55,139 nucleotides of DNA, taken from Perkinsus olseni. Taxonomy: Eukaryota. The DNA is taken from assembly GCA_013115125.1 (NCBI GenBank), contig JABANN010000187.1, positions 1 to 55,139 on the forward strand. Reading direction: 5' to 3'. A program made the position numbers and the translations under genes. Of the stretch, positions 1 through 55,139 are shown in pieces. Numbering within the stretch: the first letter of the stretch is position 1; the number at the start of each line of letters is the position of its first letter. Under the pieces are notes generated by a model, which made no database searches, was not told the DNA's origin, and worked only from the letters and a program-made list of their open reading frames with translations.

Positions 1-521
1 AGAAGAGAGATCGACGTTGGTAAGAGTCCCTTGCTATGGCAGCTTAGGCAGGGTGATCAAGAGTTCAGATTCCTTATGTCCCGAGAAGCCGCATTCACCC
101 CGGCATTCTGGGCATGGGGAAGGTTACACTCCTGGGCGAGTCACAAGCATGAGAGGCCCTAGGCGAAGCTCTCACACTGCATACCGTCAAACGAGATAGT
201 TTCCGTACCCGACAGCAACACTTGCTAGTTGTTTCATCGTAGTTGTCACATTTCGATACAGTACTGTTTCAACCAAAGTTTCTCCACAATCGTGGGTTCT
301 TCTGTTCAAGTGGAGAAACGATCTCCCGCAAAAGCTGCACTCACTTCTCACCGACAGAGGAACAAAACACGAAGTGGAAGTTTACGTAAAGAAACTATTC
401 CCATACTCGAACACACAAAGAAATAGAAGGCATCACATCATCTCTATCAGATTATAAGAAGAGAAATATTTTGTGACATACCGATGCTTGTCAAAAATGA
501 GACCTTATCACCATGAGAGTT

Positions 522-1274
522 CTAACGGAAGCCGAACCAGCTGAAGAAGCCACCTCCTGGCGCCGCGGTAGTGTTGGTCACATTAGAGGCACTCGCGGTC
601 GTCCAAGCCGGAGCGCCAGTACCGGCAGCAGCAGTGGGCACGTAGATATTAGCAACAGCGGGCTCAATCTTGACGGTCGAGTAGCCACTGACTGGAGGCA
701 TCGAGGGCTGACCTTGTCCCGGGCTTCCGCCAGGCATTGCCTTGGCGGGAGTAGTCCTGTTATACACAGGGAGGAGAGGCATGGTCGAGGGCTCGTTGGG
801 GACTGTCGGTTGGACCGGACCCATGGCGAAGTGACACTCGAAAGGCTCACCGGTACAGTTGGGGTCGGACTGATGGCACAGACTCCCGTCATACATCTTC
901 AGTATGCCGAAGCAAATAGGAGGGTCTTGCCACGATTTACAGTAAGAGCCCCACGCAGAGTCCTTGCACCCGACGAGACGGTCGCAAACGTCTTGGCAAG
1001 TCGTAAGTGGATAGTCGGTGCACTTCACAGGCTCGAGGGAAGCGTCATCGCAACCATCAGCACCACCGGGCTGATAGCAGAAGGCATTGCCTTTGTGGTA
1101 GAGGCCGAAGCACATGCCGTTGTTCTTGCAGTAGGACTGGTCACAGCCCATTGTCTGGTTGCACGCCATACTGCACGTGTCCATGCCACCGCTCTGCGAT
1201 GCCACGATGCCCGGACTCTGACCACCAAAGGCGACGGTTGAGACTAGCAGGGAACCGGCTAGGATCGAACGCAT
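522..1274 (-). CDS. Secreted Cys-rich protein with 2 SYCK modules and a Pro/Thr/Ala-rich tail (SYCK family member 1)
   Basis: Intronless ORF; likely ATG at 1274 (MRSILAGSLLVSTVAFG, signal peptide-like). Two Cys modules (CSMACNQTMGCDQSYCKNNGMCFGL; CQDVCDRLVGCKDSAWGSYCKSWQDPPICFGI) are shared with three other ORFs in the window. Confidence 0.85.
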   Translation of the reverse strand: MRSILAGSLLVSTVAFGGQSPGIVASQSGGMDTCSMACNQTMGCDQSYCKNNGMCFGLYHKGNAFCYQPGGADGCDDASLEPVKCTDYPLTTCQDVCDRLVGCKDSAWGSYCKSWQDPPICFGILKMYDGSLCHQSDPNCTGEPFECHFAMGPVQPTVPNEPSTMPLLPVYNRTTPAKAMPGGSPGQGQPSMPPVSGYSTVKIEPAVANIYVPTAAAGTGAPAWTTASASNVTNTTAAPGGGFFSWFGFR

Positions 1275-1657
1275 GAGAAACAAAATAACCTGAAGAAGTA
1301 TGACTTACCAAAACCACTCCCAAGTTTACTGATGTCAACTGACGAGTCGGCACATTCAGAAGTTCTCAACCTCCGCTCAGTTCTCACTGCACTGACGCTA
1401 TAGAAACGCTTGTGCGGTGGCATCACAAGAATGGAGCTCGACAACCTTGAAGCACTCAAGGGTGTCTGGGCCGTATCACAACCTGCGCTAGTGGCGTGTG
1501 TCCTTGATAAAAGGTCAAACATACGGAGAGTTTTGTCCCGTTTTGCCGAGTGTTACGGAAATACCCAAATTACACAACGTGCAACCCATCGTAGGAAGAC
1601 TTTCTCACTAAGAAGGCCTTCACTGGATGTACATGTCCGTGCAAAAATTGACACCAC

Positions 1658-1813
1658 TCAGCTGAAAGAGGAGCTAGACGGTTGTGTGGCGGGTAGTGTC
1701 CCTTTTGCGTTTGCACTCTGCGACGAGTCTCCACCCATCACGCCGTCAACCACACGAACTACAAGTGTCACTACTGCGACGACGAATACCAGTATAGTGC
1801 ATGTGAGCTTCAT
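1658..1813 (-). CDS. Putative 51-aa small secreted or membrane peptide
   Basis: Manual translation: MKLTCTILVFVVAVVTLVVRVVDGVMGGDSSQSANAKGTLPATQPSSSSFS*. It has an MK start, a hydrophobic core and a possible V-D-G cleavage site, and lies on the same strand as both flanking secreted genes. Below the ORF-track cutoff. Confidence 0.4.
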   Translation of the reverse strand: MKLTCTILVFVVAVVTLVVRVVDGVMGGDSSQSANAKGTLPATQPSSSSFS

Positions 1814-2118
1814 TTCACCTCTCACTCAATTTCCCAATAACATTCTCAGAGATACAGACCCAGAGTTACTATGAGCTCAACAGCACTTAGCGGGGAACTA
1901 ACGGCTACACACTAGATGTATTATTGGATATTGGGAGCACTACCGACTTTACAGATTGAAATTGAAAACGCACTTGAATATTGGACTCACTTGGTGTGAG
2001 GAATCGTGCTAATCAGAACAGCAAAATCTTTACAGATTGAATCAACAGAGGACAATGTCTCAGTTGCCTGATCCTGACTCCCAGCTCCAGGGACATGTTC
2101 CGCCGAACCACCAATGAT

Positions 2119-3468
2119 TTACACCATCGGAGTTACAGTCGTCTCCACTGGAGCCTCGGTGGTCTCAGCAGGGGCCTCAGTCGTCTTCATTGGAACCTCA
2201 GTCGTCTCCACTGGAGCCTCGGTGGTCTCAGCAGGGGCCTCAGTCGTCTCAGCAGGGGCCTCAGTCGTCTCAGCAGGGGCCTCAGTCGTCTCCATTGGGG
2301 CCTCGGTAGTCTCAGAAGGGGCCTGAGTCGTCTCCACTGGAGCCTCGGTGGTCTCAGCAGGGGCCTCAGTCGTCTCAGCAGGGGCCTCGGTAGTCACAGC
2401 AGGGGCCTCAGTCGTCTCCACTGGAGCCTCAGTCGTCTCAGCAGCGGCCTCAGTAGTCAAGGCAGGGGCTTCGGTAGTCTCAGTAGGGGCCTCGGCCTCG
2501 GAGCATCCAACAGGTCTACCATCACAGTCGTCGCCAGAAGAATAGCAGTAACCTCCCTCGACAGCTGTTATCCCGAAACATACAGATGGGGCGAGCCAGG
2601 TCTTGCAGTAGGAGCCGGATGCCGAGTCTCGGCATGGGCCATACTGATTGCAGATTTCCATGCATCCTTGCGAAACCTCAACAGGGATGTCATTGGCCTC
2701 AGCCGGAGCCTCAGTCGTCTCAGCCGGAGCCTCAGTCGTCTCAGCCGGAGCCTCAGTCGTCTCAGCCGGAGCCTCAGTCGTCTCAGCCGGAGCCTCAGTA
2801 GTCTCAGCCGGAGCCTCAGTAGTCTCAGCCGGAGCCTCAGTAGTCTCAGCCGGAGCCTCAGTAGTCTCGACAGGAGCCTCAGTAGTCTCGACAGGAGCCT
2901 CAGTAGTCTCGACAGGGGTCTCGGTGGTCTCGGACGCGGCTCCCGTTGTCTCGACGGGCATCATAGTAGTCTGCATGGCCGGAGCCTCAGTAGTGTCCTC
3001 CTCGTCGGGCAGCTCCGTGATCCCGTCAATGCTGTCCCCCTCAGCAACACCCTCATCAGAGCAAACATAGGGTTCACCATCACAGGTTTCGGCTTCGCCA
3101 CCATAGCAGATCGATCCGTCAGATTTCACTTTAATGCCGAAGCAAACCGGCGGGTCGGCCCAGGTCTTACAGTAGGACCCGGACTCCGATGACAAGCAGT
3201 CCTCGATCGAGTTGCAGGCATCAAAGCAATTCGAGGCCGGTCCGTAATGGCATGACACGGGAGTCAGGTAGGTGTCGTCGCAGTCTGAATCCACCCCATA
3301 AAAACACGTGGTCTCGCTCTTGTGGTAGAGGCCATGGCACAGACCACTGCTCTTACAATAGGATACGTCACAACCAGCTGTAGCTTCACAGACTACACCA
3401 CATCTGTCGTGACCAGAGACACCAGTCGCGTAGAGGGCAAGACCGGCAAGGATGAGATAGAGGGACAT
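2119..3468 (-). CDS. Secreted mucin-like protein with 3 SYCK modules and two ETTEAP(A/V) repeat tracts (SYCK member 2)
   Basis: ATG at 3468 (MSLYLILAGLALYATGVSG signal peptide). Modules ...DVSYCKSSGLCHG, ...GSYCKTWADPPVCFG and ...GSYCKTWLAPSVCFG; heptad Thr/Glu/Pro repeats. Confidence 0.88.
   Translation of the reverse strand: MSLYLILAGLALYATGVSGHDRCGVVCEATAGCDVSYCKSSGLCHGLYHKSETTCFYGVDSDCDDTYLTPVSCHYGPASNCFDACNSIEDCLSSESGSYCKTWADPPVCFGIKVKSDGSICYGGEAETCDGEPYVCSDEGVAEGDSIDGITELPDEEDTTEAPAMQTTMMPVETTGAASETTETPVETTEAPVETTEAPVETTEAPAETTEAPAETTEAPAETTEAPAETTEAPAETTEAPAETTEAPAETTEAPAEANDIPVEVSQGCMEICNQYGPCRDSASGSYCKTWLAPSVCFGITAVEGGYCYSSGDDCDGRPVGCSEAEAPTETTEAPALTTEAAAETTEAPVETTEAPAVTTEAPAETTEAPAETTEAPVETTQAPSETTEAPMETTEAPAETTEAPAETTEAPAETTEAPVETTEVPMKTTEAPAETTEAPVETTVTPMV
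2135..2495 (-). repeat. 21-bp coding tandem repeat (xETTEAP), C-terminal tract
   Basis: Repeated ggcctcagtcgtctcagcagg-type units. Confidence 0.9.
2695..2930 (-). repeat. 21-bp coding tandem repeat (AETTEAP/VETTEAP), central tract
   Basis: Repeated agccggagcctcagtcgtctc units. Confidence 0.9.
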
Positions 3469-3792
3469 TGACGAGGAACGCACAAGCTGAAAAGATGAAC
3501 GTTAGGGCCATCGCCGATGAGGAGAAGCGAACCGGCTCATAGCCGAGCAAGAAGCATAGCATAGCGGATGTTTGAGGGTACGAATATAGAGGAGCGTTTC
3601 AGATGTTCCACGGTAGATCTCGCCCGCCTCGGTACGCCACGAAACGTTTGAACTTACCCTGACATGAGATGCCCCAGCTGGTATGCAGCTATTCAAGACA
3701 GGAGGCCCCTCTCACTACCTCCTCACTCAAGAGGGAGCAAAAAAACTTGGGAAGCTCAGGTAAAATCGTTTCGCTATGAGAGTGGGAGGCTA

Positions 3793-6207
3793 TTAGTTTA
3801 CTTCCGTCACTTGGATGAAAACTCTAGGCCCGAGGTCACACAAACATGGATTGACAACGCAAGGGCTGCCAGACGTTAATTGACGAGGGGGTCATCCTTA
3901 AGTGATTGCGCTAAGCTATTCAACTCCCCGGATGATGAAAAACCTTCCGGGCGAACCGAGGCGAAGACTGCACCAGCGGGGTCTCGCCATACCAGGAATA
4001 CGGCATGGAACCTGACATGCAGAGTCGACCAACTAGGGGCCCCGCAGAAAACCCTTAGTGATCATCATCACTAGTGGTCCGCGACAGACCAGCGTATGAT
4101 ACGGCATGTTCATGCCTTACCCGATGCTAGGTGGATCTCCTTCAACGACCTCCGCAGTAAAAGTGCTGCCGTCCCTTTCAAGCACTATTTCTCTTCCGGA
4201 CACCGCACGGACAGCTGCCGCCACCAGGGACGTATCTAGGAGAAGGCGAGCTCGATTGACACCATCACGATCGCCGCTAACCTCCTTCGTTAACGGCTCC
4301 CTCATCTTCGGAACCTGTCATATCCCCCCCACAGTTCACATCGTCCAAGGCCTGCATGGGACCAGGATCTGCACTACAGCTGCTCAGCGTGATCGCGCTC
4401 TGCGGTGTGACGTCTATGATAGGTTGGACGTCATCGTGCATCGATTGGGTAACGGATACCACCGACCCTTCAGCAGCAGTCCGTGGTCTCTTCCGCATCG
4501 CTCCGCTCGGTCTCGCCGGTGATGGCGGCAGAACAGACGGGCCGGACTGCGGACGCTTCTTCGGAGGAGTCCGTACGTAGTTGTACAGCAGTCTGGCCCT
4601 GTCGGATTCGGTCACGGAAGGCTCCGCTGTGGCCTGTCCGACCTCCGACGACTCCGTGGTAGACCTAGGAGGGTCGACCAACCCGCTCGGTGGCACCTCC
4701 CCATCCCAATCGACAGTAACCGCACTTGCATCTGGCGCACTTCGGGAATCGACTCGCGTACCATGGCCAACCTCAGGAGGTATCGTGTTTCCGTCAGTAA
4801 GATGTACGGATCTCGGATGACTCGGCATATCAGTCACAGAGGGCGCAGTGGCATGCCTTGACGATTGGCTTTCGCGCGACCCGAGGCTCTGGCTGGGAAT
4901 CACGCCAGCAGCAGATGGGATCCGCTGAAGGGTCGAGCCGGTCACGTGGTTATGTTCCCCAAAAACAGGGAGAGAGGCCGCTCTCCTCAGTGGAGGCGCT
5001 GGTTGATTCATCTGTTGGGTTGAGTTGCTTGCTCGCACCAGCTTATCGTCACCAGGCCGGCTTCCAATCGCCACATTGCCGTTCAAATGCGAGCAGGCAT
5101 CCGTACTTCGACCCATCTCGGCGTCCGCCGACCGCATGCTGCTCTGATTGGCACGGGAGTGCGACCCTTCCCCAGTAAGGGCCGCCCGAGCAGCATTTGC
5201 CGGCATGGCCGTACTGGTAGGCGTACTGGATGCCTCGGAGTCCGTAGGAGAGAGCCGCAGAGGGTCGCCCCCCCGGACGATCTTTTCCGCAAGGCTCTGT
5301 CTGTGTCTGGCCTGGAGCTCCGGACAGGAGCCGCCCAGGAACTTCACGTGGCAGGGATAAAGGAGAACGCAGCTCGCACAAATATCGGGAGAGCCTACCG
5401 ACAAACGAAGAACGGTGATAATAGGATGGCCACTTGAGCTCACCTGAGATCATCAGCTTGGCACCCGGCAACATGCTCAGCTGCTGCGGTATGTCCACAA
5501 TAGGGACAACCTCGATGGCTGTTACTCTGCGGCAACCATCGGTTAATATCATCTTCAGTACTCGATTCTTAGACGCTCCAGTACCTGTGAGCAGCAGTCA
5601 AGGAGAAAGAGAGTGACACCACAGGACGCAAAACGTAACGAAAGGGTGGCCCTAATGCCCCTTCCCTAACTGTCACTAGCCTGGCCCACCACGGCATCCT
5701 CTGTGTCATCAGCGAACGGATCGGAGGGAGTAGCAGCAGTTAACTGGTGGAACTTAACCGGCTTGGATACATCCACGAAATCCTCGATCATTACAAGGTG
5801 CTTCCCTGGAAGAACCTGCGGTGGCCGTACTGCCTCGCGTACTGATGCGTCGAAGCATACGATCGACTAACTCCTTGAAACCAGGTCGAAAAGAGGCCAC
5901 TGGAATATCGCAGTCCTGCAGCAGCATACAAATTATCAGCAATAGTAAATATGTGCTCATTAGAGATTTATTACGAAGAAAGACCTACTACCCCTTGGGG
6001 TCCAATCTCGGGCAGCGAGCCCGCCATCACACAACGGCCCATATGGCTATTCATCAGAGATTCGAAGCCAGCAGCGCTCTGATCAGGGCTCAACAGGTTA
6101 ACAACGGAAAAGTAGCATAAACTCACATCATCATCATCATCACCAACACGAGCCACCCATTCAGGCCTCGCTGTCAAGCCTAGTTCAGCAAGCTTCGACG
6201 TGAGCAT
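3793..6207 (-). CDS. RMI1: RMI1-like (RecQ-mediated genome instability 1 / TDRD3-type OB-fold) protein, multi-exon; 3' end uncertain
   Basis: Spliced reading: MLTSKLAELGLTARPEWVARV / FESLMNSHMGRCVMAGSLPEIG / VLPGKHLVMIEDFVDVSKP / KNRVLKMILTDGCRRVTAIEVVPIVDIPQQLSMLPGAKLMISG / SPDICASCVLLYPCHVKFLGG. This matches the RMI1 N-terminal OB-fold pattern (LxLTDG..AIE..PI..PGxKL..G..LL.P..V..LGG) and is followed by a long disordered exon (4277-5386). Confidence 0.72.
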
Positions 6208-6491
6208 GAACCAAGCACAAAGTAATAAAACTGAGAGGATACTCGAGCGTGGCGGGGAACAACGTATTCTAACATGATTCCATCCGCCGAATCAAAGACA
6301 CTGATGACGATACGTTGCTCGTAGGCAAAGAAGAGTGTAAGCGGGAGGCAACGACGCTATACCACAGGATAGCTGTAACGTTCGTACCCACATCGCGATG
6401 GACGGTACTGGAACGAGTGAACCCAGGATACAGTCATGAGCACTCGGCTCTCATAATGACAAGCAGTAGATTCTCGTGTATATAAATTCAG

Positions 6492-7139
6492 CCGGATCTT
6501 TTCGGATCTTTGGCGACCTTCAACCTCGGAACCCTTTCTCCCACTTTCGGGAACCTGACGGTTGGCCAGTTGGGCACTTATCACTCCGCCGATCTCGCCT
6601 TTGTATTCAAAGAGTTCGGTGAGGATCCGGCTAACTTCTCCCAACCTGGCCTGTCCTTGTTGTCATCGGACACGTTCATGGCCCACCCTCCTCGAGAACG
6701 TGGCGACACCTTCCACCATGTCAGCGACGCCATCTCGTGTATGTGGGGCCATATGGCCGCCCATGGAACCCCAGCAGGCTTGCGACAATACTGCCCAGGG
6801 TTACCGAATGGATCTATCCCTCCCTGGTTGCCATTCAACTCTCGCCTCGATCGCTCCCCGGCCCAAGGAACTTACATGCACATTGGCAATGTGCTCAGCA
6901 TGCAGTCATGGAGACTCAACAACCTCTACCCCGATAATGAGATGCCGTCGATTGAACTATGTCAGTGGTGGGACGAACACCCGTTCGGGTTCCACGATCT
7001 GCGCGCCGACATTCAGACAACTACCACAACACTTCCAGTCGGTCCTTCCCAGCCTACATCCTCTGCCCAGCGCCAGGCTTGCTACGGAGTTTTCGAGCTC
7101 CTGGTAGTATCATTTGTAATTTTCTCATGTCTGTCGTGA
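6492..7139 (+). pseudogene. Orphan 3' exon of a type-B carboxylesterase/cholinesterase-like protein with a C-terminal hydrophobic anchor
   Basis: GTYHSADLAFVF (catalytic His motif) and MWGHMAAHGTP...W.PF. It begins at an acceptor (attcag|ccg at 6491/6492) preceded by an in-frame stop. No N-terminal exons (GxSxG) fit in the ~285 bp before the divergent RMI1-like start. Confidence 0.65.
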
Positions 7140-7141
7140 GA

Positions 7142-8219
7142 GGCCGGCAAGAGGTTTGCCCGTTGTAGCCGGATGGCCCAAAGCTCGGCATTGCTGGTCG
7201 CCAAACCGGCCAAACGAGCCAGGTTGGCCCTTGCCGAGCCAGTGAGCCCTACTTTCTTATCCGTCGGCTATACTGGCTATGCTATTTTCATTCTGGCAAG
7301 TTATCGGTTTTGTTCTGAACAGTAATAGGTAAAACGGTCGTTGAAGTGCTGCCCCCTGCAGACCATCTAGAGTTTAGGTGGAAATCTTCGAGACATCGGA
7401 GATTTGGAAATTTTCTCGAAAATCGGGAAACGGAAATCTGGGGAAACCAATATATCGCGAACCCATATATCGTCGATATATATGGTGCAACGGCGCTCAG
7501 GGCCTGATGCCGAGCGCCCCTAGTGATCACAACGCAACTAATCAATAGGAGGAGCGGCTCTGCTGGCCCAGCGACACTAAAAGAACATCCACCATTGGTC
7601 CGTTGCCAACGGACCGTTGGTCTTGAGCTACCGGATATCGGCCCTCTGGAGATCCTCAAAGACCTCTCGATATAGAATCACGATCGTCGAACGGCAACCT
7701 GCTGCACACTCTTCGACGTACACCGTATGTTGGCTCTCCATTCACATGTTGTCTGTGAGCCACACAGCAGAAGCATCCCCTCAATCGGAGCTACCGACCA
7801 AGCAACAGTATCCAACAACGGAGTGCATGACATGCAGTGCATGTGGCCCGGGAGAAACCACGACGTCAGGATCTTCACCAAGAGTCGCTATCCCGACACC
7901 TTGAAGACATACTCCATTATGCAATGATGGGGGACTCTGCCTTACCCTGTGGCCCAGTCTGTCTTACCCGTTACCGTCATGGTTGCATAAAGGACCTGTC
8001 TGGCAGGCAGCATCTGCCACGCAATAACGATACCAGAGACGCTTGTGTTCAGCAGGAACAGTGACCACCCTGACGTAACATAAGCGCTCCCCGGCGAAAC
8101 CTCCGTCTCTATTGCTGCACAAATCTGTTTTGTGTCGGCCTGCAGAGCAGGCCTCTTGCAAAGCCCAGGTCAGCTGGGCAGCTGGGTGAGCTGCGGCTGA
8201 CGGGCAACCCTTGCCGGCT
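7142..8219 (+). mobile_element. Degenerate, internally deleted PIF/Harbinger DNA transposon
   Basis: Frameshifted DDE remnant at ~7715-8060: HSHVVCEPH...MWPGRNHDVRIFTKS / MMGDSALPCGPVCLTRYR (compare Harbinger WPGSxHDARIF..S, LLGDSGYP...LTPYR). Imperfect terminal inverted repeats: ggccggcaagaggtttgcccgttgtagccg at 7142 versus cggctgacgggcaacccttgccggct ending at 8219. Confidence 0.6.
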
Positions 8220-8633
8220 TGCTCGTAGTCGCCGTTGACTAGGTAGTGGATCCGGGCCGCCGGAACATCACGTAGTAGAGAAAAACAGCCGACGTCACGT
8301 CGTGGTGCGGGATGCTCATGCGAGGAAGTCTGCGTTTAAGATGAGTCCACTGTACAGCCTGATGGCACCACCTTCGCGCCATTCGAACGCGTCTCTGACC
8401 GTGTTTCCTCTGCGCGCCATAACCTCATCCCGAGATGCTACGCCGACGTGACGCTCGCGAGGAAAATGGTTCATTCTGGACGAAGGATAACAGAATACTG
8501 TATATTATTAGCTCTGTCCTGTCACGAATGAGAACAATATTATTTTCACTCTCCCGTCCTCATCGGTCGTCCCCCTCTGCAGCGAAGCTCGCAGATTGAA
8601 CGACCTTTATTAGTGATAAGTTATTACCTGGAT

Positions 8634-8779
8634 CCTCCACTTGTGGCCTCCACTTGTGGCCTCCACTTGTGGCCTTGTGACTCACAAGGCGTTTTCAGCA
8701 CCTCAGCAACATCTCGCCTTCATTTGTCAGCCTTCCCTCCTTTATTTGTCAGCCTTCCCTCCTTTATTTGTCAGCCTTC
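8634..8779. repeat. Two short tandem arrays: 13-bp unit x3 (cctccacttgtgg) and 22-bp unit x~2.6 (atttgtcagccttccctccttt)
   Basis: Directly visible at 8634-8675 and 8722-8779. Confidence 0.85.
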
Positions 8780-9077
8780 TCCTATGCGCCGTAGAGCCCC
8801 CCTAGCCGTCATACTCTTCGATCAAGCTCTCGGCCAATTCGCCGCGCTTCCTACGGAGTATTTTCAATTCTCTTCATCCACCACCAGCCACCACTGGTGG
8901 CCCACCAGGGAGGCAGGGATGGTAAGATCAGTAACCACTCTCAACTCAAAAAAGCCACAACTCTTTCCAGTAACCTATGATATGAGCTGCCGAAGCTGCA
9001 TTGCAATAGAATCGGCAGACTTGAAAGAGGCCAAAAAATATTTGGTGTTTCATCGGCACTAACAAGGCCAGTCACAA

Positions 9078-10799
9078 TCACTCAGGGTCTTCGAGGTGAC
9101 GGAGGGACTGCAAGTCAGGATAGCGAACGCGGAAGCCGCCAAGCATACGCTCGGGCAACTCATCCTGAACAGTGACAGAAGACCTCTCGTCAGGCAATGC
9201 GACTGTTAGAATCCCAGAAATCACACGCAGGCGCAATCTAACTCCTTCCGGAAGAGCATTGGTTATCATTAACCCTCACGTACGTCAGACTGTCCCTCAA
9301 TAACGAAACCGATATCAATGACGAGTCTCTTCGCCGCATCCGTGACCTGGAAGATCCGTAGGACAAGTCGACTAGTGTTCCCCTCTACTCACCAGTGATA
9401 CGATATGGCGTGCCACAGCGCTTGAGTAGACGTCAATCGAAGCCTCCATGTAGCGATAACCGTTATGATATTCGGTATCGATTTTAGTACCGATAATAGC
9501 CGGTGTCTCCCCAATCGCCTACACGGTAACCGATCAATCAACGTTCGCGGAGGTTCAGACAGGTGAGCGAGGCATAGCAAGTGAACAAGTCAGATCACCG
9601 ACAGCTCCAACCCTCGAGGCCTTCCAACGGGCTCGAGAAGTGCTCATTGCGTTCAGCACAGCAGCCTCCCTCCTCACAGAGGTTTTATCGAGATCAGTAA
9701 GCCTCGCCACCGACCAAACTGATTCGAGTAGTCGCCTAGTCCAGCGACCTTCGTGGTCCATGCACAACGCGTGTACCGTCATAGACGCCCAGAACCATCT
9801 CTACTTACTCGTTTCACAAACCAAGGACCCTCGACCACGCGAGGAATCACCTTCAATCGCTTGTTACGCTCATCGGTCTCCATCGCAATGAACCGATGGA
9901 AGAGTCTCGCGAAGGGCTGAGAAGGAGCGAATCTTAGGTCGACCACGGGCAAAGACAGAAAGGTCACTTTATCGGAGGTGAATATCTCGCTGCTGAGATC
10001 CACTGCAAAAGTGAGGACAAACTGGACCGGCGTCATCCGCCAGTTGACAACGAATAGAAACCTGAAGCTTTCAACTATCAAGAAGGCGTTGAAGATACTG
10101 TAAGAGCAAAAGAACAGACAAACGGTTTCTGACTTTCTTTCATTTTCTTTCCAAATCTTGTTGGCCTCGCAACGAGGGTCCTGCACAGCCGAATAAACGC
10201 CGGTTGAGGTCTGGAACGCGTCGAAAGAAACTGAAACGGCAACCTCTTATGAAGAGCCTCCTCCAGGGGAAACGAAATCTCGAAGGCCGCGTACTTACCG
10301 AGGGTCATCAACGCGGGCAGACTCGGGAACTTCTGCTGATCATACTGATAGAGATCACCGCGAACATTCACCGTAGTGCAGTCTAGCCTGTCCCTGAAGA
10401 GCCAAAAACGGTGGAGGTGATAACCAGACGAGTGACCTTTTCGCCAACGACAGTGATCGACCTTGGATTCTTTTTCAACTCGTGTTCATACCATACTCGT
10501 CAATCCGATCGCTAGATAGAACCCGCGGAACCGTCAACAGAAAATGGTATACTGCTAGGATCGAACCCACGACCTACCATGTGTTGGCAGATTCCTCATC
10601 ATTGCTCCACTGTAGACCATGCTGGAGCCCGTCCTGCACGTCCGTGTCTCCTGTCATAGTGGAAGCCGCAGACCCTACCACCAAATCCCATCCACCGATG
10701 GCCCAACCAACTCTACTCACCGTAATAGTGCTGCTGAAATTGAAGCTCTCTCTTATCCACATCATCATCATCTTCTTCGTCAGCGGCTCTTGCCTCCAT
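9078..10799 (-). CDS. DUF1336 / EDR2 C-terminal-like domain protein, copy 1 (multi-exon; start uncertain, may extend to ~10963)
   Basis: Exons VRGDLYQYDQQKFPS, RNKRLKVIPRVVEGPWFVKR, AIGETPAIIGTKIDTEYHNGYRYMEASIDVYSSAVARHI, VTDAAKRLVIDIGFVIEGQSD and DELPERMLGGFRVRYPDL are characteristic DUF1336 motifs. Confidence 0.8.
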
Positions 10800-11304
10800 C
10801 GCGGGTCCCAGCACCGTCACCAATGTTTAACAAAGACTGCTACGACAAACAACACGCCTGAAAAACTACCGACCACACCGGTATGAGTCGGACTCTCATT
10901 CATTGAAGGACCTCCTAGCAGAGCACTGATAACAACAAGAACAACAGGAGCAGTATCAAGCATACTCAAATGAAGCCCGACGACCTGGCCAATGAAAGAC
11001 TTGTGCGCAAGATTCACGCTGAAAGCCGCCATCTTCATGGGAGCGATCGAAACCACCGTAGTTGACGATTTCACCCAAACAAAGCGGATCACATGGAAGA
11101 GGCTTTGGTTTAACGCAAGCAACGGCCAAGTGAGAGACTGAAGCTGCAATTTCGTGGCGCGTGACGATACGCCGCAGACTTGGTAAGAGAATATAAACAT
11201 GGATTCACCGGCAGAAATATTACAAGCGAAAAATTTACCGGCAGGAGGAATCCTAGGGTTGACCGTATGAGATACGAAAAAGGTCAAGTAATGATCGGAT
11301 TTAT

Positions 11305-14300
11305 TTACTGCTCGCTGCAATGTATTTTACGTGTCAGAGTGAGGTCCGGATACCGAATCCTGAAGCCACCGATCAGTCGCTCCGGAAGCTCATCCTAAAA
11401 TCGACAAAATCGATCACCAGGGCGTGCGCGTTCATTCACCCACATCACACTGGCCCTCTATCACGAAGCCCACATCAATGACCAGCTTCTTGGCGGCTCC
11501 CACGACCTGAAAGATCCCGGTTCACTGCACAAGAAGCCCCAACCGGTCACTCACCAGTGACAGCGTGTGCTTGGCAGCGACGCTCGAGAAGACGTCAATC
11601 GATGCTTCCACACAGCGGACTCCCGAGTGATGCTCCGTCACCAACTTCCTGCCGATGATTGTAGGTGTTTGGCCCACCGCCTGACCACCAACACCATCTC
11701 TAACGCCTCTTTTCGAGCAACTTCCAGCAGTGAGTGACCGAAATAGAATTTTCAAATATTCGCGGGCAACCCCGGCAGCTTCGGCTGTACCCCGGTCTTC
11801 TATGAGGAATCTCCCGCATAATACAGTACGCGCAGTCCAAAGAGCCCGTTCGGTGTCACCGGTACAACTTTTTATCTACAGCTCCGATTGTGGACCTCAA
11901 ATTTTTTACTATCGTATTGGGTGAATCGTATGTAGTCTTCCCATGAAATGAGCTCTCCAGAAGGACGGCAGACCGCGTCATCATCCTCGGCGGCGCGAGA
12001 CTGATCGTCTCACCTTCTTGACCAGCCACGGGCCCTCCACCACGCGAGGGATGACTTTTAGCTTGGAGTTCCTGTCAGCATCGTTCAACTGTATATACCG
12101 TCGGAAGGCCACGGCGTATGGCTGAACGGGAAAACATGTCTCACAAGGATTCGAACCCGGGCTCGAGGAACACTGGCGGGCCGTCTTCCCCACTGCACCA
12201 ACCTCGTCCGATGTGAAGAGAGCGCCATTCAGATCCACTGAGTACGTCACAGCGAGCTGCAGTGGGAACATACGCCAGTTGATGATAAAGAAGAATCTAA
12301 CAGAGGAAGCAACAACTCCCGACAGGCACGATGAGTGCCATTCTCGTCGGTAGGAAGCGCATACTTCATAGGATAAAACAGCAGAGGGACGAACAAATAC
12401 GAAGGAATCTTGACCTCGAGGACGCACTTCACGGAAGAGGTCGCGAAGAATCTTTACCAGCGAGGCCGACCAAAGACTCTTCTGTAACCGAATGATACTC
12501 AGTCGGAGACGCTTCACCACGAGAAGGGTTGCCACACCCCCAGAGTACCTCTCAGGATTCTGCTTCCACAACCAATGAGCAACACAGCGTGGCTCCTCAA
12601 CAGCGCATCGGACCTCGGAGTCGGTGTAAAACAGATCGAATGATTCTAAGGGAATACACTAACGTCACTGCAGTGAAGAGGGCGCCGCCCTTACCGAGCT
12701 TCATGATGGCACCCTCGCTCGGCTGCTTCAGACGATCGACCAAGTACGTACCACCTCGCACGTTCATCGTGCTGCAGTCGATGGGGCCCCTACAAAGAAA
12801 GGAAGATGCACTGAAGAAAATGTGGTAGGAGGAAATTCTACGCATGCCGCGAGTCAACCTAAGATACCATCTTCGCTGAGGCCATCTGCTTACCAGGTAT
12901 TCTCAGCCGTTTCATCGTCGCTCTGCTGTGGTCCTTCCTTACAACCGAGAACGTCTTCGACTTTGACAGCTTCTCCTGCCATCTTGGGTGATGATAGCGA
13001 GGCATCCTTATCTGAGCGTTTACGCTACATCCCCATTAGCAGCCGAAAATTCACCGCAGAATCTTCAATAACCACTACGGAGTCACGGAATGGCTGCACT
13101 AGATAAGTCCTGTTGATAATGCTTGCAGCCTCATTAGTACGAATATCAAGAATAACTGCTGAGGTTCTTATAAAGGTAGCATAACTATTAATAAGAGTAA
13201 TAATAGTCTAATATCCTAATTGTCATTGTGTAGTATGAGTGTATATAAACAACATTAAGACCCCTAGTTATAGTACGTATATCAAGAGTAACTGCCGAGG
13301 TTGCGGTGCTTCTCATTCAGGAGCATCCCTACAAAGTGTGTTGGCCGCCACGCCATGACAGAGTAAACTCCCCCCGGCTGCATTTTTCGTCAAAACACTG
13401 ATGAGCTTACTACCCTTGCTGCTGTCGCCGCCACTTCTCAGACGGAGACGTCGGAACTTCTCCGCCTCCCCATCAGACTCTTCTCCCTCCGATGCAGAAT
13501 AATACTGGTCCACGTCCAGCTCCAACTCCGCCCCTGCGCACAAACGCCATACCACTCCTTCACCAAATCCTAATTAATGCTCACCCAGCGGGGGGAACTC
13601 AACCGGCTGTACTTCCTCCTCTTCATCATCCAGCGCAGCGCCGGCCGCTAACCCCTCCGAGGGAGCGGCGGTGGGCTTTGATGGTTTAACACCTACTTGA
13701 AGAGTCCTCAGAGTTATTACAATCTGCCGCTTCCAAAAATTCAAGCGATTTCTATCATGAAGCACATGGATTATCTTAACAAAATCATCTAAAAACCCTC
13801 ACTGGAGCTCACCACGATTATTAGCTCGACAGACGAGCACGTTGCCTTTGTGAGACCTACAACAATCATGTACTGTCCAAGCAATGGTTGCGGAACATAT
13901 CCGGGAGTTAACTTGTACAACTTCGAGAGTTGGGGAGGGCTCAAGTGTTGATAGTAAGTCCTGCCTCATGACCGCTAGTCTAGTACTCTACTTGATAAAA
14001 ATCGTATCAATTTTTATGATGCTAATCAGCATTAAAACCCACAAACGCTTCCCATCCCTTCACCTTCATCTCGGGCGGCAGCTGCCATTGACGACGAGGA
14101 AGAAGCCTTCCGGTGGACCCAGTGAGCATGGACCAGCGAACTCGACAGAAACTCGGTCACATCCTCCCTGAAAACTCGACACATGCGCACCCAGACGCGT
14201 ACCAAAATTCCACCGAGAGCCCTTCAAAGACACTTCCTCGAACGCCGATACCACACCTCTCGGAACTCCGCGACTGCCGCCCACCTTCTGAGGAAAGTAG

Positions 14301-15063
14301 TAATCCAATCGACCGTATCGCTGACCCTTCGATCAGCTAGAGTCGACCATCCGCCCAGAAGGCTGCCAGAACGACTCCTCTGGGCTACATCACCATCTCC
14401 TGACTTGCTATGACCTCGATGAGATGCCTTATTACCTACCCGAAAAACATAGGCTATCCCTACCGACGACCGAACCTCTCGGGAACCGACGCTAAAGGCC
14501 ACAACCCAAGAAAGAAAGTGAAACCCTTGACGCGTAAGCTAGATGGCGGCAAGAGGGAGAGCTCATGATGACTCCCGTCATCCAACCCTTGGAATCGATT
14601 TTCATTCCGCGCCTTCCTTGCACGACAATGACACGCTCTAACCGTTCCTTAGCGCTCCTTACTCGCCTTCGCTGAGGAAGCACCCAGGGTCGCGGCAGCA
14701 GCAGCAGAGCGAATGATGACAACGGTCTCCAATACAGTCGGGAATACTCCTCTGCACCTGATAGGAGAAAATGATCGACGAAGTAACTAGGGAAGGTAAG
14801 GGACGGCGTTGAAAGCTCCCCAGCGAGTACGATACGGAAGTTATGCTCGCACGACTTGTGCAAAACAACCGATGATTCACGAGAAATGTGGTATTAAGCA
14901 GCCTGTAAGGAAGAAAGTGCAACCAAAATGCCGACTGAGACGGCATAGTGGTCTCATTTTTCACGCCGCATGCTGATTCCCGTTTACGTTGCCAATACTC
15001 GGCAATGATCAAGTGAGCAGCTGGAATGGACAGCAGCGCCGCTGCAGCAGCGGAATACCACAC
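11305..15063 (-). CDS. DUF1336 / EDR2 C-terminal-like domain protein, copy 2 (core 11305-12981; upstream exons tentative)
   Basis: Exons VRGGTYLVDRLKQPS, RNSKLKVIPRVVEGPWLVKK, AVGQTPTIIGRKLVTEHH...EASIDVFSS, VVGAAKKLVIDVGFVIEGQCD and DELPERLIGGFRIRYPDLTLTRKIHCSEQ*. Intron positions match copy 1. Confidence 0.78.
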
Positions 15064-15239
15064 CTCCAGCTAATCGTATCATGGCGCTGCCGCCAGTATT
15101 GCCGCACACAGGACACTTCCTCCGAGAAGAAAGCCCAAGCGACGCCAAAGGAATACAGAAACGTATTTGCCCGTTCTGAGGCTACATTGATCTTGCGATA
15201 GCAGCATGCTTCTGTAAAAAGAATATGCAGCCATACGGA

Positions 15240-17760
15240 CGTTATTTACTACCTCTGCAAGACGCTATCAGGGTCAACATCCCCACTCTCCCATCGGGCC
15301 AAAAACTCGGCATTACAAAACGATACAGCCTGAAAGTCATACTATCATCCGTCAGTCGCAGTAGACGGGCTGAGGTCACCTTGTAGACAGCTTCCCCACC
15401 CAGGAAACGGTACAGCGGCGCCAAGTGGATCCTTATCAACCTCATACCGCGCTGTTGCTTAGCCTGAAGAAAAATATAATTCTCTCCCAGACGGAATGCT
15501 TAGACGAACAAAATCAGACATTCTGCCGTTCCTTTGGGCATCGCAAAGAAAGGAAGTTCAAGGCAGATAACCTTTCACAAGTTCCAGTGTATTTGAGTAA
15601 CTTCATGGCAATCATGTCTATTCGGCATCGGCATTCACACCAACTACCCGTCGCGTGTCAATGACACAACATACGCGTCGTCTCTCCGACCAACGACCCT
15701 CTTAGCCCGTCCAAGATACTACTTTATCTTTCTCCGCCCGTACAAGATACTGCTGCTGCACCCAAGGGGAGAAGGACATTATAACCTCGTCAAGTATCTT
15801 CTCCAACCTCAACGCTTGTTGGGTCGCCCGAGCATTGTCGCCAGAGCTCACTAAGACAATCACTCTTCCTTTATACGTTTATTCATACATGTCAATTTAC
15901 TAATACCACATTTCCCCCTACACTCGCTGGAACGGCGACAACTAGGAGCACTTCCTGACGGACGGCGGCCCGCCATTGGACTCTTCCCCTGCCCTTACAA
16001 GCTCGTTGCACGTACGGCATCGACTCTTCAACTTGCAGCTTCGCCCAGCTTACTAGGAACTTCAACCGTTTCAAACCTGAGCACTTCAAACTTGGCGCTG
16101 ATGCCACCGCGAGGCCCTATTCCGCTGACAACAGTTGGTGTTCCAATACACCACCACTACGACACTGCCATAACCTAGCCGATCGAAAGCCGATCGAAAT
16201 AGTAGCAAATCGATAGTGCGGTTGGTGGTTGATCGAACAACACAGAGAGAGTGGTGAGCGCCCTGGGACAGTAGCAGACTTACTTGGTCGCCCGCCGGAC
16301 AGCATACCCTCCACTTCGCTAACCTTCCCTGACATCAACTCCTTACAACCAGGACCACTAACTACCGCGGCCCGACTATATTACCGGAATGTCCTCGAGA
16401 GCTCCCCTTGCTGCCGTCACTGCCAAACATGGTCTGATTGACATCACCCGAGTGATCACTCGTGCACATATCCCCTTCTGCCTGAGTAACAGTCACTACT
16501 ACTCATTGCCAGCTCTGGTTCTTAGACAACAAGACGAAACGAAAACACCATGAATAGGAGAACGAACGAAAGTTCAGAAAATGCCATTCACCGGGACTGT
16601 CGAGGTGGCCTCGTTAGTCTCTTGGCCATTCACCACCACCACCACCACCACCACCACCACCACCACCATCACCATTCAAGACCGGCGGGATAGCCGCGAA
16701 GCACAGCAAGGGTTCATTATATTACAGCTTTCACTTCCCTCTGCCCCCGATCCCTCATGTACTTCCACGCTGTCCCTGCTCCCACAGCCGCCGCACCGAC
16801 CACCGCTAGAGGAGAAGTAAACACCTGCAGGGGAAATTTCGGAATTCAACCAAGACGGTGACGGGTGAAGGTAGAAGCCAACACAGGGAACCGTCCCTTT
16901 GTCAACGTCATTTACGAGGAAGCGATCCCAAGCGAAGTTGCAACGGAGAGTAGACCAAGCTGACCAGCCTGTAATAACTAGAAGCAACAAGAGACGAATC
17001 CCAAGCTGCCCGGAATACTACAGCAAAGGTGCCCACAGCAGCAGCAACTCCTCCAGTAGCAGCACCAATGTAACCTGCGGATAGAGTCCATCGCCAGCCG
17101 ACATCGAAGACCAAGACCAGTCGTTACTCTTCTGTTTCGTCTCGCTTTTCAGTGAAGCTAAATACTCCTGCTCGTACTCGTCGTCGGGGTCATCCTTCCA
17201 ACTCTTACCTCCTGAAAGCAACGACCAGAACTTCGATAAACAGAAAATCCATTGCGGAAGCAGCTATGGTTCTCATAAAGCGGTTCTCACGAAAGGGAAT
17301 TGTGAATCCTGGGATTCACAAGTAGGGACAACTTAGTCTACTCGAGCATATCAAAGGTTGAAACTAGGAAATCTCAAGCTGAATCCCCTCTCGTTATTAC
17401 TTCCTTTCCGCCGGGCTTTATCTATCTGATACACTATCTCCTTCTCAATACGCTCGTCCCCCTCATCAACTTCCTCCTCAGAATCTGTGCTCTGTCGCTT
17501 CTCTTCGGGGATGTCTTTCGATGATGATGACAATGAATCGCCCGGCATCGTCAAACAAAGCTTCCAACATCAACGTAACCGTCTCGGCACAGCAGACAGG
17601 AAAGCGTCGACCAGGATCCCCCTGATGCTCTGGTCTTCGAGAGTACTTGAAGATCGCTGATGATCAGATCGCCTTCCGATATCAACTCCATCAACACAAC
17701 AATATATAACCAAGATTGACATCATTATCACCATGGTTATTATTATGATAACCCCTACCG
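15240..17760 (-). CDS. Probable multi-exon gene(s) of unknown function; could be further 5' exons of DUF1336 copy 2
   Basis: Several short minus-strand acidic, coding-like segments with GT/AG ends (e.g. DDPDDEYEQEYLASLK, EEKRQSTDSEEEVDEGDERIEKEIVYQIDKARRK). No recognisable domain. Confidence 0.35.
16631..16668. repeat. (CAC)n microsatellite
   Basis: About 12 consecutive cac units. Confidence 0.95.
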
Positions 17761-17815
17761 CCTCTTCAGAACATCGAACAGGCGATAAATAGAATACATC
17801 GATTAACATGACACA

Positions 17816-18841
17816 CTAGTCGAGAGGGTCGAAAGGGTCATCAACATCTACCAAGGGGAGTACAACTTCCCTTCCCAATCCATCAACAGTCTCCTCTCCG
17901 AGATGTATCCTCCACATACCACTGTTAATACAAATGTAAATGTTGTCCACCCGAAGTGGACTTATTTTCATAATCCCCTCCGCCGTTGCCAACTCAGGTG
18001 TCCATATCGACAGCCCATCGGAAGAACTGACGATTGGCGGAGGCCGATGATCAGACCAGCCATACGAAGAGCAATCTTCGCAAACAAGTACACCGGGAAA
18101 TGGAAAGCTGACGAAGGATTTATCAATGAGCGACTCGAACGTAATAGCAACTGATCCTGTGATTCCCTTCTGACCCTCTGCTAAAGTTAGCATACCCTCC
18201 ACCATCACTCTCCCAACCGCAGTTACCGCCTGCTTTCGGAAAGGGCCCTTCACAGGCAGACTGGGGAAGGGCAGGCCAGCAGGCCTTGCAGGCTGGCTCT
18301 CTACCTCTTGACTAGCCTCGGTCCTCGTCTCTTTACGAAGTGAACCCGAAACCCCCGAGAGCGTCCCCAGGCGTGAAGCGTTAACCCAAGTGAGGTTGAG
18401 TGGGCAACGCAGGTCGTAGACTTTCCTATTCTCGGCCATGCGAGCCTCCAGGTACATCGTAAGGGTGTCGTCTTTGATACAGAAGGGGATACGTAATGCT
18501 CGGTCATGGGCCTCGACAGCAGAGCGAGGGAAATAATGATGCCTGTGAATATAAAAGCACCTTCCAGGATCCACTTTAGTTCGGAAAGTCGTCCGACCGT
18601 AAGGCTCAGTCCGGCCTCTCGCAATGGTCCAACTTCTCCCCTCTTGATCGGTGTAGGCGACAGCCGATATTTGCGGAGTAAAGGACAAAGCAACGACGGT
18701 CATATCCGGCCAGCACGGCGTCGTGAGGTGAGAAGCGTGTCCAGCGTAAACGCCCGGGCCCAGGTTTACTCTCGTGGAGGTTGTAGAAGAGAGACTCTCA
18801 CAAACTAACACGATAGACCATAGAAGGCGAAGAATGGTCAT
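17816..18841 (-). CDS. Intronless secreted hypothetical protein (341 aa)
   Basis: Long ATG-started ORF with a hydrophobic N-terminus (MTILRLLWSIVLVCESLS). No recognised domain. Confidence 0.65.
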   Translation of the reverse strand: MTILRLLWSIVLVCESLSSTTSTRVNLGPGVYAGHASHLTTPCWPDMTVVALSFTPQISAVAYTDQEGRSWTIARGRTEPYGRTTFRTKVDPGRCFYIHRHHYFPRSAVEAHDRALRIPFCIKDDTLTMYLEARMAENRKVYDLRCPLNLTWVNASRLGTLSGVSGSLRKETRTEASQEVESQPARPAGLPFPSLPVKGPFRKQAVTAVGRVMVEGMLTLAEGQKGITGSVAITFESLIDKSFVSFPFPGVLVCEDCSSYGWSDHRPPPIVSSSDGLSIWTPELATAEGIMKISPLRVDNIYICINSGMWRIHLGEETVDGLGREVVLPLVDVDDPFDPLD

Positions 18842-18905
18842 GGTAAATTGGCATGGAAACTAACTCATCTGGAACCGCGAATTTCCGGTATTCCGAAATC
18901 GGCAT

Positions 18906-18960
18906 TCGGTTAAACGACGGAGCTATCCCAAGTGAAGGGATAGCTCCGTCGTTAAACCGA
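18906..18960. repeat. Inverted repeat/hairpin, 24-bp stem (1 mismatch), 7-nt loop
   Basis: tcggttaaacgacggagctatccc-aagtgaa-gggatagctccgtcgttaaaccga. Confidence 0.9.
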
Positions 18961-21900
18961 TGGGATTACCAAGTGAAGTTGCAACAGAGGGCAGACCGAT
19001 GTGACCAGCATGTATTCCGGTATTGGGAGGACCAAGTAAGGACGGAGAATTTCCGCTTTTCTGAGATGACCGAGCTACCGTGAGAAGGAGGAGGAGGCAT
19101 GGCGTGCTTAATTAATCGATCCTGAGACTCAGAGTCAACACTAAGGATTTAATCATTCCCGCGACGATTGGTGCACCGCTCAATCGTACACGCGCGCGCC
19201 CCAGTAATCGATAATGCGTTGGTAGATCGTAAAATGTGTCGCTGGGAAGAGTCACCGTCAGTCATGTGGGAAACTCAAAGCTCCAGAAGTTAGTGCGAAT
19301 TAAATCTATCATTCAAGAATGATTAGCTCCAGTCTTTGAGGCTCATAATGAAACGGTCAGCCTTTGTCGACCGGCGACACTATGGATGCTCAGGCGGGCG
19401 AGACTCTCTACAGGTTACGCACCACTGCATGCAAGTTGCGAGGTGATTCAGTACACGAATAAGATGAGGAGGGGCAAGAACAAGACGACTACCAGTAGTA
19501 CTCTACTACTGGTGAGTTTACGTCGACAACGCGACGATGAGCGCATCACCGATTCGGAGGGAGATTGTCAAAGTCAAACGGAGAAGTACAATTTCCAATG
19601 TAATATTTTCGGGCATCTGCTAGCCCTGGGAAAGAGTTGGGGGATCTGGTTGCCTCTCCGGGTTTCGGGAGGGGTTCTCCTATTCCTGGTTTCACCCGAG
19701 GTAACTAACAGTGGTTTTATCAGCCGACTCAGTGACCAGTTCAGTCGAGAAACCAATGGTCGGATTCTCAGAGTACGGTGGAAAACGCTCGTTCAAGGGG
19801 CCGTGCAGTTTATGGAATGCCGATCATGAAACTAGCGGCAATCATACGGGGACGGTCCATGCCGCTGTACGGATTCTTTTACGACAACATAATCTTGAGG
19901 TGGTGAAATGACCCGTATTCAGTGAACTCGTTGGTCTGGAACCGCATTTCACGTGTGGCAATCTTTCTAAGAGCCAATTTTCAGTTCCAGATTCCTGTGT
20001 TGGCCTATGGCCTTTCACAATACTGAAGTAATAACGGTAGAGCCCTGGACGGAGCAATTGAACTGAGACTGACAGATGTAAGCTGAGTTGTGCGTCCCGC
20101 TGTAGATCAAAAGATTCCTCTCCGCGAAGATGCCGAGGAGAGTGTCTTCAGAGTGGGGGATCTTGCCGAGTCCGGTAGGGTCTGTCGGTAGAGCAAAGCC
20201 CTGTCTCCCCACACAAAGATCGGGTGAGCAGGGGTTGCACTCTCCGGCGGACCACAGACCGATCAACATAGTTGGGGGGTAGTTGGAGCATCATTTCTCC
20301 TCTGGTTAGGGAAGGATGCATACTGAATCTTCATTGTCCTAGTGAAGTGCAAAAGCAGGGCTTTGGGAAATCGCGAGGTTGTTGCCAATAGGAGAGTATT
20401 CCCGACTTCAACCGAACTGTGTTTGAAATTCGAGCAACTTGAATCTGTTCTCTTTTGTAAAGGTGCTTTCCTTGATTCCCTCAATAGGATGATCTAAAAA
20501 AGACGCTGATCCCTATCAAGATTTTGTGACGATTGCGTGCCTCTTCCTAGCTAGGTGTAAACAGAAGTGTATATATTCTTAGTTGTATCTTCTTCGTCTC
20601 TCCGAATCATGCCAGAGGTCGATGAGAGTTCTAGTAGTCAACCGGGTGTTCAGCATTCTTAACAAGCATAGTTGAAGATTATAGTAGGAGAGGGTCTTTT
20701 CAGAGTACCTAATTTGAAGGTTTATAAGCGAAGTTTCTGTAGCTCGGTGAATCGCAATAGAATTATCAGAGATCATTTTAACGAGTAAATCCACGGTAAT
20801 ACCGTGACGGTATGTCCACTATAGGTTAGTTATTTAGGCTATTTTGAGGTTATTTATGGCTAGCTGAAATTCTACTGGTGGGTGTAAAATAACGAATAAC
20901 GCTAAAATCGTAGGCGAACTTCGAGTAGCGTGGAGCTCCTGCTATGGAAGGTATTCTCCTATGGTTTTTTTCTTCCTCTTCTGCCATGGTGTGAGGAAAT
21001 GTTGCGCACCATTGGGTGTCTCGCTCCGTGATTCTTCTTGTGACTGTCTCCTCCCTTGCTAGCGTAGCTCACGTTACGTGAGTCACGTATTGCTGTTATT
21101 ACTGTAGTGACAACTCAAGAAGCAGTGTAAACGACAGTTGTTGAGCTGTCTAATCTAACTCCTGGTATTTGTTGTTCCTGCCTGATTGCATGTAGTCACC
21201 GTAAGACGGGGAGAGTGTGAGTTCTGTCACTTTTCTCCTACGCGTACTACTGCACAAGACAGCTCAGTAGAGTGTTGCAATTTGAGACGGGCCTCAAAGA
21301 AAGGTGAGAAGCTGGGCTCGAGGGGAGTTTATCGATGATGACATTGTATTCCGTAATCTATAACGCGAACTCATGCACGCGAGCGCACGGCGCAAGATTA
21401 GGCCAGACGTTCATACGACGGTGATACCAATGGTAATTACAGCGATGGCAGCCTAACAGCTGAGTGGTATTGAGCTTAGTGGCGGCCGTTGCATGGCGTA
21501 TAGTCGTCACCTTGTCGTCGCTATATTGCACTCTCTCGAGGGAGATCCGCTATGCACGCGTACACAAGGCGATCGGCGCATGATGAGTAACAGTATTGGT
21601 TCACTCAACGTCAAATTGTATCAACAGTAGTTGACCCTCATGAGAACAGAGCTGCTTGCCCGGCCCATAGTTTTTTTGAGGGATGCTCGCGGTTGTAGCA
21701 GAGGTTTTGTGAGCAACCGCTGGAGAAGCTGCAGCCTGGTTACAGTACTTGAGCGTTTTCACTGCCTTCCTCTGCTACTACGACTTGTCCTGCGAACGGA
21801 ATCGTGCAAGGTTCGGCAACTGTTGGGGGGCAAGGGCAACTCGACCCTCTATAAGTCGCGGGAGATTCCCAAAATCTCAGGGAAACGTTCAAATTCCAAG

Positions 21901-22199
21901 GAAGCATCTTCGGGGATCTGCTCGCTCTGTCGATTTTCGGGAGGGGTTTCTACTTTCCAGCTCCTGGTTTAACCCGCAATTTACGGTTTTCTCTGTTGCC
22001 TTGCCTGCCTGTTACGCGCGCTTCCTTGCATTTTGGATCTCTCCCTTGGATTTAGGACTTCACCGATTACTCGCTGAGAATTTCCGCTTCCTTGTGATGA
22101 CTGGGCAACCGTGAGGAGACAGAACGTACTTAATAAACCAATTCTGAGACTTACAATCGATTCTGTAACCGCATTATACGCGTGGAACAGGGGGACAGT

Positions 22200-23600
22200 C
22201 TTTTGTGTGCTGCGTGTACTTACATAACACCATACTCACCGCTAGTCGTGTCCTCCCGAAGTTCCCATGATGCAGAGGCTGGGAGTTGCTTGAACAGTGA
22301 GTGGCTCCGCTGTGACCTGTTCGCTGTGACCTTCATCAGTGTCAGGGCCAGCGACCAGGCAGTAGCCCGTGCTTGCTGTTAACTAGTAGCTGGGAGCCAC
22401 CACGGTTCAGACATGAGAGCTGCCCGACTCCGTACCTGGTCTGGGTCGAGTCAGCAGTCTCTAGTATCCAACCTCTACATGTAAGGAGCGAAGGGCTGAG
22501 TCGAGCTCGCATCCGCTATTATGACAGCCGTATCTTCATGAGTGTACCTATTGCTAGCCCCCAACTAGCCATGAGCTTTATTGAGCTACCATGACTTTCT
22601 TGTATTCTTTGCCGCGTACAGGTCCCTCTTGTGCGCTCATAGGCTCTGCGTGGTAACTTCGCCGCTCACGCCGCTCCTCCAGGGTATTACTGCTACCAAG
22701 GAGGATCCTTGGAAGCGATCCTGTTTCGGCCTGGGTGTTTATGTAATTGATGAACAGTCTTCCTCTGGCGATGACGCTCGTTCCCTCAATTGATGGCTAG
22801 GTAGCAACTGATGCATCTCAATATAGTGCAGCTGCTTCGGTTCTCCTGTTTATGATAGGGGGAGGGGAGAACAAAGTCCTCTCCTTCCTGGCGCCTTGTC
22901 TACAGGAGATTAGCTGTGTGCGCGTTTACGAGGAACGATAAGGGTGTGGAGTTGAACCAGTGACGATTCGTGACTGACGAACACTCTTGCTCACTAGTGT
23001 GGGTGAGGTATAGCTCTGCCGATGCGTGATGGCTGTCTTTCCCGGGGATACTGAGTCTTTCCCAGAGTGCAACAACGCTAGTTTTCCCGTCCGGGCTGGC
23101 TTGCTAGCGTTATGCGCCGCGGTCTTCTACCTCTCCTGGAGAGGCTCTCCATGCGAACAACGTGAGTTGTCCATGACCAGGGCATTGACCGGGCTGGGTG
23201 AGCGCTTGGTAGTCGTCAAGTGGTTAACCCAGGACGATTGGTTGTTATTGACAAGCACTCGAATGCTTTCGAGTAACTGGTGGTTTTTTGGTAGCATACA
23301 GCGTCCCGAATAATCCCTCGTGGACGTAAAATGACAGTTCCGTAAAAAGGCGATTCAGTAGCTGATCCTCGGATAGGTCATGCCTGACCATTATACATAT
23401 TGATTTGGCGAGATCGAGACTTATCAAGGACGGCATCTATTTGCATCTTTTCGCTGTGCGTGTGAGTTTATAGTCCAACGCTAGCGGTTCCGGCTTAGTT
23501 AGACTCGAAGCCAGTTGGAGACTTTCTGTTGACATGCAGTGCAACCAGACAGATGGTAAAGAAGCTCTCCTCAATGGTATATTCAACCATAGAACCACTG
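22200..23600 (-). mobile_element. Possible highly decayed non-LTR retrotransposon RT remnant
   Basis: Broken minus-strand frames include SLISLDLAKSICIMVRHDL (compare RT LxSLDxxKAFDxVxH) and, further downstream, ASWGLAIGTLMKI (compare the post-RT WGL motif). No YADD was seen. Confidence 0.25.
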
Positions 23601-24127
23601 GTATTGTATTCAAGCAATGGTAGGGGACCATTTCATCGTTGTGGACTTTGCTGGCTGAGATTAGTCGTTGCGGTGATGTGGGGGCATTGGTGAGCCTCGT
23701 CGGTGGATACTGTATGATTCTCCTAAATGCTTGCCCCGGCACCATCTCCCAACTAGTTGCTCACAAAATCTGAATAATGACCTTGGTATTGTCTCGCTTC
23801 TTTTGTTGCTGTGCTTTTACTCAGTCCAAGTCTAGCGGCGTTAAATATAAAATCTATATAAGTTCGGATTCGGGTTTAATGCACTACGGTTAATATAAAT
23901 TTGAATTCACTACAGTAAGCTCTCCCATGAATGCTTTTTGGTATCCAACATATTATCTTCACCTCGTCTCATCCTTGCTGCTGCACAAACACAATCCTTC
24001 GACCGCCGTGGGTGAGCATCTGATCGTCAATGGCTTTGTGTGCTTCTCGGCCCTGTATGAGTATGGTCGACCCTGTGAGCTCGATCTGGAAGTTCAGTCG
24101 GTCAGTATTTTCCTAAGTTGCTAGTGG

Positions 24128-26988
24128 ATGCCTCGACGTCCTCTACTGCTGCTAGAAGACACCGTAGTGGACCAGACGATATCAGGGACTTGGAGCATGT
24201 AGGTCTCCTCGCCCGCACAGGTTCTATCCCGGCATGTTGCTATTCTATTGTTAGTGCTGATGATGGTACTCTATGTCATAAACAAACGGGCATTTCAATA
24301 GGCCAGAAAGGGCTCAAAGACGGCCACAGAGAATTCAGTATCGACCCTGAGGATATCGAGGTGAGTCCAGTCGGGTCGTCTCGGTTCCCTAGGGACTCAA
24401 TAATTACGGGGTCGCGGCATCAACATTTTCAAGGCGGCATAGGGAAGAGTAGCTTCTCAAGCTTCGTGAATGATACGCTTTGGTGAGCAAAGTCGCCGAG
24501 AGTCGATGCGCCTGCTCGCTGCAAGATCTCGTTGAAGGATCCCCTCTCAGAGGGGCCCTCTGTCATTCGGTAGTTCGCCGTATCCATGTGGAGCCCGTGA
24601 ACCTGCTCACTAGTGCGAATTCTCCCATATTCCTCTCAACTCGTTGCAAACTTCGGCTCTGTTTCCTGAGGGCGGGTGTTTCTCGACGATTAATTGTCTT
24701 CTCGAGTTTGGCGAGCATCGTGATGATTTCCGTATCGCTCGACACTATCAAGTTGAGAGCACTGCACTATCCGCCAGCGCCAACATTCGCCTGTCGAGCT
24801 TGAAGTGGTGGTAGTTTTTTCCATTGCGCATACGTAGTCCCGCAAATTTGCTCTCATGGATTTCTCCACAGGTTGACGACGATGATTGTATACTCGGTCG
24901 GGGAGCGTGTGGTATCGTCACGAAGGCTGTCCACAAACAATCAGGTGCGTGTCGCTTCGCTGCACTATCCGGGAATCTCATTTTTTGCTTCAACCTAGGG
25001 TGACCTACTCTTGTGAAATTATTGAGGGCAGGGTGTCGTCAACAGTCTCGTTCCTCCTAGGAACGTGGTTGGCGATAAAAGCCGTGCGGGTTGAGGACAA
25101 GGACAAGCGAGCACAGTTGATGACGGATATCCAGGTGAGTGGGAAAAATCTTCCCTGTGCGCAAAGATACTCCTCATCTCAGGCTCTAATATTGGCGCAA
25201 AAGTGCGAATTCCTAGTACAGTTATATGCCGCGTACGTGCATAAAGCCAGTGGATGCGTAAGCGTCCTCTTCGGTGGTCATCTCGCTCGGCGGACGGAGG
25301 GCTGTCCAGGTCCACGTAGCGTTGGAGCTGATGGATCGGGGGTCGCTCGAGGACTTCACTAGGAAGATTCCCGGTAAGGTATGGCCGGAGAGAATGCTGG
25401 CTATTGCGATGTGGCAGACTGTGGAAGGAATAAGGTAATCGATCAGCTGGGCGCGCCCGGTTATAGTGAGGATTCTGAGGATTACATTGTTAGGCACTTG
25501 CATTGCCATCATGCTCTTCATAGAGACATCAAACCTGGGAACATCCTGATCAACAGCGGAGGGCAGGTGAGGTGGGGGGGCGGCGGGTATGGGGCGCTAC
25601 ACCCGAAGACTCGGGTTCAATTCCGCCTGGTGGAACAGTTTTTTGGAGAATTTTCATCGGGGTCGAGCTGATGATATTCTCGAAGTTGTAGAGTGGAGAT
25701 TCTCTCTGGACCGTGCAACCTCTCTGTCTATGGCCAGAGTTAACCTTGGATCCTTCTCTAACGGACTTGCTGCCCATCGTCACCAGAGTTCATCTTCATC
25801 CATGGGATATCGTCCGAGTGACTACTCGACGTGTCATTGTCGTATGATACTCTCGTGCTTTTGAATTCGACGCGGGTGTGTCGGTCGAAGTTTGATGAAT
25901 CGATCTGGTGTAGTAGTGGAAGCGTGAAGAGGCGGAGGTCTGGGAGGCACGGAACGGACGCATTTCCAAGGAAAATTCACTCAGTTGTTGTTTGACGTCG
26001 TCATCAGGTTAAGTTGACGGACTTCGGGATTGCGAAAAACCTCAACACCACAGTGGGGCTGTGCAGCACCTTCGTTGGTACTACGAGAGAGAGTATCTTT
26101 CGTTACTGTGTTAGTGATGGATGCTGAGCCAGGCACGGCGACGTATATGTCACCAGAGAGGGCTATTGGTCAGGACTACACCTACCCAGCTGATATTTGG
26201 TAAGTTGAGAGCCGTTGTTGCTGTTGGGGGGTTTCTAGTTCGATCCCAACTCGTTTCCGAGGCCCAACGCTGTGGTAGTGCGCTTCTGTGGACTTTATGG
26301 GGGGGGGGGAGAATGGAAGATCCGGTGTGTGAATGGCAATAGAGTATGCGCGATAAGGCGATCGGCGATATCGACGAGGACGAGACGGTGGGAGCTTTCG
26401 TTAAGGGTTCAATGCTGGCATTTATCGCTGGATGCTTGATGATGGGGAGGATGGAGAGAGCGTGCTGAGCTGTGATGAATATACGACCGTTCACTGGTTT
26501 AAAGAGAGGGCTCTCGAAGACTACTTACTGCCCACAGTTGTTATCATCTTTCTTTGTTTTCTGGTCTATCGGGCCGGAGTGGTTCTACTCAGGTCTGTGG
26601 GGATGGTCGCCTACGAGTTGGCCACCGGTCACTATCCCTTCAGTTCGATCACCTCCTTCCCGGCCCTCTTCGACTGGCTCTGCAATAAAGACCCTCCTCG
26701 CCTTGACTCCACCAAGTACCGTCACTGCGCCGCGAAATTATGGCTATCTCACGCTCAGATTCTCACCGGAGTTGTGCGACTTCGTAGAGAAGACGTTAAT
26801 AAAGGACCCCACAGCCCGGGCCAGTGCCGGTGATCTCCTCAATGCTCCTTGGCTGAAGCACATTGCAACCGTAGGAGCGTTTGAAGACTCCCGGTTTTTA
26901 ACTTCTCATGGCTCAGGGCGATCACGAAGCAGCTCGGAAAGAGCTGGCCGAGTGGATGTCGTTAGTATCGTCATCAGGGAAGAACTAA
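24128..26988 (+). CDS. MAP kinase kinase (STE7/MEK family), ~12 exons
   Basis: Spliced reading: MPRRPLLLLED (D-domain-like) / ILGRGACGIVTKA / LAIKAV / VALELMDRGSLED / LHRDIKPGNILINSGGQ / VKLTDFGIAKNLNTTVGLCSTFV / GTATYMSPER...DIW / SVGMVAYELATGHYPF / FSPELCDFVEKTLIKDPTARASAGDLLNAPW. Has an S/T-x5-S/T activation loop; introns checked are GT-AG. Confidence 0.92.
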
Positions 26989-27880
26989 CGACGGCTCCGT
27001 CGTTGCTGATTCGGTCATTGTTTTCTTGTTTTTTTGTATCCATAATAGACCCTTCGTCCTTGTGTTGCCTCCTCGTGCTTTCTTGTTGTGGTTGGAGGTT
27101 CTCGGCAGTGGTGGCCGCCGGAGACCCTCCTGTATTCTGTTGATTTTCATAAATTGTAATTTTGCTTGTCATTCTCAACAGCTACGGTATTGTGTTTCCG
27201 ATGGGCTTGCTGAGAGCATCTACCGATGATTGGGCGAAAAGCGTGACAGTGGTAGTTCCTCAATCTTGGTGCCAGGGGTTTTTCCTCTGCCGACTGCGCT
27301 GCAAGACACTCTTTCGGCACTGAAGGGAAGGGCTAGTCCAGACCTGTTGGCCAGGCCGCCGTTGTCCTCCTCCGAAAGTTGCTGTACATCCCTATTGAGA
27401 TTGCGTTTGGAGTGGTATGCGTCAACTGCCTGTGAACTTGCACTTGGGGATGCGTTATTGCGAACAACGCATTTAAGAAGACCAGTGGAGCAAGCCCATT
27501 CGATAACGAATACACCCTCACCGTTTTTAGAAGATGTTTTCGCGTGCACAAGTTGCCTCTCGAAGACCTCGGTTAAAAAAATATGAGAGCGTCGTGAGGT
27601 GAAACCCGACTACTCGAACCCGCAGTCAGGGTACTAGCTTGCTAGCGTGGGACGCACAGTCGGGACACTAAGTGCCCCGCTGTGCGCGCAATGTAACACG
27701 GAATCTCTCCGCGCAGGTTTTAACCTAGATAAACTACTCGTTTATCCGCTGAATTAACATGTAGCACTGTAGTGAGGCGGCGCTTGCCTTCAGTTAAGGA
27801 AGAGTCAGTGTAAGACTCTCTGTAGTTGAACGTCGCAGCGAGAGTCGACCGACTTTCACGATGGCGACGCTGTTGTTGCG

Positions 27881-28276
27881 TTGGTACGTGATGACGACAG
27901 TCCTGTATCGACGAGAGGCACACCAATTTCGTTGTTGATGACATCTCTACCGCTCACTTCACGGAGTGCTTCGAGATCCTCAACCCCTGCAGCAGGTGGG
28001 GACCTAGACGACGATGGCCAGGCCAGCGTGGCTGAGAGCGAGGAAGAGCGGATTTGCATTGCACAGAGGAACGCCATCCTCAATCAAACGGTTGAGGTTT
28101 CTGTTGCTTCTCCCTTGCCACCGGAGGGTCGGAGACGAAGCTCCTCACGCTCGGTGACGTTCGAGGGCCCTGACGGCGGCGAGTCTATCAAGCATGGTTC
28201 GAGAAGCTCTATGACTGATGTTGAGGCCTCCCATCGAGGAGAAGACGACGACGTCGAGAACAGCACGGACCCTTGA
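27881..28276 (+). CDS. Possible small acidic, disordered hypothetical protein or exon
   Basis: 131-codon open frame with protein-like S/E/D/R composition, co-oriented with its neighbours. No domain or clear start. Confidence 0.3.
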   Translation: MVRDDDSPVSTRGTPISLLMTSLPLTSRSASRSSTPAAGGDLDDDGQASVAESEEERICIAQRNAILNQTVEVSVASPLPPEGRRRSSSRSVTFEGPDGGESIKHGSRSSMTDVEASHRGEDDDVENSTDP

Positions 28277-28457
28277 TGCCTCGGACCAGCTGAGATGAGT
28301 CCGTTTGGTACTTGCCAATGACCGCCTTGGACCGTTGGCTGCCCTTCCTTGTACGTAATTATTCAAGGCAGCTTTCCTATGCTCCGTTAGTATTCGGAGA
28401 CACTATTGTCGCTCTTGTAACATGGGATTGTTTTGATACAGTGAGGTTGAGTTAAAG

Positions 28458-28490
28458 TGGAGGTCGTGGGAATCGAACCGGGGACCTTCG
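28458..28490 (-). other. tRNA 3'-end-like fragment (T-loop plus CCA), no 5' half
   Basis: Minus strand CGAAGGTCCCCGGTTCGATTCCCACGACCTCCA; upstream sequence cannot supply an acceptor or D arm. Confidence 0.45.
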
Positions 28491-28664
28491 CCAGAGGGAA
28501 AGCGTCACGCGCCACGAAATTATTTTAGGTGCCTTTGCACCTAAGCTCGGCCTTTTCCTTCCAACCCTTGAAAGAGAAGGGACCCAATTTTCCACCGCCG
28601 TTTTCTTCGAACGCCTAAAATTTGTAAGTTGTCTCTTTTTTTCTAGTTTATCCCATATTTCGGT

Positions 28665-31600
28665 ATGCCCCGAGCGGAGACCGACTTCGGAGAGGCCTCA
28701 GCCTTCGCCCTCTGGAATCTGATCATTCGACCTCCCAGACGAGAGTACGATGAGAGCTGTCTTGGACCCAAGAAGTTCAAGTTGCATGGTAGTGCTACTG
28801 GAGGGTTAGGGTGAGGGTTGGCTACGGACGATTACCCCGGGGAGAAAAGGCCCGCAGTACTTTCTTGAATTGTTCTTTCTCTTGGCAAACTGGTCGCGGC
28901 CTGGCCTAGGACCGGCCGTTGACGTCATGCGTGGCGATCGTGCTGTGCTTGCATAAAGCGTTGTCATAGTACTTAAGGAAGGGTCAGGGTATGAAGGCCT
29001 TTTCTCGCTCCCACCGCAGCCTTTGCAGGGGTTGGCCGTGAGGGAGTGGCGGTTCCTGTATAAGCCTTTAGTAGGTATCACTTGCCAACGGGAAGACTTC
29101 ACTGTGACGTCCCTGAGGGGCCATGGTCTGAGATGCTCTCTGTTCGTACCGAGAGGGCTGAGGGATGATAATATATCCTACCCTTGTGTGGTCTACATGC
29201 ATGGCAATGCCGGCTGCCGGTTGGAGGCCTTGCCATTGGTAAGTATCCTTACCGGGGATCGAACCGGGGTCTTTAGAGGGACGTCAGGTGGTTATAATAA
29301 TGGGTATTGGTTACACGGAGCATACGTCGCTATACCACACCATCGTCAACTCGTAATCTCTTAGGTACCAATTCTGTTGCCCCTGGGGATCTCCCTGTGC
29401 TGTTTTGACTTTGCTGGCTGTGGCCTTTCTGATGGCGAATACGTTACCCTTGGCCACTTCGAGAGTGAGGATCTCCATGCAGTGGTGGAGCACCTGAGGA
29501 GACTCCCTAGTGTTGGGGTTGTGGCGCTGTGGGGACGGTAATGGCAAAGGGGTCGTACACCAGGGAGTTTAATCTCGATGATCGAGGCTACGGAGTGAAG
29601 AGGGTTGTGGTTCATTTTATTGGTCGGTGAAAGTATCGCTAGCTGTTGACTACCACTCATTCAGTGGAAACCAGTGACTTGTGACTACCACTGTGACCAC
29701 CAGTGACTACCACTCGTTTAGCAACAGCAAAGGCCAGTGGCTTGGTCTCAGTCCCTTGTCAGGTCGATGGGCGCTGTAACAGCATTGTTGTACGCTTCTC
29801 GTCATCACGATATCGCTGGTATGGTGGTGGACTCGCCGTTCGCTAACCTCGCGGAATTGGTACAGGAGTTGGCTGTATCGGAGTATGTCGGCTTGCGGGT
29901 AGTAGAAGTTGTGGAAAGTGTGGTATAGGGTTGTGCTGGGCTCTAAATGTGTGTCGTCTCTTTCAAACTATCATGATAGGACCCTCCTTCCAAGGAAGGC
30001 ACTCTGTGTGAGGGTGCTAGGGGGGTAGCCCATACAAAGCTGTGATGATCTCCTTCCCGCTAGGGAGCTCGGATTCGGTTCGATAGAACGTAGCAAGGGT
30101 TCGGTTTTCTCAAAGTGTCCTTGGTACCCAGAATCGACCAGATTCCGGAAGCTTCGAACTCTCCAAGGATTTTAAGGAAATTAATCTGGACTCTAGTACC
30201 GGTTGTCAGCGCTTGAGTCGTGAAATCGCTGGGCTCCGGGCCACGGAAAGGGGGTCCTCTCAGATACCGTCGTGGTTGGTTAATGGTATCCTATCGATAG
30301 TATGCATGATGGTTAAGCAGAAGGCTGACTTTGATGTACATCAGGTGTCGCCGATCGACTGTGTGGGCCAGGTAAAAATGAGGAATTTCGTGGCGCAGTG
30401 AAGGTACTTGGTTAGGCGTACCTTCCTTGTATCTTCCTGTGTGCGACCTCGGATACGTTTGTGCCACCCCATCATTCTGAGCGCTTGTATGGGGCTTATG
30501 GCGGTGATGATAAAGTTATGATACAGTTAGTGGGGGAACATAATACACCTAGGAGGCTGGAAGATATGAAACATGCTGTGACGTATCTTTGCACGTGAGT
30601 GAAAGATACAGAATAGGTCAAGGTGAGTACCATCGAGAGTAGGTGCTTCCTCACTGGCGTGTCATTTCGGGACTGCGCGGAAACTCTAGGATGGACGGAG
30701 GAGCTAGGCAGATCATCATCGACGTGGATGGTTTCGGAGCAGCCGTTGGACGTCCCCTTCACTAACGCTTGCGAAGCCTGCAAGGCCCTCTGCGAGTGAG
30801 TTACCTTCTCAACGGCAGCTCTATTCTGGGTTGCCTGACACTGACAATCACAGACTTGACCCAAGATGGCTACGGACTGACTTACACCAATCTAGTACTG
30901 ATCGCACAACAATCAGGGTTACCGTAGGGTGCACGCATGCACACTGGGATTGGGCGATAGCTAGCTGAGATATTTCCCTGACACTGCCACTGCCCGACGA
31001 AATAGAAGAATATTCAGTTCGAGTCGGTTACACTGACAAGGGTCGGAGGATGATATTGATGATTGTCGTATCAGATTTGGTGAAGGTTTGGTATCGCGGT
31101 GTCGGCTACTGCAGAGGGACGACTCTTCGTTACCGGCTGCGATATACGCGTCGTATCAGCTGCCTTATGAAAGAGAAGGAGGAGCAGGCTTATGTGTGGT
31201 AAAATGGTATACAATTCTCGCTTCGCTCCGCTCGTTTTCTGTCTGGTCCGCTGGTGGAAAGATACGCCACAATGAGTAATCTTGTGATAATCGCAATTAC
31301 GGTGAATTTGGTTTCGCATCTGCTTCGCTCCGCTAGAATTTCAGGCGCTGGCCAATGGACCGTCGGGAGGGCATAGGACATTATTTTGCCTGATTTTATC
31401 CCGACGGAGCGAAGCAGCTGGCGAGGAATTTCGGCGGTGTCTTTACCTGCTGGAAAACGATACTCGAGGGTCCGATGGTATGAGAGTTGTTGCCAAGGCG
31501 GAGTTGGACAGAGGGAAGGGTCTTGAGGAAGCTTCCACCGAGGTGGCCGGGGGCGATGATGGTTCGATGATCAGATGGGTATCTTAGGTTGAAGCTAGGT

Positions 31601-32206
31601 CTTGCCAGAATTCCCCCGTCTTGCTGTGTTTGACTTGGACGTCGCGGCGTCCGGGGCGAGGCTGTTTGCTGACGGTTTTAGTGGATGGTGCGGTACTGCT
31701 GTCGTGTGATCGGGAAGATGATGAGATCGGAGAGAAGGCCTCATGCTGGTCCCTTGTGGTGAGTCTTGCGCGTGCGTGCAGAATGAGTATCTTTAGAGTA
31801 TCTTTAGGTTGATGAGTGCATTGACGAGTTACGCCGATGCTGCGTCTGTTTGGACATGACCTTCAGCCCGCTTCCTGCGGCCGTGGAAACTGAGCGGGTC
31901 AGGCTGGGGCCTGCGGGTATTTCTCAGGCTGTTAAAAACAGTGGGACTTCCCCGATACTTCGATTGAGTGACGAAGGAGAAAGAACGCTGGTTGAGTCGC
32001 AGTCCCCTTCAAGTGGCTCCGATACATCTTCATGCGAGATTGCGGACGAAATGCCGGCGGAGCGAAGCAGGAAATTGATGGTCGAGACGCCATCGACGAG
32101 CGGTACGAGAAGTGGCGTGTCATGCGGAGACGATGATGATGATTTCCCTTATTTGGAGACCGCGGACATCAGGGTCGACAGCAATCAGTGTTGTACTGTC
32201 ATGTGA
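28665..32206 (+). CDS. Alpha/beta-hydrolase (YqkD/Hydrolase_4-like), multi-exon; C-terminal exons tentative
   Basis: LWNLIIRPPR / PCVVYMHGNAGCRLEA / CFDFAGCGLSDGEYVTLG...LWGR / SMGAVTALLY...VVDSPF / ATSDTFVPPHHSERLY...GEHNTPR: GxSxG serine plus Asp and His triad. Confidence 0.88.
30855..30876 (-). other. Relict spliced-leader (SL) sequence inside an intron
   Basis: Minus strand TCCGTAGCCATCTTGGGTCAAG: 1 mismatch to the perkinsid/dinoflagellate SL DCCGTAGCCATYTTGGCTCAAG. Lies in predicted intron 30796-31074; not followed by GT. Confidence 0.85.
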
Positions 32207-32393
32207 GGATGACGGTGATCTCATTATTAACATGAAGACGTTGTTTTCTATCCCATGGTCGATGAGTGTTTCCATGGTTGGTGCTCGCTTGTGTGGTGGG
32301 GCTGAGAGAGATTGATCTCAGAAAGTGGTTAAAATTGTCGCTGATTGAGTTGTAGTTTTCTTTGTTCCACTTGTTCTTGTTTTTCTCTTGGCA

Positions 32394-33389
32394 ATGAATA
32401 TTCTTGGCTACACTATTGGCGAGGTAGCGATCATCGTGGCCAACTTTACCTGCAATGTCGCATTGGTTAACTCAGTGAAGTTCATCCAATATACGTTACA
32501 TTACCCCTACCCTCTACTCATAAGTGCCATGCACATGATATTCTCATGGCTGGCCTGTGGTGTGTATGTCAAATTTAGTGTACCAGCATTGAGGGAGTAC
32601 ACCTTCAGTCGGTACATGAAGGAAGTATTCCCAGTGGCGGCTATGGCCAGTGCGAGTATTGGTTGTGGTAATATGGCATTGAAGTACATATTCCCATCCT
32701 TCCACGAGTTACTACAACAGACCAGCCCAGCAGCCCAAGTGTTGGTATGTGTATTGATCTATCATCAACACTACAACCTGCCAACCTACCTATCAATGAT
32801 ACCCATCTGTGGCGGCGCTATTATGTGCTCTGGTGGGGAGGTTAACTTCAACATCATCGGCGTTACATTCTCCATCGGTGCGGTACTCACCCGGGCACTC
32901 AAGAATACGATGCAATCAAGACTCATGACCACGTCCTTCACCAACATCGAGCTCCTCTACGTCCTGGCCCCGGCTAACCTATTCTTCTTCCTCACGGGCT
33001 CGTTCCTCGTCGAGGGTCTGTTCGAACCCACCCGACAGCTCATCTCCACGCCCAACGCGTTGGTGGCTGTGGTGTTCTCAGCTCTGTTGGCCTGCACTTA
33101 CAATTTACTGGCATTTAAGATGCTTCAAGTGCTGTCTCCTGTCGGTGCGATGGTTGTGCATACCCTGAAGACCCCGGCTACCTTGATAGTCTCGACTTTG
33201 TTGTTCGGCAACAAGATTGGTGTCTTGCAGGTCCTTGGATTTGTCGTTATCACTGCTGGCGTGTATTACTACAAAAACTACGGTAAAGAAGTAAAACCTG
33301 AGGAGTACCAGAAAATCGATGCCAGCAAGGGTGATCCGGAGGAGTTCGATCTCGAGATGGCACAGCGTTCAGAATCACCTCGGTCGTAG
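32394..33389 (+). CDS. TPT-family (triose-phosphate/nucleotide-sugar, SLC35E-like) transporter, copy 1, intronless
   Basis: Multiple TM segments; K..QYTLHYPYPLLISAMH, GNMALKYIFPSFHELL, GEVNFN..G, LSPVGAMVVHTLK motifs. Confidence 0.9.
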   Translation: MNILGYTIGEVAIIVANFTCNVALVNSVKFIQYTLHYPYPLLISAMHMIFSWLACGVYVKFSVPALREYTFSRYMKEVFPVAAMASASIGCGNMALKYIFPSFHELLQQTSPAAQVLVCVLIYHQHYNLPTYLSMIPICGGAIMCSGGEVNFNIIGVTFSIGAVLTRALKNTMQSRLMTTSFTNIELLYVLAPANLFFFLTGSFLVEGLFEPTRQLISTPNALVAVVFSALLACTYNLLAFKMLQVLSPVGAMVVHTLKTPATLIVSTLLFGNKIGVLQVLGFVVITAGVYYYKNYGKEVKPEEYQKIDASKGDPEEFDLEMAQRSESPRS

Positions 33390-33840
33390 GAAGCCCAATC
33401 GCCGAGCTGACAAATGTGACCGACTTGTTCTGTACATAGTCCGTCCCTTTCCGTCGATGGGTGGTCCGGTTCTCACCGCCCTAGTTCGACGATTGGGGCG
33501 AGTTATGGTAGGCGTGTTTGCAAGGCTTGCGTGCACGTATGAAGTTGAAGTCATTCCGCTTCTGCAGTTGTGGAGAAGTTCAGTACTACTACTACCAATA
33601 CCATTTCTACGGTGGAATGAAGCTGTTGAGTTGTGGTTGTGATGGGTGGTGTTTCGATAGGGCTGCTACCAATACCAACATTTTCGCAACTCATGGCGAT
33701 ATGGTGACGATCGAGATCGCCTCTGGTGAGTTTGTTTTCAAGAGGTGGAGGGGGTAAGAGCCTTGGGTCGATTCGGAAAACTCAATTGCCGAGTGAAAAT
33801 GAATCGCTGCTGGACGGCTCTGACGCGGCACAACTGGAGG

Positions 33841-35215
33841 TGTGCCGTGAAAATAGATCCCATAATAACGAAGGAAAACAGGAAAAAAAGGTGACCACTA
33901 TGCCAAGGGGCGCGGCAACAGCGAACTGTCATATTATGATAATATATTATTGTTTAACCACAATATGCAACGTGAAAAAAGTGAGGCCACTATGCCGCAT
34001 GGCAACAGCAGATGCTGAGAATCAGGGCTCAATCCTTCGACGATGGTTCGACCGCAGTTTCTAGCCGTCTATCATAGCGGCCTCGTTCTTGCACGTTACG
34101 TGAATTCTCTTCATTGTTACAGCGTGCTCAGCTCGGTAACGCTTTGCAACTCCTTCCCTATTACGTCGTCCTTAGCACCTCCCGTTAATTGGACCGTGGA
34201 TCGGTCATGGTTGAATGATGACGATGAGGACACAGGTTGAATAATAGCCAGTTATCACTGATGACTCGTCAGATGCCAACGGGAGCGTTTTACCGGAGGA
34301 AGTGACGAAAAGATGGTATAAGATCAAAAAACTGTATTCTGGGTGTATGGGCGAGTACTATGCTCTAGTGTATTAATTTGTGCTAATCTTGACTGTGATG
34401 TGTTGTTATTATTTATACGCATGAGAAAATGAAATCAACTAAACTCCATGCGAAGTCTTCACCTTCTCACCCGATTCAAAGTCACTTCGAAAAAGGTTGC
34501 AGGAATATGTTATCAGTGCTATCTGGGTAGCGTAGAGTCGGTCACTCCAGATTTGATCCACCCAAAATCTGTGATATTCTTGTGTACTTCTCCGAGTTAG
34601 GCTGTGCATTTGTCTCTCCGAGCTAGGCGACGTCATTTTAACTTATTACGATATTGTGGAGTATATCTGTGCATCAGATCAGTATCTCTTCCGATATCCC
34701 TGTTACTGGCTGAATAAGGGTTCTGCTGAGTCAAGAGGGAAATAACGACAGCGTATCCTTCAACAGCCCATGGTGATGATTTTAGTAGAAGTCTTAGGAA
34801 AATGCACAACTGTTCTGCACGGTTGTGAAGGGGATCCAGATGAGAATGCTGCATCCAATGGGCAAGAATTATAGTTAGGGGTGTGGCTGGGGATCACCAA
34901 TCCGCTTCGTCCTTGCTATTTGATCGTCCATCCCCTGGATACCCTCCTCGCGATGGGTCACTCAGATCAGACTTTGAAAACATGAGCCTTGAGAAAGGGT
35001 ATCTTGCAACGTGACTAGCCGTTACCGCATTGGCATTGTGCCACGGCGGCTGTCTTCTGATCGGAGTAGGTGGGTTAGTTCTAGACTGCGTGATAGCATG
35101 GCAGCAAGGATTCGCACGCTTTTCAAGATAGACTATGTCATATTGTAGTGGCATATCTTTTCGGTTCGTCATCGTCTCAAATCTTGCACCGTTAAGGATC
35201 TTCCGCGGCTCCCGT
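33841..35215. mobile_element. Probable non-autonomous or decayed DNA transposon between the two transporter genes (same family as 52570-53300)
   Basis: ~150-bp block (34570-34715) highly similar to 52750-52893; recurring GAGGCCRCTATG motif (33983; reverse at 34073 and 53233). Boundaries approximate. Confidence 0.45.
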
Positions 35216-35388
35216 GTATGACAATGAAAGTCACCTTGCGTATCACAGAGAGCGATAAAAATCAAGTATGGTGATAGTGGTCAGAAAAAAATAGAGACAG
35301 TCCTCACCGCTCCGCTGTGAGCATCTTTCAGTCTCTTGTACTGGTCGTGGTGGTGGTGCAGCGCGTCTTTTTAGTTTTTGTGTTGACG

Positions 35389-36423
35389 ATGGCCGTGCTT
35401 GGTTACACTCTGGCGGAGCTTGGCATAATAGCGGCATGCTTCACCTGCAATGTCGCATTGGTTAACTCAGTGAAGTTTATCCAGTATACGTTACATTACC
35501 CCTACCCTCTACTCATAAGTGCCATGCACATGATATTCTCATGGCTGGCCTGTGGTGTGTATGTCAAATTTAGTGTACCAGCATTGAGGGAGTACACCTT
35601 CAGTCGGTACATGAAGGAAGTATTCCCAGTGGCGGCTATGGCCAGTGCGAGTATTGGTTGTGGTAATATGGCATTGAAGTACATATTCCCATCCTTCCAC
35701 GAGTTACTACAACAGACCAGCCCAGCAGCCCAAGTGTTGGTATGTGTATTGATCTATCATCAACACTACAACCTGCCAACCTACCTATCAATGATACCCA
35801 TCTGTGGCGGCGCTATTATGTGCTCTGGTGGGGAGGTTAACTTCAACATCATCGGCGTTACATTCTCCATTGGTGCTGTACTTACCCGGGCACTCAAGAA
35901 TACCATGCAAGCCCATCTGATGACAGTATCCTTCTCTACTATAGAACTACTATTCGCATTAGCCCCTGCCAACTTATTTTTCTTCATGACAGCCTCGGTA
36001 ATATCAGAAGGCCCCATCGAACCAGCTGTGAATCTCGTGAAGGCCCCCACGGTGCTCCTCGCTGTTATTGGATCATCTATACTGGCTTGCTCTTACAATC
36101 TTCTTGCTTTCAAAATGTTACAAGTTTTGTCACCGGTCGGGGCGATGGTGGTGCACACTTTGAAGACGCCTGCCACGTTGCTCGTCTCGTGGATGTTGTT
36201 TGGCAACCAGGTTGGGATTTTACAGATAGTTGGTTTCATTATTATCACAGCGGGAGTGTATTATTATAAGCACTTCGGTAAGGAGATGACAGAAGATAAT
36301 TATCAGTCTGTGGAGGGGGAGGTCAAGCGAGAGTTGGAGGAATTCGATATCGAAGACAACAATTCCGAGGTTGATTCTGTTTCCAGCGACGCGGATGGCG
36401 AAAAGGAGGCGGGCAAGGAGTGA
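35389..36423 (+). CDS. TPT-family transporter, copy 2, intronless
   Basis: Paralog of 32394-33389; ATG at 35389 (MAVLGYTLAELG) aligns with the copy 1 start. Confidence 0.9.
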   Translation: MAVLGYTLAELGIIAACFTCNVALVNSVKFIQYTLHYPYPLLISAMHMIFSWLACGVYVKFSVPALREYTFSRYMKEVFPVAAMASASIGCGNMALKYIFPSFHELLQQTSPAAQVLVCVLIYHQHYNLPTYLSMIPICGGAIMCSGGEVNFNIIGVTFSIGAVLTRALKNTMQAHLMTVSFSTIELLFALAPANLFFFMTASVISEGPIEPAVNLVKAPTVLLAVIGSSILACSYNLLAFKMLQVLSPVGAMVVHTLKTPATLLVSWMLFGNQVGILQIVGFIIITAGVYYYKHFGKEMTEDNYQSVEGEVKRELEEFDIEDNNSEVDSVSSDADGEKEAGKE

Positions 36424-36564
36424 GAGAACCTGTCTGGAGTGGCTGCACTAAATCTTGCACTATTGACGAAAGTTCAACTTCTTATGTCAGTCTTAACGCG
36501 GTGGAGGGTCTTTGGTTAATTAGTGAACTTGGTGTCGAGGGCGAAAGTTGCTGTTCGTTTCGTC

Positions 36565-39500
36565 ATGGCTGCTGCGGACGAAGCAGCACCCGAGAAGGTG
36601 CGGACCTTAACCGAGAGTCGGGGGAAGATAAAGGAGGATGATGATGTGGCTTTGGACGTTGTAGTTGATCTCATCGTTCGAGGCTTCGCAGAGAACACGC
36701 GGCATTTGCAGGACATTGAACGTAAAGTAGTAGGCGGAGGACGTGATGGCTGCGGTTGTCAGAATAGCAGAGGAAGAGCGTTGCTTGCCTGGGCTAGGCT
36801 GATTGGGTGTTTGGCTGGTCAGGTCCGTAGTGGTACCAATACCGAGCCGAGAGCTGTTGTTGGCTCATCTATCTTTACTGGGGCGAAGGTGAGGATGAGG
36901 TGGAGGGGTCCTCTTTTCTCGGTCGTCGCAGTATGGTGGACTGGTGGGCGTGTGATCTTACTTGCTGCTTTTTGTTCTCGGATATTCTCGGGACGTGACT
37001 GGAAGAAGTGCATTTTATGGATGATACCGCACCAATCGGAACTTCCAAATTTCTCATGCCGGCATATATCGCCCGTCGGAAGCCTCGTCTCGCGTACCAC
37101 TCTTCCCCCTAATCTTTCGGCCCTCTCCTCTCAGTGTGCCCACAGCCATCATCATGACCACTCTACCGCAGACGACCCTATCGGGAAGGAGGTTGACGAG
37201 CTGTTGGAGCCTCCCAGCCTGCGGACTATGGTTCCTGCCATCATCAGGAGTTGTACTGATGTCTATAACAAGGTCATAAGAATGGCCGTCTACGATACCG
37301 TCCGCAAGATCTTGCATTGGCGTTACTCAGCCCATTGTATTTGGTAATTATTTCTAGACGTAATTACTGATGCTACTTTACCATTTTGGATCAACCCCGC
37401 GGAATGGGGTTTATATTTTTCTGAATAGAAGGCTGTCGAAAAAATTACTATGTAAATTTAATTTTAATCAAGTAAAAAATCATTGATGCTACTTTACCAT
37501 CTTCGATCAACTCCGCGGAGTTCTGTTTGAGATTTGAGTGCGGCTTTTGATGGTAATATCTTCAGGTTGTTCATAGAGCCAGAGAGGACGGTGAAGATAT
37601 GCCGGACGAAGTGAGGTCATATGTTAGAAAGGAGTGCCTTTTAAACTCGGCAAAGCAGGAGATCGTTACAACAGGAAGGAAGTGGTTACAGAGTAGGAAT
37701 CACGCTGGGCTGTTGATACGGTATTATTATGAGAAGCTCTCAAACATAGATACCGTTTGCACGTGAGTTTGGATTTTTCGATCCTGCATCCGTGGAGTAA
37801 TCGACTGTATAATTTATCTTGATCGTTGGGCGTCGTCAAAGGGCGCGTATGCTAAACATAGACCTGAGCCCTCGCTCAACCAGCCAACACTGGAACTCAG
37901 AAGCGGTTTTCGCACGAAAAATGTGGTACCGCAACCGATTCTGACTTTCAGTGTTGGTCTTCTGAGCGCTGGAATGATCTGAGGAACGTATGAGATGACT
38001 CTGCCAATTCCCTGTTGTAATGCCGACACGGCGCTGCTTGCGGTTGGTTGTATTCATCGAGATTTGATATCTAATACCATTGGTCGTTGCTGGTGAGGAG
38101 ACTTCACCGTGAGTGAGCGTAATACAGCCTTCCCTAGACTAGTTTTGATCGGCACTACTGGAATCAGCGCCTACAGTCCACCACCGCTTTCAGGTCAGAA
38201 CCAATCCCGCTCAACCGAAGGAGGCACTTACGCTAACCCTATAGCGTTGAAGCAGTCTCCGGTGAGTGGCGGTGGTCCAGACAACAGGAGTAGCCTTCAG
38301 TTTAGGTATGCGAAATAGACGGCTCCCATCCACTCGATAGGCTCCAACCAGACACTATACGCTCTTTGATGGAGAAGGGGTGGGCTGTTCAAGATGGGTA
38401 GTACCGAGGGGAAGGGGCTAATCGGGCGTTTATCAACTACAGTTGGCCTGACTTGAAAACTCTCATCTACCAGACATCGCGTTAGAGTGGACTCCATTCG
38501 AGTTTACAGCTTCGTTACAGCTTTACCTTGCTCTCCCGGTTACCGGAATGTCTTTGGGGGCCGCCTCGCAGCCTCGGGTAGGGTGACTATGATGGGCGAG
38601 CCCGAGGCAGTAGAAATGATGTGCCATTTGCCTCGCGGTATTTCCGTCATGCCGCCTGCGAGCTCGGATATTCGATTTCGGATTCGGGGTGTTCTTCTTG
38701 GAGGGGCTGTGAAGTGGGTACTATTGTAGGTTCATAGGAATGAGAGAAGTTAAGAAGATAAGGAAGGAGATTGAGCTGCTGGAGTTCGAGGGACACTTTG
38801 ATACGCTCTACGGTCAAAGCTTAATCGGCCTACGCAACGATAAGATCTGCTACCCTAAATACAAAGGCAGTTTCGTCCTAGATTGCTCAGCTCTATCGTT
38901 TGAGTATAGTCGATTCTCTTCCTTGAGGTCGGGGCTGGGTCCTGAGACAGGGGGGCAATGGTGGTGGAAGAGGAGGGGAAGTGTGTTGTTTCAGATTTGG
39001 ACGTGGAGGCCTATGAGTGGCTCCGATGGCTCATTGCTGAGCGCCTGCAGGACCTCCCCTTCGAGCTCAATGCCAAGCTCTCCGGGGAGCACATGCTATT
39101 ACAGATACACACGCAGGTGATGATGAGATGGGGATTGGGCGTTGTGAGGTTAAAGTCGTGGTGATAGCATATACTGCGGGTTGTGTGGGTTGTTCGATCT
39201 CTTTCCGGGCAGCTCGGGAATCATGGCGAGGGTTTTCCTGCTCTTCCGGCGTCTCTGCTGGACACTAGAATATTCTTCTGATGAGTTGTTGTGGACGTGA
39301 GTGGTCAGCCTGACCCGGGCGGTTCGCTGTTTTCAGATACAAGTTGGCATCTATCCGGCTGAGAACGGTTTCTATAAACGTCATATGGATGGGGGGTATG
39401 GGGAGAAGGACGTCGGCAGAACTTTTTCCGCGGTGGTCTTTATGAATTCGGAAAAGGACTATCGGGAGTAGTGCGGAGGGAGCTCGGGCGGCGGCATCTT

Positions 39501-40133
39501 GCGAGAAAATTCTTCATTCAAATCTGGAAGGTTAGAACTAGATCTGATGAGCGTATGATTTGGATTTTCCCGAGTCGGGAAAATCGGGAATCCCGACTTC
39601 CTCATGGTTCGGGATTTGACTGATGGGTGATAACGACTTAGTTGTCTTTTAGGGACGGCGGTGATGGTGGTGAGGTGGTACTGTACGGAGAAGGGCCGGA
39701 TGATAGAGTAGGGCATCCTATGGGGAACGAACAGCGTGAATGTAGTCTCGAATATCTTCTTCGAACGTCGCAGTAGACTCGACAGTATCGAATCGGTAGT
39801 GTCGTTGGGGTATTACCTTCTAACACGCAGTATCATTGCTGAGATTACCTTTCTTCTGTGTAAATATTGGAATCTTTCGGAACGATAGCAGTGGTTCGGA
39901 GGGTACCGCCATAATTCAGCGACACTACGGAACTGATTCTGTATCATCGTTTTCGAATCCATTATTGATCATGGTGTCAGGTCTTGAAAAAGATATCTCC
40001 GGTAGGAGGTAGGTTGGTTCTATACAACTCCAGGGTGGTGCCTCATGAGATTCTGCCTACATCCTGTGGGTCTGGAGAGAGGCGTATAGCGGTCACAGCG
40101 TTCCTCACTGGACCGCAGACGACTAAGAAGTGA
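36565..40133 (+). CDS. 2OG-Fe(II) dioxygenase, EGLN/PHD prolyl-hydroxylase-like, multi-exon
   Basis: Exons LMEKGWAVQDG/FIG, LRNDKICY, IQVGIYPAENGFYKRHMDGG...RTFSAVVFMN, GDGGEVVLY, ISPVGGRLVLYNSRVVPHEILP...RRIAVTAF: HxD...H iron triad plus the 2OG-binding Arg. Confidence 0.82.
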
Positions 40134-40219
40134 TCTAAACCATGGCTCGCGTTGTTGAGTTGCGAGTTGGACCCTCCAACTTGGAGGGATTGCGCTGCCT
40201 CCCAGCGATGCAGTAGAGG

Positions 40220-43018
40220 ATGAGGTATTGAATCTGGTGGAGGTTGTCGTAGTATCTTAGGTTGATGGTTAAATTTGGCAGAGCCTATAGATCTGTCCGC
40301 AGCCGGCCAGTATCAGTGGGCAGCGTATCAGTGGCGGAGTTATCAGCTCGGGCGAGAGGCATAAACCCAGTGTTGGCCCGGGCGTGGGTGCACGTGTATG
40401 ATACTACTGCAGAAAGCGCTCCGTGGTTGAGCGAGGAGAATGTAATATTCTGGGGCTGCTATCGTCCGTCGCCATCTTGGCTCGAGCCGTTCATTCCAAG
40501 TCTATGCCCAACTCTCGTTCATCAACGTACTCGGTGTCTCTCTCTTTGTTGGAAGATGATTGAAATTTGCAGTTCTGTGCGTTGTCCTCCTCAAAAAAGA
40601 GGGACAGATAGGCCTAACTAGTTGCAAGCCTTTCTTGATGCCCATCAACATACGGAATCCGTAAGTTGATGCAATGATGTCGTATCTTTCATCACATCGC
40701 CCCACTAAGTCATTGCGGACATGCCACGCTCAACTCTCACGAAAAAGAGGTTGGATGATGTCACGTTTCGTCCTCTACTCTTTTTCAATGACAGTGAAGA
40801 TCTTGGCGTGGCCTAGAAGGACGACCCCCTGACGAAAAACTATGGAGGGACGGTTCCTACGAGTCCTTTCACTTGAGAGGGAAGAAGGGTGGGATTCTCC
40901 ATGCGGACGATTTGGACGTGTGGTATAAAATGGCTGGTGGTTTCAATGAATGCTATCCAGAATGCCGCGCAAGGATGCTGCCCTTCGCAGGCTGTTCTCG
41001 AGTGACTTCGAAGGGGTGCTGCAAGCATCCTGGTGTACAGTGCTCTTGGTCGCAATAAGTTTGGTATATGAGTATATTCTAACCCACTTCTAACCTATCT
41101 CACGTCATTGCCAATATCTGAGCTTGGCAATCACGTCGTACTACTGGGCGACAACTACGGAGTGGCCTACGAATGGAATGGGTATATAGCAGTTTGAGCA
41201 TCGATACTAGGATAACCTTGCAGAGTTTCTGGCTCACTCTGCAAGAGTGTTTTACGAAGTACGGCTTCACGGAATGAGTAGAGGAAGGCTTTATGGGGTC
41301 AACCTCATTTTGAAGCCTTCGTATTGGAGCCCTTCAAGCCCTTCAAGCCCTTCAAGGCTGTCAAGGGTAACTGCTTCGGTCTTGAGCGAAGGGATGGCTG
41401 GCGAAAACGACCGTAGAATTTCCGGCCGCATGAGTTGGCGCTGGTCTATCTTGGTCGTTGAAGGCTCACATTGTTTGAAACAATGCTTCATGCCTTGTTT
41501 CGATGTTCCGCGTCCATGGCATGTTCTATTATTTGGAAACAATCTGTCTCCGATCATGCCGAGGGGTACCTCTGCAAACACGAAGATGTTTATTGTCTGT
41601 GACTAGGGGAAGTTGCCTCTTCTGCCGTCACTTGCTGGTTGGTGTAGGCCCGCCATTAACGAGGCTCCGTGGTTGGTTGAGGGACGTGCCGTGTGCTAAT
41701 TTATGCTACCGGTCCAGCGTCAACCGGTTTTCTGTATTTAGATGATATACGCACGAGAGCTGTTCTCCAAGAAGGTGGTGGGGTACCCTTTGATTGGCCT
41801 GTGGAATGTTGAACGGAAGTCGGCCAACAACGCCCACCGGACTCCGGCGGTGGTAGGTCTGCCTGAGCGTTGGGTTCAGCGAGGGACAAATCCTCAGGTC
41901 ATTTGCGGTCGGTCGAATGTTGGTAAATCTACTCTGATTAATGAGCTGCTCTACGGCCGACAATTCGACCAGGTCAAGCATCGCGCGAGGTTGTCCTCGC
42001 ACAACATAACTCACGCACCAGTGTCGAACAAGGCTGGGCGGACCAGGCATATTTTCCGGTTCGACCTTGGTGACCGGTTAAGGCTTGTGGATCTGCCTGG
42101 TAGGGTCGGGCGTCTAATTTGTGTTTAGCTGTAATTCTCAGGTTACGGTTTTGCAGAGGTTGAAGGAAGCGTCCGAGATGAATGGGCTACGCTGATAGAA
42201 AGATATCTTCAAGTGGCCGGGGAGGAGTCGAGTCAGCTGCAGCGTGCGATCAGTCTGGTAGTAGTTTCACGCCATTATCATTGCTGAACGTACTTTTACA
42301 TGGATCGTATCTACCGGGTGTCCTCCCGCGGACGGGACGGGCGGGACACCCTGTTGTCGTCGTTATGTTTATCTTCGTAGGGGTTGCCGATTAGTATTGG
42401 AAACACAATTTGGACTGAGGCGGCTTCGACGGGCTGAGTGTGCTCCCACAGGTTGATGCGCGGAGGGGCGTCAAGGGACTGGATCGAGCCCTCTGGGACA
42501 TGCTACAGGAGAAGCGGATACCCTTTCAAGTCACTAGCGACTGTCCAACCCCGTGGTGATCTATGCCGATCAGGTTGTTCTGACTAAGGTTGACCTCGTC
42601 CATGACGTCTACGAGCTGCACGACACGATGGAGCACATCATCGCCATACTTCAAGTAGGGTAGCGTCTGTTGGAATAACGCTACCGCCAAAGACGAAGGG
42701 AGAGGGTCTTACTATCTGTATACTAGCAGCTGCAAGAACAGCAGAAATGTGAATGTTAGAATGTGTAGCTACTGCAACAATGATGCGCGTGCCACAACAA
42801 TGAATGCACAGCATGTAGTAGATCTCATAGCATCGTCCTCATGTGGAGTCTCAATGTTCCGTGTGCAGGAGTATGATAGAGAGGTCCTCTGGCCGTACAT
42901 TCACGCAGTTTCCAGCCTCCACAAGCACGGGATTAACGACCTCCTGCTCAGTCTCTCTGCCGTCGCTAGAGACTTCGAGATGCTTGGTCAGGCGCGTAGA
43001 GTGTCGGGTGGGGGTTAG
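40220..43018 (+). CDS. engB: EngB/YihA (YsxC)-family ribosome-biogenesis GTPase, probably organelle-targeted; 5' exons tentative
   Basis: G1 [23 protein letters not shown]3 LVDLPG/YGFA, VDARRG, G4 [17 protein letters not shown]. Arg/Ser-rich N-terminus resembles a transit peptide. Confidence 0.85.
40465..40486 (+). other. Relict spliced-leader (SL) sequence inside an intron
   Basis: TCCGTCGCCATCTTGGCTCGAG: 2 mismatches to DCCGTAGCCATYTTGGCTCAAG. Lies in predicted intron 40384-40621; followed by ccgttc... and an ATG at 40504. Confidence 0.75.
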
Positions 43019-43422
43019 GGCATGTTTGGCTGTGGTTTCTGATGATGGAAGGTCGTTGTGTTCGGAGTAGTAGTACAGGGACCAGAGTACTGTCTTGGGG
43101 TTGAGCTCATCGGCCATCTCGAAGTTGCGGAAATTGTGGTATTGATTGTGTGGAGACTGACTTTGAATGAACATGAAAGTTGCCACGGCTGATCTTCCAC
43201 CGCATTTCGGATGCCAGCTCGATTTTGAGGGATGGATGGTGACACGCTGATTATTCCCAATCATCCTCCACCTTGTTTTCTATAAACTTGTGAAGGCAAC
43301 TGACGGCATTTGTGGTGGTATTGGGGTGACCATGTGGCGATTGTGCCATATGCAGCATGATGTATTAGGGAAGCTTCTATCGAAAAGGCACTGTGAAAAC
43401 TGATAGGTTGGAAGGGTTGAGT

Positions 43423-46950
<3,528 letters not shown>

Positions 46951-47181
46951 TGATCAGGAAGTGTTGTGTTGTTATTGCGGGGGTTTATCACCAGCGGGCG
47001 CCCAGGATTCCGCACGCATCCCCAGACACGAGTGAAACGGTTGGATAGGCCACCCACATCCGCTTGAACTCGCGCCAACCGGTATGCTTTAGTCCACCTT
47101 TATTAAGGGTTCTCGTGAGTGGTCCTTCTTGGGTAGGCTGAAGAAACATTGTCATCACACGGTAAGTTGTGTTTTCTATCT

Positions 47182-48231
47182 ATGCTTCATCACCTGCTAG
47201 CCAATTTGTTCGTGCTGTGCACCACCGTGGCCGCCTTCGGCACCAGTATTGATGAGACTCCTACCTCTGCGAATCACTGTGAGGAAGCCTGCTCTCAAAC
47301 GGTCGGTTGCGAACGATCCTATTGTAAGGCTAATGGTGTGTGCTTCGGCCTGTATCACAAGGGTGACTCGAAGTGCTACCAGCCTGGGGCCTCCGATGGT
47401 TATTGTGACGATGCTACCTTGGAGCCTGTCAGATGTGTTGATTATCCTCAAACCACCTGCAGTGAAGTTTGTAATTCTGTGGACGGCTGCAAGAGCTCTG
47501 TTATGGGCACATACTGCAAGGACTGGCTTGAAAGTCCGGTATGTTTCGGTATCATCACGAAAGGCGATGGTACGCTGTGCTTTGCGCCGACTGATAACGA
47601 GTGTGAAGGAGATTCCTACCCTTGTGAAATCTTCGGCACCACTGAGGCTCCCGTAGACACCACCGAGGCTCCTGTCGACACCACTGAGGCTCCAGTCGAC
47701 ACCACTGAGGCTCCTGTAGAGACCACTGAGGCTCCTGTAGAGACCACTGAGGCTCCTGTAGAGACTACAGACGCTCCTGTAGAGACTACTGAGGCTCCTG
47801 TCGAGACTACTGAGGCTCCTGTCGACACCACTGAGGCTCCTGTCGACACCACTGAGGCTCCTGTAGAGACTACTGAGGCTCCAGTCGACACCACTGAGGC
47901 TCCTGTCGACACTACTGAACCCTCAATCGACACCGCCGATCCAGCCCAGCCTAGTGTTGATGACGTGGAAGGGGATTGGTGTGGTGATACTCCTCTTGGT
48001 GCTATGAGAGTAACTCTCAGAGAAGATGGAACCGCGTCTATTTTCATATCGGGTCAGCCGTTCACCGCTACCTACTATCTCGATGGCTATGATATCATCA
48101 TTCAGAATCCTGATGAATCACTACAGAGCCTCCTCACCGCGCTTGACACCAGTCTAGTCACGAGATACACTCCGGAGGGCATCTCCGTTGAACTTGTTAA
48201 TCTTTTCTCCACCACATTGTCTAATTGCTAA
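47182..48231 (+). CDS. Secreted protein with 2 SYCK modules, TTEAPV(D/E) repeats and a C-terminal 'GxWCG' domain (SYCK member 3)
   Basis: ATG 47182 with signal peptide; ERSYCKANGVCFGLYHKG and GTYCKDWLESPVCFG modules; 21-bp repeats; C-terminal PSVDDVEGDWCGDTP domain. Confidence 0.88.
   Translation: MLHHLLANLFVLCTTVAAFGTSIDETPTSANHCEEACSQTVGCERSYCKANGVCFGLYHKGDSKCYQPGASDGYCDDATLEPVRCVDYPQTTCSEVCNSVDGCKSSVMGTYCKDWLESPVCFGIITKGDGTLCFAPTDNECEGDSYPCEIFGTTEAPVDTTEAPVDTTEAPVDTTEAPVETTEAPVETTEAPVETTDAPVETTEAPVETTEAPVDTTEAPVDTTEAPVETTEAPVDTTEAPVDTTEPSIDTADPAQPSVDDVEGDWCGDTPLGAMRVTLREDGTASIFISGQPFTATYYLDGYDIIIQNPDESLQSLLTALDTSLVTRYTPEGISVELVNLFSTTLSNC
47638..47920 (+). repeat. 21-bp coding tandem repeat (TTEAPVD/E), about 13 units
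   Basis: accactgaggctcctgtagag / ...gtcgac units. Confidence 0.9.
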
Positions 48232-48915
48232 GTTTTGTTTGCAATCCAGTGTGATGCATGCCCTCTCAGGTGAGAAGGTTCATGCTAGACTAATTCTTTA
48301 ATTTAAATACTTAGGAACTGATGATCAGTGTAGACTAATGTGTGTCCACGGGACGGGTTGCGTGGATATAGTTCAATGGAGGGATGCGCAGTCATACGGT
48401 TCATCTTAGTCTCGAAGCACTACCCAGTCAATTGGGCCTCCCAAGCTATCCGAATTGGCTTGATTTCTGCTCATTCGAAAAACAGCGAAGACGCGGGTCT
48501 GCATATCCTAGCTTATTGTCGAATCCAATCTACTGTGTTTGAGCATTCGGACTCCGGATTCCAGAGAGATTCCTTTCTGTAAGTGAGTTCTTTGTCTTTT
48601 GCATTTAGGCTAAACCTTTTCTCGACAGGTTTTACGCTTCTTTGACTTAGCCGTGGATGATGCTGTGTGTTGAGTGTTTGAGCGATCAAACCTCATTCAG
48701 AATTCATTGACGATGCATTTGATTTCAGTGCATCTCAAGTCTTTCCTGTGCAGGAGTATCTTGAAACGCCTGCTCGGATTCTTCGTGTTCTTATCGCACT
48801 ATAATTCTTTCCTCCGTAACAAGATTGCTATTGGAACAGTACATGAGTCACTTCATAAACTTGTGCCGACTCTCGTTACAACCCTTCAGGTCTGCAATTT
48901 TATATTCCAATCGTC

Positions 48916-49473
48916 ATGAACTCCCCTCATCAACCCATCCTCGCCCTATTTCTCCTCGCCGTATGCTGCCAGGGCTCCGTCCAAGATACGGCATGCGAGA
49001 GCATCTGTTCTGGTGTGATCGGCTGTGGTTCGTCTTACTGCAAGTCTTGGAAGACTCCTCCGCACTGCTTCGGCATCCTCATCAAGCCCGACTCTTCACT
49101 ATGCTATGCCCCAGCTGACGCCACTTGTACAGGTGAAGAGCATCCTTGTGAGCAAACAACTGCCACCGCGGCGCCATCTGTTGGTACACCCTCGGTCAGC
49201 GATATCGTTGGATCTTGGTGTGGAACGTCACCTTATCCAGGAGGCGACTTCCGGATCACTTTCGACCAGACGTCTGTTCTCCTCGCTATAGTGGATAAGA
49301 TCTACACTGCGGACTATTCCCTCGAGGGTTACGAGATTGTCTTCAGCAACTACGACGATGACTTCAAGCAGCTTCTCCAAGCCCTTGGCTCTCAGCCGTA
49401 TGCCGAGTACAGGGCTAGTGGACTATTCATAGATTTTAGTGGTATATTCACCGATACCGCTTCGAGGTGTTGA
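48916..49473 (+). CDS. Secreted protein with 1 SYCK module and a C-terminal 'GxWCG' domain (SYCK member 4)
   Basis: Signal peptide; CESICSGVIGCGSSYCKSWKTPPHCFG; PSVSDIVGSWCGTSP domain aligns with the member 3 C-terminus. Confidence 0.85.
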   Translation: MNSPHQPILALFLLAVCCQGSVQDTACESICSGVIGCGSSYCKSWKTPPHCFGILIKPDSSLCYAPADATCTGEEHPCEQTTATAAPSVGTPSVSDIVGSWCGTSPYPGGDFRITFDQTSVLLAIVDKIYTADYSLEGYEIVFSNYDDDFKQLLQALGSQPYAEYRASGLFIDFSGIFTDTASRC

Positions 49474-51432
49474 ATTCATTTCTAGCTTCACGGCGCGAGC
49501 TAGAAGTAATCCTCTCGTAGGCATATACCTGAGCATGTTTGCACTGTCACCATGTATGTATGAGAACTGTTGATGCTCTCATGTGTGATCGAGTTGACCA
49601 AAACAGTGGGTTGACGATGAATCACTCAGATGAGCACTGCGCTTCGCAACCGGAGAGTTCGCGATTCTACTCGGGGAGCGGAAGAAATAAATTGTTGTTG
49701 AGGAACACTTTCGCAAGAAGAGATTGCGCGCGATAGTGCTGCCGAGTAGCCGAGTACGCAGCGCAATGCACAGTCGTCGGCCTGTCCGCACGCGGAAAGT
49801 CCGACGAGTATCTGGACAGAGTAGCCATGATGGCTTGATGGTAAGACTCATCATCTGATTTGTACTGAATGACGACTATAAGAGAGAACAGGGCCAATGC
49901 GGCCAACTTTTCTCGCCGTAACTCGTGTACTTATTTGACCGAGAGATAGGTCGTTCTCTTGAAAATTACCTTGGATTTTTTTGGTGCTAGGCGGACTCGA
50001 CCTGCTCCAGGCAGGTGATCCGAAGGTCAATAGGATAGTAATAGAAAAAAAATTAGTGGAGCGAATCAGGGACGATGATAACTATGATGGGAGGAGACCC
50101 GATAGAGACTTTCTCGGAACGGAGCTCCGCGTAGTAGACAGGACTGATTCTACGGGTGAGAATCGGGCATCGTTGGAGACTGCTCTATGGTACCACGGTG
50201 TGACACCGCTTCTTAGAAAGATGCTTCTTCACCTGTGAACCTATCGATACTAGGTAGGAAGCGGAAGACCTAGTGGTGTTAACGTATCAACAAGAGTTGC
50301 TATGGTCGTGTTAGACGACACGTGTAGCCAACAGCAGGAAATATAAATCAGCCTTATGCTATGAAAGGAGGGGTGGGAACTAATTCAGTGCCCACTTAAT
50401 AAGTAACTCCGCCGAGCAGCCCGTTCCATCAAATTCAACAACGTCGGAAACTTCCACGCAAGCTTCCTTGATTCTCAGATCGCAATGGATGCAATATCCC
50501 AGATTTCGTCCTTTGCGGGAAGGCCCGCCGGAATCGCGCAATAAAGGATGCGTATTCCACGACTTCCGCTCACTGTAGTCGGGAGTCACTCGCTCGCCTG
50601 GAAAGTCGAAGGAGAACTTACTCGTCCGAGCGGTCTTTTATTCCCGGTCCCCCGTCACGCAGAAACTCTCAGTGGCTTTTCTAGCATTGGATCGGCCCTT
50701 GGCAGCATAGCGGCTGTAGTTTAGGTGTCCTCCCCGATTCGGAGTTTGAGTAATTCATTCATGCTTATCATCTCGCTGGTTATTCAGCGTAGATTAATGC
50801 TCACGCAAATGTCTTATTACTGGGGGATCGTTGCTGCCATAACTTCTCTCACCATCACACCGATCGATGCCACAGGCAATCATGGAGGCCACAGGCGAAG
50901 AAATATGAGGTAGACCCGAGGATCGCCCAGCAACCTTTGCCGTGGCTCCAGCCTTGCCTTAGAGTCATTATCATGTTTCAGAGACGTTCTTTCTTCCACT
51001 CCGACCGAGAGGCCTCCCCCTAGGTAGCGGTCCTTTATGTAGCATTGTCATTACTTGGCTTGAACTACCATGCAGGTATGAGGACGCAATTCGAATGGAC
51101 GCCCAAGGACGCCCGCGGGGCAGGGTAGCCGAGGGACTCATCCCCAACGAACCTCCTCCTAGGTAGGCACGCCAAGGCATTGCTCTCTCGCTCACCTCCC
51201 CAACTCTTCCAGCTTCCAAGATGCAATGTTGTCGCCGTTGAGAGGCGAGAGCCAGCAACGCCAGCCGAACAGTATGCCGCCAACCAGTACGAGAAATACT
51301 CGCCCTGTAAACGTGAATTTTGATGAGGAGAGGAGTCCACCGTCCTAGTAAGGCCCACGGACCCCTAGTTTCTAGTGATGGGCTTAGAAATATCGTCCTC
51401 TCAGTGACGAGGCCGTAGCAGTTGACGGTGCG

Positions 51433-51434
<2 letters not shown>

Positions 51435-51469
<35 letters not shown>
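51435..51469. repeat. (CTG)n microsatellite
   Basis: About 11 ctg units. Confidence 0.95.
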
Positions 51470-51470
<1 letters not shown>

Positions 51471-52569
51471 GGTGTGGCCTACGATAAATGGGACTGAGGT
51501 GAGCAGTAACGGGGTTGGTTATTGATCAATTTTATAAATTAACAATAAACCTGTTCCCTAAAGCTCTCAAGAGATATTTTGCCGACCGTGTTTGCTTGAG
51601 GGGCTCACTACGCATTCCGGAATGAGTAATTTTAGCATCAGCACTTGTCATGGTGAAGAGCCACTTCACGCTGTATGGGAAGGCCGAGCCCGTGACACTT
51701 TTCTTCACCAGTCACGCAGCATGAGGGCGTCTGATATGGTCGTCGAATCCATGATGGCACGAGTGACTGAACGGCGCTCTACTGTTGAACCATTCGACTG
51801 AATCGATCAATAATCCTTCTTCCTCACGGATACCCTCCGCTGTTGACAAACGAATCGCACTACGTAATCCTTCCCGCCCCAAGTGACACAGTTGTATGTA
51901 GCTACAGTAATGGAGAGGTCAACACGGAGCGGTTTGAAAAGTTCATACTAGCCGTTAAAAATGGGCTCATCCTCTGAACGAGGGGGCCAGCTTCGGGTTT
52001 TAATTTATCAATTATTTTCGCCACTTTTATCACGTAGCGCTTGGGACGATATTCAAAATATGATTACGATAATGCCGTTGTTATTGTTGTTGTTGTTTTG
52101 CCTAGCTGTTGTGTCTCAGTGGGCTATCAGTGCCTCAGTAACGTTCTAGTGGTTGAAAAGCCTCCGACAGTGTGTAGTACAGTTGATACTGTTACGTGAA
52201 CACGACGGTTTTTATGTCTTTGGCCAGCACTGTCCTGTGCGTGAGGTACTTGAGAGTGCCTTTTCGGTCGGGTACTACCTCGAAACTGCACGGCTGCATA
52301 TCGTAATGGTACACTAGGCCCGCGTGAAGTTCCCTTCGCGCGCTGTACAACAATGAAACGGTCGATGAAACGGTCGATAGATATTCAAGTGAACTTCTCT
52401 CTTCAAAATCCATTCCCAGTCCAACTTTCATATCTGAACACTTCCTACCAGCGGAGAGACCACAATTTCTGCGATTTTCACAACGTCTTGGTTCACAGTG
52501 TAGTACTGCAGAGGCTGTTGCTTCGAACCAACTGAGATCGTCCGCCGTTCTGTGTGGCAGACACGAGCG

Positions 52570-53300
52570 CGGGGAGGAAGCAACACTTGCACCGTACTTT
52601 CGGCCACCTATATTTTCCGAACCAAGGTGACAAGGCTGTGGTCATCATGCATGACTCTCTGTGGCATACCTACACTAGAGATGCGGTTGGCAAATAGGGT
52701 ATGATTTGTACGATGTAGTGAACTCCCTCCGTCATGGGTGCCGTAATTTGTGATACTCTTGTGTGATTCTGCGAGCTAGGCTGTGCATTTGTCCCTCCTC
52801 GCTAGGCGACGTTATTTTAACTTATTACGATATTGTGGTGCATATTTGAGCATCAGATCAGTGTCTCTTCCGATATCCCTGTTACTGGCTGAAGCATGGT
52901 TTAAAACCATTAACAAAACCATTGGTTTTGTTAAGTCAAGAGGGAAATAACAACACGAGCGTATTTGAGCACTTAAACGAAATAACTTGTGCGGCAATAT
53001 GAACGTCGGCATTGTGCCCACCTGCGTTTTGGACCCGCGAATCTTACTACCGGATGGCAACCGGCAGCTGAGCTAGGCTGGTAGTCTGTAACGGAAATTG
53101 TAACACGCAAGAAAGGGGAGCCACTGTGCTGTCACGTGGCGCGAGAGCGGTATGCATGCTGATTGCATGATGCTATTGATGCATTGAGCCAGCATGTGAG
53201 TGCTTCCTCGAGCCCCAGCCGCTGCTGCTGTGGCATAGCGGCCTCATTTTCGTTGCATGATGTATTCTCTTCGTTATCACAGCCTGTGTCCGCGGCATCG
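52570..53300. mobile_element. Second copy or relative of the 33841-35215 dispersed element (boundaries approximate)
   Basis: Shared block ttttaacttattacgatattgtgg...gcatcagatcagt.tctcttccgatatccctgttactggctgaa and a shared terminal-type motif in inverted orientation. Confidence 0.45.
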
Positions 53301-53304
53301 TAAA

Positions 53305-53355
53305 ACCGCTAAATTCATTTCAGATTGGCCGCCAATCTGAAATGAATTTAGCGGT
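53305..53355. repeat. Perfect 25-bp inverted repeat with 1-nt spacer
   Basis: accgctaaattcatttcagattggc-c-gccaatctgaaatgaatttagcggt. Confidence 0.95.
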
Positions 53356-53661
53356 ACGATCATTGGCGAGAGTCTAAGCCGGAACTGGCGTTAGACTATA
53401 AACTCCCACTGTATGAGTCACGCACACACTAACCCTTTTCGTGTCTCAAGTTCGAGTTGAGGCTGTTATGTGTAACTATGAACAAAGAGGACCTCAGATC
53501 AGAGAAACAGGTTCTTTAAACGACATGGGAACGGACCGTTGACGACCGAGGACTGCAAAGATAGACCGGAAGAGTCCTCCTTGACAAACTAGCGGGAAGC
53601 CTTGATGCGTATCAAACGACACCCGGATAAGAAAATTCTAGACTATGATTTCATCGACTAT

Positions 53662-55139
53662 TTACAGGTCCAGTTTGAGGTACTGTAGCCCATCTGCATC
53701 CGCATCGCCAGCCTGAACGAAGGAGAAGTAAATGGCATTCGACCGAGGATTCTGGTCAATGGTTCCGGAAACAGTTAAACATGTATGGAACAACTCGGAT
53801 CACCTGGCTGATCTCGCCTCTCAAAGACCGCCCAAATTCGACAGCGACCTTATCCCGGTCATAGCCCTTGCCTAGGAGGTAGCTCAGTTTGGCGACCGCG
53901 GCCTCGACGGTCATATCCCTTGCGCTAATTACGCCAAGGGAAAAAAGGTGAACTCCTCCGAGGTAGCTGCCCAGATTGATGGCACCGCGGAGGATTTGTG
54001 ATACTCCAATGACGGGGATATCTTGCTCTCGGACCCTGATGATGCAACGACGTTCTCATCTATGGTTTGGAGAAGCCGCTTTGAACCCACTTGATGAGCC
54101 AATCGGTGAAATGAGGTTGATTGGAGGGGGCGTTGCCGCTACCATAAAGTACGAGTACCACACCTTTCACATCACTGAGAGCCATTGACTTGAGATTGGC
54201 AAAGCCGGGTACCTAAGCAAGGGCAAATCAATAATTCTGACAGGCTCGTTAGAGGGGAGGGGCGTTGTTGCTTGTCAGCTCATGCGTACCATGCGGAGGA
54301 CCAGCAGAGAACCCTCCATCCGTTTATCAGCTCTGAACGGTCCAGTTGGAGGAAGACGGAGGATATTCGAGAGTTGGACACACGAGTCGATGGTGGCGAG
54401 GTCAGGAAACTTAGGCGAGGCGAAAGATCCTGCGGCACTTGTCTGGATCTGCGGAAGGTGAATGTCCGACGCCCCGCTGCTTTTAGTGATGCGCTGATGG
54501 AAGAGGCTCGGCCACAGGGCCGTGCACTCCCCTCAGGCGGGATCGGTTCAGCTGCAGTGTGAGGCGACGATTAGCTGCTTATCTCCTACCTTCACACAAC
54601 GAGTTCCGCGCATGAGACGAGTGCCGGAAAACAGAGATACCTCCGGTATATTGTACGAACCTGGGAAATGGTGAAGGTGTGGTAGAGCTAATCAACGATC
54701 GGTCTAAAAGAAAATGCTACAGCCTTCGATCACCTGCGAGGAGGACGGAGACAACGATGTTACGACGAGCGTCGCTGTGAGGCTCGAAGAAGGGAATAGC
54801 TGCGCCGGTGATGATGACACTCTTGGCCAAGTTGGAGAACATGAATGACAGGGCACTCGAGGTGTAGGACATGGTATCAGTGCCGTGGAGGATGACGAAT
54901 CCGTCATAGTCGTCGTAGTTATCCTCAACAGCCTGAGGGGCTACTCAAACAGGAGAGGTTGAATGCTGCTGACCTTAGCCATGGCAGCCCAACCCTCAGG
55001 TGACATATCGGAACTATCGATCAGGTTCTCCCATTCGACAACCTGAGGAAACAGGCTGGCTCGAATGTTATCACCCGGACCGCTGCACCATCCAACTTAC
55101 GGAAACTGTGGGCATCCCGGTAGCCTGGAGTTCGGGTAG
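53662..55139 (-). CDS. ansA: Type I (cytosolic) L-asparaginase, multi-exon, 5' end outside the window
   Basis: Spliced reading: LIDSSDMSPEGW / YDDYDGFVILHGTDTMSYTSSALSFMFSNLAKSVIITGA / IPEVSLFSGTRLMRGTRCVK / FASPKFPDLA / VKGVVLVLYGSGNAP / LGVISARDMTVEAAVAKLSYLL...SLRGEI / ...LKLDL*. Largely missed by the ORF track. Confidence 0.92.

What the first reader, a model, noticed from the sequence alone, without database searches (positions are those of the whole stretch)
30855..30876. Near-perfect spliced-leader 22-mer embedded antisense in an intron
Seen: the minus strand reads TCCGTAGCCATCTTGGGTCAAG inside predicted intron 30796-31074 of the hydrolase gene. Known: perkinsids and dinoflagellates trans-splice a DCCGTAGCCATYTTGGCTCAAG-type leader, and relict SLs in dinoflagellate genes mark re-integrated mRNAs. 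Inference: no GT donor follows, so this is not an SL RNA gene but probably the 5' end of a reverse-transcribed mRNA inserted into an intron. A chance match of this quality in 55 kb is very unlikely.
Basis: partly seen in the sequence, partly recalled or inferred. Interest (0 to 1): 0.75.

Follow-up and report, generated by a model that had tools for sequence, protein, structure and literature searches.

The report
Solo LTR carrying host spliced leader
The leader-like 22 bases are part of a decayed end-repeat of a jumping gene in a shellfish parasite; several distantly related jumping-gene families there carry the same host mRNA leader inside their end-repeats, possibly because they need it to copy themselves.

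Summary
The 22-mer is real (20 of 22 bases match the genome's own SL exon; none expected by chance). It is not the 5' end of a retroposed host mRNA. It lies inside a 177-bp decayed solo LTR (30807-30983, minus strand) of a 211-bp family with 36 matches in the genome, 3-bp target duplications, a tRNA-Ser primer site, a polypurine tract and a Gypsy-type integrase. Of 51 SL matches genome-wide, 40 lie in LTRs of nine families, 5 in SL RNA genes. SL-bearing families are not one clade and are interleaved with SL-less ones. Published P. marinus oligos indicate that a homologous repeat there carries that species' other, 21-nt leader, which this assembly lacks. Most likely the SL entered LTRs repeatedly by reverse transcription of trans-spliced element RNA and is re-copied from the host leader, serving as the R region; that last step is inferred, not shown. 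This copy is probably an inert passenger. The intron is frame-consistent but was not seen spliced. The scan already noted SL-bearing LTRs on other DNA of this genome.

The parts
30807..30983 (-). Decayed solo LTR of 'family A' (177 bp; intact copies 211 bp, TGTTA...TAATA)
   Evidence: Global alignment to 5 complete copies: 149-150 identical of 176-177 aligned pairs (84-85%), with several short deletions; those copies are 92-99.5% identical to each other (alignments). Flanks CAG / AGG: no intact target duplication.
30877..30983 (-). U3-like part of the LTR (upstream of the SL)
   Evidence: Homologous to the 124 nt upstream of the SL in other copies. The label U3 is inferred from position.
30855..30876 (-). 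Copy of the host spliced leader (20 of 22 bases; T at position 1, substitution at 30860); putative R region
   Evidence: Young copies match positions 2-22 exactly. The R label is inference.
30807..30854 (-). U5-like part of the LTR; in a 5' LTR copy it is followed directly by the primer binding site and an ATG-initiated frame
30796..31074 (+). Predicted 279-nt host intron that holds the LTR in antisense
   Evidence: GT..AG, frame-consistent; not seen spliced in 4 runs of contigs.
30643..30795 (+). Predicted host exon before the intron
   Evidence: Open frame read; no Pfam hit.
31075..31276 (+). Predicted host exon after the intron (frame open to 31276; true end unknown)
   Evidence: no Pfam hit.
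29074..30592 (+). Alpha/beta-hydrolase-like exons of the host gene
   Evidence: 3 of 6 exon pieces give weak Pfam hits below cut-off (Hydrolase_4 E 0.0008 and 0.039; FSH1 E 0.021); introns 29239-29364 and 29899-30263 seen spliced in run X1.

Best explanation
SHOWN: the SL copy is an internal part of an old solo LTR of a Ty3/Gypsy-order retrotransposon, left antisense in a predicted intron. Nine LTR families of this genome carry the SL about 27-90 nt before the LTR's 3' end; most other families do not. INFERRED (about 0.8): the SL entered the LTR when an element RNA that had been trans-spliced was reverse-transcribed; minus-strand strong-stop DNA then ends in the leader, and its transfer to the RNA's 3' end placed the leader between U3 and U5. 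INFERRED (about 0.5): the arrangement then keeps itself up. The SL copy ends in AG and can serve as the trans-splice acceptor, the mature RNA starts with a true host leader, and the SL copy in the 3' LTR is the only sequence shared by both RNA ends, so it acts as the R region and is re-copied from the host leader in each cycle. The window's own copy has no internal region, is about 15% diverged and is most likely an inert passenger.
For: LTR identity. 5 of 6 solo family-A copies with both ends have a perfect 3-bp duplication, 0 of 6 a 4-bp one; 5 of 7 left half-copies at contig ends pair with a right half by the 3-mer (p 0.0002). One copy is followed by 14 nt complementary to tRNA-Ser+CCA; another follows an integrase frame (Integrase_H2C2 E 2e-5, rve E 3e-4, both under cut-off) and a purine tract. 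A full element of family C has two SL-bearing LTRs 98.4% alike, RT, integrase and a 5-bp duplication. SL positions 2/3-22 are the same in families whose flanks mostly do not align (5 of 36 family pairs with a short U3 or U5 similarity at p<0.02). SL-bearing families are not one clade: RT p-AU 1e-61 (4 against 34 rows), integrase p-AU 0.003 (4 against 40). Published P. marinus oligos from the 21-nt-leader class match family E's U5 at 18 of 21 (table seen), while family E here has the 22-nt leader and the assembly has 0 matches to the 21-nt one. Position 1, next to the cap, varies (T, G, A, C) between families.
Against: No raw reads were available (24 of 24 runs were contigs), so neither start, end nor trans-splicing of element RNA was seen. 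SL-less LTRs are the majority: 0 of 18 repeats beside other integrase genes matched the SL above shuffles (best 13 of 22, lowest p 0.07), so the SL is not needed by LTR elements here in general. In dinoflagellates re-trans-splicing uses the first AG of the relic and leaves a 15-nt remnant (PMC12014239, passages); the model needs the last AG, and the absence of SL+remnant tandems in 190 loci fits it but equally fits no trans-splicing at all. The two leaders differ by one base, and the P. marinus link rests on two oligos. C. elegans Cer1 keeps its genomic RNA un-trans-spliced (PMC3315495, passages). Family A's RT was not found; its 5' and 3' parts lie on different contigs.
Confidence: 0.7

Rival explanations
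1. Neutral fossil: each family captured the SL once by a reverse-transcription accident and has carried it passively since.
For: Same origin evidence as the best explanation; SL-less families thrive; old solo copies lose the SL freely (up to 6 mismatches).
Against: Needs many separate recent captures to keep the SL exact in nine families; family F's SL-U5 junction is shared with P. marinus oligos, which suggests age without decay.
Confidence: 0.3
2. Cis-encoded mimic: transcription starts at the SL copy, so element RNA looks like a finished host mRNA without trans-splicing.
For: The SL sits a 5'-UTR's length ahead of the first ATG in 5' LTR copies of families A, B, E and G.
Against: Position 1 is not kept as A. 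Contigs joining U3 to the SL occur in 4 of 4 runs laid, and at high depth in X1, though 3'-LTR read-through or DNA could also give them.
Confidence: 0.15
3. One reading: the 5' end of a retroposed host mRNA inserted in an intron.
For: SL without GT donor, followed by UTR-like sequence. A few single-copy SL sites may be of this kind (4 of 51).
Against: Homology extends upstream of the SL; multi-copy; LTR hallmarks.
Confidence: 0.02
4. A small RNA on the intron's sense strand (anti-SL guide followed by CTGA, as in a box C/D guide), an SL RNA gene, or an assembly chimera.
For: The plus strand reads anti-SL then CTGA.
Against: The CTGA is family A's U3 end, present in all copies wherever they lie; no box C motif between 30796 and 30855 (read); 0 Rfam hits at gathering score; no GT donor; a 1361-nt contig of run X1 spans the site with 0 differences.
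Confidence: 0.02

Closest known systems
Solo LTRs of Ty3/Gypsy-order LTR retrotransposons
   Same: TG start, short imperfect inverted ends, target duplication, tRNA primer site, polypurine tract, rve/H2C2 integrase at the end of pol.
   Different: Host SL inside the LTR; family A ends in TA, not CA; 3-bp duplications in families A, B, D, E, where 4-6 bp is the textbook range (recalled).
Intron-less 'SL RNA-like' genomic sequences of Perkinsus marinus (Zhang et al. 2011, PMC3101222; passages seen; its one held supplement listed, not read)
   Same: Over 100 genomic SL copies without intron, mostly starting with T; their oligos match families E and F here.
   Different: The passages seen do not recognise them as LTRs ('transpos' occurs 0 times in the main text) and report tandem arrays and no RACE products; here they are dispersed LTRs.
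Relic spliced leaders of dinoflagellate retrogenes (PMC12014239, PMC3942190; passages)
   Same: DNA copy of the SL, most likely made by reverse transcription of a trans-spliced RNA.
   Different: Those tag host retrogenes and are cut to 15 nt in transcripts; this one is nearly full length, lies inside a mobile element's LTR and is copied with it.
Partial leaders beside LTR and LINE elements in parasitic flatworms (PMC12582326; one passage)
   Same: 597 loci of partial SL tied to mobile elements, suggested to come from trans-spliced retrotransposon RNA.
   Different: Noted as discarded loci; the passage gives no position within the LTR, no family analysis and no role.
C. elegans Cer1 (PMC3315495; passages) and SL-targeting non-LTR elements SLACS/CRE/NeSL (recalled)
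   Same: Retroelements that must deal with, or exploit, a host's SL system.
   Different: Cer1's 8-kb genomic RNA avoids trans-splicing; SLACS-type elements insert into SL RNA genes. Here the SL is part of the element.

Membership tests
Solo LTR of an LTR retrotransposon | Homology over its whole length to LTRs attached to internal sequence | tested here: met
   84-85% of aligned pairs to copies on C2932 (3' LTR) and C3234 (5' LTR)
Solo LTR of an LTR retrotransposon | Target site duplication | tested here: inconclusive
   Not intact at the window copy (CAG/AGG); perfect 3 bp in 5 of 6 other solo copies
Solo LTR of an LTR retrotransposon | TG...CA termini | tested here: not met
   Family A is TG...TA, window copy TG...GA; families B-E and H end in CA
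Ty3/Gypsy-order retrotransposon (family A) | tRNA primer binding site after the 5' LTR | tested here: met
   14 nt complementary to tRNA-Ser 3' end plus CCA
Ty3/Gypsy-order retrotransposon (family A) | Polypurine tract before the 3' LTR, integrase as last pol domain | tested here: met
   C2932: 474-aa frame with H2C2 and rve hits (under Pfam cut-off) running into GGCAGGGGGGCG then the LTR
Ty3/Gypsy-order retrotransposon (family A) | One intact element with two LTRs, gag, protease, RT, RNase H, integrase in order | tested here: inconclusive
   Not assembled for family A; met for family C on C10; family A's integrase groups with families E and F (SH-aLRT 92)
SL RNA gene | SL exon followed by GT donor and conserved intron | tested here: not met
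   Window SL followed by TCTG; the 5 true genes have GTAAAT
Retroposed host mRNA with relic SL | SL at the 5' edge of the insert, followed by a host gene's UTR and coding sequence | tested here: not met
   About 107 nt of repeat upstream of the SL; downstream part is the LTR's end
R region of an LTR | Present at both ends of the element's genomic RNA | not testable with these tools
   Only contigs were offered
Box C/D guide RNA | Box C and box D around an antisense guide | tested here: not met
   CTGA present, no box C in the intron part upstream; 0 Rfam hits

The most novel reading that the evidence does not exclude
Several distantly related Perkinsus LTR retrotransposon lineages have separately come to use the host's spliced leader as their R region: their RNA is trans-spliced at the LTR's own SL copy, and first-strand transfer runs on a leader supplied by the host, so part of the element's terminal repeat is re-templated from a host RNA in every cycle.
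Probability: 0.4. Interest if true: 0.8.

Novelty: new variant of a known kind. Interest (0 to 1): 0.55.

Why it matters
It offers an identity for the orphan SL-like genomic copies reported in P. marinus in 2011, and warns that genomic SL hits in Perkinsus mostly mark LTRs (40 of 51 here), not retrogenes or SL RNA genes. It bears on a general question: how an LTR element keeps terminal redundancy in a host that replaces the 5' ends of its mRNAs. If SL serves as R, the element's enzymes could also engage SL-capped host mRNAs, a possible route to the retrogenes common in the sister dinoflagellates (speculation). The window's own copy matters little.

Tried and rejected
Rfam (0 hits) and ARAGORN (0 genes) on the window gave nothing. 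Two family-A-like repeats 6.4 kb apart on C2662 with a decayed SL looked like a full element copying without a good SL; they are a segmental duplication of an old solo LTR with no pol between, so they test nothing. The DNA after family A's 5' LTR on C3234 is interrupted after 186 nt by another repeat with inverted ends; the 62-aa start matched no other frame. No second allele or empty site was found: the host exon's other hits were 39% and 33% identical. Read depth in X1 is far higher on family-A LTR contigs (20,222 at the U3-SL junction) than on the host gene (about 5-34), but contig depth cannot rank expression, X1's RNA status is a guess and it also holds unspliced sequence: a weak hint only. 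The 23 small-share runs, of which 3 were laid, are no evidence of habitat. The break of an X1 contig at the SL's last base can come from variation between copies, so I did not read it as an RNA end. In the trees L167 was first labelled SL-less; its pol runs through a purine tract into a family-H LTR, but its 5' end has a different LTR, so its status is unsure; counts are given both ways. The look-up of earlier findings by the family-A LTR sequence found nothing.

Full report
OBSERVATION. The window holds 2 matches to the leader pattern at up to 3 mismatches, against 0 in each of 100 shuffles. The genome's SL RNA genes carry a 22-nt exon identical to PmaSL1 of Perkinsus marinus (PMC3101222, passages), so the host is very likely a Perkinsus; the window copy differs at positions 1 and 17. 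The site is not an assembly join: a 1361-nt contig of run X1 spans 30263-31594 with 0 differences (X1 may be the same isolate). X1 shows two other introns of the gene spliced but not 30796-31074, which stays a frame-consistent prediction. The hydrolase label rests on weak Pfam hits in 3 of 6 exon pieces.

WHAT IT IS. The region around the SL has 14 other matches in the genome. The intact unit is 211 bp, TGTTA...TAATA, with SL positions 2-22 at 125-145; a search with it gives 36 matches at 32 places by my count, many cut by contig ends, so a lower bound. The window copy, 30807-30983, aligns end to end at 84-85% of aligned pairs with short deletions; five intact copies are 92-99.5% alike. Of 8 copies in which both ends were found, two are attached to internal sequence; of the other six, five have a perfect 3-bp duplication, and 5 of 7 left halves at contig ends pair with a right half (p 0.0002). 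The copy on C3234 is followed by 14 nt complementary to tRNA-Ser plus CCA (37 genomic matches of the tRNA-end pattern; 6 of 6 loci checked are tRNA-Ser). The copy on C2932 follows a 474-aa frame with integrase hits and a purine tract. This is a solo LTR of a Gypsy-order element; its RT was not recovered.

THE WIDER PATTERN. A genome scan found 51 SL matches at up to 1 mismatch. I read the context of all 51 and sorted them by hand: 40 in nine families with LTR hallmarks (A 8, B 6, C 8, D 3, E 3, F 6, G 2, H 3, J 1), 2 in a repeat not confirmed as an LTR, 5 SL RNA genes, 4 single sites. Target duplications are 3 bp in B (3 of 3), D (3 of 3) and E (1 of 1 solo copy), 4 bp in F (2 of 4 copies; the other two look element-attached), 5 bp in C (3 of 4) and H (2 of 3). 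Family C has a full element with two SL-bearing LTRs, RT and integrase. The genome has 99 integrase matches; I fetched 37 of them besides a few seen earlier, and of 18 terminal repeats tested (about ten seen whole) none matched the SL above shuffles. In RT and integrase trees the SL-bearing families are not one clade (p-AU 1e-61 and 0.003). The label needs 4 changes (at least 3 forced in RT, 2 in integrase) with L167 counted SL-less, and 5 (at least 4 and 3) with it counted as family H; 19 RT and 24 integrase rows of unknown status were not counted. Branches are long, and gains cannot be told from losses without a root. Family A groups with E, F and two SL-less elements.

LINK TO P. MARINUS. 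Zhang et al. report over 100 intron-less genomic SL copies, mostly starting with T, with no RACE product. Of two oligos from their table tested against 15 SL-downstream sequences, the one from the 21-nt-leader class matches family E at 18 of 21 and F at 16 of 18; the one from the second long class matches F only (each p 0.002). Family E here has the 22-nt leader, and the assembly has no match to the 21-nt leader at up to 1 mismatch. Homologous repeats thus seem to carry the leader variant their host has, which fits repeated copying from host-capped RNA better than one frozen capture. The basis is thin: two oligos and a one-base difference.

HOW IT MOST LIKELY WORKS. From established LTR biology: minus-strand DNA primed at the tRNA site copies U5 and the RNA's 5' end, then jumps to the 3' end by the repeated R sequence. 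If the host trans-splices the element's RNA, the 5' end becomes SL and the match to the 3' end is lost. A rare jump fixes SL between U3 and U5. From then on the SL copy's last AG can be the acceptor, and the copy in the 3' LTR gives 20-21 nt of perfect match for the jump, refreshed from the host leader each cycle. This fits the fixed position, the exact SL amid mostly unalignable flanks, the free first base and the scattered occurrence on the tree. It is not shown: all 24 runs offered were contigs. SL-less families must avoid trans-splicing or solve it otherwise, as Cer1 does in C. elegans. A neutral fossil (0.3) or a cis-encoded mimic (0.15) remain open. The window copy lost its internal region, is antisense to the gene, and has a substitution in the SL; I expect no function.

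NOVELTY. Eight paper searches (listings and abstract starts seen, up to 20 rows each) showed no paper describing an SL inside an LTR or in Perkinsus retrotransposons; the library lacks most subscription papers, and unseen supplements of the Perkinsus and flatworm papers may bear on this. Passages read: PMC3101222, PMC12582326 (597 partial leaders tied to LTR and LINE elements), PMC9399869 (0 occurrences of 'transpos' or 'retro'), PMC3942190, PMC12220107 (about 30% of Hydra TE reads carry SL), PMC4558846, PMC12014239, PMC3315495, PMC2868825 (numerous genomic SL copies, unpublished). The search for 3-bp duplications with LTR elements gave 4 listings, none evidently on this (listing only). This scan had already noted SL-bearing LTRs on other pieces of the same genome (AI notes, not support). 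Added here: this family, the 51-site census, the tree test, the cross-species leader switch and the 3-bp duplications.

VERDICT. Observation confirmed; interpretation partly supported. New variant of a known kind. The copy is ordinary debris; the system it belongs to is surprising and testable. Interest 0.55.

Noticed in passing
window 40466-40486 (+): Second SL-like site, 2 mismatches, preceded by T; the surrounding 371 bases are single-copy in the genome. An older LTR relic or a true retro-mRNA relic.
   Followed up: partly
families A, B, D, E (e.g. L005, L017, L033, L042): 3-bp target duplications on LTR retrotransposons, shorter than the 4-6 bp I recall as usual; A and E group together in the integrase tree.
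   Followed up: partly
L016:1501 (C223), L038 (C2818), L041 (C2944), L110:1062 (C239): Four single SL sites. L016 is followed by CCATCT, the start of a second relic; L038 is preceded by a branch-point-like TACTAA, as family C is.
   Followed up: no
L047 about 705-1390 (C3234): A repeat with inverted ends sits 186 nt inside family A's internal region; 136 matches in the genome.
   Followed up: no
L167 (C32): Mixed structure: one LTR type at the 5' end, pol running into a family-H LTR, then a second copy of the first type; that first type is also the flank of a family-E insertion.
   Followed up: partly
window 2017-3056 and 47596-47981: Two arrays of 21-nt units, related in inverted orientation at 72-80%.
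   Followed up: no
window 32374-32673 and 35369-35668; 34566-34750 and 52745-52955: Direct repeat pairs at about 90%: tandem duplication or another element.
   Followed up: no
window 28458-28488, 29254-29274, 46707-46737: tRNA-end-like fragments on the minus strand; ARAGORN calls no tRNA in the window.
   Followed up: no
L009:1299-1382 (C2802): A tRNA-Ser gene lies about 120 nt from a decayed family-A-like LTR.
   Followed up: no
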